From Candidatus Undinarchaeales archaeon (GTDB lineage: Archaea; SpSt-1190; JASMDC01), in contig JASMDC010000017.1 of NCBI GenBank assembly GCA_030753015.1, forward strand, positions 1-64,000: 64,000 nt of DNA, read 5' to 3'. The notes under the pieces were generated by a model. The model was not told the origin of the DNA. It was given only the letters and a program-made list of their open reading frames with translations, and did no database searches. A program made the translations under genes and the position numbers. Below are positions 1 through 64,000 of the stretch, piece after piece. Each line of letters begins with the position of its first letter. Within the stretch, counting starts at the first letter, position 1.

Positions 1-32
1 GGGCCGCGTCTGTGAGTCCTTATCCGTTGTAC
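1..32. repeat. 3' end of an attC-like site truncated by the window edge
   Basis: Ends CCTTATCC-GTTGTAC, like the CCTTGACC-GTTATCT and CCTTGGCC-GTTATAC ends of the two full copies; GTTGTACGC (26-34) is the exact reverse complement of GCGTACAAC (283-291). Confidence 0.6.
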
Positions 33-284
33 GCCATCCGCGCAGTGGCATTTGTTTCTCTTTGAATGCTTCTATCCTCAGGGGTATATTGGCCAAGGTC
101 CAGAGACAGCTTCGTGTCACCATCAAGAATGTGGTTGCCCCTCCAGACCTCTGATTAAACGCATAAGCCTGTGCCGCTCAGACTGGGCTCCCAAGCTCGA
201 GGTCCAGCAGAAGTATTGATGTACTGGGCAATATCGCTGGGTCGATCCACGCTGGACGACCACGCTACGACACGACGGACGAGC

Positions 285-426
285 GTACAACAACCGGCCT
301 TCTAGCTCCGGGCCGCTGAGACGGCCCTCCGCCCACACGCCCCCGAATATCCTGGAGCCTCGCTGGTTTGAGCTTCGCTACAGATTCGTGTTACGTGGGC
401 GCGATAGAAGGCCTTGACCGTTATCT
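285..426. mobile_element. attC-like integron cassette recombination site (copy 1, 142 bp)
   Basis: Imperfect palindrome GTACAAC-aacc-GGCCTTCTA...TAGAAGGCC-ttgacc-GTTATCT; AAC/GTT core triplets; about 50 bp nearly identical to 713-855. Confidence 0.75.
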
Positions 427-532
427 GAAAGCCCCAATATATAATAATGAGTTAATTATTGATTAATAATAGATGACATGGGGAAAGACTAGGTATTTAA
501 CTTTAAATCTCCTATGATAGCATTGCCACCAA

Positions 533-618
533 GGGTGCAAGGGGAGCTTCACCGTATTTACGATTAGCCAAGCGCCGATGTCTTCCATTCGACTGCCTTG
601 ACCGCTCCCCTTGCATCC
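533..618. ncRNA. Putative structured small RNA / stem-loop in an ORF-less cassette
   Basis: 15-bp stem GGGTGCAAGGGGAGC (533-547) / GCTCCCCTTGCATCC (604-618), one G-U pair, 56-nt loop, in AT-rich DNA; TATA-like TTTAAA at ~502-507 (+) and TATAAA on the - strand at ~638-643. Confidence 0.35.
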
Positions 619-712
619 AAATCCTTATCATTCATCGTTTATAGAACAATAGTATCAACTTGTTTTGTCGGAGCATTTGTTAGGATAGCCACTTATGCTA
701 GGTGGGGCATAC

Positions 713-855
713 AGATAACAATCGGCCTTCTAGCTCCGGGCCGCTGAGACGGCCCTCCGCCAACACGCCCCCGCGGAGTTTGAACATCGCTTTAGGATAC
801 TTCGCATAAGGTGATCCTGGCGGGTACGCGTCATAGAAGGCCTTGGCCGTTATAC
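713..855. mobile_element. attC-like integron cassette recombination site (copy 2, 143 bp)
   Basis: AGATAAC-aatc-GGCCTTCTA...TAGAAGGCC-ttggcc-GTTATAC; CAGATAAC (712-719) is the exact reverse complement of GTTATCTG (420-427). Confidence 0.75.
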
Positions 856-884
856 GACAACGTTCCCCAAATGGAAAACCATAA

Positions 885-920
885 ATATACAAACATATAC
901 AAACATATACTTATGTATAC
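885..920 (+). promoter_or_regulatory. Phased operator-like repeats upstream of the TA operon
   Basis: ATATAC at 885, 895 and 905 and GTATAC at 915, with exact 10-bp periodicity, just upstream of the antitoxin start. Confidence 0.5.
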
Positions 921-949
921 AGATGTAAATCAATCTAAAGGTGGTCATT

Positions 950-1189
950 ATGGGAGCTACTACGATCAGGATACACGATGATACAAAGCATGATCTGGAT
1001 CTGTTAAGGGAATATCGGAATGAAAGTTATGATGAAGTTATTAAGAAAATCCTCTTTGTCATAAATACCTACAAGACCGAGCCTGAATTGAGCCAGGAGA
1101 CAATTGATTCGATCGAAAGAGCGAGGAAAAGGATGAAGAAAGGGGATTTCTTATCTGAAGAGGAAGCGAGAAAGAGGCTTGGCCTTTAA
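950..1189 (+). CDS. RelB-like (ribbon-helix-helix) antitoxin
   Basis: TTIRIHDDTK...ESYDEVIKK RHH-like N-terminus, C-terminal LSEEEARKRLGL; TAATG coupling to a relE-like gene; alternative GTG start at 941. Confidence 0.8.
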   Translation: MGATTIRIHDDTKHDLDLLREYRNESYDEVIKKILFVINTYKTEPELSQETIDSIERARKRMKKGDFLSEEEARKRLGL

Positions 1190-1442
1190 TGCATGAAATC
1201 AACTTTGATGAGGAAGTAATTGATACCCTCAAGAAATTACCAAAGCTACTAGAAAGAGGATTTTCAATAAGATCGTATCATCTAAAGAGAATCCCTTCTT
1301 GTTCTTTGAGAGATTAAAGGGGAGACGAGATTACAGAATGCGGATAGGGGATTTCAGGGTAATCGCAGATATCGATTCAAATCTGAAGAGGATCCAAGTG
1401 ACTTTGATCGGGCATAGGAAGAACATCTACAAGAGAATCTGA
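1189..1442 (+). pseudogene. RelE/ParE-family toxin with a -1 frameshift at ~1242
   Basis: ATG 1189 gives MHEINFDEEVIDTLKKLP and the frame stops at 1315-1317; the -1 frame continues KATRKRIFNKI...ERLKGRRDYRMRIGDFRVIADID...LIGHRKNIYKRI* (RelE motifs) to TGA 1440-1442. Confidence 0.85.
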
Positions 1443-1461
1443 TCGTGATAGAACGTCGGTC

Positions 1462-1600
1462 GCCTAACACAAAGGTATCCAGCTCCAGGCCTCCAGCCTT
1501 CCGCCCACACTCCGACTCATACATTATACGCAATCTGCTTCAGGAGTCTTTGGTATCATGAGATCCATCCTTGCACTTCGCCCTCAGAATCCTTTCCTGA
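1462..1600. repeat. Degenerate third attC-like copy
   Basis: Begins GCCTAAC (RYYYAAC), followed by CAGCTCCAGGCC and CCTTCCGCCCACAC resembling copies 1 and 2; no intact GTT end, so the right boundary is approximate. Confidence 0.45.
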
Positions 1601-1642
1601 CACTTCGTCCTTGAAATGGTCGTCATGATAGTCGCTTTCCTT

Positions 1643-2416
1643 TCAGCCGACCTCACGGGCCAGTGCCTCGCACGGGACGTCCACTCCAGCGGTCTGGGTG
1701 CGTCCAACGGGGGAGAGGCAGTACACCATCATGTCGCAGTCCACGAACGCCAGTGGGTAGCAGAGCTTGGTATCGCCCGCGCCCTCCATGCAGATCCGGC
1801 TCCCCTCCTCGATGGTGGCGGAGGTGCCCTCGCCCGGAGCACAGTACGGTCCGCGCCCTTCGCACCCGAGCACAGCGGTCCCGTCATCGCCCACGGTGAC
1901 GGTCCGCGCATAGTCCTCCAGTGCCACAGCGCACGGTCGCTCTGCACCGTTGGCGGAGGCGCACCCTGTCTGTCGCCAGCGCCCGATGGCCGAGCACTCG
2001 AGGTCGAGGTCCACGGCCCGTGGCGGAGGTGTAGGGCTTGCAGGGGTGGTGAGATGCGGTGCGGCCTGCGCGCCCGGAACGGTCTGGCGCTCCGTACGGA
2101 CAATAGGTCCCGGGACGGCCCCACTACCGGCTGTGATCCTCTCAAGTAGCCCCTGATGGAGCATCACGGCCAGCCCTGCGGCGAGGACCACCACGGCAAG
2201 GAGACCGACCACTGCACCCCAGGACCGTCCCTCGCTGACGGGTGCAGGAGGCTCCTCCCCACGCACCAGTGCCTCGGCCGTGGCCTCGTCGTACCCCATC
2301 TCGAGGAAGAGCTCCTTGACCTGCTCGGGCGGGTAGCCCATCTGCAGGTACTCCTGGGCATAGGATGCGTAGTAGCTGGAGCACTGGGCATCCCCCATCG
2401 GGAGGATACTCATCAC
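1643..2416 (-). CDS. Membrane-anchored Cys-rich hypothetical protein with N-terminal LxxG[YWF] helical domain
   Basis: 257-aa ORF; YLQMGYPPEQVKELFLEMGYD, one TM helix, Pro linker, Cys-rich C-terminus. Confidence 0.7.
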   Translation of the reverse strand: MMSILPMGDAQCSSYYASYAQEYLQMGYPPEQVKELFLEMGYDEATAEALVRGEEPPAPVSEGRSWGAVVGLLAVVVLAAGLAVMLHQGLLERITAGSGAVPGPIVRTERQTVPGAQAAPHLTTPASPTPPPRAVDLDLECSAIGRWRQTGCASANGAERPCAVALEDYARTVTVGDDGTAVLGCEGRGPYCAPGEGTSATIEEGSRICMEGAGDTKLCYPLAFVDCDMMVYCLSPVGRTQTAGVDVPCEALAREVG

Positions 2417-2453
2417 TAGTGCTTAAGTTGATTTCTATGGGATCTCTGCAAGC

Positions 2454-2981
2454 TCAGAGCTTCTCGAAGATGAGGTCTTTTGGGGGCATGCACATGGAGG
2501 CCACTGTGATGTGGAGCCGGTCCTCCTCGCCCTGGTAAATGGCAAGGGTCCGTGCGTCCATGGCGCGACCCTCGGATACTCGATATGCCTTGTTCCGCGC
2601 GAGGTAGTGGGACCCGGTGAAGGTCACGTCGAGCCATGTATCCTCGCTCATGCCGTTGCCCCGCCCCTGGAGATGGAGCCCCTGCTCGTCCTCGTAGATG
2701 AAGAGCTTCGGGGCCTCGGGGAGGAGTGAATCGGCCTGGATGAGGTAACCATTGTCCAGTTCCATATAGGAGCCGTTCTCGAACAGCGACTCCACGAGGT
2801 CGAGCTGGTTGTAGAGGGACTCGAGAGCTGCCCCGGGGACTGGTCTCAGTGAGCCGGCGAACCCGACGTTGTAGCCAGCGGCGGCGGGCGAGGCGAAGGG
2901 CTCGAACACCTCGAAATCCGATACGTCCAATCCGGTCCCGGCCTCGGCCGCGTCCATCTCGAGAAGGTACATGATCATCAC
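2454..2981 (-). CDS. Acidic hypothetical protein
   Basis: 175-aa ORF with an upstream BRE/TATA-like GAAAATGTTTAAAA on the - strand. Confidence 0.6.
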   Translation of the reverse strand: MMIMYLLEMDAAEAGTGLDVSDFEVFEPFASPAAAGYNVGFAGSLRPVPGAALESLYNQLDLVESLFENGSYMELDNGYLIQADSLLPEAPKLFIYEDEQGLHLQGRGNGMSEDTWLDVTFTGSHYLARNKAYRVSEGRAMDARTLAIYQGEEDRLHITVASMCMPPKDLIFEKL

Positions 2982-3180
2982 TTGTCCTTGCGAACGGAGG
3001 CGACAAGCGATGGTCCGTTTTTAAACATTTTCATTTGATTTGACACGAACTCGCACGATTTGGGCTTATTTGGGGAAAAAACGCCTATTAAGCCTTAATA
3101 ACTTCATTGAGCGTCTGTGAGACGTCAAAGCACACCGCATACTTTCATGCTATTTAACATTAATCACCGCAAGAGTGGTC

Positions 3181-4494
3181 ATGCGGGTGCTCCTCCTGGC
3201 CCCACGCGTGTCGGACGGCGAGTCCACCCTCCCTTTGGGGCTGGCCTACATCGCCGCCGTGCTCGAGGCCGACGGGTGCGAGGTCTTTGGGCGCGACCTC
3301 TCCTTCACAGGACCTGAGGATGTTGCCCGGGAGGCCGCCGACCTGGGGGTGGACGCGGTGCTCGCATCCTCTCTTACCAGCACCTTGGGCCAGGTCGCGG
3401 CCGCGTGCGATATGGTCCGATGCGCGACGGGGGCTCCCGTTGCACTGGGTGGCCCTCACGCGACCGCCCTTCCGGCGCACGCACTGGGCGCTGGTGACTT
3501 CGATGCCCTGATGGTGGGCGAGGGCGAGGACAGGGTGGTCCCGCTCGTCAGGGCATTGACGGGGAACGGCCGGTTGGCGCGCGTTCCCGGACTACTTCTC
3601 CCCGGCGGCATTTCGACAGGTCCCGCCCCGCTCCCTCCCGATCCAGACAGCCTTCCCTATCCTCGACGAGAGGCTTTCCCCGAGAGCCTGTACTCGGGGA
3701 TGCCCGCTCGGGGCCCGTACACTCCGCTTGTCACATCGCGCGGATGCCGTCGCCGGTGCGCTCACTGCCCTTCCCATTCCCTTGTGGGAGGTCCTCGACG
3801 ACGTTCTCCCGCCAACGTGGCAGATGAGGTGGAACACCTCCTCTCACGCGGTTACCGTGAGTTCCAGGTGGAGGATGATGGATTCGCCGAGGACCGGGGC
3901 CATGTGGTCGGTATATGTGATGCCTTTCGGGAGCGGGGATTGGACATCGACTGGGCGTGTACCAACGGACTCCATCCGGATGATCTGGACGAGGGCCTCC
4001 TCGCTGCCTTGGCAGAGACAGGTTGTTACTCGATCGCCCTGGGTATCGAGTCCCTTGACCGCTCGGTCCTCGCAACCCTGTGCCGACCTATGGACCTGGA
4101 GAGGATCGCAGGACTTGTCCGTGCGGCCCATGACCACGGTATGGAGGTCAGTGGTTACTTCATGCTCGGCCTTCCGGGGACTGTGCTCAATGACGGAGGG
4201 CTCCTGGCCGACGAGGCACTCGCCCTTGATCTCGACACGGCCCATTTCTCTGTGTTCTCGCCCTTACCCGGCTCCCCCATATTCTCCCGTTTGATAGCGG
4301 AAGGAGCATCAGTGGACGAGCTGGTGGCCGGTAACGTCCCTGGGATGGACCGGATCGCCCTCGATGCGGAGAGCGCTAGGGCATACCGCCGCTTCTACGC
4401 AGGGCGCAAGGGCGTGGCCGTGGTACACCAGGCCCTATCCACAGGCAGACCGTTCGAGCCGTTAGTCAAAAAGTTTAAAGGCTGGTTCCTCTAA
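3181..4494 (+). CDS. B12-binding radical SAM protein
   Basis: PLGLAYIAA, GGPHAT, GEGE, TSRGC with CRRRCAHC, IGIES, GYFMLGLPG; ATG at 3181 (GTG 3175 possible). Confidence 0.9.
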   Translation: MRVLLLAPRVSDGESTLPLGLAYIAAVLEADGCEVFGRDLSFTGPEDVAREAADLGVDAVLASSLTSTLGQVAAACDMVRCATGAPVALGGPHATALPAHALGAGDFDALMVGEGEDRVVPLVRALTGNGRLARVPGLLLPGGISTGPAPLPPDPDSLPYPRREAFPESLYSGMPARGPYTPLVTSRGCRRRCAHCPSHSLVGGPRRRSPANVADEVEHLLSRGYREFQVEDDGFAEDRGHVVGICDAFRERGLDIDWACTNGLHPDDLDEGLLAALAETGCYSIALGIESLDRSVLATLCRPMDLERIAGLVRAAHDHGMEVSGYFMLGLPGTVLNDGGLLADEALALDLDTAHFSVFSPLPGSPIFSRLIAEGASVDELVAGNVPGMDRIALDAESARAYRRFYAGRKGVAVVHQALSTGRPFEPLVKKFKGWFL

Positions 4495-4504
4495 TCCCCA
4501 CCTT

Positions 4505-5920
4505 ATGGCCGAGCGCGTCCTGTTCCTTCGGGCCGATCCGGAACGGCTCTCGCCAGGACATCATCCGCGCAACTCCTACCCCTCCATGAACATCCGCTAT
4601 AGTGCCTCCGTGGCCATGGCCATGGGGTACGATGTGGACGTCATCGACATGGCAGCGAGCCTGCCGAGCGGCACACTGGCCGAGTCTGTGGCCGCAGCAC
4701 GACCAGACGTGGTACTGTGCGATGTAATCACCCCTGCCGTCCAGTTCACCCTCGACGCCGTCGAGCGGATCGGGGTTCCGGTCATCGCCCTGGGACAGCA
4801 TCCGTCAGCGCTCCCGCGGACGCTCCTCGATAGAGAGGGTCCGGTGGATGCCTGTATCGTGGGCGAGCCCGAACGCACGCTCCAAGAGGCGCTACCCTAC
4901 GTCATGGCGGGAGACCTATCGTCCCTCGCTGGTATGGCCGGGCTCGTTGTCCGGTCACCTGACGGTCCCATCGAAGGGCCGTCCCGTCCACCTATCGAGC
5001 GGCTCGATGAGCTTCCCTACCAGGCACACACCTCCCACCATGGGAGCTACTACACACACTATCCCATTCGGACCAGGGGCCGCCGCCGGTTCGGTTTCAT
5101 CGAGGCGGGCCGTGGATGCCCGCATTCGTGCTTATTCTGTTCACAGACGCTGCGCATCTCCTACGGCAAATGCGTTCGACTGCGATCGCACGAGAGCGTG
5201 GCCGCCGAGGTCGAGTACCTCGTCCGGGAGCTCGACGTGAACGCGCTGGTGTTCCTCGACGATGCCTTCTGTCTCGATCACAGGTTCGCTCACGGCATCT
5301 GCGACTCCCTTATCGAGCGAGGGCTCAACGACAAGGTCTCATGGCTCGTGCAGACCCGGGTCGACGCCGTGGACGAGGACCTCCTGACCCACATGCACGA
5401 GGCCGGCTGTTCCACCGTGTGCTTCGGTGTCGAGTCGGGCAGCCAGCGTGTGCTCGACACATTGCGCAAGGGCGTCACCCTCGACCGGATCCGGACAGCT
5501 TTCCAAGCGGCACATGATGCGGGCCTGCTCAGGGTCGGGTTCTTCATGCTCGGCAATCCGACCGAGACCCGAGAGGAGCTGGAGAGCACCATGGCCTTCT
5601 GCCGTGAGCTGGCCCCGGACTTTATCCAGGTCGCGTTCTTCACGGCGTATCCGGGCTCGGCCGCTTGGGCGGAATGGGGCGACACGACGGACTACGACTC
5701 CTACACCCACTATAACGCCGTGATTAGCAACAGGAGCCAGATGAGCAACGACGAACTGGTTGAGCTCCATCGGCGGTTCTACCTAAGCTTCCTGTCCCGC
5801 CCCCAATTCGTCGCACGCTACGCCCGCTACCGCCTGCCCCGGGCCCTTGCGAACTGGCGCGAGGAGGCAGAGCTGATGCGGACGGCGCTCGGGTTCTTTA
5901 CGTCCCACCACGAGGATTAG
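4505..5920 (+). CDS. B12-binding radical SAM protein
   Basis: GQHPS, GEPE, GRGC with CPHSCLFC, FLDDAF, FGVESGSQRVL, FFMLGNPTET. Confidence 0.92.
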   Translation: MAERVLFLRADPERLSPGHHPRNSYPSMNIRYSASVAMAMGYDVDVIDMAASLPSGTLAESVAAARPDVVLCDVITPAVQFTLDAVERIGVPVIALGQHPSALPRTLLDREGPVDACIVGEPERTLQEALPYVMAGDLSSLAGMAGLVVRSPDGPIEGPSRPPIERLDELPYQAHTSHHGSYYTHYPIRTRGRRRFGFIEAGRGCPHSCLFCSQTLRISYGKCVRLRSHESVAAEVEYLVRELDVNALVFLDDAFCLDHRFAHGICDSLIERGLNDKVSWLVQTRVDAVDEDLLTHMHEAGCSTVCFGVESGSQRVLDTLRKGVTLDRIRTAFQAAHDAGLLRVGFFMLGNPTETREELESTMAFCRELAPDFIQVAFFTAYPGSAAWAEWGDTTDYDSYTHYNAVISNRSQMSNDELVELHRRFYLSFLSRPQFVARYARYRLPRALANWREEAELMRTALGFFTSHHED

Positions 5921-6642
5921 GCGCGCCCGGTGAGCCGGAGCACGCCCTCCCGGAGCAGGGGGCGGAGGATCGAGTACCAGTCGAGGAAGGGTCGCATCTT
6001 GCTATAACCCTTCTTCTGGTCGAAGCGCTTGGTCACTGGGACCTCGGTGTACTGGTAGCGCTTGACCGCCTGAATGAGCATGTAGGGCTCGAACTCGTAC
6101 CGGTCAAGCCACGGGGCCGAGAGGTCGAGCTCCTCGACGAGCTTGATCTTATAGGCGCGGAAGCCGTTCGAGGCGTCCGTTACCTTCTTCCCGGTCACCA
6201 GCCGGAACGTGATGGTGAACAGGCGGGTGGTCACACGCCTGAAGAGTGGGATGTCCGGGTCCCCCTCGAGGTACCGGGAACCCTGGACCAGGTCGTTCCC
6301 TTCGAAGAGCGGATCCAGAAGGAGTGGGATCTCGGCCGGCTCATCCTGGTCATCACCTGCGATGGCCACGATGATGTCGTACTTCCTCTCCATTGCATAG
6401 GCCTGGACGCGTCGGGTGAGGAATCCTGGGCCACGGTTGACATCATTGCGTAGCACGGTCGCACCGGCCTCCCGGGCCTCATTCCCCGTGTCGTCTGTAC
6501 TTCCATCGTCCACGACCACGAACTCGTCAACGATGTCCCATGGGACCTTGCGCACTGTGCGTCCGATCTTACCTTCCTCGTTGAAGGCGCCGGTCATTAG
6601 CAGAACACGCTTGCCCCGGTACACATCAGGGGGACGGGCCAC
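5917..6642 (-). CDS. Glycosyltransferase family 2 (DPM1-like)
   Basis: AFNEE, VVDDGSTD, GDDQ, GSRY, TDASNGFRAY. Confidence 0.9.
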   Translation of the reverse strand: MARPPDVYRGKRVLLMTGAFNEEGKIGRTVRKVPWDIVDEFVVVDDGSTDDTGNEAREAGATVLRNDVNRGPGFLTRRVQAYAMERKYDIIVAIAGDDQDEPAEIPLLLDPLFEGNDLVQGSRYLEGDPDIPLFRRVTTRLFTITFRLVTGKKVTDASNGFRAYKIKLVEELDLSAPWLDRYEFEPYMLIQAVKRYQYTEVPVTKRFDQKKGYSKMRPFLDWYSILRPLLREGVLRLTGRA

Positions 6643-6655
6643 ATGATTTATATAC

Positions 6656-7672
6656 TCAGGGGAAGGGGACCGGTGCCCGGTCCTCGGCCGAACGCAGGGC
6701 CGCCTCTGCCATGCGCACCGCCCGGACGCCCACCTCGCCCGGAGTGTTGGGCTTCTCCCCGGTCCTGATGCAGTCGAGGAAGTGCTCTATCTCAAGGCGC
6801 AAAGGTTCGTGCTGATCGATATATGGCTGTGAAACGTTCCCCATCCGGCGCATGGCCCTGAAAGCACCGTAGGAGTCGTAGCGGTAGCCATTGGACTCTA
6901 GGAAGGCCATGTAGTCGAAGTCGAACACGTTGAGCAGCGGTGTGATGCTGTCGAGCTGTGCCGAACGCGTCTCCCCCACAAGCCACATCTCGCGCACTTT
7001 TCGCGGGGTGAGCCAGCTAACGGTGATGTTGGCCAGGATGTTATCAGGGAATCTGAGAGTGATGAACGCTACGTCCTCGAAAGGGGTCTGAGGGAGCACC
7101 GAGCTGGACGTGGCGGATATCTCTGTGGGGGTGGCGCCCAGCAATAGGCAGACCGTGTCGAAGTCGTGGACGGCGAAGTCGAAGATGACCCCGCAGTCCT
7201 GGCGAGGAGTGCGGAACCCGATACGCGAGCAGTGGAGCATGTAGATCTTGCCGAATGTGCCTGAGTCGATCTCACGCTTGAGCGCCATCACAGATGGATC
7301 GAACCTGAAGATATGGCCTACCTGGAGGGTGAGCCTATCACGTTGGGCCAGCTTCATGAGGCCCTCGCACGCAGGTGAGTTCAGGGCGAAGGGTTTCTCC
7401 ACAAGGAGGTGCTTTCCTGCTTCCAGGACGGCGCGGGCCACGTCCGCGTGAGTGGCTGCAGGGGTGCAGACGCACACCGCGTCGATGTCGTCACGGGCGA
7501 GCAGAGAGTCCATGTCCTCGACGGTGTCGACCCCGAAGGAGCGCTCGATCATGTGGCACCGGGACGCGCTGATGTCGCAAACCTGGACGAGGTTGGCCTG
7601 GGGTAGTTCAGTGAGCACACGAACGTGGTTCTTGCCCCACTCGCCAGCCCCTATGACCCCGACTCCGAGCAT
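6656..7672 (-). CDS. Gfo/Idh/MocA family NAD(P)-dependent oxidoreductase (nucleotide-sugar dehydrogenase-like)
   Basis: GVIGAGEWG, GKHLLVEKP, VGHIFRF, DFAVHDFD. Confidence 0.92.
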   Translation of the reverse strand: MLGVGVIGAGEWGKNHVRVLTELPQANLVQVCDISASRCHMIERSFGVDTVEDMDSLLARDDIDAVCVCTPAATHADVARAVLEAGKHLLVEKPFALNSPACEGLMKLAQRDRLTLQVGHIFRFDPSVMALKREIDSGTFGKIYMLHCSRIGFRTPRQDCGVIFDFAVHDFDTVCLLLGATPTEISATSSSVLPQTPFEDVAFITLRFPDNILANITVSWLTPRKVREMWLVGETRSAQLDSITPLLNVFDFDYMAFLESNGYRYDSYGAFRAMRRMGNVSQPYIDQHEPLRLEIEHFLDCIRTGEKPNTPGEVGVRAVRMAEAALRSAEDRAPVPFP

Positions 7673-7778
7673 GGGTGGGCGGAGAGAGGTTAACTAAATA
7701 AACCTTACGCGGGGCTGCCGGGAATACCGGCACGCCACCCCGGTTCGGTTATAATATGATGAACGTCTCCTCCTAGCC

Positions 7779-8072
7779 ATGCGATGGCAGCAGCAATCGG
7801 AGAGGGTCCTCGTAAGGGAGATCGGCAAGCGCGGTGGTCTTCTGCCCATGCAGGTGGCATCCCCCCTCCTCGCCGACAGCCTGGGAATCTCGAGGGAGTT
7901 CGCCTCGGACCTCGTGAGGACCCTGGTCCGCTCCCAGCGGCTGGCCGCTCACCAAAGTTATTTATCTATCCACAACCATATCAGGTGTCAGTGTGGGGCG
8001 CGGATGTTTCCCGCCGCCTTGGCCCGGACGGGGGGCGTGTGCCCGCACTGCAGAAGGATGATGACCACCTGA
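7779..8072 (+). CDS. Small protein with HTH-like region and C-terminal Zn ribbon
   Basis: 97 aa; CQCG...CPHC; TTATAATA about 25 bp upstream. Confidence 0.6.
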   Translation: MRWQQQSERVLVREIGKRGGLLPMQVASPLLADSLGISREFASDLVRTLVRSQRLAAHQSYLSIHNHIRCQCGARMFPAALARTGGVCPHCRRMMTT

Positions 8073-8080
8073 TCATTATC

Positions 8081-9079
8081 TCATGTTCCCAACCTCCCTT
8101 TTTCTTTTTTAGTTCCCCAGGGTGTGGATTCGGTCCATACCCTGCGGAACTCTTTTTTGAAGCTCGCACCCAATCGCCCGTCCCGGATAACTAGGATGTT
8201 CTCGTCGTTCCCCATAAGTCCGCCCTTCGTCGGATTCGCCGAGCCGGTCATAACGGTCTCGTCATCGACGATGAATGTCTTGTGGTGCATCATACCCTTG
8301 TTCCCATCGGCCCTGACATCGCCGCCCGCAGACTGGACCGCAGTGCATCGTTCCCAGCGTCGCGCCTGTACGCGTTCGCATACTCCTGATACCGAGACCC
8401 CCCGATGGACGGCCCGGATCAGCGCGTCGGCCACGGCGCCGTCGGTGAAGGAGAAGGCAAGGAACCGGACATCCCGCTCAGCACCGTCTATCACGTCGAC
8501 GATCAGCTCACGGCAGCCATCGTCGGGGCAGAACGCGACATGGAAGGGCGTCCCACCCAGCTCCATCACGGGATCTACAGTGGGGTCTCCCGCGGAGAAC
8601 ACACCTTCCCATAGCTCCTCGAACTCAGCATTGTAGGCGGCCGCCAGGAGCCGTGAGCGTACTTGGAGGAGGACGTTATCGTTCCGCGCCGCGCCCCTAC
8701 CCGTCGGATTAAAGGAACAGGTCACGACCAGCTGGTCATCGATGATGCAGAACTTGTTGTGCATCAGTGCGCGCTCAGCATGTCCCCATCGGACCGGGAT
8801 CCCCGCCGGTCCGTCTCTCCCATGTACGACCACACGCGCGCTGGTTCGTCTGAGGGCGGCGACCACGGCTGGATGATCTACATCATAGAAAGCACAGCTC
8901 ACCGAGCGATGTGCTGAGAGGATCGCAGCGGCCAGGATATCCCCACAAGGCTCGCGCGGACAGAAGTGCACTGTTGGTGTAGGGGCAGCCTCATATGGGA
9001 TGCTGGGTTCCTGCCAATAAGCGGCCACAGCGACGCACACCACAAGGATGATAATCGGTAGAAGAGGCCTTAGTCCCAT
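8081..9079 (-). CDS. Secreted or membrane-anchored phospholipase D-like (two HKD) nuclease/phosphodiesterase
   Basis: MHNKFCIID...SFN and MHHKTFIVD...GSAN; N-terminal hydrophobic helix from ATG 9079. Confidence 0.9.
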   Translation of the reverse strand: MGLRPLLPIIILVVCVAVAAYWQEPSIPYEAAPTPTVHFCPREPCGDILAAAILSAHRSVSCAFYDVDHPAVVAALRRTSARVVVHGRDGPAGIPVRWGHAERALMHNKFCIIDDQLVVTCSFNPTGRGAARNDNVLLQVRSRLLAAAYNAEFEELWEGVFSAGDPTVDPVMELGGTPFHVAFCPDDGCRELIVDVIDGAERDVRFLAFSFTDGAVADALIRAVHRGVSVSGVCERVQARRWERCTAVQSAGGDVRADGNKGMMHHKTFIVDDETVMTGSANPTKGGLMGNDENILVIRDGRLGASFKKEFRRVWTESTPWGTKKEKGRLGT

Positions 9080-9134
9080 GAAAAGAAAGGCGGTCTGACA
9101 AACCTTTTTAAACCTGCGACGGGAACGTTCCACT

Positions 9135-10661
9135 ATGTCGGAATCCCTGGCGTCCTATGTGGCACAGCTGATGCGCCAGGGATACACGAACGACCAGGTG
9201 ATAGAGACCCTGCGGGAGCAGGGATGGGATAAGAAGGCTATCACTGAGGCCCTTGAGCAGGCAGCAGTGCTCGCAGATCAGCCGGATCCGCGGCTCGCAT
9301 CCTTTCCCAAGCCCTTGATCCCGCCGGTGGTAGTAGCCGGAGCCCTGGGTCTCGTTGTCGTGCTCGTGTTCGTATCCATGTTCATGGGCGGATCGGAGCC
9401 AGTACCGGTGGAACCGACACCCACACCGCGCCCTACTCCCGAACCTACCCCCGAAACAACGGTGGTACCCACACCCACGCCGAAACCGGAACCGAAAGGC
9501 TTGGGTGTCGACCTGATCGGAGTGACCGTACGCTCCAAGGACGAGACACAGTTCGTCCACCGGGACTTTACCGTTGACGCGATCAAGCTCGTGTACGATG
9601 TCCTCTCCGCACCTGGCGCCCAGGAGCGCTACGAGTCTATCCAGAAATTCGTGGGCTATTGTCAGAACAGGACCTTCCCTAATCCCGAGCTCGACCGTGA
9701 GCTCGAGGAAATGGATAAGGACATGGAGAACTACAAGTTCTACTTAGAGACGAACAACATCCCCAAGGCCACCGAGGTGCTGGAAAGCGATATCTTCGGA
9801 AGGTTCAGCGCTAAGAGTGTCGAGGGACCGCTGCCCGTCACCGTCTCGCTGAGCTACGGGACCGGCCTTGTCCTCAACCTCACCTCCACGACCAATCTCA
9901 TAGGCGTTAACACGCTCTGGGAGACGTCCCATCTGATCCAATCGAACATCCCTGACGACGTGTGGACCGGAGTATGGGACGAGGCGTGGAAGAACACGTT
10001 CCCCGCGGACGCCGACCGCTCGTCCTTCACTGTGGACATCCTCTACCTTGACCCGACCTCGCTCGAAGTGACCAGGCCGCGGGCGGCGGACTTCCGGTAC
10101 TACGGGAAGAGCGGTCTGCGACCGCTCCAGGGGAACGGCTACACGATCCCAAGCTTCGAGGCCGTGCTCGTCTACCTGATCGGCGGCGAGGTGTGCACCC
10201 AGACCGAGCGAACATGGTCCGGCGCGAAGGTCGGACAGTGGTCGTGCTCCGAGAGGGTGAAGGAGGGCGAGTTCTTCGTCAAGAAGAACGTGACCTTCGC
10301 GTTCCTTGATCTATCTCCCGTGCAGGGGGACCTCACGGCGGTCTACCGTACCGAGCTCAAGGCGAGCATCGGCGGCAATCCCATCGACTTCACGTTCCTA
10401 TTCCTTGAGGGGAAGGAGCCCTTCTCCGAATCATCGGTCACCGACCTCCTTGAGAAGCTCAAGCTCAAGATCTACGGTGAGCCGAAGACGGAAGGGACGG
10501 CAAAATGTCCCATCCATGTTGTTGACACCTTCACGGACGCACCGGTCAGGTACGTGGCCGCCGTTGCCGTCGGAGAGTACATGATGGTGATGTACGCCGA
10601 CGACAAGCCCAATCCCGCCTACTTCCGCAGCATAGCCGACGCGCTGTGCGCCAAGGTCTAG
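9135..10661 (+). CDS. Membrane-anchored surface protein with N-terminal LxxG[YWF] helical domain and PT linker
   Basis: LMRQGYTNDQVIETLREQGWD, TM helix, (PT/PE)n linker, large extracellular region. Confidence 0.8.
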   Translation: MSESLASYVAQLMRQGYTNDQVIETLREQGWDKKAITEALEQAAVLADQPDPRLASFPKPLIPPVVVAGALGLVVVLVFVSMFMGGSEPVPVEPTPTPRPTPEPTPETTVVPTPTPKPEPKGLGVDLIGVTVRSKDETQFVHRDFTVDAIKLVYDVLSAPGAQERYESIQKFVGYCQNRTFPNPELDRELEEMDKDMENYKFYLETNNIPKATEVLESDIFGRFSAKSVEGPLPVTVSLSYGTGLVLNLTSTTNLIGVNTLWETSHLIQSNIPDDVWTGVWDEAWKNTFPADADRSSFTVDILYLDPTSLEVTRPRAADFRYYGKSGLRPLQGNGYTIPSFEAVLVYLIGGEVCTQTERTWSGAKVGQWSCSERVKEGEFFVKKNVTFAFLDLSPVQGDLTAVYRTELKASIGGNPIDFTFLFLEGKEPFSESSVTDLLEKLKLKIYGEPKTEGTAKCPIHVVDTFTDAPVRYVAAVAVGEYMMVMYADDKPNPAYFRSIADALCAKV

Positions 10662-11458
10662 ACCGGTACCTGAGGGGACTCGACCATTCGGTCGATGCCC
10701 ATGTGCACAAGCTCATCCTCGCTGGGGAGGGCGTCGTTCTTGGCGAACACAGCACATCCCTTGAGATAGAGGGGCACACCCATGGTAGGATGGTCGAGAC
10801 GGAAGAGCGAATCCTTGCAAGCCTGGGTGCAGGGGAACACGCCCCACTCGGGCCGTCCGGGGCGGGTAGAGGCGAGCCCTACCAGGCAGTACCTGCTGAT
10901 GGTGACGAACACGTACGGGTGATGGAATGAGCCATGAAAGGGATTCTTTCCCTCACCCAGGCGAAGGGAGACGCCTTGGAAGGGATTCTCCACCTCAACC
11001 CGGCGGACGCCACGCGAAGCTAGCAGGCTGCGCACCACGGGGACGTCCATGTTGGTCGTGCGGAACCGCTCCCAGGCTTCGGTCGTTAGGGCCTCCTTTG
11101 CTAGCATGAGGCGCGGACCACGCTTCTGCTTATGGATGATGCCGCCTACCACGGGCTCGAGCCGGCCCTCCTCGGCGACAACGTCGATCACACCCCAGTC
11201 GTTGGCGACGATCTCGGTACCGTCGGGGAGTTCGGCAAGGAGGGGCTTCAGCCGTGCAATGCCATCCTGTGTGACGGGCGGTGTGACGAAGGTGACGGCC
11301 ACACCCGCGTCATCAGCTCTCTTAAGGGCGCCTGTGAGCTCGGTGCGTGTGGGCATGAGGCGCTGGCAATAGCCGTTTCCCAGGTAGAGCCGGTCGTGCC
11401 CGGTCCAGTCGATTGTGTCCAACAACGCCACACGGGCGACGATGATCGCACGCTCCAT
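10658..11458 (-). CDS. U32-family partner subunit (UbiV-like Fe-S protein)
   Basis: RLYLGNGYCQRL, VTPPV, IVANDWG, SRYC...PCTQAC; TGATG coupling to the upstream U32 gene. Confidence 0.75.
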   Translation of the reverse strand: MERAIIVARVALLDTIDWTGHDRLYLGNGYCQRLMPTRTELTGALKRADDAGVAVTFVTPPVTQDGIARLKPLLAELPDGTEIVANDWGVIDVVAEEGRLEPVVGGIIHKQKRGPRLMLAKEALTTEAWERFRTTNMDVPVVRSLLASRGVRRVEVENPFQGVSLRLGEGKNPFHGSFHHPYVFVTISRYCLVGLASTRPGRPEWGVFPCTQACKDSLFRLDHPTMGVPLYLKGCAVFAKNDALPSEDELVHMGIDRMVESPQVPV

Positions 11459-12555
11459 CACCTCACCACCTCGGGCCAATAGCACTCGGCGGCCGAGCAG
11501 TTCCAGCCATAGAGCTCCATGTACAGGGCCCTGCATCGTTCCATGTATGCAGTACTGTCCTCCGATCCCTCGAGCTCCTCCAGCGCACGGCGCACGAGGA
11601 TGACGTCGTCCACCTTCTTGCTCGTGGGATGGATCCTGCCCTGGATCTTCAAGACGCTGATGCCCGCGTCGCGCATAGCGCCCAGGCCGCAGATACCGCA
11701 TCCGCTACCGCCCCAGTTGGGCGACCATTGCAGGCCGAACCGTTCCTGAACGGCTGTGGCGAGCTCATCGCTCCCCTCCAGGGGTTCGACATGGACCGCC
11801 GAGGAATTGAGGCAGAGATGGGTGGATGCTATACGCGCCACCGGTCCGGAGTACTGGACGGTCTTTGGGATGTGCCGCATGGCGCGAACGAGGTGCGCCC
11901 TGCTGCGGCCCAGACGGGGATTGAGGAGAGCCCACATCCCCTTTGCAGTGTCCTTGTGCCTGATCTCGGTAAGACCGTGGAAATAGGTGCACAGCCCCTC
12001 CACATAGGGGCAACGGGCGTTGAGCACGAATCCCTCAAGGGTGATGTCGGGGGCCGCTTGGGCTATGTCGGCGATCTCCTTGATGGAGAGGTGATGGGGG
12101 AGGATCACACGTGAGGCGCCTAGACGTTGGTAGAACCGGGCGGCCTGGGCGTTGAACACCGCGTTGATGGTGCTGACGTGGATATCGATGCCCACGTCGT
12201 TGTCGTGGAGGTGGGACATGAGGCCAAGATCGGCAACGATGAGGGCGTCAGCTTCCGCAGCGATGGCCTCCTCGACCTCCTCGACGAGATGTGTGAACTG
12301 TGCAGCGGAGTAGAAGTCCTGGTTAAATGCGACGTTCACGCGTATACCGAGGTCATGAGCGATGGTCAGGGCCTTGCGCAGTTCGTCATAGGACTGCATG
12401 GACGAGCGGGTGTACATCTCGCGGCTGACGCCTCCCATGTGAGTGTAGCGCTTGCGCCACCGCTCGGAGAGCACGGCGCAGTACAGTTCTGTGGCTCCCG
12501 CACGGGCGAGGGGTTCCACCTCCTCGGCCCGGTTGATGGGAGCAAGGATGTCCAT
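11458..12555 (-). CDS. Peptidase U32 family protein (Fe-S hydroxylase-like)
   Basis: ILAP, AGATELY, DALIVADLG, IHVST, GASRVIL, CPYVEGLC, CGIC, LKIQGR. Confidence 0.9.
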   Translation of the reverse strand: MDILAPINRAEEVEPLARAGATELYCAVLSERWRKRYTHMGGVSREMYTRSSMQSYDELRKALTIAHDLGIRVNVAFNQDFYSAAQFTHLVEEVEEAIAAEADALIVADLGLMSHLHDNDVGIDIHVSTINAVFNAQAARFYQRLGASRVILPHHLSIKEIADIAQAAPDITLEGFVLNARCPYVEGLCTYFHGLTEIRHKDTAKGMWALLNPRLGRSRAHLVRAMRHIPKTVQYSGPVARIASTHLCLNSSAVHVEPLEGSDELATAVQERFGLQWSPNWGGSGCGICGLGAMRDAGISVLKIQGRIHPTSKKVDDVILVRRALEELEGSEDSTAYMERCRALYMELYGWNCSAAECYWPEVVR

Positions 12556-12641
12556 CGCAAGCTTCCCCAACGGACAGGTATAAATGTGCTTCGACAGGGC
12601 TCCGCCGTGAGCACCCAATAAAAACGATGAACGCGCATCCA

Positions 12642-14441
12642 ATGCTTGTAATGGAGCCCGCGCTCTCGGTGGACGATCCTTTCGGTGTACTGGAACGACT
12701 GGAGTCCATGGCCTTCGAGCCCTCCGAGTGGCACGACCTCAACCTCGCTGCTCACGGGCTCTCCCTGACGGGACAGTTCGAGCGTGCAGCCATCGTCGAA
12801 CGTGTCAAGCAGAAGATACGCATCCTCCCACACCAGATCGAGACGGCGCTGCGTGTGCTCAATGACCTTGGTCATCGCGCATTATTGGCCGATGAGGTCG
12901 GGCTGGGCAAGACAGTGGAAGCGGGTATCGTGCTCAAGGAGTACCTCGTCCGTGGGCTTGTGGAACGCGTGCTCATCCTTACTCCCGCTCCTCTGGTCCG
13001 CCAGTGGCAGGGAGAGCTCGAAGAGAAGTTCGGTGAAGGGTTCATCACTCCTCTTGACGAGGGGTTCCGTGGGTTCGAGAAGGAGGACCGTCTCATCTGC
13101 TCAATGGACAGAGCCCGTCAGCCCAAGAACGCCCCCTTTGTCCAGGCCCGTCCCTGGGACCTACTCATCGTGGACGAGGCTCATCGTCTGCGCAACGTGG
13201 AGACCAAACTCCACCAGTTCGTGGCGGGGATCGACGCCCGTTACTTCCTAATGCTCACCGCGACACCCATCCAGAACAACCTCTTCGAGCTGTTCAACCT
13301 CATAGACCTCCTCAAACCGGGTCATCTGGGTACGCGGAACCAGTTCGCGGTCTATTTCGTGGGGGACCGTAAGGCACAGACGCTCGAGAACGAGGGGGAG
13401 CTGCGAGAGCTGCTGGGCCAGGTCATGGTGCGCAACCGCCGCGCCGAGGTCGGACTTCAGCTCCCCGACCGACACGTCCACGACATCATGCTTGATCCTT
13501 CTCCCCAGGAGGCCGAGCTGTACCGTCGGGTCATCGGATACATAGCGGACATGTACGACGAGGTGGACGAGGGCGCGGAGTTCGACGCTGAAGAGGCCCG
13601 TCGGACCACCCGTGGTATCGACCTGCTGCGGCTCATGACGCTCGAGCGTGAGCTCGTGTCGTCCAGCCAAGCCCTGGCCGCCACTCTGCGCAAGATAATC
13701 CCGCGCGAGCCCGATCCCGAGAAACGCGTGCTCTTGGACGAGCTGTACGAGCTGTGCCTGTCGGCCCGGGACAGCACCAAGGCTTGCCATCTCTTGGAGC
13801 TCGCTCGGCGCTTGGACACTCCCCTCATCGTGTTCACGCAGTTCATCTCCACCCAGGAGCACCTGCGGGGACGTCTGGAGGCCGCAGGCTTGGCGCCCGT
13901 GGTGTTCAACGGCAGCATGTCACCATCCGACAAGGAGTCCGCTATCCAGCGTTTCAAGGAGCGGGGCGGTGTGCTCCTGTGCACTGACTCGGGGAGCGAG
14001 GGCCGGAACCTCCAGTTCGCCAACGTGCTGGTGAACTACGATCTTCCCTGGAATCCCATGCGTCTGGAGCAGCGTATCGGCCGGATCCACCGCATTGGCC
14101 AGGAACGGGACGTGCATGTGTTCAACCTCACGCTCGCGGGTACGATCGAGGACCACATCCTGACAACGCTCTATCGCAAGATCGACCTCGTCACCGCGGC
14201 CGTGGGCGACATGGACCTTATCCTTTCCAAGCTGCCCGATGGCGTGTCGTTCGAGCGCCGGTTGTTCGAGCTGTCGCTGCGCATCAAGGACAAGCGTTCC
14301 TTCGACGAGGGGATGAAGGGGCTCGCTGATGAGATGGCGGAGGCCAAGGAGCTGGCTGCAAAGGTGCACCAGTTGGATGCCCGGGTGCTCGAGCGCTTCG
14401 ACCTATCGTCCCTGGAGGACGCGGGGGTGCGTATCAAGTGA
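12642..14441 (+). CDS. SNF2-family helicase (YqhH/HepA-like)
   Basis: LLADEVGLGKT, DEAH, LTATPIQN, SEGRNLQ, YDLPWNPMRLEQRIGRIHRIGQ; the start could be 12627 or 12651. Confidence 0.93.
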   Translation: MLVMEPALSVDDPFGVLERLESMAFEPSEWHDLNLAAHGLSLTGQFERAAIVERVKQKIRILPHQIETALRVLNDLGHRALLADEVGLGKTVEAGIVLKEYLVRGLVERVLILTPAPLVRQWQGELEEKFGEGFITPLDEGFRGFEKEDRLICSMDRARQPKNAPFVQARPWDLLIVDEAHRLRNVETKLHQFVAGIDARYFLMLTATPIQNNLFELFNLIDLLKPGHLGTRNQFAVYFVGDRKAQTLENEGELRELLGQVMVRNRRAEVGLQLPDRHVHDIMLDPSPQEAELYRRVIGYIADMYDEVDEGAEFDAEEARRTTRGIDLLRLMTLERELVSSSQALAATLRKIIPREPDPEKRVLLDELYELCLSARDSTKACHLLELARRLDTPLIVFTQFISTQEHLRGRLEAAGLAPVVFNGSMSPSDKESAIQRFKERGGVLLCTDSGSEGRNLQFANVLVNYDLPWNPMRLEQRIGRIHRIGQERDVHVFNLTLAGTIEDHILTTLYRKIDLVTAAVGDMDLILSKLPDGVSFERRLFELSLRIKDKRSFDEGMKGLADEMAEAKELAAKVHQLDARVLERFDLSSLEDAGVRIK

Positions 14442-15520
14442 GCAACGACCTTGAGCGGTTCCTTGCGGCCTACAAGCGTGTGGCCGGACTATCTCCCAGG
14501 GAAGCAGAAACGGACGTGGGGGTGGCCGATGCCATCGCCGTGGCCAAGGGTAGAGGATTGGTGGCTGCAAAGCGGCTGGTCGAGCCTCCTGGTGTGAGTA
14601 AAGATCCTTTTAGCGGTGTACAGCTCACTCACTGCCGCACGGTCCATCGCTCGACCCGTAGAAGCAGCCGTAACTTCGCACTCTGCTTCTCTTTCCGGAT
14701 AGGGGTCCGCACCGCCAGTCTTCGAGAAACGGTGTATCACGTGGCAGTGGACCTGGCCACAATGGAGCCGCTGGACGGGTTCACGGGATTCGTCGAACTG
14801 CACTACGAGAACGTCGACTACCGTCCCCGTCTCTCACCCGAGCTCATCCAGCGTGCCTTCGCACGAGCGCAAGCGGAGCTCGGCCGCCGGATGGAGCCCA
14901 TGCAGGAGGAAGAACTGGCGCGGTTAACGGTCCAGCACCGGACCGCGGCTACCAGGGTGAAGGCCTACTTCCATCAGCTCCAGAAGGAGGTGCTCGAGGC
15001 AGAGCGCCGTGTCCAGCAGCGCATCGATTCCACTCGTGCCATGATAGCTTCTGCCACAACGCTAGAACTGAAGGAGAAGCGTCAGAAACGGTTGGTCCAG
15101 CTCGAGGCCGAGCTGGAGAAGGTGCGGGACCAGAACGACTTCACACTCCTTGAATACCGGAAGCGCATGGAGGGCGAGCTCACGAAGGAGGAGGACCGAT
15201 GCGGTCTGGAGACCGACGTGACCATGACCTCTGCTGTGGTTCTGGAGTACGACACGTCGGTAGAGACCTATCTTCTAGTGGGCCGACACGCACATGCCGA
15301 GCTGGAGCGAGCACACTCGCCCTTCGCACGGCCCGAGCCGCCACGGTGCGCCTGCTGTGGCCAAGAGGCGGAAACGCTGGCCCTCGATGCAGCCGGCAAC
15401 CTGGTGTGTCCCTCCTGTGCCCGGGTCTGTACATTATGCGGTTCCGTGCGTAGCGAACGGTGCCCCCCTGGCCGTCCCTCGAAGCTCCTTGCCCAGCCCT
15501 GTCCCCAGTGCGGGCTGTGA
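14438..15520 (+). CDS. SNF2 partner with coiled coil and C-terminal multi-Cys zinc finger (YqhG-like)
   Basis: GTGA overlap with the helicase; central coiled coil with YF motif; CACC, CPSC, CTLC, CPQC. Confidence 0.75.
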   Translation: MSNDLERFLAAYKRVAGLSPREAETDVGVADAIAVAKGRGLVAAKRLVEPPGVSKDPFSGVQLTHCRTVHRSTRRSSRNFALCFSFRIGVRTASLRETVYHVAVDLATMEPLDGFTGFVELHYENVDYRPRLSPELIQRAFARAQAELGRRMEPMQEEELARLTVQHRTAATRVKAYFHQLQKEVLEAERRVQQRIDSTRAMIASATTLELKEKRQKRLVQLEAELEKVRDQNDFTLLEYRKRMEGELTKEEDRCGLETDVTMTSAVVLEYDTSVETYLLVGRHAHAELERAHSPFARPEPPRCACCGQEAETLALDAAGNLVCPSCARVCTLCGSVRSERCPPGRPSKLLAQPCPQCGL

Positions 15521-15583
15521 GGGGACCCGGCCAATCCCCTGGGTGGCGGTTTTAAATATCAACGGCCGTACCCTTGGCCGTCC

Positions 15584-16255
15584 ATGGCCGAGCTGCGCGT
15601 CACGTGCATCGTTCCTACCCGGAACGAAGAGCGGACCATCGGTGAGCTTTTGGAGCGCATCCGCCCGCACTGCGACGAGATCGTCGTCGTCGACTCGAGC
15701 ACAGACAGCACCCCCGAACGTGCGGCCAAGCATGCTCGCGTCGTACGGGAGGATCGACCAGGGAAGGGGATCGCGCTCCGCACGGGGGCGCGGGAGGCCA
15801 CGGGCGACATCCTCGTGTTCATCGACGCCGATGGCTCCCACATCCCCGAGGACATCCCCGAGCTGGTCCTGCCCATCAAGGAAGGCCGTGCCGACATGGT
15901 CCTCGCCTCACGCTCGCTCGGCGGGAGCGAGGAGCTATCAGGCACTCTCAACCAGTGGTTCAGAGCAACGGCCAGCGGTGTCATCACCCTCATAATCAAT
16001 TACCGCTTCGGCTCGTGGATCACCGACAGCCAGAACGGCTTCCGCGCAATCAAACGGGATGTCTTCCTCAAGCTTGGGACCACCGCCCGCATCTTCGACA
16101 TCGAGACGGAGATGCTCATGAAGGCCCTGAAGCAGGACTACACCGTGGACGAGGTGCCCAGTCGCGAGAAGAGACGACGGTACGGGAGTTCAGGCATCAA
16201 CCTCTGGTGGATGTGGTACCGGTACACGTGGACCACCCTCCGTAACCTCGTGTAG
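15584..16255 (+). CDS. Glycosyltransferase family 2
   Basis: PTRNEE, VVD, GKG, FIDADGSH, TDSQNGFRA. Confidence 0.9.
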   Translation: MAELRVTCIVPTRNEERTIGELLERIRPHCDEIVVVDSSTDSTPERAAKHARVVREDRPGKGIALRTGAREATGDILVFIDADGSHIPEDIPELVLPIKEGRADMVLASRSLGGSEELSGTLNQWFRATASGVITLIINYRFGSWITDSQNGFRAIKRDVFLKLGTTARIFDIETEMLMKALKQDYTVDEVPSREKRRRYGSSGINLWWMWYRYTWTTLRNLV

Positions 16256-16412
16256 ACGTGTCCCGTGTGCTATGCTGTGCCAAGGCAGATTAATAACCCT
16301 TAATAACTTATATTCGGCCGAATTAGGCCAAAAAACGCGATTTCCTTCCGATTTAGAGAAATGTTTATATACGGCTTGTGTTGCGCAGGTTATACTAGTA
16401 GAAGAGGTGAAG

Positions 16413-16850
16413 ATGATGTTCATGACTGAGGCCATGTACGACGTTGCGGCTGTGGACCTTGCCGGTCACAACTCAGCGTACGATGGCCGTCTCGTTATTC
16501 AGGGCTATGACAGCACGGGCAACGACTTCGACTCGGGCCGCTACACGGTCGATTTCGACCTTTGTGAGCGCACCGATGGCGAGTTCGACCTGATCGTCCA
16601 TGGTATAGCTCAGGTGAAGAAGGAATTCGCTCATCCCAGCTCGCCCGCCTACGGCGGCGCCTGGCTCAAGTACGCCGATCACGACGATGTCCATGTCACC
16701 GAGGACACCCAGGAAACCGTCATTGACATTCGATCGGACCGCACCTACACGATCCACCTCATCGATGAGCCATCGGGCACAACCCAGGACTACCTCCTCA
16801 CGAAGGAGGCCGGTGAACTGATCATCGAGCCCGTGCTCGGCGACCTCTAG
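16413..16850 (+). CDS. Acidic beta-rich hypothetical protein
   Basis: GAGGTGA Shine-Dalgarno before ATG 16413; TTTATATA at ~16364. Confidence 0.65.
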   Translation: MMFMTEAMYDVAAVDLAGHNSAYDGRLVIQGYDSTGNDFDSGRYTVDFDLCERTDGEFDLIVHGIAQVKKEFAHPSSPAYGGAWLKYADHDDVHVTEDTQETVIDIRSDRTYTIHLIDEPSGTTQDYLLTKEAGELIIEPVLGDL

Positions 16851-16945
16851 GGAGCCAGCGATTTCACAGCGTACCTTTCTTTCTTTCCAGGCCCGAGTGC
16901 CCAGTCCTCGCTGACCTTAGAAACAGTGCTGCCGTGGCCGCGGGC

Positions 16946-17659
16946 TCATCCGACGGTCACTGTCAGCTCACTTTGCATGAGGTGACGGTAGTTACCGCCA
17001 GCGTCCGACGTGCACTGGGCCGGCTCGCAGAATGCGCAATCACCACTGGTGAAAAGGCACAAATCGACGGCGAACGTCCTAGTCCCCGCAGTGGTGTTGG
17101 CCGGGAGCGTGAGCATCAATTTGGCGAACCCGGACTTGTGGCCTTCCACCGCGATAGTGGGCTTACCCGAGAACCAGTCCTCTCCCGCGAAGGTCTCATC
17201 CTCCTTCGGATGCAGATTGACGCAGAAGCATCGCTGGTCCAGGTCGTCGTTCTTGACCGCCACGTAAAGGGAGCGTGGAGTTGCATTGGAGGCGACTTCC
17301 ATATTGGTGGCCTCTAATACTATCAGCTCGTTCGACTTCCGCAGTTCATCCTCAAGGCGTTCCCGACGCTCGGCATCTGCACGGGCCTCGGGATCGAGGT
17401 TATCATCGGTCTCGAACTGAGCACCTGTGATCCACTTCATGAACGGCGGGATGAGCACCGTGACCATGATGAGGACGATTATGGCGATGAGCGTCTTGAT
17501 GATGCGTGGCGGCATCTCGGTATCATCGCCTGAGAGAGCCTGTGCCACCTCGGCGGAGCCGACACCCTTCTTGATCAGCGCCTTGCGTATCTCGGCTTTG
17601 GAATGTCCACGCTCCTCGAGCGTACGGATCCAGTCACGGAGCTCTTCCTGGGACGGCAT
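16946..17659 (-). CDS. Membrane protein: N-terminal LxxG helical domain, TM helix, Cys-containing Ig-like domain
   Basis: LEERGHSKAEIRKALIKKG; the C-terminal domain resembles an internal domain of 17711-21271. Confidence 0.8.
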   Translation of the reverse strand: MPSQEELRDWIRTLEERGHSKAEIRKALIKKGVGSAEVAQALSGDDTEMPPRIIKTLIAIIVLIMVTVLIPPFMKWITGAQFETDDNLDPEARADAERRERLEDELRKSNELIVLEATNMEVASNATPRSLYVAVKNDDLDQRCFCVNLHPKEDETFAGEDWFSGKPTIAVEGHKSGFAKLMLTLPANTTAGTRTFAVDLCLFTSGDCAFCEPAQCTSDAGGNYRHLMQSELTVTVG

Positions 17660-17710
17660 CTACCAGTTGATAAAGCCCTTAAGATTAAAAAACCGGCGTT
17701 CGGGGCACGT

Positions 17711-20700
17711 TCACCGCGTGCAGCAGCGGAACCCGAAGTTCGACTGGGAGTCGACCGGCTTGAGGTAAAGTCCCAAGCAGAAGCAACCCCTGCTGGGTGA
17801 TCCGTCAGGGACTTCGCTGTGACCGCAGCCCCGGAAGAAGACGTTCCCCTCTCCACCGGACGACGGCCGGTAGACGAGGTCGTCACCATAACGCCTCGGG
17901 TCCTTCCCGAGCAGCGTTCCAACGGTCTGGGTTGGGACGCCATCGTGCTGAAGCCACGCCTCACTGTGCACCTTGGCGTCCGTCCATTCACCGATGTTCC
18001 CGATCATATCGTGTACACCTGCGGCCGATGTGCAGTTCTCGTGAGAACCGGTCGGGCGGTTGTCGAATCCCTTGGTGTGGCACCCGTACTGTTCGTGGGA
18101 CTCCTCGAAGATGAGGTCGTACCGCGTTCGGTTCAGGCCGCAGGACGCCACCCACTCGTAGTCCTTGCAAAGGTATTTCCCGGCCGCCTGGCACGCCATA
18201 CGCGCCTCGTACCAGGTGACATCGGTCCACGGCAGGGCACCGGGCACCGAGGCGGCCATGCTCCCCGCCCCTCGCGATGCCTCGTACTTGTCGATGCAGA
18301 ATCCACCGCACTGAGCGATGAACGCCATCCCCGACGGGCAGCTCCGAGGAGGTACGGGCTCCTCGGCGCAGATGGGATCAAGGGCCACCTCCAGGCTCGG
18401 GTAGACATCGAGCTGCGCCCGGGGAAGTGCCCCCTCAGGCGGCACCCAGGGCTCCGGCGTGGCGGCCGGTCCCGGTGTCGTTGTTGGCTCGGGAGTGGGC
18501 GTGCCCTCGCCCGGTGGCCCCTCTGTCGGCTCTGGGCTGGTGCCGGGAGGCGGGGCACGGGGATCGTGGCAGCAGCGGAATCCCGTCGCCCCTTCCGAGT
18601 ACGTGGGACCGCTCACCAGGTGGAGGTAGAAGCAGCCGGCCCACGCCGACATCCCCTCGATGGGTGACGAGCGGGAGCCGCCCCGCAGGAAAGGATTCCC
18701 CTCCTTGAGCCCCGATGGATTGTGGATGATCCAGTCGTCGCCGTACCTTGCCGCCTCATCGCCGAGGTACGCACCGACGCTCCCGTCGGTACCGGCCCAC
18801 GTCTCGCTGGGCACCGTTGCGTTCGTCCACTCGCGCACGTTCCCTACCATGTCGTACACGCCCTCGGCTGATACGCAGTTGAGGCGGAAACCCGAAGCGA
18901 CGTTGTTGCGTCCGTGGGTGTAGCACCCGAATCCTTCACCATGCTCCTCCTCGGTGAGTTGGTACCGTTCACCATCGAGGTTGCACGCCGCCATCCATTC
19001 GTAGTCCTTACACAGGTGCTTACCCGCGGCCTCGCAGGCGTGCGATGCCTCCTCCCAGGTGATGCTGGCCCATGGCAGAGCGCCCTCCCGGGACGTTGCG
19101 GCCCCATCCTCGCCCCTGGACGCCTCGTACTTGTCGATGCAGAATCCACCGCACTGGTCGATGAACGCCATCGCCTCGGGGCACGGCAGCACTTCGGATG
19201 ACGGCTCAGAGCACACAGGGTCCAATGCGACCGTGAGATCCGCGTAGTTGTCGAGTTCTTCCCGTGGCCACGGTCCATGCCCCTCTGGGGGACCGGGCGT
19301 GGCCGTCGGTCCGCTGCCTGGTGGCTCGTCAACCGGTTTGGAGGAGGGATCGAGCGGATCGGTCCCAGCGTCCACCTCCTCGCCATCGGAGGCGCCATCG
19401 TCGTCGGTGTCCTCGTCGTTTGGATCGGTCCTGTGCTCCTTCTCGACATCGTTGGTCAGTCCGTCCTCGTCAGGGTCCTCGGTGCCCGCGTCCTCTGGCG
19501 TGCTGGAGGGATCGAGCGGATCGGTCCCGGCGTCCACCTCCTCGCCATCGGAAGCGCCGTCGTCGTCGGTGTCCTCGTCGTTTGGATCGGTCCCGTGCAC
19601 CCGCTCGGTCGCGTTTGTTAGCCCGTCGCCATCAGGATCGTCACTGGCGCCACCGTCGACAGGGGGCTCGGCGACCTCCTCCTCGCAGTCCGCATCGGTG
19701 CCAACGTCACAGCCCAGGGGGCAGACCCCGTCCCCGCCACGGCATCCCGGACCAGTGGTCTGGTTCCCGAAGTCCAGCTCGTACCGCTCGGTTGCGTACA
19801 AGCTGTAGCCAGCCTCGTCCGTACCCGGGTGGCAATTAGACGCTTCGCACGTGTCGCAGTCCTCTGAGGTGAGGGTGCATACGTGGATCGTGAGATTCCA
19901 CGAGCCAGCGGGCATCTCCTTCGGGAGCGTCAGGTCGATTCTTGGGAAGCCGATCCTGTCACCCGCCACACGTGTGGTGGTCACACCCAGGAAGAACGGA
20001 ACCCGGTCGGTGCGCCCGAGGTTGGGATTGATACAGAAGCATGTTTCTTTGCTCTCTTCGTTGGCGAGGGCCATGATGATCTGCCGCAAGGGGACCTCGC
20101 TGGAAATAGTATCCTTCGGTTCGATGTCCAATGCGATCAATGATCCCGTGACCGCCAGTTCCTGACTGATCCGCTCCTCCACCACCTTCGCGTCCACATC
20201 CTCGGGTGTGGGCGTGGGGGTCTCCGGTGCCTCATAGACGCACGAGGCCGACACCCAGTCGCCGATGGTCACGCATTCACCCGTCTTGGCGTCGACCGTA
20301 CACGACACGGTGCCCACCGCAGTGCCGGCCTGGATCCGCTCCAGGAGACGTGTCAGTTCCCGGGTGCCCTCGAAGGTGCAGCTGACAACGACGTCCACGA
20401 GCCGGCCGGCCTGATCGACGACCCGACGTTGTTCCTTTACGAGGTCATCGGGTGTCACACCTGAAGCGAACAAGGATTCCACGGCGACGTCATCGTAATC
20501 GGCCTCGACCTTGCTGAGCACCTTGGTGAGCGTGCACCCGCCGGCGGGAGCCACTTCAATGGAATAAGAGACCGTGGTCGTCCGATGTAGGTGGGGCTGG
20601 ACCTCGATGGTGACAGTGTGATCGATGGACGCCGTGCGGCAGGTCCTCGAGGCCTCTATGAAGCACGTGAAGTCCGTACCGCATCCGATGGGGGTCCGGT

Positions 20701-21271
20701 CCTCGATACGACAATCGGCGTCGTCGGAATCGGTGCAGCCCTCGGGACAGCGGCCGTCGCCGTCACGACATCGAGGGACGGGAGTGTGGACGCACTCCAT
20801 GGGATGGCCCGTGCACTCGTCCCTTGTATCGGGATCACTGTCGTCGCAGTCGTCGTCAGAGCAGCACTCGGACTCTCTACATACGGTCCCGTCGACGTAC
20901 TGGCACGGGGCGCACTGGGGGCCGGTGCACGCGTCATCGATGCAGGTCTGGTCGCCGGGACAACCGGCATCACGGCAGCACGTCGTGGACATCTCACCGG
21001 GTTCACTGATGCCGTTGCCGCACTGTGGGCCTGTAAAGTGGCCGCCCAGGGCGACAGCACTGATGACGATGACGACGACGGCAATGGCGACGAGCTGACC
21101 GATGGTCACACTTGAGTGAGCGGGGACTTTTGGCGGGGGGCCGTACAGGGCGCGGGCCACGACGTCCGGCGGGAATCCCTTGTACTGCACCAGGTAGTAG
21201 TTGATTTGCTGAGGATTGTACCCGTTGCTTCGGAGATATTCCACCCATGCCTCCACCTGACCTTCGGGCAT
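17711..21271 (-). CDS. Large surface protein with Cys-rich modules, TSP3-like Ca-binding repeats and two FGE-sulfatase (C-type lectin fold) domains
   Basis: [19 protein letters not shown] / [15 protein letters not shown] twice; [10 protein letters not shown]...GTDP repeats; single N-terminal TM. Confidence 0.9.
19343..19593. repeat. Intragenic direct repeat (89 bp, period 162 bp) encoding Ca-binding repeats
   Basis: 19343-19431 and 19505-19593 are nearly identical ([29 protein letters not shown]). Confidence 0.85.
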
Positions 21272-21339
21272 CGATCACCAGTATGGGTTGGAATGTTCTT
21301 AAGACTACCTCTCGTGCAAAGGCAGGTCCGGATCGTGGC

Positions 21340-22095
21340 CTACATCTTCGCGCCGCACCGGGCGCAGAAGGCGGTCCTTCGCTTGTTGACGAACCCACAG
21401 GTATTGCAGGGGAATCCCTCAGGGCCCTTGTCCTCTTCAAATTCCTCATCATCGGTCGGCTCGGGTGGTGGTCTCACGGCCTCGCCCACGGGGGAGATAC
21501 GCTCAGCGATGCTGCCACCACTAGCTGCCGGGGGAGGCTCCGGTTGTGCCATGGCTCCCCCATACTCGTATCCCTCGGATGTCGTGCTCGGCTCTTTCTG
21601 AGGTGCTGCGAGCTGTTCCTCAAGGGCATCGATCCGTGCTGCGAGCTCTTTGATGCGTTCGGCCGTTTCAGCAGCGCCAGCGCCAGCGGCGTCAAGGCCG
21701 TCGTGCGACTCGGTCCGCGCCGTCTCTAGCGCCCCGGTCAGTTCGTCCACGCGCTTCTTCAGGTCAAGCTCCTCGCTCTCCACACGGGAGAGCGTCTCCA
21801 GCTCCTCCTTGGAAAGGTGGGCCTCCACGGGGGCCGCTGGCTTCTCGGTTTTTGGAACCTCCGCTGGTGCATGGTGTACAACGACCTCCTCATCGTCAGA
21901 ATCACCCGCGGTAGATGGGAGCATCAGGGCGCTTCCCAGACCTGCGAGGGCTAACAGTGCTCCGACACCTATGAGGAACGTGGCCTTGAAGTCCATGACC
22001 ATCTTCTCCACGCCCAGCATGAGCATGACGATGCCCACGGCAAGGATGGCAGGGGGAAGGATGGCGAGGATGCGCCGTGGATCCGGTGCTGACAT
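21340..22095 (-). CDS. Two-TM coiled-coil protein with C-terminal RanBP2/NZF-spaced zinc ribbon
   Basis: Two N-terminal hydrophobic helices, acidic coiled coil, C-terminal CNTCGFVNKRRTAFCARC. Confidence 0.8.
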   Translation of the reverse strand: MSAPDPRRILAILPPAILAVGIVMLMLGVEKMVMDFKATFLIGVGALLALAGLGSALMLPSTAGDSDDEEVVVHHAPAEVPKTEKPAAPVEAHLSKEELETLSRVESEELDLKKRVDELTGALETARTESHDGLDAAGAGAAETAERIKELAARIDALEEQLAAPQKEPSTTSEGYEYGGAMAQPEPPPAASGGSIAERISPVGEAVRPPPEPTDDEEFEEDKGPEGFPCNTCGFVNKRRTAFCARCGAKM

Positions 22096-23940
22096 CTAAC
22101 GGAACACCCCCATGACCTTGTCAAGCAGCCCTTTCTTCGCTTCGGGGCGCAGGGTCTTCACCAGCTTGGCCACGGTCTTGAGGTCCGTCCGCCTGAAGTG
22201 CTTCTGGGTTATGAACTCCTCCTTCACTCGACCGTCGGTCTCGACGTTGTCGTTGATGAATGGTTTGGGATCAACGACTGACACCCTGGGGGGTGAGAGG
22301 GGGTAGTTCTGTGAGAGGCGGACCTCGTAGTGCACCTTCTTGAGCTGGGCGCCATATAGCGCCTTATACTCTCCGCTCCAGAGGTAGATGTTGTTCGCGA
22401 GCGGCTTGAACGTGGTGACCATATCGGAGACGAGGATGTTCCCGATCTCCTCGAAGAACTCCTCGGAGCTGGTGATCTCGAACTTACGTACCCTCAGACG
22501 CTCCTTCACGAGCTCCAATGCCTCGCACAGGCTCATATCACCCTCCCATTCCAGGCCAGAACCGGGGTGGCCGAAGAGTACGAGCCCGGTAGGGGAATGG
22601 ATGGCGCCGAAGAGGAGGATCCGCTCGGTGACATCGAGCCGGGAGTCGAACTTGATCATAGGAGGGGTCTGCGGGAAGTACGGATCCACCAGGACCACGG
22701 CCTCGTAGGTGCGGCTGGTCAACACTCCTTCACCTTTGATGGTCACCGTCCAGCCCCCCAGGACCTCCCTGTTCAGGTCCTGTGCGTACTGTCCCACCTC
22801 GTTGTCGGGGATCTGGGTGATGGAAGGCTCGTACTTCTCGAGGTAGCCCGCCTCGTAGGAGAGACGGGTCGTAGGGTCCATGGAGACAAGGTCTGTGCGC
22901 TTGAGGGCACGGATGTCCTCAAGGACCTCAACGATATGGGTCTCCTCGGTCCATGTTGACGTGAGCCGGGGGATTACTACCGAGCCCCCCACGTCGATAT
23001 GATCATTGGGGAACACGTTACGAAGGGACACGCGCGGGGGAACCCGGGGGAATTCCTTGGGCACGTCCACGGCAAGGTCGAGCGTGATGCCCTGATGGGT
23101 CGTCACCGGCCCCTCCCATCGCTCCACGTTGCCCTTCACGGGGCGCAGCTGGCTCTGACGCAGGAGCTGATAGGTCTCCAGGTACAGCCGCGGTACCTCG
23201 CGGTGCACGCGCTCGATGCGACGGCGCAGGGCATCCAGCACACCGCTCAGATCGGGATCCTTGCTCCACTGGTACGTGGCCAGGTTCTCGAGCTTGGCAT
23301 AGCCCTCCTCGTCAGTTAGACGGGGATGGACGATCCCTACACGCACTGAGGGGGGGCTCTTGGGATACCCCTGGGGGAGCTTCACGACCACTTTCTCGCT
23401 CTCCAGACGCCCCGTGAACGTGGCCTTGCCGGACTCCTGGAATCCCTGCTTGAGCAGCAGACGCCGGTCCTTCCCGGCCTCGACACGTTCCCCGATATCG
23501 TCTAGGCGCGTGTAAATGAACTCGCCCGGAGGTATCTGCTCCTCGAACGAGTAACTGTCCAGGGTGAACCGCGCCGGTGAGCGTGGATAGCCAGGAGGTA
23601 GTAGCACCTCCATCCGCTTTCCCTTGTGCTTTCCTGTGAGCGTGACCCCGCTGGCATCCTCCTTGTGCGAGAATCCCTCCTCGTGCAGGAATGAGACCTC
23701 GAGCGTCTTCTTGATCTCGCCGTCAAGGAACTGGGCGAGCGGAAGGCCGTCGGGGATGGGGACATTCCGGTTCACTCCCCCGCCGGAGATGCTCGCGCTC
23801 TTGGTGCCCTCCACCTGGAGCTTCACCTGGACCGTCTTGCCATGGAACTCACCACGGAGGTCGTAGATGGAGTCGCCGACGAACGAGAATCCGCTCCCAC
23901 GGAGCTGATGGATCTCGCGGAGGATACGTGGATCGGGCAT
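22096..23940 (-). CDS. Tandem UBC-fold (UEV/RWD-like) domain protein without catalytic Cys
   Basis: Five [YF]PxxP motifs (GYPRSP, GYPKSPP, EFPRVPP, YFPQTPP, NYPLSPP); four followed by HPN-like/G-x segments, three of them with the downstream Trp; likely ATG 23940, 614 aa. Confidence 0.8.
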   Translation of the reverse strand: MPDPRILREIHQLRGSGFSFVGDSIYDLRGEFHGKTVQVKLQVEGTKSASISGGGVNRNVPIPDGLPLAQFLDGEIKKTLEVSFLHEEGFSHKEDASGVTLTGKHKGKRMEVLLPPGYPRSPARFTLDSYSFEEQIPPGEFIYTRLDDIGERVEAGKDRRLLLKQGFQESGKATFTGRLESEKVVVKLPQGYPKSPPSVRVGIVHPRLTDEEGYAKLENLATYQWSKDPDLSGVLDALRRRIERVHREVPRLYLETYQLLRQSQLRPVKGNVERWEGPVTTHQGITLDLAVDVPKEFPRVPPRVSLRNVFPNDHIDVGGSVVIPRLTSTWTEETHIVEVLEDIRALKRTDLVSMDPTTRLSYEAGYLEKYEPSITQIPDNEVGQYAQDLNREVLGGWTVTIKGEGVLTSRTYEAVVLVDPYFPQTPPMIKFDSRLDVTERILLFGAIHSPTGLVLFGHPGSGLEWEGDMSLCEALELVKERLRVRKFEITSSEEFFEEIGNILVSDMVTTFKPLANNIYLWSGEYKALYGAQLKKVHYEVRLSQNYPLSPPRVSVVDPKPFINDNVETDGRVKEEFITQKHFRRTDLKTVAKLVKTLRPEAKKGLLDKVMGVFR

Positions 23941-23989
23941 GGGCAGGTGGATGTGCGCAACATTAATAACGGTAGCGTCGACGGCCGGA

Positions 23990-26860
23990 TCACGCCGGAA
24001 TGCACTGTCGCGGTAGTATCCAGGATCCTGGATTGCGTGCGAAGTACACGGCCCGAGTGGCATTGTGCTCGAACAGTACACCGCTACGCTCGGTGATGAC
24101 AGAAACGGTGAGCTCTTCCCATCCCTCCAATGCCTTATCGCAGAATCGGAACGGTTCAAGGTGGACGAGGTAGCCGCCGGGTGCCGATGTGACGTACAGC
24201 GACTCACGAACGGATCCGCCCAGATATGCCCGCACCGTCCGGGCAGCAGGGACTATATCGCGACCCGCCACGGACACAAGCACGTCCATGTCGAAGCCCC
24301 ACGCCTGGAGCACTTGGTAGATGGGCTCCTCACGCGAGCCCGGTCGTACCTCTTCGATGGTCAGACGCGTCTCCCCGGGGGCTACGAGAGTGATATGGTC
24401 ATTTCCGCTTCCCGTGCGGCCCAGACGTGCCACGCTGACATCCACGGTGGCGCGGCCAGCGCTCAGGGAGCCGGAGACCACGAGCGTCAGCACCCACTGA
24501 CGCAAAGCGGGCACGTAACGCATGGAGAACACCCGCGCCTCCGTACCGCGGACGGAGGCCCGCACGTCATCGCGTGTAAGGGTTGTGACGGGAGTCCCGT
24601 CCCGGGCGTCCACCACGGAGACGTAGGCATGAAGGAACGCACCCTGTTGTGCTTCCTTGAGTGGGACAGTCCTGGGTTCGAGGGACTGTACGATCACCTC
24701 GTAGCCGACGGTCATGGAACCGTACCAGAGGGGGATGGAGGACCGTGCCGCCCCCAGCTCGCCGTCGTGGACTAATTTGAGGAACAGTGGGACGGACCCT
24801 GGTGAGAGCGTCCCTGCAAGGTGGGGCGGGAGCCGGGCACGGACCCGCCAGACCTCGTCCCGCCACGCCACCTCCACGTTCTCTGGAGGGAGCGGGAGGT
24901 CGCCCACGACAAGTGTGATCGAATCGGCCGAGATCCCTCTGGAGATCGGACGACTCTGCAGGCGCACCGAGAGGTCGAGGCTGACGACCACCTCGCCAGT
25001 GGCCAGGGTGTCCATGTCCAACGCTTCGGGCCGGACGTCCTCCACATGGACCGAGAGACCTTCCGGTGAGCAGCCATCCTCGCGACATATCTCGCCCGGA
25101 CCGCAGACGTGACCGAACGAGGTCTCTTCGTCCGTGCACAGGCAATGGGACGGGCACAGTTCCCACGGGAGAAGGGCCGGGATCCGTTGGAGTCCAACGC
25201 GCGCCACACGCTCGCCGTCCTCCATCGCTACGACGAAAGGTGGTTCGTCCCCGCCGCCGGCGCATCCGCTGGCCGTGCACTGCTGACCGTGCTCGCACAC
25301 GTCCGCCAACCGACCGTCCTCGGTGAAGCACGCGCACACCGGGTGGCGGTCGGAGGCCGGTACGCACCGCCCGCCGGGGCCCATGCAGCGAAGTGTGATG
25401 TCCCTCGTGCCCAGTATTCCGTCGCGGCACAGGCGATCGTAATCGGTACCCCTGAGGCCGGTGGGCACCCACGGCTCGACCTCGAGCGGAACTGTGTGAA
25501 CGCCCGATTCGTCGCCACGGAACGCCGTGAGACGGAGCTGGTAATGGCCGGGCGGGACCGTCTCGGGGAGCGTGAAGGCGATCTTACCGCAGGGATAGGT
25601 ACGGCGGACGAGGATGCGCTCCTCCGTCCCGGTGTAGTTGATCAGCGCCACCTCGCACCGCTCCCCGGGTGTGTCAACCCACATGCGGACATCCTCGCCC
25701 ACCATGTACGAGGGCTGCTCGAGAGTTACCGGCAGAGGCACCGACCGCCCGGGCTTAAGGAAATGGACAATGGTGTTGGCCGTGGCCGGGAGCCCCATAG
25801 GATTGAACATGGTGACCCGCACCACGTACTCTCCATCCTCGGACATTGTCGAGAGGGTGAGGGGGACGTAGAGGCAGGATGGAAGCCCGTACTGAGCGTT
25901 CACGACATCGCCCTCATGCAGCAGTTCGACAGCACAGCTCGACATGCCAGCTCCGGCGAAGGCGCCCACGACCATTGTCTCGCCGAGGAGGAAGGTGTCC
26001 GTCACACGACCGGCGCCATCACCCACTACAAGTGTCACGGGGAAGAGGCGCGGCCTGACGAGAACCTCGGCAGTGGCGTTGATCAGTTCGTTCGAATCCT
26101 TGAGCTGGAACAGGGTGTGGATGATCACAGGTGTGGCGGGGCATTGGCCCCCTTCGTACTCCTCGCATCCCATCCCCGCGGGGTCGAACTCGAGAAGGAA
26201 CGACTCACAGGAAAAGCACGTGCGGGCTTGTCCAAGGGACTGACCGTCGGTGGAGAACAATCCCCACACAGCGAACTCGACCTCATTGCCGAAGAAGAAC
26301 GTCGCGATATCTCCTGCATAGTACTGATCGAGGTCGGTGAGCAGCTGGCCATTGATGATACAGTCCTCGGTCCCGTCCTGACACTGGAGGGGGAACTCCA
26401 GGCCCACCCGCTCCTTGCGCGTGAGATGGCTGGTCGCCAGTCCCGTGGTGGGGAGGGTATAGGTGACGGTGCGTTCACCGACGTCCTCTGCCTCGTCCAC
26501 GAGCAGGAACCCGCGGGGAGTGTAGGAGAACTTGAGGGTGGGTCGCAGCTCCTGGAGCGAGTACGAACGCGCCACCGTGAGCAAGGGCTCGACTGTGGTG
26601 AACCGAAGCGTGATCCTGTCACCTGTCACGTCGTAGGTGCACGCGCGTGTGTGCGCTGGCGCGAGCTGGGCGCAAGCGCGGTCGAGCACACCTGGCTTGA
26701 GTAGCGTGTCAATCAGCTCATCGCCCACGCCGTCGAGGGTTACGGTGATATGGTTGAGTGGTGAGCGTGATACATCGACCTCCTCGAGGATGGTGTCCAC
26801 TACTACCGCTGTCGCGGGAGCGATCACCAGGAGCAAGGCCAGAAGGATGGCGGTCCTCAT
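23990..26860 (-). CDS. Large secreted multi-Ig-like/Cys-rich protein (paralogue of 60106-62853)
   Basis: Sec-type signal MRTAILLALLLVIAPATA; repeated Y/F-x-x-GE/D beta modules; Cys-rich centre; ATGA overlap with the upstream gene. Confidence 0.8.
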   Translation of the reverse strand: MRTAILLALLLVIAPATAVVVDTILEEVDVSRSPLNHITVTLDGVGDELIDTLLKPGVLDRACAQLAPAHTRACTYDVTGDRITLRFTTVEPLLTVARSYSLQELRPTLKFSYTPRGFLLVDEAEDVGERTVTYTLPTTGLATSHLTRKERVGLEFPLQCQDGTEDCIINGQLLTDLDQYYAGDIATFFFGNEVEFAVWGLFSTDGQSLGQARTCFSCESFLLEFDPAGMGCEEYEGGQCPATPVIIHTLFQLKDSNELINATAEVLVRPRLFPVTLVVGDGAGRVTDTFLLGETMVVGAFAGAGMSSCAVELLHEGDVVNAQYGLPSCLYVPLTLSTMSEDGEYVVRVTMFNPMGLPATANTIVHFLKPGRSVPLPVTLEQPSYMVGEDVRMWVDTPGERCEVALINYTGTEERILVRRTYPCGKIAFTLPETVPPGHYQLRLTAFRGDESGVHTVPLEVEPWVPTGLRGTDYDRLCRDGILGTRDITLRCMGPGGRCVPASDRHPVCACFTEDGRLADVCEHGQQCTASGCAGGGDEPPFVVAMEDGERVARVGLQRIPALLPWELCPSHCLCTDEETSFGHVCGPGEICREDGCSPEGLSVHVEDVRPEALDMDTLATGEVVVSLDLSVRLQSRPISRGISADSITLVVGDLPLPPENVEVAWRDEVWRVRARLPPHLAGTLSPGSVPLFLKLVHDGELGAARSSIPLWYGSMTVGYEVIVQSLEPRTVPLKEAQQGAFLHAYVSVVDARDGTPVTTLTRDDVRASVRGTEARVFSMRYVPALRQWVLTLVVSGSLSAGRATVDVSVARLGRTGSGNDHITLVAPGETRLTIEEVRPGSREEPIYQVLQAWGFDMDVLVSVAGRDIVPAARTVRAYLGGSVRESLYVTSAPGGYLVHLEPFRFCDKALEGWEELTVSVITERSGVLFEHNATRAVYFARNPGSWILPRQCIPA

Positions 26861-28917
26861 GCAGCGCACCCCCGTACCCCTGCTACCGGTACGAAACCGT
26901 GGTCGGTCTTCGTCGTGAACAGTGGGTCCATCACCACATCGTGCTCGCTATCCCCCTCGATGGTTAGGACGGTGGCGACGGTGCGCACCTTGTACACAGG
27001 GGTTCCGTCCTGGTCCGTTGGTGTGGCAACGAGGATGTACCGACCAGGGAGCACCCGGGGGACGACATACCGTCCGTCGGCGTCGGTCCGTACTTCGAGC
27101 GTCTCCAGGTCGGGATCGACGGGAAGGAGCGTCAGTCGTACCGCTGCTGGTGGCGAGCCGGGGACGAATGATAGAGGCCGCATGCCGACGATATCATTAC
27201 AGGGTCCATCAGTCACAGTATCTGACCGGTGGTCGAGGCACCCCAGTGTGAGCGTGTCCGCGCACAGTATGGTTGTGTTCTCGACCACGAGCCCTGACAG
27301 GGACGCATACTGTGGGAGCTCCACATCGATCGGTCCCTGAGCAGGGAGCGCGACGTTCACGGAAGTACCGCCTACGCCCTCAGTGTCGAGGGGGACCACC
27401 GTGAGCCTGCGGATACCGCAGGGGAGGCCTGAAAGAAGGGTCTCGCCCGTCACCTCGAAGGTCAGCGCTCCACCGCACGGCTCCACTATGACCAGTGCCC
27501 GTTCTGCACCTAAAGGTCTGATCGTTGCTTCGCAGGTCCCCGTGCAGGCGAGGTCCACCTCGCGAGGGGGTCCATCGGGGGCCCTAGGGAGGATCGTGGC
27601 TCCACCTGTGACCAACCAAGGAACTATCACGAACCGCAACCGGAGGGGGCGCATGAGGGATCCGGAGGGAAGGCGTCCGGCAGGCGTGAGATCGGTGAGC
27701 TCCACCTCGAGAGGGAACTGGATGTCGTACACGGCCCGGTAGCTCTTGTACCATGGAGCGCGACCTGAGCACAGTTCGACCGCGCATGGTCGCTCATCTC
27801 TGGCGACTCCACGCACCGTGATGGTACGTTCGCCACCGTTGACAGAGAGATTGAGGAGGGGATAGGCGCTCGCGGCGCCCTCGCCCTTGTCACCAAGGCG
27901 GAGCCGCGCCGACCACGAGAGGGAGCGCATGAGGGCCACTGGGTCGGCAGCGTCCTCGTCGACACCGGCTAGCTCGGCGCCAAGGCGGCTGAACAGGCGT
28001 TCGGACCGCATACGTGCAGCGAAGAGGGTAGCGGCTACGCCAAGGTCCTCTCCGATAGCTCTTCGCAGGGCCTGTTCGTCCAGGGAGACTTCGCCCTCCT
28101 CTGTCATACAGAAGCCAGGATGGCGGCGTCCTCTGGCGTCCGGAAGGGAGAACGGATCGCAGGTGAGGTCCGCAGTGGGGCCGGGCACACGGGGATCCCG
28201 CTCCATAAGGAAGGCGGCCAGGCTCTCGACTCCGCGGTACCAGAGGTTATCGACCTCGCCGGATTCTGGGCCCGCCTCGGTGTACAGTCGTGCAACGGTA
28301 CGCGCGATGCGTACAAGCCGTAGGAGACGTAGCGGTAGCTCAACGGCCACTTGCTCCTTGATGGAGGAGCTGGCCCCGCCATGGGTGATGGTCAGGGGGA
28401 TCTCTGCGGAGAGGCGAACGAAGGCGTTCCCGACCTCCACGTCATTGGCCCCGAGGGAGATGCGGTTCCTCTCAAGCTCCAATCCGTCTATCCCGTCCAC
28501 GCCCGTGGCAGCGAGCTCCCGGATGTTAGCCTCCAAGCGACGAGCGACCGCCTCGCGCACCATGGCGCGGACCACATCATCAGTGGGAAGGTTCACCACA
28601 CGACCCCCGAGCACGAACACAGGGACGCCGTCCATAGATGGCTCCGGTACCGCTGAGGGTGCGAATCCTCCGCTTTGGGCGACCTCGTCCACGGCCTGTG
28701 CCAGAGATTCCCGTACCACCCCTTCCAGGATCTCGTGGAGCCGTACCGACTCGTCACGCACTTCAACCGCCTGTCGAGTGTCCTCCTTGATATCCTGCTC
28801 GACCTGGCGGGGTGCCCGCAGGGCCAGGAACATCACCGTGACCACTAGCGCGAGCGCAACAATGGCAAGGATAACGGTCTGACCTCTGCTGTTGAAAAGG
28901 TCCTTCCCCCTGGACAC
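26857..28917 (-). CDS. Large class III signal peptide (pilin-like) protein with carboxypeptidase-regulatory-like domain
   Basis: SRG/QTVILAIVALALVV; SGGF motif; RTDADGRYVVPRVLPGRY; GGAGG before GTG 28917. Confidence 0.8.
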   Translation of the reverse strand: MSRGKDLFNSRGQTVILAIVALALVVTVMFLALRAPRQVEQDIKEDTRQAVEVRDESVRLHEILEGVVRESLAQAVDEVAQSGGFAPSAVPEPSMDGVPVFVLGGRVVNLPTDDVVRAMVREAVARRLEANIRELAATGVDGIDGLELERNRISLGANDVEVGNAFVRLSAEIPLTITHGGASSSIKEQVAVELPLRLLRLVRIARTVARLYTEAGPESGEVDNLWYRGVESLAAFLMERDPRVPGPTADLTCDPFSLPDARGRRHPGFCMTEEGEVSLDEQALRRAIGEDLGVAATLFAARMRSERLFSRLGAELAGVDEDAADPVALMRSLSWSARLRLGDKGEGAASAYPLLNLSVNGGERTITVRGVARDERPCAVELCSGRAPWYKSYRAVYDIQFPLEVELTDLTPAGRLPSGSLMRPLRLRFVIVPWLVTGGATILPRAPDGPPREVDLACTGTCEATIRPLGAERALVIVEPCGGALTFEVTGETLLSGLPCGIRRLTVVPLDTEGVGGTSVNVALPAQGPIDVELPQYASLSGLVVENTTILCADTLTLGCLDHRSDTVTDGPCNDIVGMRPLSFVPGSPPAAVRLTLLPVDPDLETLEVRTDADGRYVVPRVLPGRYILVATPTDQDGTPVYKVRTVATVLTIEGDSEHDVVMDPLFTTKTDHGFVPVAGVRGCAA

Positions 28918-28965
28918 AAGGGGCTCCTCCAAGCTAAGGTTTAATTGTGTTTCTGGCAGGAGCCC

Positions 28966-29145
28966 TCAAACCTTTTCCTTTGGGGCTTCGGCGTTAGCGA
29001 TAAGGGCACCCTCGTTCTCGTCTAGGGATTCGCCCCGTCGGAGCTTGTCCATGACGATCATCGCCTGGTCGAAGTAACTGCTGTAGAGCATCAGGAGGGG
29101 TAGGCAGAAGAGGGTCGCTACCACCAGTGCAGCAGCGTGGAACAT
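28966..29145 (-). CDS. Small membrane protein (59 aa), absent from the ORF track
   Basis: MFHAAALVVATLFCLPLLMLYSSYFDQAMIVMDKLRRGESLDENEGALIANAEAPKEKV*, starting 6 bp after the lonB stop. Confidence 0.5.
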   Translation of the reverse strand: MFHAAALVVATLFCLPLLMLYSSYFDQAMIVMDKLRRGESLDENEGALIANAEAPKEKV

Positions 29146-29151
29146 GGGTGC

Positions 29152-31005
29152 TCACGCCGTGGGGACCGGACCGGACACCACGTCGGTGGTATGCCGTGCC
29201 AGTCGCTTGATCTTGTTGAGGACGTCCTTCTTCTCTTTCCAGACCAGGGCATGCTCGAGCACATCGCTGATAGTGTCCACAGGGATAACCTCGATGAGCC
29301 CCTTCTTGTCATCGTCCAATAGCACGTCCTTGAGGTTGGCGGCAGGGATGAGCACCTTCTGGATGCCTGCCTCGATGGCCGCCTCGATCTTGGATGTGAC
29401 ACCTCCCACGGGGAGCACGTCGCCCCGCACGGACAGGGAGCCTGTCATGGCCACGCTCTGGCGGATGGCGACCTGCTCCAGAGCGGAAACCACGGCAGTG
29501 ACGACCGAGATACTGGCCGAATCACCCTCCACTCCCTCGTAGGTCTGGAGGAACTGGATGTGGACATCGAAGTTGGCGATGTCCTTGCCGAAGTACTTCT
29601 TGATGGGGGCTGAGACGTTCTTGATGGCCTCCTTGGCGATCTCGCCCAGCTTGCCCGTGGCGATGATCCTCGATGATTCGCGGGCCATCGAGGGAGTGAC
29701 GTTGGCGACGATGGGGAGCACGATGCCCGAGTCCCCGAACACCGCTAGGCCGTTGACCTTCCCCACGTGGGTGCCCGTGGAGCGGAATACCTTGTACTCC
29801 TTCTTCTCCTCGATGTACTTGTCGGCGATCTGCTGCTCAAGGGTGCGGGCGAACACCTTGGCCTTTGTGATGTGCGATGGGTCCACGAGGTCGGCGTCCT
29901 CGGACTTGGCGATGTCGCCCGCGGCGCGCACTAGGCCCCCGAGCTCACGGAGCCGGAGGGTGAGGTGGCCCTTGCGGTTGGCCCGCCGACGCGCCTCGTA
30001 GATCACCATCTCGATGGCCGCCTTGGAGAAGTGTGGGATCTTGGCGTCCTTGGTCACTTCCTGGGCCACGAACCGGGCGACCTTCTGCTGGTTCGCCTCG
30101 GTGTCGGGTATGGTGTCGTTCATGTACACCTCGTATCCGTATCCGCGGATGCGCGAGCGCAGGGCAGGGTTCATGGCCTCGATGGTCTTGACGTTGCCGG
30201 CCGCCACGAGCACGAAGTCGCATGGCACGGGCTTGGTGCGTACCATGGCCCCCGACGATCGCTCGCTGCGACCGGTGATGGAGTACTTCTTCTCCTGCAT
30301 TGCAGAGAGCAGGTCGATCTGCATCTCCGGCTTGAGGGTGGCGATCTCGTCGATGAACAGCACGCCCTTGTGTGCGCGGTGGATCGAACCCGGCTCCACG
30401 CGGTCGTGGGCCGGTGTCTCCAGTCCACCTGACTGGAAGGGGTCGTGCCGGACATCGCCCAGGAGCGAGCCCTCGTGTGCACCTGTGGCATCTAAAAAGG
30501 GAGCCTTCTCACCCCGTCTATGGGTGATGAGGAGCTTGGGTACCTTTGACTTGGTCTTGGAGCGCAGGTACTGGAAAGGCACGAACAGCAGGGCGGCGGC
30601 GATGATGCCCGTGAGCAGCTGTCCGGTGAAGAAACCGTACCAGATGAGGCAGAAGATGAGCATGAGGGCGATGAGGTTGCGCAGGGACTCGGTCTTGTTC
30701 ACCTCGTTCTTGTAGGACGAGACGATGAGCTTTCCCTGGCCGGCCTTTACGGTCTTTACGAGAGGCTCGTTGTCGTCCTCTGAGTTGGGGAACACGATGA
30801 CTTCCTCGAGCTCTTCTCGGGAGAGGAGTTCGGCCATCCCCTGGGCCAGCATGGACTTACCGGTGCCGGGCTTACCGATGAGCATGACGTGACGTCGCTG
30901 GAGCGCGGCCTTCTTCATGACCTCCACCCCGCGCTCTTGGCCGATTACCTGCTCGATGATGCCCTCGGGGACCTTGACGTCCCGTGTGGACTCTGGAAGC
31001 TCCAC
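29152..31005 (-). CDS. lonB: Archaeal ATP-dependent Lon protease
   Basis: [14 protein letters not shown], membrane insert, [33 protein letters not shown]. Confidence 0.97.
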
Positions 31006-31068
31006 AGGGGTAGAACTACCGTCACGACTTATAACACTTTTCGTTCGGTTCTCGATATGGGCGTGAGC

Positions 31069-31368
31069 CTACTCTTCTCCGGCCACATCGGTGGCCTCAG
31101 CGACCTCTTGGTCACGGGATGCGAACTCCATGGAGTGGCTGATGATCATGACGTCCCCGACGGCCTTGACCGCCTTGTGGGGTACGATGACGGCACGTAC
31201 GTTCTTGAGCGCCTTGCTCAGAAGGCTATCGGGAGTGGACTTTACCACCCATCCGTTGATCATATACTTGCCGAGGACCGCATCCCCGATCTTACCGAAG
31301 TACATGCCTGCGTCGGTAAAAACGTCGATGTCATAGATATCGGACAGGCGCTTGATGGTGACGACCAT
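31069..31368 (-). CDS. PRC-barrel domain protein (CdpB-like)
   Basis: LSDIYDIDVFTDAGMYFGKIGD...IVPHKAVKAVGDVMII. Confidence 0.85.
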   Translation of the reverse strand: MVVTIKRLSDIYDIDVFTDAGMYFGKIGDAVLGKYMINGWVVKSTPDSLLSKALKNVRAVIVPHKAVKAVGDVMIISHSMEFASRDQEVAEATDVAGEE

Positions 31369-31430
31369 ATTATGTAACCCCGCCTCCGCAACCGACACCT
31401 TTTTTTATAAAACTATCATTTTGAAGTCAC

Positions 31431-32327
31431 ATGGGTAGGGTTTACCTGGTCGGCAGCTCCCACGTGTCCGCGTCGGGCGCCGACCAAGTGGCTGATACCA
31501 TCCGCAGGGTTCGTCCGGACGTGGTCGCCGTCGAGCTGTGTTACAAGCGCTACCATGTACTGCGCGAGCATGGCGGTGCGCCACCTCTCCCGCCCTTCCG
31601 CGAAGGCATCCGTGATATAGGGGTGCGACGGTACCTGCTGGTGTGGTTCCTCTCCCGGCTCCAGGAGCATTATGCACGGTTGGCGGGCGCCCCCGTTGGG
31701 ACCGACATGCTCCACGCTCTGGACGCAGCAGCGAAGGATGCCGTCCCCATCGCATTGGTGGACGATGACATAGACGTCACTCTGGAGAGGCTCGTGAATG
31801 CCGTGGGGTTGCGTGACGTCTTCACACTGATATGGATGAGCGCAAAGGGCGATCCCTGGGTCCACAGGTTCGATATCACGAGCGTCCCTGATGATGACCT
31901 TGTCGAAGAGATGTTGGAAGAGCTCGAGCGCGCCTTCCCCGCCGTGTACGACGTGCTCGTTCGAAGGCGGAACCTCCGCATGGCCTCCAGGCTCATGACC
32001 GTGGCGGACGCCAGAGGTACGGTGTTGGCGGTACTGGGTGCAGGCCATAAACGAGGTATCGCTAAGCTGCTCAAAGAAGGCCCTCACACGGTCGTCGTTG
32101 TCGGGCCCGATACGACTCTCCCTGAACCGGATACACCCCGCCTTACAGTGAAGCTATCGCTTCCAGGGGAACCGCCTCTACCCAGCGAGGACCTATCTGC
32201 CGCGGATGCGGAAGTGGGCAGAGAGGTTGTTGAATCCCTCGCTAACGCCGACGTGGCTCCCGCGGTAGTAGCCGATGAGCCCGCCCGAGACGATGCCCAG
32301 CACGAGCACAAAAATGTAGAATCCTAA
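31431..32327 (+). CDS. TraB/GumN (pheromone shutdown) family protein
   Basis: YLVGSSHVS, PDVVAVEL, PVGTDM, LVRRRN..MA, AVLGAGH. Confidence 0.88.
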   Translation: MGRVYLVGSSHVSASGADQVADTIRRVRPDVVAVELCYKRYHVLREHGGAPPLPPFREGIRDIGVRRYLLVWFLSRLQEHYARLAGAPVGTDMLHALDAAAKDAVPIALVDDDIDVTLERLVNAVGLRDVFTLIWMSAKGDPWVHRFDITSVPDDDLVEEMLEELERAFPAVYDVLVRRRNLRMASRLMTVADARGTVLAVLGAGHKRGIAKLLKEGPHTVVVVGPDTTLPEPDTPRLTVKLSLPGEPPLPSEDLSAADAEVGREVVESLANADVAPAVVADEPARDDAQHEHKNVES

Positions 32328-32339
32328 TGCTCCGGCCAT
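32193..32339 (-). CDS. Small single-TM protein (48 aa) antisense to the TraB tail
   Basis: MAGALGFYIFVLVLGIVSGGLIGYYRGSHVGVSEGFNNLSAHFRIRGR*; TTTATATA about 27 bp upstream on the - strand. Confidence 0.45.
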   Translation of the reverse strand: MAGALGFYIFVLVLGIVSGGLIGYYRGSHVGVSEGFNNLSAHFRIRGR

Positions 32340-32414
32340 GGTACGCTATGTTGTACCACAAAAGGTATATAAAATATGCGGATTAGCTATCGCCCGACCC
32401 CGGAGGGAGGCATC

Positions 32415-32759
32415 ATGGTCGTACGAACCACACGCGGAATAACCAGAAGTTTGAAACAGGAGATAACCCTTCTTAGGCGACATGTGGAGATCCTTAGCGT
32501 TCTCCTTGAGACGAAAGAACCTTTAGGCATCCTGCGCCTCTCGGACCGCACGAACTATTCTCCCCACAAAGTGCGCTACACCCTCCGGACTCTCGAGCAC
32601 GAGAAGCTCATCAAGCCCAGTACACGGGGGGCCGAGGTCACCGAGGAGCTCGGTATATTCGTCGAGGATCTCATCCGTGATCTTTCCATCATTCGCGACG
32701 AGCTCAATGAGGTGTACAAGACCGTCCAGCGCGTCCGCGAGGAGTACCCCCGACAATAG
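32415..32759 (+). CDS. Archaeal winged-helix predicted transcriptional regulator
   Basis: LLRRHVEIL...EPLGILRLS...HKVRYTLRTLE...LIKPSTRGA; GGAGG SD. Confidence 0.85.
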   Translation: MVVRTTRGITRSLKQEITLLRRHVEILSVLLETKEPLGILRLSDRTNYSPHKVRYTLRTLEHEKLIKPSTRGAEVTEELGIFVEDLIRDLSIIRDELNEVYKTVQRVREEYPRQ

Positions 32760-32821
32760 TGATGGGCCCGGAGGGCCTCGTCGGTTAATCCCATACCCTT
32801 AGTAGTACTTACGGGGCTCCC

Positions 32822-33166
32822 ATGACCGTTCAGTTCGTTCTCATCGTTATCCTGCTCGTTCTGCTCCTTGTTTGGCTCCGCATGACCCTGCTGCCCGACC
32901 GAGTGGGCACGTTGGTCGCGATCAGGGGGACGGTGGCCTGTGCCGAAGGCGACAGCGCGACCTGTGCTCGCCAGACGGTGGGCAGCTCTGCTGTCACAGT
33001 GAGCGTTGACCTTGGGGACGAGACCGTGGAGGCCGAGTGCTCAGCGTGCGTACTGTGCATGGGCGATCTTCGAGAGGGCTATCCCGTGGGCATCACTCGC
33101 ATCGGCTCTCGCCTCATCGCCCAGCCTCTGCTGTTCCCCTCACTCCAGAAACGGTGGATGTCTTAG
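32822..33166 (+). CDS. Small membrane-anchored OB-fold-like Cys protein
   Basis: N-terminal TM; CSACVLC; LREGYPVGI. Confidence 0.65.
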   Translation: MTVQFVLIVILLVLLLVWLRMTLLPDRVGTLVAIRGTVACAEGDSATCARQTVGSSAVTVSVDLGDETVEAECSACVLCMGDLREGYPVGITRIGSRLIAQPLLFPSLQKRWMS

Positions 33167-33813
33167 TGGTGGAGGGGCTCGATCTCGTAGGTGCCTTCGT
33201 GCTGGGACTTGCCCAGGGTGCAGGACCCTGCCTGGCCATTTGTGCTCCGATCATCTTCCCTCTCACAGCTGCTACGGCGGGGAGCGCTCGGGAGGGGTTC
33301 ATTGTTGCTGGCCTCGCCGCATTGGGACGGCTTCTGGCGTACGTCGTTCTGGGTGCAGGGGCCGGGCTCTTGGGCGGCGCGGTCCAAGCCATTGCTGAAG
33401 GAAGTAGTGCATGGTACGTGTATATGGCCTGCGGGTTCGCTTCCGGTGTTCTCGGTGGCTACTATCTGGTAAAGGCCCACACCTGCGCCTGCATCGAGAT
33501 GGGAGTGACCAATCCTTTCATCCTTGGCGTGCTCCTGGGATTGGCACCGTGCGCACCGCTCACCCTTATCCTCGTACAGGCCTTCGCTACAGGATCTGCT
33601 TTCTACGGCATGATCCTTGTGACCGTGTTCGGCATCGCAAGCTCGCTCCCGCTCCTGCTTGGTGGGGGTTTCGTGGGCCATCTCGTGCGTCATATACAGA
33701 CGGGGGGCGATTTCTCACGGAACGTACAGCGTGTCAGCGGTGTTCTCCTCATCATGGCCGGGGCCAAGTTCATGCTGATGGCCCGAGCCGTGGAACTGGT
33801 AGCGGGATCCTGA
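33154..33813 (+). CDS. DsbD_2/CcdA-like (TauE/SafE superfamily) membrane protein
   Basis: GAGPCLAICAP, GRLLAY, GLAPCAPL, FGIASSLP; six TM helices; start approximate. Confidence 0.85.
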   Translation: MDVLVVEGLDLVGAFVLGLAQGAGPCLAICAPIIFPLTAATAGSAREGFIVAGLAALGRLLAYVVLGAGAGLLGGAVQAIAEGSSAWYVYMACGFASGVLGGYYLVKAHTCACIEMGVTNPFILGVLLGLAPCAPLTLILVQAFATGSAFYGMILVTVFGIASSLPLLLGGGFVGHLVRHIQTGGDFSRNVQRVSGVLLIMAGAKFMLMARAVELVAGS

Positions 33814-33816
33814 GGA

Positions 33817-34746
33817 TTATTCCTCGGGGCGCTCGACACGCACCTTCAGCACCTTGTGACCGAAGATAGGGAAGGTCCGTCCGCTCTCGACCTTCAGCTC
33901 GTACGCACCCTGTTCGTCCTTCCCACGGAAGGTGAGCCGGTCAGTGGCCTCGAGCCGCCAGCCGCCGACGTACCCGTTGTTGAACCGCTCCTCAGAATGT
34001 ACAACCCATATCTCATCGAGCGCCTCTACGCTCTCGAGCACTTCGCCGATGGATGTTTTGTCCCAGTGGTCGATGGGGGGCAGGCCGTACCGGCTCCCGC
34101 CCTTACCGAATACCGGTCTCGGCCGGTCGAGCTTACGGGAGATGGGAGCATCGGTTATCGTAACGTCGTACGAGGACGTCCCCAGATTCCATCCCATGTG
34201 GGCGTCGATGACGGCGTACCGCTCCTCGTGCTCACGTGACTTCAGCACGAAGGAGCCCCACTGTTGGAAGGATTGTCCCAGTACCGATCCGAGGACCGAT
34301 GTGTAGTCGGGCAGGGACCCGAAGAAGGAGATATGGTCGACCGAGTCCATGGTCGCGACCTTGTCCGCTGCATCGGTGGCCGTCGTGTACTCCCAGTGGT
34401 CTACCGGTGGGACCTGGTAGGGACCGCCTCCGCCCTGCTTGAAGATCGGTCTGGGTGAGGAGAGCTCGATGGCCTCGTCCTTCCCCTCGATGCTTGCACG
34501 TTTTGAGATGTAGTACTCGTCGCCGAGGTCGTTCAGTGCGGTCTCGAGCGCACCCTTACGATCACCCTGACAGCGATAGGTCGTCGTATGCGACTCTCCG
34601 GGTGGGCTCCTGAGGACGTGCTCCTTAGACAGATAGAGCCCGGGAGCGGCCTCCTGGAGGTCGGACAGTGCCGTGATGAGCGCCTCGCGGTACCCTCCTT
34701 CCATCGAATAGTTCAGTGTTAGGTCCTCGGCGAGCATGGGGCGCAC
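33817..34746 (-). CDS. Hypothetical protein with internal duplications
   Basis: RPIFKQGG..YQVPPVDHW / RPVFGKGG.RYGLPPIDHW; ALITALSDL..LYLSK / ALETALNDL..YYISK. Confidence 0.7.
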   Translation of the reverse strand: MRPMLAEDLTLNYSMEGGYREALITALSDLQEAAPGLYLSKEHVLRSPPGESHTTTYRCQGDRKGALETALNDLGDEYYISKRASIEGKDEAIELSSPRPIFKQGGGGPYQVPPVDHWEYTTATDAADKVATMDSVDHISFFGSLPDYTSVLGSVLGQSFQQWGSFVLKSREHEERYAVIDAHMGWNLGTSSYDVTITDAPISRKLDRPRPVFGKGGSRYGLPPIDHWDKTSIGEVLESVEALDEIWVVHSEERFNNGYVGGWRLEATDRLTFRGKDEQGAYELKVESGRTFPIFGHKVLKVRVERPEE

Positions 34747-34785
34747 GGCGTGGTGGCCGATTGATAAACCTTTCGATGGGTCGCG

Positions 34786-36891
34786 CTATCCCACCGATCC
34801 CCTTAGAGAATCCTTGTCCTGGAAGAACGGGTCGACGTCCCCTTCCTCCTCCATCTCCTCGTCAGCCTCCCTCTTCTTGCTCAGCGCCGTAAGCTTGGCG
34901 CTGATGATGTCCACGGGCTTGAGGAGCTTGCCCAGTAGATCGATCAGGACAGAGCTCACGGTCTTCCCCTTGGGCTTCGTTGCCTCGCCGCCTTCACCAT
35001 AGCCTGCCACCTGGGCTGCCAGACGTTCCGCTTCGATCTCCTCGTCGCTCTTTCTCCGGAAGGTCTTATAGAGACCGTCGCGCAGCGGTACGAGCGATCG
35101 GGTCAGCGAACCGAAGACCCCCCTGACCTGGGCTACTAGGCCGCTCTCCTCCTCATCGGCCTCAACCATCTCCGCCTCGGCCTCTATCTCCTCCTTGGTC
35201 TTCTCCCGCTCCGGAGTGAGGACCTTGCGGATCTGTACGACGAGCTTGTCCACCGGTGCGAACACCGAGCCCACGGTAAGTGCGATCCGTTTCAGGAGCG
35301 TGGGTCCCTGCTGGGTCTCATCGATCATCGACTCCATGCGATTCTCTTCGACCTTCATCCGCTCCATTTCCAGTTCTTCTTCGGTCTTGTCCCTATTCAG
35401 GCTGGCAAGCCCTTCGGTGATGGGGCGGAAGGTCTTGGCGATGGTGATGAAAATACGCCGGAAGTGGAGCTGGAGGGCCGACATCTCCTCCTCCTTGAGG
35501 ACGTTCCCGTACTCGTCACGCTCGACCTCCTCTTCCTCAGTAAGCGCTTTATGAAGTGCCTTGAAGCTTCGGATGAGCCCCTCGAAGGGATGGGTTATCT
35601 TAAACGCCACTGCCATAATCTTGGCACCGATCACGCTGGTCTCATTCTCCTCGCTCAGTACCTGATTGAGCTTCGCGGCCTGCTCACGCTCGGCCTCCAG
35701 CGCTGCCTGTTCATCGGGTGTCGGGAAGTACTTGTGTCGGGCCGCTGTTATCTGATTAGCCAGGGCGTTTGCCCGCGGCCTGATGGCGTGGGTCACTTTC
35801 AGAGCGACACCCTTGACTCGTCGTCCCACCTTCCTTTGCACGTTCTGGATAACTTGGATGCGGTAGAGGGCGTTGAGCACAAAGATGAGCCCGCCCAACG
35901 GCACGAGCGCAACACCGGCGACGATGTAGATGGACAGGTCGCTGATGAACGCGTACGCGACCCCACCCGCTCCGAGGAGCATGACGGCGCTCGCCATCGC
36001 CATCCCGGTCCGCACCTGACCGCTGTACTCGACCCACAAAGCCTCGCCCGTGGCGTTGAGTGCGAACCGATAGGTGTTCTTTTCGTGGCACTCCTTGAGC
36101 GAGGAGTACGCACGTCCGCAGTTCATGCACGCGACGACACCCGCTGGGACGACATGGGTCTGGCAGGAGGGGCATGCCGAGTATCCCTCCTTCGATGGTA
36201 CGGGGACATCGCACCCACAAGAGGGGCAGGTGTGTCGCTCCGACACCACACCATAACAATCGCAGAAATGCGATGTTGCCACCCGTGTCTTGGTGATGCG
36301 ATCCTTCTCGATGAGGACCTTGAAGACGCTAAGTAGCGTACGTTGGGGGATGTCCCACGTGTCCATGGTGATGTACAGTTGGCCGACGAACTCGTCCACC
36401 AACACATCGTTCGACATGAGGAAGTGGAATATCTTCCGTTTCAGGTCAGTGCGGAACCACGGTTGGGCGATCTCGTCGTAGAGATTATAGGGCAGGAAGA
36501 CGGGATCGAGCGTCGTGGCCTGCTTGTAACACGTGATCGTCTGCTTGATGGCGCCGTAATTGTAGTACGCTCTGCCGAGCAGGTACCATGCATCACCCGA
36601 TTGGGGGTCCTGTTGGATGGCGTTGTTCAGCGCGTTGATGGCATCCAGAGGTTTCTTGGCCTCGATGAAAGCAGTGCCGAGTGCAATCCAAGCTTCAACG
36701 AAGTCAGGAGTCAGGTTGGCAGCCGCTTGGAAGGCTTCGATGGCCTTGGGATAGTCCTGCTTACTCAGGAAGTCCTGTCCGACGGAATACTTGGCCTTGG
36801 CATAAGTGGTGTCCTTTGTGGCCTCATCGCGATAGTACTTGTAGGCGCTCTTCTCGCCCTCGACCGGTGCCACTTGGTTCCCTTGGTCCAT
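34786..36891 (-). CDS. TPR + multi-Zn-ribbon + two-TM + C-terminal helical repeat protein
   Basis: Three TPRs (EAWIALG, DAWYLLG), HFCDC / CPSC / CPSC / CMNC, two TMs, about six acidic amphipathic repeats. Confidence 0.85.
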   Translation of the reverse strand: MDQGNQVAPVEGEKSAYKYYRDEATKDTTYAKAKYSVGQDFLSKQDYPKAIEAFQAAANLTPDFVEAWIALGTAFIEAKKPLDAINALNNAIQQDPQSGDAWYLLGRAYYNYGAIKQTITCYKQATTLDPVFLPYNLYDEIAQPWFRTDLKRKIFHFLMSNDVLVDEFVGQLYITMDTWDIPQRTLLSVFKVLIEKDRITKTRVATSHFCDCYGVVSERHTCPSCGCDVPVPSKEGYSACPSCQTHVVPAGVVACMNCGRAYSSLKECHEKNTYRFALNATGEALWVEYSGQVRTGMAMASAVMLLGAGGVAYAFISDLSIYIVAGVALVPLGGLIFVLNALYRIQVIQNVQRKVGRRVKGVALKVTHAIRPRANALANQITAARHKYFPTPDEQAALEAEREQAAKLNQVLSEENETSVIGAKIMAVAFKITHPFEGLIRSFKALHKALTEEEEVERDEYGNVLKEEEMSALQLHFRRIFITIAKTFRPITEGLASLNRDKTEEELEMERMKVEENRMESMIDETQQGPTLLKRIALTVGSVFAPVDKLVVQIRKVLTPEREKTKEEIEAEAEMVEADEEESGLVAQVRGVFGSLTRSLVPLRDGLYKTFRRKSDEEIEAERLAAQVAGYGEGGEATKPKGKTVSSVLIDLLGKLLKPVDIISAKLTALSKKREADEEMEEEGDVDPFFQDKDSLRGSVG

Positions 36892-36989
36892 GTTCTCTCC
36901 CTGACTTTATTTGTTCGTACCTCTACCTATGCGTTGTGTATTGCCTTTGGTAACCTTTAAAAAACTACAATGGGGAATAACTACTGCAA

Positions 36990-37298
36990 GTGGCCGATAT
37001 ATGTAAGGTCTGTGGACTGCCTGAGGACCTTTGTGTCTGCGAGGCGATCGCGAAGGAGACCCAGAAGATCACCGTGAGAACGGTGACCCGGCGTTATGGG
37101 AAGAAGATTACGATAATAGAGGGCATTGAAGGCAAGCACATCGATACCAAGCAGCTTGCCAAGAAGCTGAAATCCTACCTTGCGTGTGGAGGCACTCTGA
37201 AGAAAGATTCTATCGAGCTCCAGGGTGCCCAGGCGCGCAAGGCCAAGGTGGCCCTCATCAAGTTCGGCTTCCCACCTGAGTCGGTAGTACTGACCTAG
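36990..37298 (+). CDS. sui1: Translation initiation factor aIF1 (SUI1/YciH)
   Basis: CKVCGLPEDLCVCE, RRYGKKIT, LKSYLACGGT, IELQG. Confidence 0.95.
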   Translation: MADICKVCGLPEDLCVCEAIAKETQKITVRTVTRRYGKKITIIEGIEGKHIDTKQLAKKLKSYLACGGTLKKDSIELQGAQARKAKVALIKFGFPPESVVLT

Positions 37299-37352
37299 AT
37301 GCCCTACGGGCATACTCGGCAGTAAGGTCCCCCTACGCCCTAGGAACGGCTA

Positions 37353-38426
37353 TCACTTGAACAATTGAAAGAGCGACGCCGCCACTTCGAACGGATCAGT
37401 AGTGATTATGCTCGACCCGTACAGCTCCATCGCAGCTATATCCGAACTGGGATGGGCGGGATCTCCCCGGTCCACCAACCGGACCACGACTGGGAATCCT
37501 TCCCAGCGCGGATCATCGGGCGGTGGGATGGCGATGGCGAGGTTGAAGGCCCTGGTGCCGAGCTTGTGGAGATGATGGTCGAGCACGCGGAACACCGCTT
37601 CCTTCAGGGCGTCGGTTACCGTCGGGGAAAATAGAATGACCTCCCGCTCCTTGATGGGTGTGAGGTTCACGAGCACCCGCACGTCCCGCCACTCACGGCC
37701 GAGGCCCAGAGCATGCTGGAGATCGGACAGGTCGTCGAAGTAGTCGGCACCGTGCGCCTCCAGATAGCGGGCAGCAGCGGCTCGTAGGTGTTCAACGTGG
37801 GCGTAGTGGAGCCCTTTGGAGCACACGACCTGGGCATGACCGTGGATGATGGACGCCCCGCCCTTCCAGAGGCAGTTCCAGATTATTAGCACGTTCTTGG
37901 CATCTGGATCGAGCTGCCTGCACCGGTCGGCCCAGGCGAGAGCGCAGTCGATGTAGTCGGCCACCCGCTCAGAAGAGATGTGCAGGGGGTCGTGCTCATC
38001 GAACACGATCAGACCATGTAAACCGTCGTACTTGGCGATGTTCGATGCTGTGACACAATGCTTACCCTTCACGCGCCCGAACGGATCCTCAGGCGTGAGG
38101 TCGAGGGGCGTGCAGAATGGGCCTCCGCTGCTTCTCTTCACCTCATCTGACACGTCCCCGAGCGGCTTGGCGTCAAGTGGGCGATGGGCACGCAGGGGAT
38201 TGAACAACGAGCCCTCACCCACTACGGTGTTCATCACGTGGACTATTTGTTGTGACGTTACGGCTTCGATGCTCCCGAACCGGTTTGCCACCCATCCCTC
38301 CATCGGGGGAGGTACGCTCAGAGCCCCCGTGGATGATCGCACATCAAAGATACGCTCCCACCGCGCACGGTCGCCGGGGGACAACCGTTCGACGAGTCCT
38401 GGAAGGTCGAGGATGGTGGCAGCCAT
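37353..38426 (-). CDS. GalT-like HIT-superfamily nucleotidyltransferase
   Basis: FNPLRAHRP, PFC, SNIAKY, WNCLWKGGASIIHGHAQ (HxHxQ). Confidence 0.85.
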   Translation of the reverse strand: MAATILDLPGLVERLSPGDRARWERIFDVRSSTGALSVPPPMEGWVANRFGSIEAVTSQQIVHVMNTVVGEGSLFNPLRAHRPLDAKPLGDVSDEVKRSSGGPFCTPLDLTPEDPFGRVKGKHCVTASNIAKYDGLHGLIVFDEHDPLHISSERVADYIDCALAWADRCRQLDPDAKNVLIIWNCLWKGGASIIHGHAQVVCSKGLHYAHVEHLRAAAARYLEAHGADYFDDLSDLQHALGLGREWRDVRVLVNLTPIKEREVILFSPTVTDALKEAVFRVLDHHLHKLGTRAFNLAIAIPPPDDPRWEGFPVVVRLVDRGDPAHPSSDIAAMELYGSSIITTDPFEVAASLFQLFK

Positions 38427-38515
38427 TCCCTCGATGAGGCCGACGTGACTTTTATGTGTTGGCGCCCCGGTCGCCGGTGAAACCCTTTAATTTCTTGGCA
38501 TTGATGAGCAGGCCT

Positions 38516-38776
38516 ATGGATGAAATCCCGATCGCCGCCATCGGCGAGAAGGCCAAGGACACCCTCAGGCAGGAGACAAGGCGCTTCTTGGAGATCGACC
38601 GAGAGATCAACCAGGCGTTCATGTTCGGCTTCATGGCCGGGGGCCTCCTGGGGATTGCCGTTGGCTACGCCCTGCACGAGCTTGAGATCCCGCAGGAAGT
38701 CGAGACCGCCAGTCAGTTCTCGTACGAGGACGTGGCGGAGGACATCAAGTCCCGGCTCCGCACGGCTCTGCAGTAG
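38516..38776 (+). CDS. Small single-TM hypothetical protein
   Basis: AFMFGFMAGGLLGIAVGYAL; TTTAAT upstream; the start could be 38504. Confidence 0.65.
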   Translation: MDEIPIAAIGEKAKDTLRQETRRFLEIDREINQAFMFGFMAGGLLGIAVGYALHELEIPQEVETASQFSYEDVAEDIKSRLRTALQ

Positions 38777-38908
38777 TGCCGAAGTCGGATGGGCATTCCC
38801 CTCGCTCGGCCGAAGCACCGCAGACCTTACTGTCATGCACTCCTATTTAGGATTGCCCTCTAGCGCCAAGGCTGCAAAATCGAGAATTGTTCGTGACGGA
38901 CCTTTCGC

Positions 38909-39529
38909 TCACCAGCCGCCTTCGCTGTCGCTCCATCCCTCGCTGGATTCGTTACTCCAGCTCTGCTGCTGTTCGGCCGGTTGCTCCTGCGGAGCGCTCT
39001 CCTGCGGAGGCGGTGCGGGGGGCTGCCCCGTATCGGGGTAATCGGCTCTTGCGTCGTCTTGTTCCGCGCTTTCCTGGGCGGGCTGGCCCTTGTACTGGTC
39101 GAGCTTCTGTTCCTCGGCCTTTCGTTCCTCGGCCCGCTCCTGGATGGAGAGCACGACGAAGATGACCATCCCGACGAGGGAGCCAAAGAAGGTGCCGATG
39201 CAAACGTAGAACATCTTGCCTGTTGTACCATCCCACTGGTTGCTAGCTTGGATGCAGGTCCGCTCGGTCAGCTGCGGAGTGGTATCGCCGTTGAGATCGG
39301 TACATGAACCCTCCCACAGCTGCGCCATGGTGTCGGTGAGGGTCCAGCAATCGGGATCGTTCTCCTTCGTGCACTCCTCCGGGCACTTCTTGTCGCTCTC
39401 TTTCTGGCACACAGCAGGGGCACCGCCGCCTTCACCACTTCCGCCCCACTCTTCCCACTCTTCCTCAGCTGCAACTCCTATCAGGAGAAGCGTTATTAGG
39501 ACGAACGTAAGAGTATATCGGCGGTCCAT
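38909..39529 (-). CDS. Type I membrane protein with DxxCPxxCxxxxDxDC motif and acidic Q/E/W tail
   Basis: Signal peptide, CQKESDKKCPEECTKENDPDC, TM helix, low-complexity tail. Confidence 0.7.
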   Translation of the reverse strand: MDRRYTLTFVLITLLLIGVAAEEEWEEWGGSGEGGGAPAVCQKESDKKCPEECTKENDPDCWTLTDTMAQLWEGSCTDLNGDTTPQLTERTCIQASNQWDGTTGKMFYVCIGTFFGSLVGMVIFVVLSIQERAEERKAEEQKLDQYKGQPAQESAEQDDARADYPDTGQPPAPPPQESAPQEQPAEQQQSWSNESSEGWSDSEGGW

Positions 39530-39576
39530 ATGTAGAAGGAAGGACGTCATCAATTATATATGAGCGTGTTCCGGGG

Positions 39577-40731
39577 CTATGGTATACCCTTTACGGGCAG
39601 GGAGGTACATCGCTTCTCCAACGTGCTCCAATCGGTCGCTAGAGGGGCGATCGTGGGTGCCGGTCGTGAGGAAATAACGCTCCGGATCTCGGTTGCTCGG
39701 TCAGCGCTCACCGGATGGGTCGAGGCCACCTCCATGAAGTCCTCTAGTAGGGTGTCGTCCGCTGCCAAGCGGTCGAAGAATCGGGGGAGACCGTCAGGAT
39801 CGAGCCTAGCGGCATAGAGGACCTCCAGGCCCACAGCGTCCGCATCCCGCTCCTGTTCCCTGCTGAACGCAAGGGCGGAGAGCTGGCCCGCGAGGGGTAC
39901 CAAGTCCACGATGTCCGAGTCGGTCCCGCTCATGATGATCGCCACCATGATCCTGATACCAGCGTTAGCGACCACGTTCCGCAGACCATGGCGTTCGGTC
40001 ACGTGGGCCATCTCGTGGCCGAGCACTCCTGCGACCTCGTGAGGGTCGTCGGTGACGTTAAGAAGGCCGTAGGTCACGAACATCCGTCCTCCTGGGAGGG
40101 CGAACGCGTTCACCATATTGGTATCGATGATGGTGAAGTTGAAGGTATATCGCTGGTCGCCCGATGCTGCCACGAGCCGATCGGTGACCTCCGCGAGGGC
40201 GGTATAAAGCTCTGTGTTCGTGCACTCGCCATAATTTCGAGTGATATCCCCGGCGGCAGCGGCCCCGAGCGATACCTCCCAGTCGACCGGGATCCTGTCA
40301 ACCGCCATATCGAGGAGAATGGGGACACCGGCATAGATTCCTGCGAGGAAAACAACGATGAATAGAACGAACAGGGCCAACGCCACCTTCTGCCCTGAAG
40401 AGTGCGCTTCCTTCGCCGATGCCAGCTTGTCGATCCGCTCGATAACAGATGGATGTGCGCCCGAGCTCCTGATGATGTCGGGGAGCGAGTCCTCGTTGAT
40501 GTAGATAAGGAGGTCCTTACTCAAAGCATGGCCCTTGAACACCCAGAACTCGTCATCGGGCCCAAGCTCCATGGTGACGGATCCGTACGTGAGCCGGAGG
40601 GGGCCCTGGTCCTTCATGGTAATCTCGATGGCCGAGGGGAGGAACCGCACTCTCACTGGTGTCGACTCGCCCTTCTCCCCCAGGCCGAACAAGGTGGCCG
40701 GGAGCTCGCTTCGGGGCTCGGCCATTACCAT
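39577..40731 (-). CDS. M48 family zinc metallopeptidase
   Basis: NAFALPGG, LGHEMAHV, FSREQERDAD, STHP. Confidence 0.93.
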   Translation of the reverse strand: MVMAEPRSELPATLFGLGEKGESTPVRVRFLPSAIEITMKDQGPLRLTYGSVTMELGPDDEFWVFKGHALSKDLLIYINEDSLPDIIRSSGAHPSVIERIDKLASAKEAHSSGQKVALALFVLFIVVFLAGIYAGVPILLDMAVDRIPVDWEVSLGAAAAGDITRNYGECTNTELYTALAEVTDRLVAASGDQRYTFNFTIIDTNMVNAFALPGGRMFVTYGLLNVTDDPHEVAGVLGHEMAHVTERHGLRNVVANAGIRIMVAIIMSGTDSDIVDLVPLAGQLSALAFSREQERDADAVGLEVLYAARLDPDGLPRFFDRLAADDTLLEDFMEVASTHPVSADRATEIRSVISSRPAPTIAPLATDWSTLEKRCTSLPVKGIP

Positions 40732-40767
40732 ACCGATGGGGTGCGGAACGTTAAGTATGTTGCGCCG

Positions 40768-42231
40768 CTATGAGCTTTCCAGCAACCCGGTCCGCCGGTT
40801 GAAGTCCTCGATGAGCTCGTCGTACCGCTCGGCCATGTGCCAGCGGTCCGGCCAGTAATTTGGATCGTTCCACTGGGCATTGAGCTCGGCAAGGTCCTTT
40901 CCCTGCTGCTCGATCCACGTGAAGTACTTGAGGTTGTGGATACGCTTGCGGTCGTAGTGTCCGAGCTCCTTCATGAAGTCCGTCTTGAGGCCGTGGATAT
41001 CCCTGTGGAATGCCAAGATGGCGTCGTCGCGCGTGAATGGCCCGTTCTGGACATTCTGCTCCTCGAGACGTGAGCCGTACATCCCCATGGAGTCGGTGAA
41101 GATAGTGAAGAGGACATCGCTCTCGCCCAGCTCGAAGTACTTGGCAGCTTTGATGCACGTCATCATGTTGCTGATCGAGGATATGCCCAGTAGAGGGAGT
41201 TTGTCGATGAGCTCTTGGGAGACGCCCTGGTCCACAAGGTATTTCTTGCCGGCCTCCTCGTTGAAAAGACGCATGGCGTTCATTACCGGAACGTCGTCCA
41301 TAGCGACGATCATATCCGTGTTCTTCACATTGTGCACCCATGGGACGTGCTTGTCGCCGATACCCTCGATTCGGTGAGCGCCGAAGCCGTTCATGAGCAG
41401 TGTTGGGCACTGGAGGGCCTCGCTGGCTATGACCTTGGACGTGGGGTATCGCTCTTTGAGGTACTCGCCGGCACCGATTGTACCCGCGGACCCGGTCGCA
41501 ACGCAGTAGCCGAAGTACCTGTCCCCGGTGCGCATTTCCTTTTTCAACACGTCCTCGATCGCGTGACCTGTGACCTCATAGTGCCAGAGGGGATTGCCGG
41601 GCTCATCGAACTGGTTGAAGATGGTCAGGGCATCCCCGCTACGCCTGAGCTCCCAGCATTTATCATAGATCTCCTTGACGTTGGACTCGCACCCGGGCGT
41701 GGCGATGACCTCGCTTCCGATGGACTTGAGCCACTCGAACCGCTCCTTGCTCATCTCCTCAGGGAGGATGGCTACTGAGTGGCAGCCCATGAGGGAGGAC
41801 ACATAGGCACCACCCCGGCAGTAGTTCCCCGTGGAAGGCCACACGGCCTTCTCGTTGATCGGATCGAACTCCCCCGTGACCAAGCGGGGCGCCAGGCATC
41901 CATAGGCCGCTCCGACCTTGTGGGCGCCAGTGGGGAACCACTTGCCGACCAAGGCAATGATCCTGGTGTCGACACCAGTGAGCTCAGGGGGCATCTCCAA
42001 ATAATTGACGCCATTGAACCCACCGTTCGACATATCGTTCTTCCAGGAGATGCGGAAAAGATTAGATGAGTCCACGTCCCAAAGCCCGATGTCCTTCAGC
42101 TTCTGTGAGATCTTGTCTGGTACGAGGTCGGGATTCTTCATCTGCTTGAATGTGGGAAGGATTATGTTGCGCTCCCGGAATCTCTCGATGGTCTTTTGAA
42201 CCCGCTTCTCGTTGATGGTGATGTCCAGCAT
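40768..42231 (-). CDS. PLP-dependent enzyme, fold type II (cysteine synthase/TrpB superfamily)
   Basis: FPTGAHKVG (PLP lysine), STGNYCRGG, TGSAGT, HRIEGIG. Confidence 0.92.
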   Translation of the reverse strand: MLDITINEKRVQKTIERFRERNIILPTFKQMKNPDLVPDKISQKLKDIGLWDVDSSNLFRISWKNDMSNGGFNGVNYLEMPPELTGVDTRIIALVGKWFPTGAHKVGAAYGCLAPRLVTGEFDPINEKAVWPSTGNYCRGGAYVSSLMGCHSVAILPEEMSKERFEWLKSIGSEVIATPGCESNVKEIYDKCWELRRSGDALTIFNQFDEPGNPLWHYEVTGHAIEDVLKKEMRTGDRYFGYCVATGSAGTIGAGEYLKERYPTSKVIASEALQCPTLLMNGFGAHRIEGIGDKHVPWVHNVKNTDMIVAMDDVPVMNAMRLFNEEAGKKYLVDQGVSQELIDKLPLLGISSISNMMTCIKAAKYFELGESDVLFTIFTDSMGMYGSRLEEQNVQNGPFTRDDAILAFHRDIHGLKTDFMKELGHYDRKRIHNLKYFTWIEQQGKDLAELNAQWNDPNYWPDRWHMAERYDELIEDFNRRTGLLESS

Positions 42232-42704
42232 GGGTGGTGTCCCCTACCCGCCAGAGCGGGTCGCAGGGGACAACAGTGTTAACTATAAATGGGTTTTGCA
42301 CGAGCAGGTCCGACGTGATCTCACTAGCCCTGTACCGGTCCTATTGCCGCCAGTCGATTCGGCGATCCATGCATATCGGGCCCCACGTGCGATCATATGG
42401 GGATGGATGATGATAATGCTGAGGATGTGAGGGGGGCGGTCCTAGATGAAGGCGGAATCATACGCAGAGCCACTCGTTTACTGTACTGTAGGATAAAATC
42501 AAATAATTCATTATGATTTGCATAATTATCACGTAATTTTACTAATAACGGACAATTTGTAGCTATAATCACGCATGGGGCGTTTTTATCCCGAATACAA
42601 GACTGGCTTCCGGTGTCACGATTAGCGTAAAAAACGGGATAAGGGATGCCAATAAAGCAAATCAATTTAAAGGAAAACGCTATCGGGGAAGGCAGTGTGA
42701 TATC

Positions 42705-42977
42705 ATGGCTGGAAATGTCAAGTACTTTGTTCTACAGCAGAACGGTAAGGACAGCAACCACGTCTTCTCCGGTAAGCAGCCCCGCGCCGCTGCCCTGAAG
42801 GCTGCCGCTCGCGGCTTCAAGAAGATCGAACTCCGAGAGCGCGGTGCCAAGCGCATCCATATCTTCGAGGGCAATGTGAAGGTCGTTGACGCGCCTCCGA
42901 ATGCCCCCTCCTGGATGCCGGCGAAGGTCAAGAAGGCCAACGTCAAGAAGCTCGGCATCAAGCGCCTCGACAAGTAA
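42705..42977 (+). CDS. mc1: Non-histone chromosomal protein MC1
   Basis: VFSGKQPRAAALKAA, IELRERG, IHIFEG, PSWMP, KANVKK; TTTAAA upstream. Confidence 0.93.
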   Translation: MAGNVKYFVLQQNGKDSNHVFSGKQPRAAALKAAARGFKKIELRERGAKRIHIFEGNVKVVDAPPNAPSWMPAKVKKANVKKLGIKRLDK

Positions 42978-43081
42978 GTCCGAGACGCAAGGTTGCATTG
43001 GGGGTCGGGTCCATCCGGCCCCCTTCCTTGTTTTTTTTCTTATCCCCGCCCGGTCCTACTTGCAGTTATGAGAAAGTATTC

Positions 43082-43963
43082 TCAATGGCGTTTCCGCCAC
43101 TTCTGTTCTCTGGAATAGTACCAGATGCCCACGGCGATAGCACCAACGAAGAACCCCGCCTCGAGGATGTCCACGATGTTATACAGAGGCTCTAGAATGG
43201 AAGCGGGCTCTTCCCATTCGTCATTCTCCTCAGGCACGCAATAATACCTTTCCTTGTCGCATCGTTTGCCGCTTGAGCAGTGAACGTTGGATAGACAGCA
43301 TATGTTGCCCGCGAGGCAGCAGACGAAAACGCAGTTGCCCGAGGCGCACCTGCTATCATCAGCACACCGCTCTCCGGCATCGAGTAGGCGTAGGTGTGGT
43401 GGTTCCGTTGCGGTAGCTACTGTCGGTACGGGGGACGGTGTACTTCCTGCGACCTCGCTCGGTACCGGGCTGACCGCGACCGAGGGTGCAGGGGTCGGCG
43501 TAGGCTCCCGTTGATACTGGACGAGGACAAAGGAGTTCCCGAAGATTGTGATATCCTCGCAATAGCCGAGCCGCTGGGTGACACGGAGGGTGATGGTGTT
43601 CTCGCCCTTACCCAGATTATAATCGTGCGTACCGAGATCCCAGCGCATGTTGAAGTTAGAGCGTACGGTCCACCAGTCGGAATAGGTGCGCTCTCCAGGG
43701 ACGGGGACGCCGTTGACGATGACGTGGAGTCGCGGTGCATAGGTGCTCGACGCATGGATGTTGAGGGTGGTCGACTCGGGTCTCTCGGGCACTGTGAAGG
43801 GGATGGAGATTTCCGTGACGAGCTCGCGGTCCTCGGAGGTGCATTTGAAGGTCTTTGTGGGGGATCCCAGGTCATCGAACGTCATCTCGTCTTGGAACCA
43901 CTCCCCCGCAGCGTGGGTCATCATTACGAGGATGACGATGATCCAGACCGCGTTCCGGTGCAT
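43082..43963 (-). CDS. Secreted/surface protein with beta-sandwich, PT linker, Cys-rich module and C-terminal anchor
   Basis: Signal peptide; LGKGENTITL; CADDSRCASGNC...; C-terminal TM plus basic tail. Confidence 0.75.
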   Translation of the reverse strand: MHRNAVWIIVILVMMTHAAGEWFQDEMTFDDLGSPTKTFKCTSEDRELVTEISIPFTVPERPESTTLNIHASSTYAPRLHVIVNGVPVPGERTYSDWWTVRSNFNMRWDLGTHDYNLGKGENTITLRVTQRLGYCEDITIFGNSFVLVQYQREPTPTPAPSVAVSPVPSEVAGSTPSPVPTVATATEPPHLRLLDAGERCADDSRCASGNCVFVCCLAGNICCLSNVHCSSGKRCDKERYYCVPEENDEWEEPASILEPLYNIVDILEAGFFVGAIAVGIWYYSREQKWRKRH

Positions 43964-44016
43964 GGCATTGACGTGTACGTTCTTCTTAATAAGACTGAGT
44001 CCCAGGGCATTCGCCC

Positions 44017-44529
44017 CTATCGTTCTTCTTCCTCATCCTCGTCAAGAAGGTAGTCGGGCGTTGGTGACCAGGTCCCAACGAGCACGGCCGCCATGAACAC
44101 CAGTACAAGGAGCACACCGAGCCCTGTGGACCCGAACGCGAGCCCCACTGCTGCGAAAGCCAGGAAGGCACCGAGGAGCATCACGCCCCGTCGGAGCCCG
44201 CTCACCTCGTCCTCGCCCCCGAAAAGGTAGCTGAAGAGGTACGTGGCTGAAAGACCGACCACTAGGAACACGGGGAACATGAGATTCTGGGCCTGGATCA
44301 TTGTCGCAGCAAGTGCGGAGCTCGCCCTGCTCGCGCCCATGAAGAGCGTAAGGGCCCAGAAACCTAGCAAAGTGGCAACGAATGTACGTTCACGGAACCC
44401 CCACCGGCCATCACCCTCTCGGTCGAGAGCGGCATGGAATACATAGGTGGCCGCCAGGGCGACGACGGGGCCGGCAACCAGAAGGGAGACGAGGAGCTGT
44501 AGCTCCATGCCAGCAGTGGCCATGATCAC
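44017..44529 (-). CDS. Multi-pass membrane hypothetical protein
   Basis: About five hydrophobic helices; GTGA overlap with the upstream gene. Confidence 0.7.
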   Translation of the reverse strand: MIMATAGMELQLLVSLLVAGPVVALAATYVFHAALDREGDGRWGFRERTFVATLLGFWALTLFMGASRASSALAATMIQAQNLMFPVFLVVGLSATYLFSYLFGGEDEVSGLRRGVMLLGAFLAFAAVGLAFGSTGLGVLLVLVFMAAVLVGTWSPTPDYLLDEDEEEER

Positions 44530-47500
44530 CGTCCTTCGCTGCTCGTCTCGTGCCCCAGGGTCTCAAGCTCGCGTTGGAGGAGCGTGAGCTCGCGCTCGCC
44601 AAGAGCGAACCTGCTCACCGTTACGATGAGTGAGGTATCACCCATGGACACACGGTCCCTGAGGGATTGGATGGCTCGGAACACGGAGTCGAAACCGTTG
44701 TGGCCCACCAGGTACTCCATCCCGTCCAGGAGCACGACCGACGATGGCGAGTCCTCGACGAAACGCTTGATAGCCTGGACCGTGTCGATATGCGATGGGC
44801 TTAGGGTCACGTTATCGATGGATTGTTCGTCAGTGAGCCAACGCACTGCGACATCCTCGGTCAGTCCGTAGCGACGGCGAAGGATTTCAGGATTGGTACG
44901 AGTGATACAGAGGGTGGGCTTTCCGAGAGTGTGGGCGTATGCAAGGAGGCGAAAGCTCGTTCCGGGTTTGCTCTCGATCACTAGGTAGGAGCATCCAGAG
45001 CGAACGGCATAATCCTCTTCGGCAACGAGAACGGGCTCGGGCACCTCCAAGGGTTGGGGTGTGTCGACAGGGGCCTGTGTGGGGCCCGTAGTGGTGGGGA
45101 TGGGAGCTACCACCGCATTGGCCAGTGGCCTGGTGATGTCCAGAGATCCGAGCGCCTTCCTGCTACGTCCGATAGCTGCAAGTGCTGGGCCATCCAGTAC
45201 TGCACCAAGGGCCTGGCGGCGTGGTACTGGTGGGAGGGGCGAGAGGGCGACCTGAGCGAGCGCTCGGTAGACGTCGGTCCGGCCTGCTTCCAGAGAGGCG
45301 ATGAGCAGAGGCCGGGCCTCGGCGTCGAGCACCCTGCGTAGACAACGAACACGGGCGAGGGTCGTAGCGGCCCCAATGCCCACAGTTTCAAGGACACCCT
45401 CAAGAGCGTGAAGGTCCTCGGAGCCGGGTGCTCGGCGAGCCCAGGCAATCCCTTTGACACGGTCTTGGAGCGCCAAGGTCCGCCGTGCATCCGCTAGTAC
45501 CCGGTCGGTCCCCGCTGTCGCGAGGACAACCTTCATCCTCCGCACACAGTCCGGTGGGAACAGGAGGAGGTCGATCAAACGGATGAGCGCACCTTCCTGG
45601 GAAAGTTCTCTATTGGCATAGCGACCGATGGTATCGAGGGCTAAATGTACTGCAGGGATTGGATTATCGACCGATGCAAGCTCATTGGTAATGTCTATGA
45701 GGAGGTCGCGACGCTCGTCGGTGGGCGCCTCGCAGATAGCGGGGACTGACCTGAGGATGAGCCGGTATTCTTTGGTCTCGCATCCCTCTGCTGCCGGGCA
45801 GAACATGCACGGGGCAGGAGCGGACCGCCCCTCGAGCACCTCCAGGCTATGCTCCAGGTAGCCCATGAGCTTTGTGATGGACGAGCACTCCACCTCGGCA
45901 CTGATCTTATGTACGGTTGCTAGTACGTCCGCCAGCGAGACGGCGCTCGTCCTAGCAAGGAGCGCGATGCCCGCTGCTTCGGGCACTAGGTGTGCAGAGG
46001 ATGTCTCGCCTTCTACGAGGAGACGGGCTGCAAGGTCATCAGCGAAGCTGGTGGGAGGAAGAAGCTCACGCGCCACGGCACCGACGTCACCCGCGGGAGG
46101 CGGTGTGGAAAGACCGGCTGCAGTGAGCATGCTCCAAGGTCCTCCTGAACCGGGGTCCGGTGGAGGCCAGCCGGGGAGGGCAATGGGACTGATGCGAGGG
46201 CATTGGAGGTCGAACTCAGTAAGGACCTTTACTGTCGATTGGTGCCCGGCCGTGGCCTTGAGCAGGGATGCGAACGTGGGTCCTGCCAGTTCGGGAGGAG
46301 CGTCCCTTGGTGGGAGGAGCGTGGAAATCCGCTCGTTCAGGAGTCGCTCGGCCAGATGCTCCAGGATCGAACGTTCTCGCATCTTGGAGAGGGCCTTGGC
46401 ACGTCTGGCAGGATCGGATACGGCGTCGAACGTGCGGACGATGGCCGCCTCTGTCTGATCGGAGGTGAGCACCTTGGTGAGAGCGAGGAGAGCATCCATG
46501 TGGAGCCAAGGGTCCTGGATGCTCTCGGTCATCTCCAAGAGGGCATCGGTCCGATCGGCGAGTTCAGCGCCCACGATCTCAGGTCCCACGAGGTCTCCCA
46601 GTATCCCGAGTGATGTGGCCCTTTCCCAAGGATCTGAGATGTCAGTGCACGTCCGTACTAGCTCTCTGAGGAGTGGCGTCAGGTGGTCGCGAACCGCTCC
46701 GGCGACGTACTGGCTTGAAGCAGCTAGGTCACGGAGCACTTCCAGTCTACGGGGGAGGGCCTTGATGTCAGCAGCGGGTACAAGCGCCTCGAGAGCCGTG
46801 CCGGCGACCGCCTCGAGGAGGTCGGGGCGTGGCGTACAATGTGCACGTGCACCCTTGATCACGTGAGCGGTATGCTCGGGATCGGGCAGTTCTATCGCTG
46901 CAGCGAGCACCGTGCGGGCCGTATCCCTCGGGCATCCTGAGGAGAGCTTGAGGAGGCTGCGCACTGCCTCGGCACGGCTCCACGGGTCCTCCAGTTCGGC
47001 CAGCTCGTGGAGAACTCTTGGGACGAGGCCCTCCATGAGCCGGCAGAACGCGGCGTCCGATAGAGGGGCTCGGGCGAGATGGGCAAGGAGCGTTACTGCC
47101 TCGTCCGGTCTCGAATCCTTCACGAGATCAATTGCCGCTTCCATGGCAGTTTGGGGTGCACGGTCACCCAGACCTTCGACGAGGTGGAAGAGCGTGCGAC
47201 AACGTTCCTTTCGGGGCAGGGATGTGGCATCGATGACAATGCTGTCGGCGAATCCGACCATACTATCCGGACCGAGCGCCTGACCCAGTGCGGCTGCCCA
47301 TCGTGCTCGACTAGAGACGTCGGACTCGGCCATTTCTCGCATGAGCCAATCCCCCATCTCTGCTGCACTGGCAGATGGGAATGCTGCGAGGAAGGTGGCA
47401 GCGCGCCTGGGCGCGTCCTCAGCAACGATGGAAGAGAGGACTTCCTTGGCCTGGCGCGAGAGACGTGGGCGTGTCCTCTCATCGGCTGCTGTCATGAGGG

Positions 47501-47993
47501 GAGGGATGATGTCCAGGCGTACGGTATCGCTCGTACGCTTCAGCTCTCTGAGCACGGACGGTGCGAGCCGCTCCGCTGTAGGTGAATCGGCCAGGACCTC
47601 ACCAAGGATACCAAGAACGATAGCGCGGTCAACGGGATTATCGAGGCGCTCTACGGCATCAAGTATGCCCCTGAGTGATCGTCCAAGCTCACGAAGCGCC
47701 CCCTCCAAGGCCTCCATCAGTGCTGGACCTCTTCGGTCTATGATAACGGAGACAACCGCGTCTGCGTCACGTGGCCCTAGCTCGCTGGCAGCGAGCCGTA
47801 GGAGGAGGGCGGACCGTCTGAGGCCGACCGCATCGCACCTTGCTGCCAGCTCCGAGAGCTCCCGGTCATTTCCCGGGACGGCCGTCAACTCTTCAACGGA
47901 CTTAGCGACCTCGTCGAGGTACTGCCAGGGCTCGTTCCCATCGAGAAGAGAACGGAGGGAGACGGCGCCCATGTGTGGGGAGGTGGCCCTCAT
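44526..47993 (-). CDS. Large alpha-solenoid protein with C-terminal DUF835 (KaiC-like inactive ATPase) domain
   Basis: Repeated DPW.R helical units; C-terminal LCITRTNP, VRWLT, VVLLDGMEYL, NGF. Confidence 0.8.
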   Translation of the reverse strand: MRATSPHMGAVSLRSLLDGNEPWQYLDEVAKSVEELTAVPGNDRELSELAARCDAVGLRRSALLLRLAASELGPRDADAVVSVIIDRRGPALMEALEGALRELGRSLRGILDAVERLDNPVDRAIVLGILGEVLADSPTAERLAPSVLRELKRTSDTVRLDIIPPLMTAADERTRPRLSRQAKEVLSSIVAEDAPRRAATFLAAFPSASAAEMGDWLMREMAESDVSSRARWAAALGQALGPDSMVGFADSIVIDATSLPRKERCRTLFHLVEGLGDRAPQTAMEAAIDLVKDSRPDEAVTLLAHLARAPLSDAAFCRLMEGLVPRVLHELAELEDPWSRAEAVRSLLKLSSGCPRDTARTVLAAAIELPDPEHTAHVIKGARAHCTPRPDLLEAVAGTALEALVPAADIKALPRRLEVLRDLAASSQYVAGAVRDHLTPLLRELVRTCTDISDPWERATSLGILGDLVGPEIVGAELADRTDALLEMTESIQDPWLHMDALLALTKVLTSDQTEAAIVRTFDAVSDPARRAKALSKMRERSILEHLAERLLNERISTLLPPRDAPPELAGPTFASLLKATAGHQSTVKVLTEFDLQCPRISPIALPGWPPPDPGSGGPWSMLTAAGLSTPPPAGDVGAVARELLPPTSFADDLAARLLVEGETSSAHLVPEAAGIALLARTSAVSLADVLATVHKISAEVECSSITKLMGYLEHSLEVLEGRSAPAPCMFCPAAEGCETKEYRLILRSVPAICEAPTDERRDLLIDITNELASVDNPIPAVHLALDTIGRYANRELSQEGALIRLIDLLLFPPDCVRRMKVVLATAGTDRVLADARRTLALQDRVKGIAWARRAPGSEDLHALEGVLETVGIGAATTLARVRCLRRVLDAEARPLLIASLEAGRTDVYRALAQVALSPLPPVPRRQALGAVLDGPALAAIGRSRKALGSLDITRPLANAVVAPIPTTTGPTQAPVDTPQPLEVPEPVLVAEEDYAVRSGCSYLVIESKPGTSFRLLAYAHTLGKPTLCITRTNPEILRRRYGLTEDVAVRWLTDEQSIDNVTLSPSHIDTVQAIKRFVEDSPSSVVLLDGMEYLVGHNGFDSVFRAIQSLRDRVSMGDTSLIVTVSRFALGERELTLLQRELETLGHETSSEGR

Positions 47994-48065
47994 CTATAAA
48001 TCTTTGATGCCGGGCACCTCGCCCGCGGCATCCCTTTTTATGTTTTGCATGCCCCATGAACGGAC

Positions 48066-48821
48066 ATGTCCGTGTTCGGCGAGGACCCCAATCTTACAAG
48101 GATGGACGCGCCCGCGCGGCCCCAGAACATTGACGAGAAGGTTCTCACCCACGTTCCGGGCCTCGACAAGCTCATGGGGGGCGGGTTCGAGCGCAACGCA
48201 ACGATCTGCCTCTTCGGCGGGCCCGGCACCGGCAAGACCACGCTCGCCCTCCAGATCCTTCACAATGCCGCCGTGACCGATGGCGAACCGGGACTCTATA
48301 TCTCATTCGAGCAGTCGCGTGACGAGGTGTACCGGTTCATGAAGCGCATGGGATACGACCTGGAGGCGCTGGAGAAGAAAGGACTGTTCACCTTCAAGAA
48401 CTATTACCCGACGCATCTCCAGAGCTTCATCAAGGAGGACCGGGGCCCTATCGAGAAGACGATCGAGACCATCGGCGCCACCCTACTGGGGATCGACTCC
48501 CTCACTGCCCTGGCGATGGTTAGCGAAGGTGAAATGGAACGCCGGCGCACCTTCCTCAAGCTATTCGAGACGGTCAAGATCCACAACACGACCAGCATCT
48601 TCACCGTTGAAGAACACCTAACTCCCGACAATATCAAGAGCGCCTACGGCACCGAGTTCCTGGCCGATGGCGTGGTCAACCTCTACAACCTTCGCCGGGA
48701 ATGGACACGTCGATTGGGGCTGGAGATCATTAAGATGCGGGGGGTCGCCTTTCCCCGCAAGATCGTACCCTATACGATCGAGTCCAACGGTATCAACGTG
48801 TTCCCTGATCTCAACCTTTAA
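48066..48821 (+). CDS. Single-domain KaiC/RAD55-family RecA-fold ATPase
   Basis: GLDKLMGGG, GGPGTGKT, YISFE, IDSLT, EFLADGVV, LEIIKMRG. Confidence 0.92.
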   Translation: MSVFGEDPNLTRMDAPARPQNIDEKVLTHVPGLDKLMGGGFERNATICLFGGPGTGKTTLALQILHNAAVTDGEPGLYISFEQSRDEVYRFMKRMGYDLEALEKKGLFTFKNYYPTHLQSFIKEDRGPIEKTIETIGATLLGIDSLTALAMVSEGEMERRRTFLKLFETVKIHNTTSIFTVEEHLTPDNIKSAYGTEFLADGVVNLYNLRREWTRRLGLEIIKMRGVAFPRKIVPYTIESNGINVFPDLNL

Positions 48822-48824
48822 TGC

Positions 48825-49283
48825 TCAGATCAGCCCGTCGGTGTCGCGTACGAGGCCTGCTAAGAGCTTAGATAGTTCATTCAGCTGGCCCCGACTCACT
48901 GACACTGATCCCTTCTCGGTCGAGATGATGAGACTGATGGAATTGGCATCCACGTCAATGTGCTTGTCCTCGATGGCATGATGAAGCTTGGTAACGGTAC
49001 GGAACGCCGCGGGGTACTCCTCGTTGAATCCGTGCTCCTTCACAAGCACTTCCTCGAAGACCTCCGACCTGTATCGGTCAATGGTCGGTACGTTGGGGAT
49101 GTGCCCGCGCTTCCGGGCGATGATAAGGGCGGCGGTGATGGCGTTGTCCATACCTGTGTAGAGCTGTTTGATGGCTGAGATGAGGAGGTGTGGGTCCTTT
49201 GCCCGTGTCATCGCGACATCGATGAGGAACGTTGCGGTCTTACTGGCCTTCCGTGCCTCCTTCAGATGGGAGGACGGGTCCAT
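48825..49283 (-). CDS. HEPN-like helical hypothetical protein
   Basis: 152-aa all-alpha pattern HLKEARKASKTA...DPHLLISAI...AITAAL. Confidence 0.6.
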   Translation of the reverse strand: MDPSSHLKEARKASKTATFLIDVAMTRAKDPHLLISAIKQLYTGMDNAITAALIIARKRGHIPNVPTIDRYRSEVFEEVLVKEHGFNEEYPAAFRTVTKLHHAIEDKHIDVDANSISLIISTEKGSVSVSRGQLNELSKLLAGLVRDTDGLI

Positions 49284-49336
49284 ATTGTCGGCGGGAATCT
49301 CTATCTATTAAAAGCTTGCGTGCGACCGAGCCTGCC

Positions 49337-49996
49337 ATGCCATCCGAGCAGGAGGAGGATGGACTGGGCGAGCCTGAGCCCAGTAGCTCGCTTCCTCTGG
49401 TGCGTGTGTGTATTGTCCTGGCAGTGCTCTGTCTGCTACTCTATACGGCCGCCCGCTTGAAAGCCCCCCATGGATGTGCGGTCATCAATATCAAGGGGGC
49501 ATTGGCTGGTGGCAAAGAGTCCCGGATCACCTATGAAGGGGCAAGGGGGGTGATCACCGTCGAAGGAGGGGACTTCAACCAGTTGGTCCGGGCCGCTGAC
49601 CGGCTGGCGCTCCTCTTCCTGGGCGTTTCAGGTGAAAAGTACAACCTCAACCTCTTGGGTGAGATGCGGACCTATGAGATCCCCTTCCCCGTCCAGACCA
49701 TTGACGGGGGGATGACCGAGATAATGGTGGGAATGCGTTCCAATCCCTCCCGCCTGGGTGACGTCCCCGTAGATGATCTGGAGGGGCTCAAGTGGTTAAT
49801 AGAGAGCCGGCCGGCCCGGTTCGCCTTCGCCTTCCATCCCCGTGCTGGAGGCGAGGACGTGGTGGCCGCAACCGAAGTGTCCACAGCTCTGGCGCTCCGG
49901 TTCACCTACCTGAACACCACCGACGACATCATGACCTTCGATGAGGCGACCGGCGGTGTCCACACACTTGAAACTGCACTGGAGGCGTGCACATGA
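49337..49996 (+). CDS. Membrane-anchored hypothetical protein
   Basis: One TM helix; ATGA coupling to carS; TATTAAAA upstream. Confidence 0.7.
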   Translation: MPSEQEEDGLGEPEPSSSLPLVRVCIVLAVLCLLLYTAARLKAPHGCAVINIKGALAGGKESRITYEGARGVITVEGGDFNQLVRAADRLALLFLGVSGEKYNLNLLGEMRTYEIPFPVQTIDGGMTEIMVGMRSNPSRLGDVPVDDLEGLKWLIESRPARFAFAFHPRAGGEDVVAATEVSTALALRFTYLNTTDDIMTFDEATGGVHTLETALEACT

Positions 49997-50499
49997 GCCT
50001 TCCGATGGAGGTCCTGAACGCCTTCCTGTACTTCCTACCGGCATATATGGCGAATATGGCCCCCTGCTACATGGCGCATTTCTCTTTCTTCAAAGCCCTG
50101 GCCTACCCCCTGGATATGGGCCGGGAGTGGACGGATGGCCGACGCATCCTGGGTGATGGCAAGACGCTTGCCGGTATAGTGTACGCTGCAGTCATCGGTG
50201 CGGCAGTGTCTCTGGGTCAGGGCGAGACTTGGTTGCTCGGTTTCGTGATGGCTATCGGTGCGCTCGCGGGCGACCTCGTCGGATCCTTCCTGAAGCGTCG
50301 GATCGATGTGGGCCGTGGGGAACGAACGCTGCTGCTTGACCAGCTCGACTTCGTGGTCGGAGCGCTGGTCGTCCTGTACCTTGTCGGATGGGCGCCACCG
50401 GCGAGGACCATGATCATTCTCCTCCTCATAACTCCCCCGCTCCACCTGCTGATGAACTACGTCGGTTACGCCCTCAAATACAAGGGGGTGCCTTGGTGA
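49993..50499 (+). CDS. carS: CDP-archaeol synthase
   Basis: PAYMANMAP, DGRRILGDGKT, GDLVGSFLKRR, LDQLDF, KGVPW. Confidence 0.95.
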   Translation: MSLPMEVLNAFLYFLPAYMANMAPCYMAHFSFFKALAYPLDMGREWTDGRRILGDGKTLAGIVYAAVIGAAVSLGQGETWLLGFVMAIGALAGDLVGSFLKRRIDVGRGERTLLLDQLDFVVGALVVLYLVGWAPPARTMIILLLITPPLHLLMNYVGYALKYKGVPW

Positions 50500-50855
50500 C
50501 GGATGAGCTGAAGCAGGTCATCGTGTTCCGTAGAGATCTCAAGCTCAGCCGCGGGAAGGTGGTCGTCCAAGGGGCCCACGCTGCCCTTGGCGCCTTTGAG
50601 CGTGCCCAGCGCTCACGCCGGGAGTGGGTGGACACGTGGAGTCGAGAGGGGCAACGCAAGATCGCTGTCCAGGTGGACTCCCTCGACGACCTCCTGGATC
50701 TCCATAGCCGTGCCCAGCGCATACCGCTCCCCTGTTTCCTGGTCCGCGACGCTGGCTACACCGAGATCCCGCCCGGCACTGTTACGGCCTTGGGCATTGG
50801 CCCGGCACCCGAGGACGCGATGGACCGCCTCACGGGCGACCTCAAGCTCATGTGA
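50496..50855 (+). CDS. pth2: Peptidyl-tRNA hydrolase Pth2
   Basis: KQVIVFRRDLKLSRGK..QGAHA, GQRKI, DAGYTEIPPGTVTALGIGP. Confidence 0.95.
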   Translation: MTDELKQVIVFRRDLKLSRGKVVVQGAHAALGAFERAQRSRREWVDTWSREGQRKIAVQVDSLDDLLDLHSRAQRIPLPCFLVRDAGYTEIPPGTVTALGIGPAPEDAMDRLTGDLKLM

Positions 50856-50864
50856 GGGTGTCCG

Positions 50865-51518
50865 ATGCTCGCCGCGATCATCCCAGCCTTCCACGAGACC
50901 GATGCTATCGCCACTGTGGTCAAGAACACACTCCCTCACGTCGACCGCGTTGTAGTGGTGGATGATGGATCGAAGGACGGGACCGACGCCGCTGCCCGCG
51001 AAGCCGGAGCTGAGGTCGTTGTCCATCCGGAGAACCGTGGGAAGGGCGCGGCCATGGAGACGGGCGTTGCCGCCGTGGCCGCTGATATCTATGTGATGCT
51101 CGACGCTGACGGTCAGCATGACCCTTCCGATATCCCTCAACTGGTTAAGGGGCTGGAGGGAAGCACAATGTGTATCGGGAGCAGGTTCCTGGGGGATATT
51201 TCCCAGATGCCCTTCCAGCGACGGCTGTCCAACCGCCTCGTTAGTGGCATATGCACCCTCACAACCGGTATTCACCTCACTGATGTCCAGTCAGGGTTCC
51301 GTGCGTTCCGCGGTGAGCACGCTGCAGAACTTGTGCGTGGTTTCGAGCGCTATACAGTGGAGGTCGGGATGGTGCTCCGTGCCGCCGACCTCAGTCTTGT
51401 CGTGACCGAGACGCCCATCATTGCAGTCTACGGCGACGAGCGCTCAAAGGTCAATCCGCTGGTCGACGGCCTGCGCGTGATCCGCCTCCTCGTAGGCCAC
51501 CTCCTGGGTCGTCGGTGA
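50865..51518 (+). CDS. Glycosyltransferase family 2
   Basis: IPAFHE, VVDDGSKD, NRGKG, LDADGQH, DVQSGFRAF. Confidence 0.92.
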   Translation: MLAAIIPAFHETDAIATVVKNTLPHVDRVVVVDDGSKDGTDAAAREAGAEVVVHPENRGKGAAMETGVAAVAADIYVMLDADGQHDPSDIPQLVKGLEGSTMCIGSRFLGDISQMPFQRRLSNRLVSGICTLTTGIHLTDVQSGFRAFRGEHAAELVRGFERYTVEVGMVLRAADLSLVVTETPIIAVYGDERSKVNPLVDGLRVIRLLVGHLLGRR

Positions 51519-51554
51519 ACCTTTAAAAGCGATGATTGGACCATCCACCTTTTT

Positions 51555-51734
51555 GTGAGAACAGACGAGGTCACAGAATGCTTCTTCTGCATGATCGTAG
51601 AGGACGATCCAGTGCAGACGCCCCTGGTGTGCGATGAGTGTGGCACGCCCGCCTGTTGCGCACGGGGACATATGGAGCACGAGATAGAGGGCGACGCCAT
51701 CCGGCACGTGTGTCAGGACTGCCTCGATGGCTAA
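51555..51734 (+). CDS. Small double zinc-finger protein (59 aa), absent from the ORF track
   Basis: GTG start: MRTDEVTECFFCMIVEDDPVQTPLVCDECGTPACCARGHMEHEIEGDAIRHVCQDCLDG*; TTTAAAA at ~51522; overlaps the dph5 start. Confidence 0.7.
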   Translation: MRTDEVTECFFCMIVEDDPVQTPLVCDECGTPACCARGHMEHEIEGDAIRHVCQDCLDG

Positions 51735-52560
51735 GGGTCAGCTCATCCTTATCGGCCTGGGGCTTTACGATGAGCGAAGCCCGTCCCTTGAAGCTCTAGA
51801 GACCATGCGCTCCTGCACGACACTGTTCGCTGAATTCTACACGGGTCTCATGGCTGGGCTCGATCCCACACGTCTTGAAGAGCTCGTGGGTGGACCTATC
51901 GAAGTGCTCAGCCGCGAGGAGGTAGAGTCACGGGCGGAGCGGATAATCGAGGCCTCCGCGAAGGGTGATGTGGGATTCCTGGTCCAAGGGGACCCCATGG
52001 TCGCCACGACACATCCTGACCTGAGATTGCGGGCCCATGCGGAGGGTGTCGCTACCCGTGTTGTGCACGGCGCCTCCATCTACTCGGCAGTTGGAGTGAC
52101 GGGGCTTCAGCTCGTGCGGTTCGGCAAGGCGGGTTCCGTACCTTTTCCCCATCCCAGCTACCTTCCCACTTCGCCGCTCGAGGTGGTCCACCAGAACCTT
52201 GAGCGGGACTGCCATACCCTGCTGGTCATGGACATAGTGGCGGACGAGGGACGCTACATGACCGCTAACGAGGGCATGGACACTCTCATGACTATGGAAC
52301 GTCGACTTGCGGAGCGGCGGAGTGGCCCGCTTCCGGACGGTGCTCCTCGGATCGATGGTGACTCCCTGATGATAGCCCTGGCCCGGGCCGGATCCCCGGA
52401 GCCCGTGGTGCGGGCCGGCCCCCTCCGGACGCTGCAGAGGGAGGACATCGGCCCACCGCCTCATCTGCTCGTGGTCCCCGCCAAGCTCCATTACATGGAG
52501 GCGGCCTACCTCCACGCCTTCGCCGGACTGCCGGCGGAGCTCGTCCCCGATGAGGGGTGA
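51727..52560 (+). CDS. dph5: Diphthine synthase
   Basis: LIGLGLYD, AEFYTG, GDPMVATTH, HGASI, FGK, HTLLVMDI, GPPPHLLVVP, LHYME. Confidence 0.95.
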   Translation: MAKGQLILIGLGLYDERSPSLEALETMRSCTTLFAEFYTGLMAGLDPTRLEELVGGPIEVLSREEVESRAERIIEASAKGDVGFLVQGDPMVATTHPDLRLRAHAEGVATRVVHGASIYSAVGVTGLQLVRFGKAGSVPFPHPSYLPTSPLEVVHQNLERDCHTLLVMDIVADEGRYMTANEGMDTLMTMERRLAERRSGPLPDGAPRIDGDSLMIALARAGSPEPVVRAGPLRTLQREDIGPPPHLLVVPAKLHYMEAAYLHAFAGLPAELVPDEG

Positions 52561-52819
52561 GCCGACGCTCCCGGGCGTTCGATAGATAAAGTATAGTATC
52601 CATCCAGTCCAACGGCGGGACCATGGCCCAGGGACAGACGATGAACATGACGTTCTTGCTCTATCTCGCTGCCTTCCTGCTGTTGCTAAGGGGTGGGTTC
52701 TATGATATCGTGGCCGGTTCCCTAGGTATCTTTCATGTCCGTAGTGCTCATCCTCGCAATGGATCTGTACAGCGTGGTGTTCCTGATCCTACGACAGCGA
52801 AGGTCGGATGCACAGGGCC

Positions 52820-53731
52820 CTACGAAAGAAGGACCACCCGGCTGGCCTCCTGCTCGTCCTTGATCTCGTAGCCGGTCGCTTTCGCGATCCGCTTGGCGAA
52901 GTCCTTTACCTCTTGATGGGACGGCATGGCCTCGCGGGGAAGACGTTTGCGGGAAAAACCCACATGCATGTATGACTTACACTCGATATAGGTCGGTTCG
53001 GCCTTCTTGATGAGCTGGGCGTAGCCCTCGGGATTGGTCATGTTATGTCCCTTGACCAAGGTGAGCCTGATGACCGTCCTGCAGCGGAACGACGGGAGCT
53101 TCTCGAGGCTCTCGTTCAGCCGGTCCCAGGAAGAAGCGTCCATGGGCCTGTCCATGGCAAGGTACCGTTCACGGTCAGGGGCGTCGAGGGATATGTAGAG
53201 CTGGGTCGGTTCCGTGAACGTGGGGAGCCGGTCCGGCCGAGTGCCGTTCGTGACCAGAAATGTAGTGATCCCGCGGTTGTGGAACTCGAATATGAGGTCG
53301 TCGATCCGGCTGTAGAGTGTGGGCTCGCCCGCAAGTGAGATGGCGGCGTTGCGGGGGCTGAACGACTCCTCCAAACGGTCCTTATCGACTTCGTCAAGTC
53401 CTTTGAACCCTATGAGCAGCTTGCGCTGGGCGGCTATCGCTCCGTCCACGATGTCCTTGGGCTCGTCCACATCCTCGTCCATCTCACCCCCCAGTGTGTT
53501 CTCCACGGGGCGCCAGCAGAGGAGACATTGGTGGTTGCACCACCCGACCGCAGGGGTCATCTGGAGGCAGCGGTGGCTCTCGATCCCGTAGAATTTCTGC
53601 TTGTAGCACACTCGACCTTCTCGAATCGAGCGTTTCGTCCAGTGGCAGGTCTTGACCGCTGAGTGCTTGCCGATCACCGCGTAATGGTGCTTGATGAGCA
53701 GTTCACGAAGCTCGGGGGTGAGCTCGGGCAT
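52820..53731 (-). CDS. taw1: 4-demethylwyosine synthase (radical SAM)
   Basis: HSAVKTCHW, CYKQKFYGIESHRCLQMTP, CNHQCLLCWR, AISLAGEPT, YMHVGFSR. Confidence 0.95.
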   Translation of the reverse strand: MPELTPELRELLIKHHYAVIGKHSAVKTCHWTKRSIREGRVCYKQKFYGIESHRCLQMTPAVGWCNHQCLLCWRPVENTLGGEMDEDVDEPKDIVDGAIAAQRKLLIGFKGLDEVDKDRLEESFSPRNAAISLAGEPTLYSRIDDLIFEFHNRGITTFLVTNGTRPDRLPTFTEPTQLYISLDAPDRERYLAMDRPMDASSWDRLNESLEKLPSFRCRTVIRLTLVKGHNMTNPEGYAQLIKKAEPTYIECKSYMHVGFSRKRLPREAMPSHQEVKDFAKRIAKATGYEIKDEQEASRVVLLS

Positions 53732-53786
53732 GATATCTTGGGGTGGAGGGCACACTTTTGAATGTTTGGAAAACTGGGCAGAACAA

Positions 53787-53907
53787 GGCAGCGGCGAGCG
53801 CGTGACCGGCGCCCGCCGCCGCGGGTTGGGAGGGGGAGGGAGCAAAGCTCCCGGACGGACCATCGTCGCCTTCCCCTACGGGCGACTCCCCTTCAGCGCG
53901 GACTGCC
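53787..53907. ncRNA. Putative structured RNA element (GC-rich multi-hairpin)
   Basis: Closing GGCAG/CTGCC; hairpins CCCGC-cgcc-GCGGG, GGGAGC-aaa-GCTCCC and GTCGCC-N10-GGCGAC in an intergenic gap. Confidence 0.35.
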
Positions 53908-53938
53908 AGCACGCTTTCGGGGGTCCTTGACACCTTTT

Positions 53939-55009
53939 TCACTCGTGGATCTTCTGGACCTGCTCCTTGGCACGGAGGCGTTTCATGTCGCGAACGACAT
54001 CGGACAGTTCACGCACGTTCTCCGCGATCGTTGGGAAGATCCGCTGGAGCACACGCTGGAGCGCATTGATCTGGGCGCCCACGCCCTCAAGCTCCTTGCT
54101 GTACTCCTCCAAGCGCACGGTGGAGTGCTCCTGCAGTTCCACATAGCGCGACTTGAGCTCGGCCAGTTCCTCACGGATCTCGGCCATGCTCTCGTGCAGG
54201 TCGGTGCGGAAGGACTCGAGATCCTCGATGCGGACTTCAGCTTCCTTCCATTTCTCGTCCACGATCTTCTCTACCAAGGCCTCGATATTTCGTCCACCGG
54301 GAGCTCCGGGGCCTCCCATGTCGGGTCCCATTCCCGGTGGTCCCATTCCTGGCGGTCCGCCCATTCCTGGCGGTCCGCCCATTCCTGGTGGCCCCATTCC
54401 CGGTGGCCCCATTCCCGGTGGTCCCATTCCTGGTGGTCCCATTCCTGGTGGTCCCATTCCTGGTGGCCCCATCCCAGGTGGTCCCATTCCTGGTGGCCCC
54501 ATCCCAGGTGGTCCCATTCCTGGTGGTCCCATGTCCATCCCTGGTGGTCCCATCCCTGGTGGTCCCATTCCTGGTGGTCCCATGTCCATCCCCGGTGGTC
54601 CCATTCCTGGTGGTCCCATCCCTGGTGGCCCCATACCGGGGGGTCCCATTCCTGGCGGACCCATACCGGGCGGTCCCATATCCATTCCTGGCGGTCCCAT
54701 CCCCGGCGGTCCCATCCCTGGTGGACCCATACCGGGCGGCCCCATTCCTGGTGGTCCTCCCGGGGGTCCCATTCCTGGGGGCCCCATCCCTGGTTGCCCC
54801 ATACCTGGCGGTCCCATTCCTGGTGCTCCTCCCATACCCATTTTCATGTCTGCTTGCTGCATTGCAGCTTGGATATCATCAGGTGTGAATCCCTCTTGAG
54901 AGAGGTTCTGAAAGATCACGTTGTCGGGCATTCCCTGCGAGCGCATGTTAACGACCTCGTTGACAGGAGGTCCCTTTTTCCCGAGGAATTTACCCAGAAG
55001 CGAGTCCAT
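53939..55009 (-). CDS. GMGPP-repeat protein with N-terminal helical domain and C-terminal coiled coil
   Basis: VNMRSQGMPDNVIFQNLSQEGF; more than 30 GMGPP-type units; IEALVEKIVDEKW then coiled coil. Confidence 0.9.
   Translation of the reverse strand: MDSLLGKFLGKKGPPVNEVVNMRSQGMPDNVIFQNLSQEGFTPDDIQAAMQQADMKMGMGGAPGMGPPGMGQPGMGPPGMGPPGGPPGMGPPGMGPPGMGPPGMGPPGMDMGPPGMGPPGMGPPGMGPPGMGPPGMGPPGMDMGPPGMGPPGMGPPGMDMGPPGMGPPGMGPPGMGPPGMGPPGMGPPGMGPPGMGPPGMGPPGMGPPGMGGPPGMGGPPGMGPPGMGPDMGGPGAPGGRNIEALVEKIVDEKWKEAEVRIEDLESFRTDLHESMAEIREELAELKSRYVELQEHSTVRLEEYSKELEGVGAQINALQRVLQRIFPTIAENVRELSDVVRDMKRLRAKEQVQKIHE
54315..54840. repeat. 15-bp coding tandem repeat (CCCATTCCTGGTGGT variants)
   Basis: Directly visible tandem array; variation is mostly synonymous in the - strand GMGPP frame. 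Confidence 0.95.
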
Positions 55010-55011
55010 GG

Positions 55012-55425
55012 TTACTTGCGCTCCTCCACGATATTTCTGGCGATTCGCTCAACATCGGCCGAGGTGAGGATGTTGGCGGGGTTGACGAGGTCGATGAAGC
55101 TCTCGAGCTCAAGAAGTTTCCCGCGAGGGGCGAACTTCTGCATCTCGACGCGCATGAGCTTGAGCTCCTTGATGATGCGACCGATCTGGTCGCGCAATTC
55201 TTCAGTGGCGATTGTGACGTTCTTGAGGTGACTGGCCGTCTTTTTGGACTCTTCCATGTAGTTGTTGTTGAGCATCTCAAGGTCGCCGGAAACCTTCTTG
55301 ATCCGGTCCTCGAGCATACGGATGCGGCGGCTGTTGGAGATAGCTGTCTTGGACGCCTCGTTGATGGCGTTCATCAGCTGGGGGTCGGCTCCGCCCCCCA
55401 TGAACCGGCCCATGTCTAATGGCAC
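55012..55425 (-). CDS. Coiled-coil hypothetical protein
   Basis: RRIRMLEDR...ELKLMRVEMQKFA...LESFIDLVNP; stop lies 2 bp upstream of the GMGPP gene start; start approximate. Confidence 0.8.
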   Translation of the reverse strand: MPLDMGRFMGGGADPQLMNAINEASKTAISNSRRIRMLEDRIKKVSGDLEMLNNNYMEESKKTASHLKNVTIATEELRDQIGRIIKELKLMRVEMQKFAPRGKLLELESFIDLVNPANILTSADVERIARNIVEERK

Positions 55426-55564
55426 TGTGGCTATACCTCCTGCTACTCTTTTACTTTACATTACTAATAAAGGTTAGCAGTTTCGATTCCTGGTGCCCGT
55501 TCCCGGTGCTTGTAGCCATCCTTTATAATACAGGAAGAACACTACTTCTACTAGAGGAGAGACC

Positions 55565-57868
55565 ATGGTTCGTCCGGCGGTGGCCTGCTGCGAGTTCGAG
55601 CTCGTGGGCGAGGAGAGCGGTGAGGACACGATCCGCGTGAACTGTGTGGGGTGTCCCTACGGTTCATCCCTCGAGGACAGCGAGGTCTGCATGCTCAGGA
55701 CCATGAACAAGCTCTCCCAGGTGCGGACCGCGAGCCGGGTGATCCTGGCCGAGCGTCGGCTCTATGAGTACGGTCAGAACCAGACCGCCATGCTCAAGGA
55801 GATCATTCGTGTTATCGAGCAGATCCGCGCCACGCCCCAGCTCTTCAGCCCGGCGATGATGGGCACCAACAACATCCGCTGCACTCGGTGCTTCCCGGCG
55901 CGCTTCCGCTACATGCAGACCATGGTCACCGACACCCTACGCCGGGACCCGGTCTCCGCCTACGTGGACATGCGCAGGACCATCCGACACGAGGAGATGT
56001 ACGTCAAGAAGGAGGTGGGCGAGTGCCAGGCATGCACGGCCTACTACGTCTCTCGGGTGCTCAAGGTGGTACTCAACCTGTTTGAGGGCCTTCACCTCAT
56101 CCGGGGATTGAAGCCCTATCTCGAGGGCCACCGCGAGGGCGACCGGAGCATCTATCAGAAGGTGCTCAAGCCGGCCATCCGCCCCAACTTCATGCTCACG
56201 CGCATGATGGCGGACTTCCCTCAGGATGCAGAGGAGGTGGATAGTTACAAGGTACCGGGCGACATCAAGGTCACCATCCTGAAGGTCCCCGGCGCGGTCC
56301 GCTTTATTTATCATACAATGCCTCCCGAGCTCAGGCTCTCCGAGGACGAGTTCAGTGTCCTCGATATGGCCCGGCAGGTATTGGCCGCCCACAATCCCGA
56401 GAGCGCCGAGCTGCTGGACCCGGAGCGCATGCGCACCACCTTCCTCGACATATCCAAGGACCTCATCAGCGAGTTCGCGCTGCGCGAGCAGATCCAGTTC
56501 GACAGGGATCGGTTGGACGTGCTCTCCGAGGTGCTCACCCGCGAGACAACCGGGTACGGTATCCTAGAGGTCATGCTCGCCGACGAACGGGCACAGGACC
56601 TGTCGGTGAACGCGCCGCCCGGGGAGCTGCCGGTGTTCATCTTTCACGCTGACTTCGAGGACATGGAGTCCAACATCATCCCCACACGCGAGGAGGTGGA
56701 GAGCTGGGCCGCCCGCATGCGTCTATCGTCCGGCCGCCCCCTGGACCAGGCCAATCCCATTCTCGACACGTCCATCGAGCTGCCCTTCGCCCGCGCACGT
56801 GTGTGCGCAGTCACCCGCTCGTTGTCAGCCTATGGGCTGGCCTTCTCCATTCGGCGTCACCGGGACAATCCCTGGACCCATCCCCTGTTCATGAAGGTGA
56901 AGATGATCAACGCCCTCGGGTGTGGGCTGATGTCCTTCTTCATCGACGGCGCCCGCACCATGCTCATATGCGGTACCCGCGGCTCGGGGAAGTCGGCGTT
57001 CCTCGGCTCGAACCTAATTGAGATCATGCGGCGTTATCGCATCATCACCATTGAGGACACCCTGGAGCTGCCTACGGTGTTCATGCGCAAGTTGGGGTTC
57101 AACATCCTCTCCATGAAGGTGGGCTCGGCGGTGGGCGGGGCATCCAGCTCCGAGCTGACGCCCGCTGACGGCATCCGGTCGTCCCTGCGTCTTGGCGACT
57201 CGGCCCTCATCCTGGGCGAGGTGCGCTCACTTGAGACGCTCGCACTTTACGAGGCCATGCGGGTCGGCGCGGCGGCCAACGTGGTGGCGGGGACCATCCA
57301 CGGCGACAGCCCCTTCGGTGTGTTCGACCGTGTGGTCAACGACCTGGGGGTTCCCAAGACATCTTTCAAGGCGACCGACATAATCGTGTTCGTACGCCCC
57401 ATCCGCTCAGCGGACGGGCTGCACAAGCTTCGGCGCGTCACCGAGATCGTGGAGGTTGGCAAGGAATGGGTGGACGATCCCGAGCGGGAGAACGCCTTTC
57501 ATACCCTCATGGAGTACGACACCAAGAAGGATGAGATGATTCCCACCTCCACCCTCATCGACGGCGAGTCGGAGGCCATCTCGGCCATATCCGGAACGGT
57601 CAAGGAGTGGGTGGGCAACTTCGATGCCGTATGGGCTAACATCGAGATGCGCGCCGAGTACAAGCGACGTATTCTCGACTACGTGACCAGGGCGAAGCTG
57701 CCACAGCTTCTCGAGGCGCCTTTCGTGGTGAGATGCAACGACATGTTCCACATCCTAGTGGGCGAGGTGACCGACGAGCTGGGGAGCGCTGTCCCGGACG
57801 AGGTGCTCGGACGCTGGACCCTGTGGCTCCGCAAGGCGATCAAGGAGGAGCGGACCCGAAAGAAGTGA
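55565..57868 (+). CDS. Type II/IV secretion - type IV pilus assembly ATPase (VirB11/TadA/FlaI family) with Cys-rich N-terminus
   Basis: GTRGSGKS, TIEDTLEL, LRLGD, ILGEVR, GTIHG; TTTATAA upstream. Confidence 0.93.
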   Translation: MVRPAVACCEFELVGEESGEDTIRVNCVGCPYGSSLEDSEVCMLRTMNKLSQVRTASRVILAERRLYEYGQNQTAMLKEIIRVIEQIRATPQLFSPAMMGTNNIRCTRCFPARFRYMQTMVTDTLRRDPVSAYVDMRRTIRHEEMYVKKEVGECQACTAYYVSRVLKVVLNLFEGLHLIRGLKPYLEGHREGDRSIYQKVLKPAIRPNFMLTRMMADFPQDAEEVDSYKVPGDIKVTILKVPGAVRFIYHTMPPELRLSEDEFSVLDMARQVLAAHNPESAELLDPERMRTTFLDISKDLISEFALREQIQFDRDRLDVLSEVLTRETTGYGILEVMLADERAQDLSVNAPPGELPVFIFHADFEDMESNIIPTREEVESWAARMRLSSGRPLDQANPILDTSIELPFARARVCAVTRSLSAYGLAFSIRRHRDNPWTHPLFMKVKMINALGCGLMSFFIDGARTMLICGTRGSGKSAFLGSNLIEIMRRYRIITIEDTLELPTVFMRKLGFNILSMKVGSAVGGASSSELTPADGIRSSLRLGDSALILGEVRSLETLALYEAMRVGAAANVVAGTIHGDSPFGVFDRVVNDLGVPKTSFKATDIIVFVRPIRSADGLHKLRRVTEIVEVGKEWVDDPERENAFHTLMEYDTKKDEMIPTSTLIDGESEAISAISGTVKEWVGNFDAVWANIEMRAEYKRRILDYVTRAKLPQLLEAPFVVRCNDMFHILVGEVTDELGSAVPDEVLGRWTLWLRKAIKEERTRKK

Positions 57869-57872
57869 TGCC

Positions 57873-60053
57873 ATGGCGGACCCACCGAAGCCTGAAGGAA
57901 GGACCATCGGGGCGGGTTCGTACTCCATCAACATGAACGAGCTCGATCAGGTCTACAACAAGTACAAGCAAGGTCCCCAGGTCCCTTTGGGCTGGGGCGC
58001 TGGTCAGCAGCAGAACACGGGGTTCGAGCGGTCTCGCTCCTTCCAGATCTTCAAGGAGGAGGAGTCCGTGCACATGGACAATCCCATCGAGAACGCCTAC
58101 CGGATGGCCGGGCAGTACATCCCCATCGAGGCGCCGCCCGAGATCGCTACCTTCCTCAACAACAGCCTGAAGATGTCCGGATTGCGGATCACGGCCAACG
58201 ACGTCATGGCCCTGGCCATCGGGATCCTTATGGTAACGTTCGTCATCGGGTTCGCCATCATCGCCGTGCCCTTCATGTGCAAGGACACGGGCATAGGCAC
58301 GAAGTGCTACTCTTTGGGCGACCAGTCGGGGCTTGCAGGCATCACCGCGATCATGGCCCCCATCGTTTTTGCTATAGCCATCATCCTCTACCCCATGTTC
58401 CGCACCACGGTGGCCAAGGTGCATATCGCAGGTACAGCGCCGCTGGCCGTGCTGTATATAGTCATCTACCTGCGCTCCTCGCCGAGCCTCGAGTCGGCGG
58501 TGGCGTTCTCCGCAAAGAACGTGACCGGTCCGCTGGGCGACGAGCTCAAGCATCTCCAGTGGGGGGTGGCGACGCGCGAGTTCCCTGACACCCAGCAGGC
58601 CCTGGTGCAGTTCAGCGAGAAGGTGCAGGACTGGGCGCCGGGCATCTCCGATGCCTTCTATCTCATAGCCGGTTCGACCCAGCAGCCTACGCCTGAGAAG
58701 CGGGTAGAGATGCTCGATAAAGCGGTCAATGGCGCCCTCACGTCCACCCGCCACACCATGCAGCAGTTCGGTCGCTCGCTCCAGATGCCCGCCATCGTGG
58801 TGAACGCCCTGGGTATCCTGCTACCGGTCATGGGGCTCGTGATGGCCCCCATCGTCACGATCATGCTCTCTGACGGCGGAGGTGTGGATATAACCCTCGC
58901 TGTGCTCTATAATGTCATCCTACCGGCGATCATCCTGATGATCATCTACGTCCTGGGGAGCCGTCGTCCGGGCTCGTTCTCCAGTGTCGACGTGTCAAAG
59001 CATCCCGACGCCCCCAAGCCGGGCTGCTACAGGCTCTCGATGGGTAGCTCGACCTATGACATCCCACTGCTCCCCATCTCACTGCTGATATTTGTCCTGG
59101 GCGCGGCCTACAGCGGTGCCTTCCTTATCAACGAGTACGTGCTCGGATCCGGCGCTGACGCGACCGCGCTCCAGGATGCGACCCGGGCCTTCCAGACCAT
59201 GCCCATCATCGTATGCTCAGGTTTGGCCATCGGTATCTACGGGATCGGCATGTCCTCGCAGCGCATGTCCATCCGCAACCACATCAAGGACACTGAGAAG
59301 GAGTTCTCCTCGGCCCTATACCAACTTGGGAACATCATGAACCAGGGCCAACCCTTCGAGATCGCCGTCACTCGTGCGGGGGAGATCATGTCCACGTCGG
59401 TCATGCGGCCGTTCCTGTTGTCCATCGCCCGCAACATCCAGCAGCTGGGCATGCCCTTGCACCAGGCCGTGTACGATCCTGAGTACGGCGCCCTGCGATA
59501 CTGCCCTTCAGACCTGGTGGCCAACGTGCTGGAGATCGTCTTGGATTCCACCAAGCGGGGAGTGCGCATTGCGGCCACGACCACCATGAACATCGCCACC
59601 TACCTGGACAACATCGAGGAGGTGTCCACCGAGATCGAGGGCCTGCTCTCCGAGTCCATGTCCAGCATGAAGTTCCAGGCCTACCTCCTCGCCCCCGTGG
59701 TGTGCGGAATCATCGTCGGGCTCTCGCAGATGATCACGGGTATCCTTGCAGGTGTTGGGCAGAAGGTGGACGAAGGCGGCCTGGGAGGTCAGATGTCGGG
59801 CGGCGGGATGGGTGGTGCCTTCAGCGCCGAGAACGCAGTGCCCCCCGACCGGCTTCAGCTCATCGTCGGCATCTACATCGTCCAGCTACTGTCCATCCTC
59901 GGCTACTTCTGTGCCCTCCTAGAGAGCGGGCCCAATGACACGGTGGCCATGTACCAGAGCATAGGGCAGACGGTGCTCATAGGTACTATTGTGTACAGCT
60001 CCGTCTGCATCGTCACCACACTGGTGTTCGCCGGGATGGCCACGTTCGTTTAG
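57873..60053 (+). CDS. Type IV pilus/T2SS membrane platform protein (TadB/TadC/FlaJ-like, fused)
   Basis: Multiple TM helices; YLRSSPSLESAV, EKEFSSALYQLGN..QGQPFE; directly follows the ATPase. Confidence 0.88.
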   Translation: MADPPKPEGRTIGAGSYSINMNELDQVYNKYKQGPQVPLGWGAGQQQNTGFERSRSFQIFKEEESVHMDNPIENAYRMAGQYIPIEAPPEIATFLNNSLKMSGLRITANDVMALAIGILMVTFVIGFAIIAVPFMCKDTGIGTKCYSLGDQSGLAGITAIMAPIVFAIAIILYPMFRTTVAKVHIAGTAPLAVLYIVIYLRSSPSLESAVAFSAKNVTGPLGDELKHLQWGVATREFPDTQQALVQFSEKVQDWAPGISDAFYLIAGSTQQPTPEKRVEMLDKAVNGALTSTRHTMQQFGRSLQMPAIVVNALGILLPVMGLVMAPIVTIMLSDGGGVDITLAVLYNVILPAIILMIIYVLGSRRPGSFSSVDVSKHPDAPKPGCYRLSMGSSTYDIPLLPISLLIFVLGAAYSGAFLINEYVLGSGADATALQDATRAFQTMPIIVCSGLAIGIYGIGMSSQRMSIRNHIKDTEKEFSSALYQLGNIMNQGQPFEIAVTRAGEIMSTSVMRPFLLSIARNIQQLGMPLHQAVYDPEYGALRYCPSDLVANVLEIVLDSTKRGVRIAATTTMNIATYLDNIEEVSTEIEGLLSESMSSMKFQAYLLAPVVCGIIVGLSQMITGILAGVGQKVDEGGLGGQMSGGGMGGAFSAENAVPPDRLQLIVGIYIVQLLSILGYFCALLESGPNDTVAMYQSIGQTVLIGTIVYSSVCIVTTLVFAGMATFV

Positions 60054-60105
60054 GGCGGCCTCGGCGCAGGATTTATATATTGCACGCGCCTCCTCTTCTA
60101 TCGAG

Positions 60106-62853
60106 ATGGTGGACTATCGGGGGAGGCTCGCGGCATTGCTCCTTGCCCTCATACTCCTGCTCGTACCGAGCCTGGGCGCTCAGGCGGAGCGCATCATCGA
60201 GGAGGTGGAAATGCGCCACCTGGACATGATGTCCATCCGGGCACGCTACGTCCTTCCCGCCGAGGCCATGGAGCGGCTCACCGCCACGGCCCTGGCTGAT
60301 ATCTGTCGCCGTCTACCGTTCGATGACTGCACCTATACGGTGGAGGAGGGTGCTCGTACCGTCATCTTCGAGGCGACTGGCGTCCCCGATATTGACCTCA
60401 TTGACGCTACCAAGGTGGGCGCTGAGACTATACTCACCTTCCGTCACCGGTACATTCCCCTCCAATCGCGGTTGGGCTCCATCGGCGGGCAGGAGCAGCG
60501 GCTCACTATCCGCTATCCCACCCACGCCCTGGCTTATGAGGATGTACCGAGTCGGGAGATGGAGAACACATTCGTAATATCAGGAGTGGCTCGACCAGTG
60601 GAGTGGTTCGCCCGGGAGGACCGGGTCCCCGTGGGTGAACCCATCGAGGTCGACATGGGTGCGGGCGAGTTCTGCTTCGTAGGCCTCTATATCGAGGGCC
60701 GGATGGTCGGCCGTGCCATGGCGCTGGGATGCGGCCCGATCATGCTCCCCACCGACTCCGCACTGGTGGGCAAGGATGCCGATGTCCGGCTCGTGAACTA
60801 CGCAATGGGTGCCCTGCGGTACTCCGAGCTCCCGCCCGGTAGTCTTGGCGTGCTACCCCCGGAGTTCCCCATCAGGCTCCAGGTCACCCCGTACGAGGTC
60901 CCATCCGGAGCACCGTTCTACCTGCAGATCTTCACCGATGAACCCTTGACCGGGTGCCACATCTCCCTGAACGACAGGGGCGGCCATACCCTCATGACAA
61001 GCGAGTTCGAGGAGTGCGAGAACATCCTCCTGGGCACGAGCACCGCGTGGCGCGCCGGTGAGCATTATATCAAGGTCAAGGCCTACGCGGGGGCCCGGAC
61101 GGGTGAGGCCGCCACCAACTTCAACCTCGTGGACAAGGTAGGGTTCCGCAAGGGACCCGAGCTCAACCTTGAGCAGAACGTGTACACCGCCGGTGAGCAG
61201 GTGCGATTGTGGGGCGAGGACCTGGGCGGCTCGGCCTACTGCAGCGCACGCCTGGAGACAGCCGATGGCATCCTCGTGGAGGAGACCAACTCCCTGGGGT
61301 GCGAGAAACTCCATATGACCCTGGACGAGGAGCTGCCGGCGGGCAACTACGTGGTCCGCACCGACCTCATCGAGCGTGGACGGCTCACGGGCCGAGCCAG
61401 CTTCCCGGTCCAGGTGCGCGCATGGAATCCTGAGCCAGGATCCCCTGTCGCCCGACTGTGCCCAGGCGGCGCCTTCCGTCTCCGCGAGGAGCGACTGCCT
61501 TGTCTCCGCTCCGGTAACGCCTGCACACCGACCTCCCTGGAAGTGCCCCTCTGCCTGTGCTTCGGTTCCGGCGGGAAGATCGCTGATGTGTGCCACTTCG
61601 GCGAGACCTGCGGTCGTGTCAAGTGCGAGGAGCGGGCCGTCAGTCCCTACATGATCGTGTATCACGAGGGCCAGTGTCTGGCCCGCCGGGGGACCCATGC
61701 CCTTGCCTGCGCCCGCCAGGGCGAGATGTGCACCGAGGCGTGCGTGTGCCTCTCCGATGACGGCAATCCCATCGCTCGCTGCGTGGGCGGGGAGCTGTGC
61801 ACCGAGCGCGGGTGCGAGGAGCCGCGGCTGTTGTTACGCGTGGATTCCGTCGAACCGGACATCGTGCGCGAGAACGAGGTGCGCGACGGCATCATGATCA
61901 AGGTAACAGGTGTCCTGAAGTACGACGGCAAGGTCATCAGGTCGGCGGACGTCCAGGTCAAAGCCTACCTGGCGGGGGAGGAGCACGTCGGGATGATCGA
62001 GGATACCGTGGACGGGGCGCGTGTGATAATCACCGTGCCAGTGACGGGCGAGATGCTACCGGGAGAGTATCAGCTCACTCTGCAGTTCAGCCGCGGGGAC
62101 GACCGTGTGATGGTCCAGAAGCCGTTCACCGTATGGTATGCCGACGATGTCCTCACCATCCAGCAGGTCCAGTTCCAGAAGAGCATCGCCCGGGAGGACC
62201 TGGCAGCCGGCAGCACGTCCAAGATGCGCGTCAAGCTCCTCGACCAGGGCGGTCGGGAGATGCTCGGCGTGCCCGTGGATTCCATGGACCTGGACATCAA
62301 CGACGTGACCATCAACTCACTGGCCGCCAAGTACGAGTCAGGTTCCTACATAGTCGTGGGGAGCCTCGAGGCCGACCTACCCGCAGGTCCCAGACACGTG
62401 AAGTTCGCCGTCAACCACCTGGGGCGCCAGGGCGAGCTCACCGGTACTCTGAACGTTCTTAATGAGCCACCGCTGTCCATGTCCGTCCTCGACGTGGAGC
62501 CCGGGAAGAAAGAGAAGCCCATCCTGTTCATCCTCCTCTCCGGGCTCGGATTCGACCTGGACCTGTACCTTAACATCGGTGGTGTCGAGCAGATCAACAA
62601 AGAGAACACGAAGGTGACGATCAACGGGCAGGACATCACCCGTCTCATGTCGTATGCCGTGAACACGAACAAAGGCGTCCGCATGCACATGACGTCGGTG
62701 AGCCTCTGCCCCGAGGTACCGCCCCAGGGCGCCAAGCTGCTGCTCGAGGTGACCCTCTCACGGGACAGTGAGAGCGTGTCCGACCGGATCGTGCTCCACA
62801 CCAGGGGCAATCCCGGTGACTGGTCCAACATGGGGGTGGCCGGCTGTGCATAG
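60106..62853 (+). CDS. Large secreted multi-Ig-like/Cys-rich protein (paralogue of 23990-26860)
   Basis: Signal peptide from ATG 60106; TTTATATA at 60072; YTAGEQV, LPAGNYVV modules; Cys-rich centre. Confidence 0.82.
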   Translation: MVDYRGRLAALLLALILLLVPSLGAQAERIIEEVEMRHLDMMSIRARYVLPAEAMERLTATALADICRRLPFDDCTYTVEEGARTVIFEATGVPDIDLIDATKVGAETILTFRHRYIPLQSRLGSIGGQEQRLTIRYPTHALAYEDVPSREMENTFVISGVARPVEWFAREDRVPVGEPIEVDMGAGEFCFVGLYIEGRMVGRAMALGCGPIMLPTDSALVGKDADVRLVNYAMGALRYSELPPGSLGVLPPEFPIRLQVTPYEVPSGAPFYLQIFTDEPLTGCHISLNDRGGHTLMTSEFEECENILLGTSTAWRAGEHYIKVKAYAGARTGEAATNFNLVDKVGFRKGPELNLEQNVYTAGEQVRLWGEDLGGSAYCSARLETADGILVEETNSLGCEKLHMTLDEELPAGNYVVRTDLIERGRLTGRASFPVQVRAWNPEPGSPVARLCPGGAFRLREERLPCLRSGNACTPTSLEVPLCLCFGSGGKIADVCHFGETCGRVKCEERAVSPYMIVYHEGQCLARRGTHALACARQGEMCTEACVCLSDDGNPIARCVGGELCTERGCEEPRLLLRVDSVEPDIVRENEVRDGIMIKVTGVLKYDGKVIRSADVQVKAYLAGEEHVGMIEDTVDGARVIITVPVTGEMLPGEYQLTLQFSRGDDRVMVQKPFTVWYADDVLTIQQVQFQKSIAREDLAAGSTSKMRVKLLDQGGREMLGVPVDSMDLDINDVTINSLAAKYESGSYIVVGSLEADLPAGPRHVKFAVNHLGRQGELTGTLNVLNEPPLSMSVLDVEPGKKEKPILFILLSGLGFDLDLYLNIGGVEQINKENTKVTINGQDITRLMSYAVNTNKGVRMHMTSVSLCPEVPPQGAKLLLEVTLSRDSESVSDRIVLHTRGNPGDWSNMGVAGCA

Positions 62854-64000
62854 ACGACGGGGCCAGATGGCGCTGATCGGCCTGGCCGCCGTAGCACTGG
62901 TCGTGCTCGTGGTGACCTACATCATGCTCTCAGGCCGCTCTGTCGAGCACAGGGCCGCTATCAAGGAGGGAGAGTTGGAGGACCTTGTTTCCGAGTTCGA
63001 TAACGAGCAGCGGTACATGGAGAAGGTGCTATCGGAGGCGATCAACGGCGCGATCTCCGAGATGGTCTCCCATGGCGGGTACACTGAAGAGTCGCTTCCC
63101 AAGCTCAACCGTCATGGTGTCCCCTTCTTCTTTTACAAGGGGAACATTGTCAACATCCCGACGCTCAACCTCATGAACCAGATGCTCGCCCAGGAGGTCG
63201 AGCGCCGGGTCAACAGCCAGCTCGACAGGCACCGGGAGGAGGTCAAGGGTCGTCGGGACCAGTACGAGATAGGTTACCCTTCCATAAAGGCCAACCTCTC
63301 GGAGGAGTTCGCTATCGCAGGCATGACGATCCCTGTCTCGGTGATGCGTGAAGGTGACAAGGTACGATCCACGATGAATTTCGAGAAGATTCTCCCCTCA
63401 AAGCTGGGTAACTTCCGCAAGCTCGCAGAGGCCTACATAGTTGAGTACGAGCAGATCCGCATCGTGGAGGAAAGCCTCATCTCGGGTATGATCCAGGACG
63501 ATCGGGTTTGGGAGCCGCCGGGCCGGATGATGCACTCCGTGTCCTGTGACGATCCCCCCCACAAGACCTGGTACGATCTCTACAGCCCTATCCAGGAGAA
63601 CGCCGAGGTAGCGGTTGCGCTGGAGCAGGTGCGACTGCGCGCAGTGTACGGGCGCTCGAACCTCCAGTGGGGTCTGGGCTTCAACGTCGCCGACGTGGAG
63701 ATGGCTATCGTCGCGAATATCGGTAACCTTGACTGGTCGGGACGGGACTGGTCAACGGACTCGTACCCCGATAAGGTCTTCCTGGTCCCCCAGAAGTTCC
63801 CGCCCATGAGCGCCTCGACCGATATCTGCTACTCGGTCTACACTTGTGCGTACGATATCACCTTCCCAATCCTGGTCACTGCCATGGACCTCACACCGAC
63901 CGGCCGGCTGGTGAGCAGCGAGGGTCAGGACGTTTCCCAGACGCCGGAATTCCGGTTCTACATCCAGCCCTATCTGGGCCATTACGATGACGGGCGGCCC
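62846..64000 (+). CDS. Class III signal peptide (pilin-like) large protein, truncated by the window end (paralogue of 26857-28917)
   Basis: GTG 62846: MHRRRG/QMALIGLAAVALVVLVV...SHGGYTEESLPKLNRHGVPFFFYKGNIVNIPT; no stop is annotated before the window end. Confidence 0.8.
   Translation, partial: MHRRRGQMALIGLAAVALVVLVVTYIMLSGRSVEHRAAIKEGELEDLVSEFDNEQRYMEKVLSEAINGAISEMVSHGGYTEESLPKLNRHGVPFFFYKGNIVNIPTLNLMNQMLAQEVERRVNSQLDRHREEVKGRRDQYEIGYPSIKANLSEEFAIAGMTIPVSVMREGDKVRSTMNFEKILPSKLGNFRKLAEAYIVEYEQIRIVEESLISGMIQDDRVWEPPGRMMHSVSCDDPPHKTWYDLYSPIQENAEVAVALEQVRLRAVYGRSNLQWGLGFNVADVEMAIVANIGNLDWSGRDWSTDSYPDKVFLVPQKFPPMSASTDICYSVYTCAYDITFPILVTAMDLTPTGRLVSSEGQDVSQTPEFRFYIQPYLGHYDDGRP

Follow-up and report, generated by a model that had tools for sequence, protein, structure and literature searches.

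A probable integron-type cassette array in an archaeal genome and IntI relatives without the IntI-specific insertion

The window analysed here, a stretch of 64,000 nucleotides from a Candidatus Undinarchaeales archaeon, opens with attC-like sites and short cassettes (positions 1–1564) that are probably the distal end of a chromosomal integron-type array, with an IntI relative lacking the IntI-specific insertion as its presumed recombinase. This reading draws on what was observed here: the array itself, covariation in the structure of its sites, a crossover signature, synteny around the integrases and the missing insertion. A cassette would be a once-circular unit, made of a short, often AT-rich insert and an imperfect palindrome of 125–151 nt (the attC-like site), and would enter the array through site-specific recombination at the G|TT of the R' box; because of insertion at this point, the seven bases after GTT would complement the seven before AAC of the same cassette. 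The exchanges would be carried out by the IntI-related recombinases of the genome on sites acting as folded single strands, and an N-terminal domain of these proteins may stand in for the I2 helix by contributing to recognition of the folded or branched site.

The array at the start of the window

The initial annotation, made from the letters alone, had described four related palindromic elements in this region (one truncated, two intact and one decayed). All of them are present at the positions it gave, amounting to four attC-like sites within 1.6 kb, according to our own model, and three cassettes. The features are the following.

1..28, + strand: attC-like 3' end, cut by the contig start; GTT at 26–28; nhmmer match at 2–43 against profile positions 121–162
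26..291, + strand: cassette 1, from GTTGTACGCC to GCGTACAAC; GC 54.5%; R'/R'' complementarity 6/7
282..429, + strand: attC-like site 1; covariance model 133.7 bits, E 9e-27, the site being among the model's 23 seed sites; fold and covariation; R'' 285–291 (AAC 289–291), spacer 292–295, L'' 296–304, side hairpin 310–315/322–327, inner stem, then L' 405–413, spacer 414–419, R' from GTT 420–422
420..719, + strand: cassette 2, from GTTATCTG to CAGATAAC; interior GC 40.7%; R'/R'' complementarity 6/7
710..858, + strand: attC-like site 2; AAC 717–719, GTT 849–851; 125.2 bits, also among the model's 23 seed sites
849..1468, + strand: cassette 3, from GTTATACGAC to GTCGCCTAAC; interior GC 38.0%; carries a toxin-antitoxin pair; R'/R'' complementarity 5/7
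941..1189, + strand: antitoxin-like ORF, 82 aa, of DUF7557/ribbon-helix-helix type; DUF7557 E 4e-4 and VapB E 0.005, both below the Pfam cut-offs
1189..1442, + strand: ParE/RelE-like toxin gene, frameshifted into two ORFs (1189–1317 and 1299–1442)
1459..1564, + strand: decayed terminal attC-like site at the array end; 33.8 bits, E 2.5e-4; nhmmer match at 1457–1510, E 1.6e-7
1643..2416, − strand: first gene of host composition past the array, 257 aa; no family match; GC 0.62–0.72 from 1601 on

The copy at 1–28 is incomplete because the window begins at base 1 of its contig (C26:1–64000). Between the two intact sites, identity reaches 96% in the 5' arm (57 nt compared) and 88% in the 3' arm (26 nt compared); the length of these sites, first given as 142–143 bp, was roughly right, with 134 and 135 nt measured from AAC to GTT. 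The decayed copy has kept its 5' half (R'', L'', side hairpin and CCGCCCACAC) and lost its 3' half, and a stable fold is absent from it (z +0.55). The complementarities proposed between the cores that open and close each cassette were all recovered: GTTGTACGC at 26 pairs with GCGTACAAC at 283–291, GTTATCTG at 420 with CAGATAAC at 712–719, and GTTATACGAC at 849 with GTCGCCTAAC at 1459–1468 (8/10).

Cassettes 2 and 3 are, as had been claimed, far more AT-rich than the host, whose GC content is 61.1% (window positions 2000–64000). No ORF with family support was found in cassette 1, of which a diverged paralogue lies behind another attC at C115:1244–1502; likewise, no supported ORF was found in cassette 2, which contains a G/C-rich inverted repeat (533–547/604–618; 15-nt arms, 93% complementary). 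The toxin-antitoxin pair announced for one of the cassettes is real, but its toxin gene is split by the frameshift. A 47-aa piece of this toxin matched ParE_toxin below the cut-off (E 0.0026), and the toxin also matched (E 8e-5) that of a cassette on C23, which carries a DUF7557 and ParE pair. The orthologue of cassette 3 in the sister species (G001; 86% DNA identity) is located in a different array and contains intact ORFs of 79 and 86 aa, the former orthologous to the antitoxin-like ORF and the latter to the toxin, there uninterrupted.

The contig is archaeal, as indicated by LonB (890.6 bits; cut-off 516.6) and TYW1 (426.4 bits; cut-off 317.95), and the core of the initial annotation, an integron-type array with attC-type sites in an archaeal genome, holds. 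An archaeal SSU model found no match in the genome, and taxonomy was therefore drawn from proteins. The genome of the window (G000) is assembled in 117 contigs and is 98.9% complete; G001, its only congener and the sole other genome of the order, is ~99% complete. The first 3 kb of the window were found near-unchanged in 11 marine/seawater runs from 6 studies (at least 0.88 of the sampled words in each), and the organism is therefore no one-off; RNA runs contained 0.05–0.06 of the sampled words of the same 3 kb.

Further copies of the element, which the initial annotation had suggested looking for, form arrays elsewhere in the genome. A two-round nhmmer search yielded 31 matches (E ≤ 1) on 10 contigs of G000. 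The covariance model R1 gave 28 matches in G000 (E ≤ 0.01), 23 of them by construction, 6 in G001 (E ≤ 1e-5) and none in the other 15 genomes of the class, so that 2/17 were positive. According to our own model, arrays of 5–6 sites are located on C53, C82 and C87, and single copies on C70 and at C29:180167–180315. A simple finder of attC sites by exact stems was dropped, as it missed most known sites (0 on C53 and C87) and matched both strands.

A TATA-binding protein gene (PF00352, E 1.6e-53) is the cargo of one cassette; archaeal-type genes therefore get packaged as cassettes. In one G001 array, the closest G000 counterparts of the cassettes are, by our count, spread over three different contigs, the matches being to C26 (86%), C53 (82%) and C53 (69%), and the host flank of that array matches C82 (82% over 3.2 kb). 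Counterparts of the same cassettes in different arrays of the two species speak for mobility.

Excised circles had been proposed as a check on reads, and no clean excision or circle junction was found in Logan contigs (four runs of four studies, contigs only). In X9, a junction going back from 846 to 24, with loose ends at 856, joins a 3' end of the attC-717 type to a start of the cassette-1 type; this junction is absent from the assembly and may be explained by a further copy in the genome, a tandem arrangement or a circle. A second joint, skipping 432 nt (317 to 750, with TGAAG in between), was considered as an excision and rejected, as it corresponds to the paralogous attC of C115 spanning two copies.

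Integrases without the IntI-specific insertion and their genomic setting

IntI-related tyrosine recombinases are encoded in G000 by two intact genes on C31, one gene with an in-frame stop (TAG) on C76 and one remnant on C53, and in G001 by a single gene. The curated IntI model TIGR02249 (cut-off 265 bits) gave seven partial matches in G000 and three in G001, none of them above the cut-off, with the coverage breaking at model positions 181–233; the 377-aa protein encoded at C31:1441–2571 reached 220.4 bits. The best solved relative of the recombinase is VchIntIA (2a3v, E 2.9e-44), where query residues 97–257 align with IntI 10–172 and residues 281–363 with IntI 238–320, and 23 residues of the query stand where VchIntIA has 65. 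The missing part is the IntI-specific insertion of ~41 residues (the I2 helix region near patch III). The spacing between GKGxKDR and HTLRHSFA is 65–66 residues here, compared to 107–110 in 14 canonical IntIs from the same search. All members of the family alignment share the catalytic R-K-H-R-H-Y residues, and the recombinases also retain an IntI-like C-terminus (SPLD). In a quick tree, which left out ORFs shorter than 260 aa or with a stop, including the C76 integrase, the archaeal proteins were placed next to the canonical IntI clade (SH-aLRT 88, in an unrooted and weakly supported topology). The claim that the cassettes were integrated by IntI stands in so far as the recombinases are IntI-related; it fails in that they are devoid of the IntI-specific insertion and score below the curated cut-off.

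The archaeal integrases carry an N-terminal alpha/beta domain of ~75 residues (AF2 model, pLDDT 77), which weakly resembles the branched-DNA-binding domains of UvsW, XPB and HARP. Alignment of the model with VIA-align returned the N-terminal domain of T4 UvsW (Z 7.7 and 7.5; for 1rif, Z 7.7 and rmsd 2.0 over 62 residues), that of XPB (Z 6.2 for 2fz4, and 5.8) and the HARP domain of SMARCAL1 (Z 3.7, 4o66), a best Z of 7–8 being typical for models without a true match. Nothing was found at E ≤ 0.001 when the domain was searched with Foldseek against the PDB (best E 0.22), the Atlas structure rows included SNF2/HARP proteins (TM 0.78–0.80), and Pfam HARP was matched below the cut-off (E 0.06–0.07) in two homologues only.

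A common gene order surrounds these genes at three G000 loci and one G001 locus: integrase, resident toxin-antitoxin pair, attI-like site and cassettes follow one another on one strand. The attI-like site, a candidate insertion site beside the integrase gene, is made of three or four repeated heptamers and ends in ...ATATGCACTA|GTTA. At C53:12708 the junction reads ...ATATGCACTA|GTTAGACGCA, where GTTAGACGCA is the exact reverse complement (10/10) of the first attC's R''; this position is ~870 nt downstream of the integrase remnant, past RHH-like and PemK/MazF genes. The same stretch was found again at C23:3468–3576 (92.7% over 109 nt), heading another array, and at the end of G001:C14 (89% over 73 nt), a contig that ends in ...GTTA, ~1.4 kb downstream of the only such integrase of that species. 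A variant with the ATATGCACTA|GTTA junction is located downstream of the integrase on C76. On C31, the two intact integrase genes are directly adjoined by a paralogue of the gene that follows the window array (1643–2416). According to the initial annotation the orientation of the array could not be fixed. It does follow from the direction of the cassette ORFs and from the integrases that are co-oriented on other contigs: the platform is expected left of the window, with the array ending near 1564.

The window array is joined to no integrase, as the contig starts inside an attC and shows no 77-mer link to other contigs. Neither this array nor that of C82 has an integrase on the array side of its contig; both match the CALIN definition (at least 2 attC, no IntI) and would be filed as CALINs if the published attC model recognises them. 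An ordinary CALIN would imply that a canonical IntI, now lost, unassembled or acting in trans, built the arrays, and that the insertion-less recombinases are unrelated to them, serving for instance in Xer dimer resolution or in another mobile element. We consider this explanation unlikely. The assembly is indeed fragmented and the window array begins at a contig end, but neither genome, at the completeness given above, encodes an IntI above the cut-off. Most archaeal integrons reported are CALINs, with six IntIs in 75 genomes according to the accessible text of PMC9668308, and Cury et al., in the accessible part of their work, decided in favour of this explanation for their 50 cases; here, however, the order of integrase, toxin-antitoxin pair, attI-like junction and cassettes is found at the four archaeal loci and at eight bacterial ones, and the C53 junction exactly complements the R'' of the first cassette. 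Finally, one copy, the 377-aa protein, passes the XerA model NF040815 just above its cut-off (224.7 vs 220 bits), whereas a Xer protein for dimer resolution would be expected in single copy and without an extra N-terminal domain. With archaeal XerA (NF040815; 4a8e, 5hxy) the recombinases share the two-domain core, and the 377-aa protein aligns end to end with the XerA structures. Unlike XerA, they are multi-copy with pseudogenised copies, possess the N-terminal domain and are always found near toxin-antitoxin genes and cassette arrays; the recombinase scores 155 bits against IntI and 133–134 bits against the XerA structures.

Structure of the sites and the crossover signature

Alignment of the sites revealed pairing in 87.4% of 389 pair cells of the stems, compared to 66.4% in shuffles (0/500 as high) and at most 55% in a control in which the arms were slid by 1–3 columns. 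Double (compensatory) changes were detected in 17/17 stem pairs, among them 7/7 pairs of the L''/L' arms, where 83.9% of the cells are paired; the inner stem and the side hairpin also covary. The asymmetries of the site are conserved, with a 5' spacer of 4–5 nt against a 3' spacer of 6–7 nt, and with a side hairpin confined to a single arm. The stems contain ~19 G-T cells and ~24 A-C cells, which favours neither strand as the folding one. As the initial annotation had suspected, no conserved extrahelical base is visible in the L stem of the aligned sites, which fits the lack, in the present recombinases, of the region with which IntI reads such bases.

The cross-cassette complementarity put forward as a signature of integration proved to be genome-wide. 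The R' of one site and the R'' of the next agree at a mean of 5.4/7 positions over 15 cassettes (6, 6 and 5 in those of the window), compared to a mean of 3.3/7 between R' and R'' within 19 sites. The cross-cassette sum was reached by 0/100,000 permutations in a test that left out the C87 pair across the weak site 2240–2371, the tandem partial site 4978–5114 and the last site of C82, the degenerate sites of C24 and the two singletons, and in which the wrap-around pair of C115, a unit of 1,559 bp, assumes that this contig is a circle or a tandem. The integron consensus is RYYYAAC for the inverse core and GTTRRRY for the core. In our sites the triplets are kept (AAC in 22/23, GTT in 20/23), as are R..YAAC (23/23) and GTTR..Y (17/22); the full consensus is seldom met (RYYYAAC in 3/23, GTTRRRY in 4/22), and an AAC-N6-GTT geometry is visible in several sites.

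Covariation of the L''/L' arms across many sequences is what base-pairing would produce, and not what would be expected if a protein read a fixed sequence. Together with the covariation of the inner stem and side hairpin, and with R boxes that are chimeric as in classical integrons, it argues against a classical chemistry in which double-stranded core sites AAC-N6-(G/C)TT (R plus L box) would undergo two strand exchanges, as in Xer/dif-flanked modules. We regard such a chemistry as improbable, even though it would suit an enzyme without the I2 helix (the element with which IntI, according to the accessible text of PMC7790495, docks extrahelical bases and prevents a second exchange), and would also suit sites in which extrahelical bases are not evident and the AAC-N6-GTT geometry is found.

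That the sites are a dispersed non-autonomous repeat (MITE/REP-like) or a structured small-RNA family without cassette recombination, the alternative that the initial annotation had named as refuting its reading, is very improbable: the conservation of a structured ~140-nt repeat, the covariation of its stems and the singletons at C70 and C29:180167–180315 would agree with it, but the copies are co-oriented in arrays and bound AT-rich inserts, no target-site duplications were seen at them, the same cassettes occur in different arrays of two species, the complementarity is cross-cassette and not within-site, which neither a transposing MITE nor an RNA gene produces, and Rfam gave no notable match for window positions 1–3000 (E ≤ 10; four chance-level rows, best E 2.6 among 4227 families).

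Bacterial counterparts and relation to known integrons

A search with a single integrase as query returned only two distant Bacillales loci (25–26% identity), and an alignment query returned 80 homologue loci, of which the 65 of at least 4 kb were used to count cassette chains. Chains of at least two cassettes with exact 10-nt complementarity, a count that is strand-blind by design, were detected in 8/65 loci compared to 2/195 shuffles; chains allowing one mismatch were dropped, as they were no better than the shuffles, in which chains of up to 9 appeared. A canonical IntI is present in two of the chain loci (L156 and L179) and an insertion-less integrase in the other six (L125, L136, L151, L154, L169 and L176). 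L133 and L124, added from repeat alignments, bring the insertion-less bacterial loci to eight, distributed among Bacteroidota, Gemmatimonadota, Ignavibacteriota and Latescibacterota. All eight integrases score 175–251 bits with TIGR02249, below the 265-bit cut-off. The first cassette starts 35–71 nt past the end of the integrase ORF in L136, L151 and L169 and ~330 nt past it in L125, and the archaeal model R1 matches 6/7 Gemmatimonadaceae sites (E 1e-7 to 0.02). Judged from these sequences, the archaeal arrangement is one that recurs in the eight bacterial loci. In two of them, L124 (318 aa) and L125 (316 aa), the N-terminal domain is absent from the integrase ORF as called, and therefore it cannot be strictly required.

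With classical integrons (IntI/attI/attC; VchIntIA, 2a3v), the elements described here share tandem co-oriented cassettes, many of them with toxin-antitoxin pairs, and AAC...GTT-bounded imperfect palindromes built of an R box, an unpaired spacer, an L stem and a variable centre. They also share the chimeric R boxes (G|TT crossover), an insertion site by the recombinase gene and sites that are much alike within a genome, and IntI is the best solved relative of the recombinase. They differ in that the recombinase lacks the ~41-residue insertion, scores below the IntI cut-off and has an extra N-terminal domain, in that the integrase is co-oriented with the array and separated from the attI-like site by a toxin-antitoxin pair, and in that the sites are long (125–151 nt), with a conserved side hairpin, no evident extrahelical bases and only rarely the full 7-nt consensus.

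Archaeal integrons have been known since 2022 (PMC9668308). The integrons and CALINs of Ghaly et al. are likewise chromosomal cassette arrays rich in toxin-antitoxin genes; the accessible text of that paper attributes the IntI-specific domain to their six IntIs, which by that description differ from ours. Its supplementary tables, as accessible, list 0 occurrences in Undinarchaeota, the group of the nearest named relative here (L033). Published integrons whose integrase is co-oriented with the array resemble ours in orientation; those integrases were detected by an IntI-specific profile, according to the accessible descriptions, and therefore carry the insertion that is absent here. The present proteins would fall in or next to the 'integron-like' subgroup of simple tyrosine recombinases (Smyshlyaev et al. 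2021, PMC8138268), whose accessible text holds the insertion to be essential for integron function and does not tie the insertion-less members to cassette arrays. Similarly, I2 is described in the accessible text of PMC7790495 as required for cassette capture, and the I2 helix as the invention enabling recombination of single-stranded attC. An I2-less integrase platform tied to cassette arrays appears to be undescribed: no mention was found in the literature searched, to which subscription journals and supplements may add.

These comparisons give hints of an unrecognised integron class, also present in several bacterial phyla. More specifically, and as a tentative proposal, the insertion-less IntI relatives, mostly with a UvsW/XPB/HARP-like domain, might constitute a second widespread class of integron integrases in Archaea and four bacterial phyla, capturing and shuffling attC cassettes without I2. 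These enzymes could also reflect a stage preceding the acquisition of I2.

In surveys, an integrase with the IntI-specific insertion is what defines an integron. Here, in two archaeal species and at eight bacterial loci from four phyla, insertion-less recombinases head arrays that show most of the DNA hallmarks of integron cassettes. If a second class does exist, many 'CALINs lacking an integrase' would be complete integrons. If these enzymes do the job, part of the 'integrase-less' arrays would have an unrecognised integrase, there would be a second solution for the recognition of folded attC DNA, and the origin of IntI would become testable with living intermediates. For the Archaea, the finding adds a lineage beyond those reported, together with a complete putative platform (integrase, attI-like site and cassettes) and not attC clusters alone.

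The cassette array and its attC-like repeat family

Contig C26, of which the window is the first 64 kb, belongs to an assembly of 117 contigs and 3.85 Mb. One repeat was found in four copies within window positions 1-1564:

1-28: 3' stub of the repeat, cut by the contig start
282-429: intact copy
710-858: intact copy
1459-1564: decayed copy, only the 5' half kept

The three inserts between these repeats have GC contents of 54.5%, 40.7% and 38.0%, compared with 61.1% for the rest of the contig, in line with the AT-richness that the initial annotation had ascribed to cassettes 2 and 3. The toxin-antitoxin pair that it had placed in one cassette stands in part: the third insert carries an antitoxin-like ORF of 82 aa and a ParE/RelE-like toxin gene, both with sub-threshold Pfam matches only, but the toxin gene is broken by a frameshift. 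In G001, the sole congener of the source genome G000, the orthologue of this cassette is 86% identical, with uninterrupted ORFs of 79 aa and 86 aa, and another G000 cassette encodes a DUF7557 and ParE pair above the Pfam cut-offs. G/C-rich inverted repeats, such as GGGTGCAAGGGGAGC / GCTCCCCTTGCATCC, were seen inside AT-rich cassettes devoid of ORFs (window 533-618; contig C115 at about 170-240, 480-560 and 910-960), and could represent small RNAs, terminators or sites for protein binding.

A two-round nhmmer search of G000 gave 31 matches on 10 contigs, and a covariance model (R1) was built from an alignment (A1) of 23 full-length copies. Further copies, whose absence the initial annotation had listed as counting against its integron reading, were recovered arrayed and co-oriented, R1 detecting 28 sites in G000 at E ≤ 0.01 (the 23 aligned copies are included by construction), and six in G001 at E ≤ 1e-5 plus two weaker ones. 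Co-oriented sites number five on C53, five to six each on C82 and C87, four on C26, two each on C23 and C29, and two to three on C115; outside the arrays there are two singletons and, on C24, two or three degenerate copies. The repeat was absent from the other 15 genomes of the class when searched with R1, and nothing resembling it was found in Rfam for window 1-3000.

In the consensus, the outer box R'' (R..YAAC) is followed by a spacer of 4-5 nt, an L stem of 7-9 bp, a G+C-rich side hairpin on the 5' arm only, a conserved CCAACACG running into the inner stem, and a variable centre; the return strands, a spacer of 6-7 nt and the outer box R' (GTTR..Y) complete the 3' side. Compensatory changes occur in 17 of 17 consensus pairs. 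Paired cells amount to 87.4%. Column shuffles give 66.4%, with none of 500 reaching the real value, and shifting the partner by 1-3 columns gives no more than 55%; the element therefore shows conservation of structure. Full matches to the published boxes are rare (RYYYAAC in 3 of 23 sites, GTTRRRY in 4 of 22), and the triplets are retained (AAC in 22 of 23, GTT in 20 of 23).

Crossover signature and the platform heading the arrays

In integrons the bases past the G/TT crossover belong to the next cassette, and therefore should complement the R'' at the far end of that cassette. The start of each cassette matched its own R'' at a mean of 5.4 of 7 positions (15 cassettes, seven arrays), the mean between R'' and R' within one site being 3.3 of 7 (19 sites), and none of 100,000 permutations gave a cross-cassette total as high as that observed; some sites, among them the degenerate C24 copies and the singletons, were excluded from this test. 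The window cassettes score 6, 6 and 5 of 7, and all the start/end complementarities reported for them in the initial annotation were found in the sequence at the coordinates given there. Complementarity of this kind across a cassette would not arise from a dispersed repeat or an RNA gene.

Along the array strand of C53, an integrase remnant is followed by an RHH-like ORF and a PemK/MazF gene, a repeat stretch and five cassettes. The stretch contains four CGGATAT-type repeats and ends in ...ATATGCACTA|GTTAGACGCA, the junction at which AT-rich DNA begins and where ten bases, counted from GTT, complement the R'' of the first cassette without a mismatch. The stretch recurs at the head of the C23 array (92.7% over 109 nt), which no longer has an integrase, and at the end of G001 contig C14 (89% over 73 nt), the G001 integrase lying about 1.4 kb upstream of it; that contig breaks exactly at ...GTTA. 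On C76, an integrase and a RelE-type pair precede a variant stretch with CGCATAT repeats and the same junction. The two intact integrase genes of C31 end 28 bases from a contig end, and on their other side lies a paralogue of the gene following the window array, which suggests that a single locus has C31 at one end and C26 at the other.

One cassette contains, opposite to the array strand, a complete gene for TATA-box-binding protein (L010:2203-2787, equivalent to C53:9702-10286; PF00352, E 1.6e-53), and an archaeal/eukaryotic-type transcription factor is therefore packaged there as an integron cassette.

Insertion-less recombinases in the archaeon and in bacteria

Searching G000 with TIGR02249, the curated integron-integrase model, revealed seven partial matches that represent four genes or remnants:

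Start of C31: two intact integrase-like genes in tandem
C76: integrase-like gene with an in-frame TAG
C53: integrase-like fragment

No match in G000 exceeded the cut-off, the gap in coverage always falling at model positions 181-233, and the single such gene of G001 was likewise below it. The closest solved relative of the 377-aa protein is the Vibrio integron integrase 2a3v (E 2.9e-44), to which it aligns in two pieces, with 23 residues in place of the 65 of IntI; with archaeal XerA structures the alignment is in one piece. Two flanking motifs are 65-66 residues apart; in 14 canonical IntIs from the same homologue search the distance is 107-110. Catalytic residues and an IntI-like SPLD C-terminus are invariant in the family alignment.

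The recombinase core is preceded by a domain of some 75 residues, in which two tryptophans are invariant. The AlphaFold model of this domain (pLDDT 77) gave no significant Foldseek match; among solved folds it was closest to the N-terminal domains of T4 UvsW (Z 7.7) and of archaeal XPB (Z 6.2), and the HARP domain of SMARCAL1 reached Z 3.7. A predicted-structure search returned SNF2/HARP proteins (TM 0.78-0.80), and Pfam HARP appeared in two homologues at E 0.06-0.07. Mason et al. are said to have described in PNAS in 2014 the UvsW, XPB and HARP domains as one structure-specific, branched-DNA-binding fold. Some Bacteroidales relatives carry this W...W domain in tandem (L121:3709-4167, L119:7476-8300), and the integrase of locus L151 has a leader of about 300 residues ahead of its core.

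A profile search for integrase homologues yielded 80 loci, and the 65 of at least 4 kb were examined for chains, defined as two or more cassettes whose start and end show perfect 10-nt complementarity. Chains were present at 8 of 65 loci, compared with 2 of 195 shuffles. Two have a textbook insertion-bearing IntI and served as positive controls (L156, L179); the other six have an integrase lacking the approximately 41-residue IntI-specific insertion (I2), one in Ignavibacteriota (L125) and five in Bacteroidota (L136, L151, L154, L169, L176). Repeat alignments added L133 of Gemmatimonadaceae, which has seven sites and, in three cassettes in a row, complementarity at 10 of 10 positions, and L124 of Latescibacterota, which has one cassette with a start that complements its R'' exactly. 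These eight insertion-less bacterial integrases score 175-251 bits, none above the IntI cut-off, and six of the eight have the N-terminal domain. The archaeal model R1 recognises 6 of the 7 Gemmatimonadaceae sites, so archaeal and bacterial site families are related. A quick tree, left unrooted, groups all 14 IntIs that have the insertion in a single clade (SH-aLRT 99) and places the archaeal proteins next to it with weak support (SH-aLRT 88); the insertion-less proteins linked to arrays fall at scattered positions, among other members of their own phyla.

Host, evidence of cassette movement and relation to published integrons

Judged from its genes for archaeal-type LonB (890.6 bits, cut-off 516.6) and TYW1 (426.4 bits, cut-off 317.95), C26 is an archaeal contig; the closest named public record by LonB, at 95% identity, is labelled Candidatus Undinarchaeota archaeon (L033). 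The order is represented in the genome library by G000 and G001 only. Genomes of this genus measure 3.6-3.8 Mb at about 60% GC, the other 15 of the class 0.6-1.2 Mb; either the lineage has unusually large genomes or its placement in the class is odd. Window 8081-14441, some 6 kb from the array, may be a defence island, to judge by a phospholipase-D/nuclease-like gene (DISARM DrmC model, E 2.6e-14, below cut-off) and a neighbouring SNF2-type helicase (DrmD models, about 245-250 bits, far under the cut-offs). Two B12-binding radical-SAM genes (439 and 471 aa) lie side by side at window 3175-5920, with family matches all far below cut-off.

In a single G001 array, the nearest G000 relatives of the cassettes are on C26 (86%), C53 (82%) and C53 (69%), counted here as three different G000 arrays, and the host flank of the same array is orthologous to that of the C82 array (82% over 3.2 kb). 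Window cassette 1 has a paralogue on C115, behind a different attC-like site. The first and last 77 bases of C115 (L018:1-1636; 1,636 bp) are identical, with no other k=77 overlap link, and the contig thus closes into a loop of 1,559 bp with two cassettes and two attC-like sites, explicable as a circle after excision, as a tandem duplication or as a collapsed repeat. The start of C87 (1-80) and the low-coordinate end of C82 (1-80) share the same stretch of about 80 nt, inverted and with one or two differences; it is another assembly-breaking repeat, possibly a mobile-element end.

Window 1-3000 was detected in marine/seawater metagenomes, at least 0.91 of sampled words being present in 10 runs from 5 studies and at least 0.88 in 11 runs from 6 studies; a wider set (X1-X17) comprises 17 such runs from 9 studies, 2017-2025, with 0.56-0.95 of sampled words. 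In this set the attC and cassette-1 parts reach 3-8 times the word depth of the flanking chromosome. Contigs from public runs contained one junction absent from the G000 assembly, and among those from marine runs no unambiguous excision product was found.

Integrons were described in Archaea in 2022, mostly as CALINs, in 75 genomes, the tables of that paper listing no Undinarchaeota (PMC9668308). The six archaeal IntIs that it reports are said to bear the IntI-specific domain, and their attI lies immediately downstream of intI, whereas the recombinases described here are insertion-less. Tyrosine recombinases lacking that domain beside attC sites were examined in the IntegronFinder paper and, in the portion available, judged not to be IntI (PMC4889954). 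I2 is held in the mechanistic literature to confer single-strand recombination and to be necessary for cassette capture (PMC7790495), and a classification paper, in its accessible part, says of an integron-like subgroup only that the insertion is 'not fully conserved' (PMC8138268). Our literature search found no publication linking insertion-less IntI relatives to cassette arrays. The window array is itself a new member of an already known kind; the platform heading such arrays appears to be a variant not described before.
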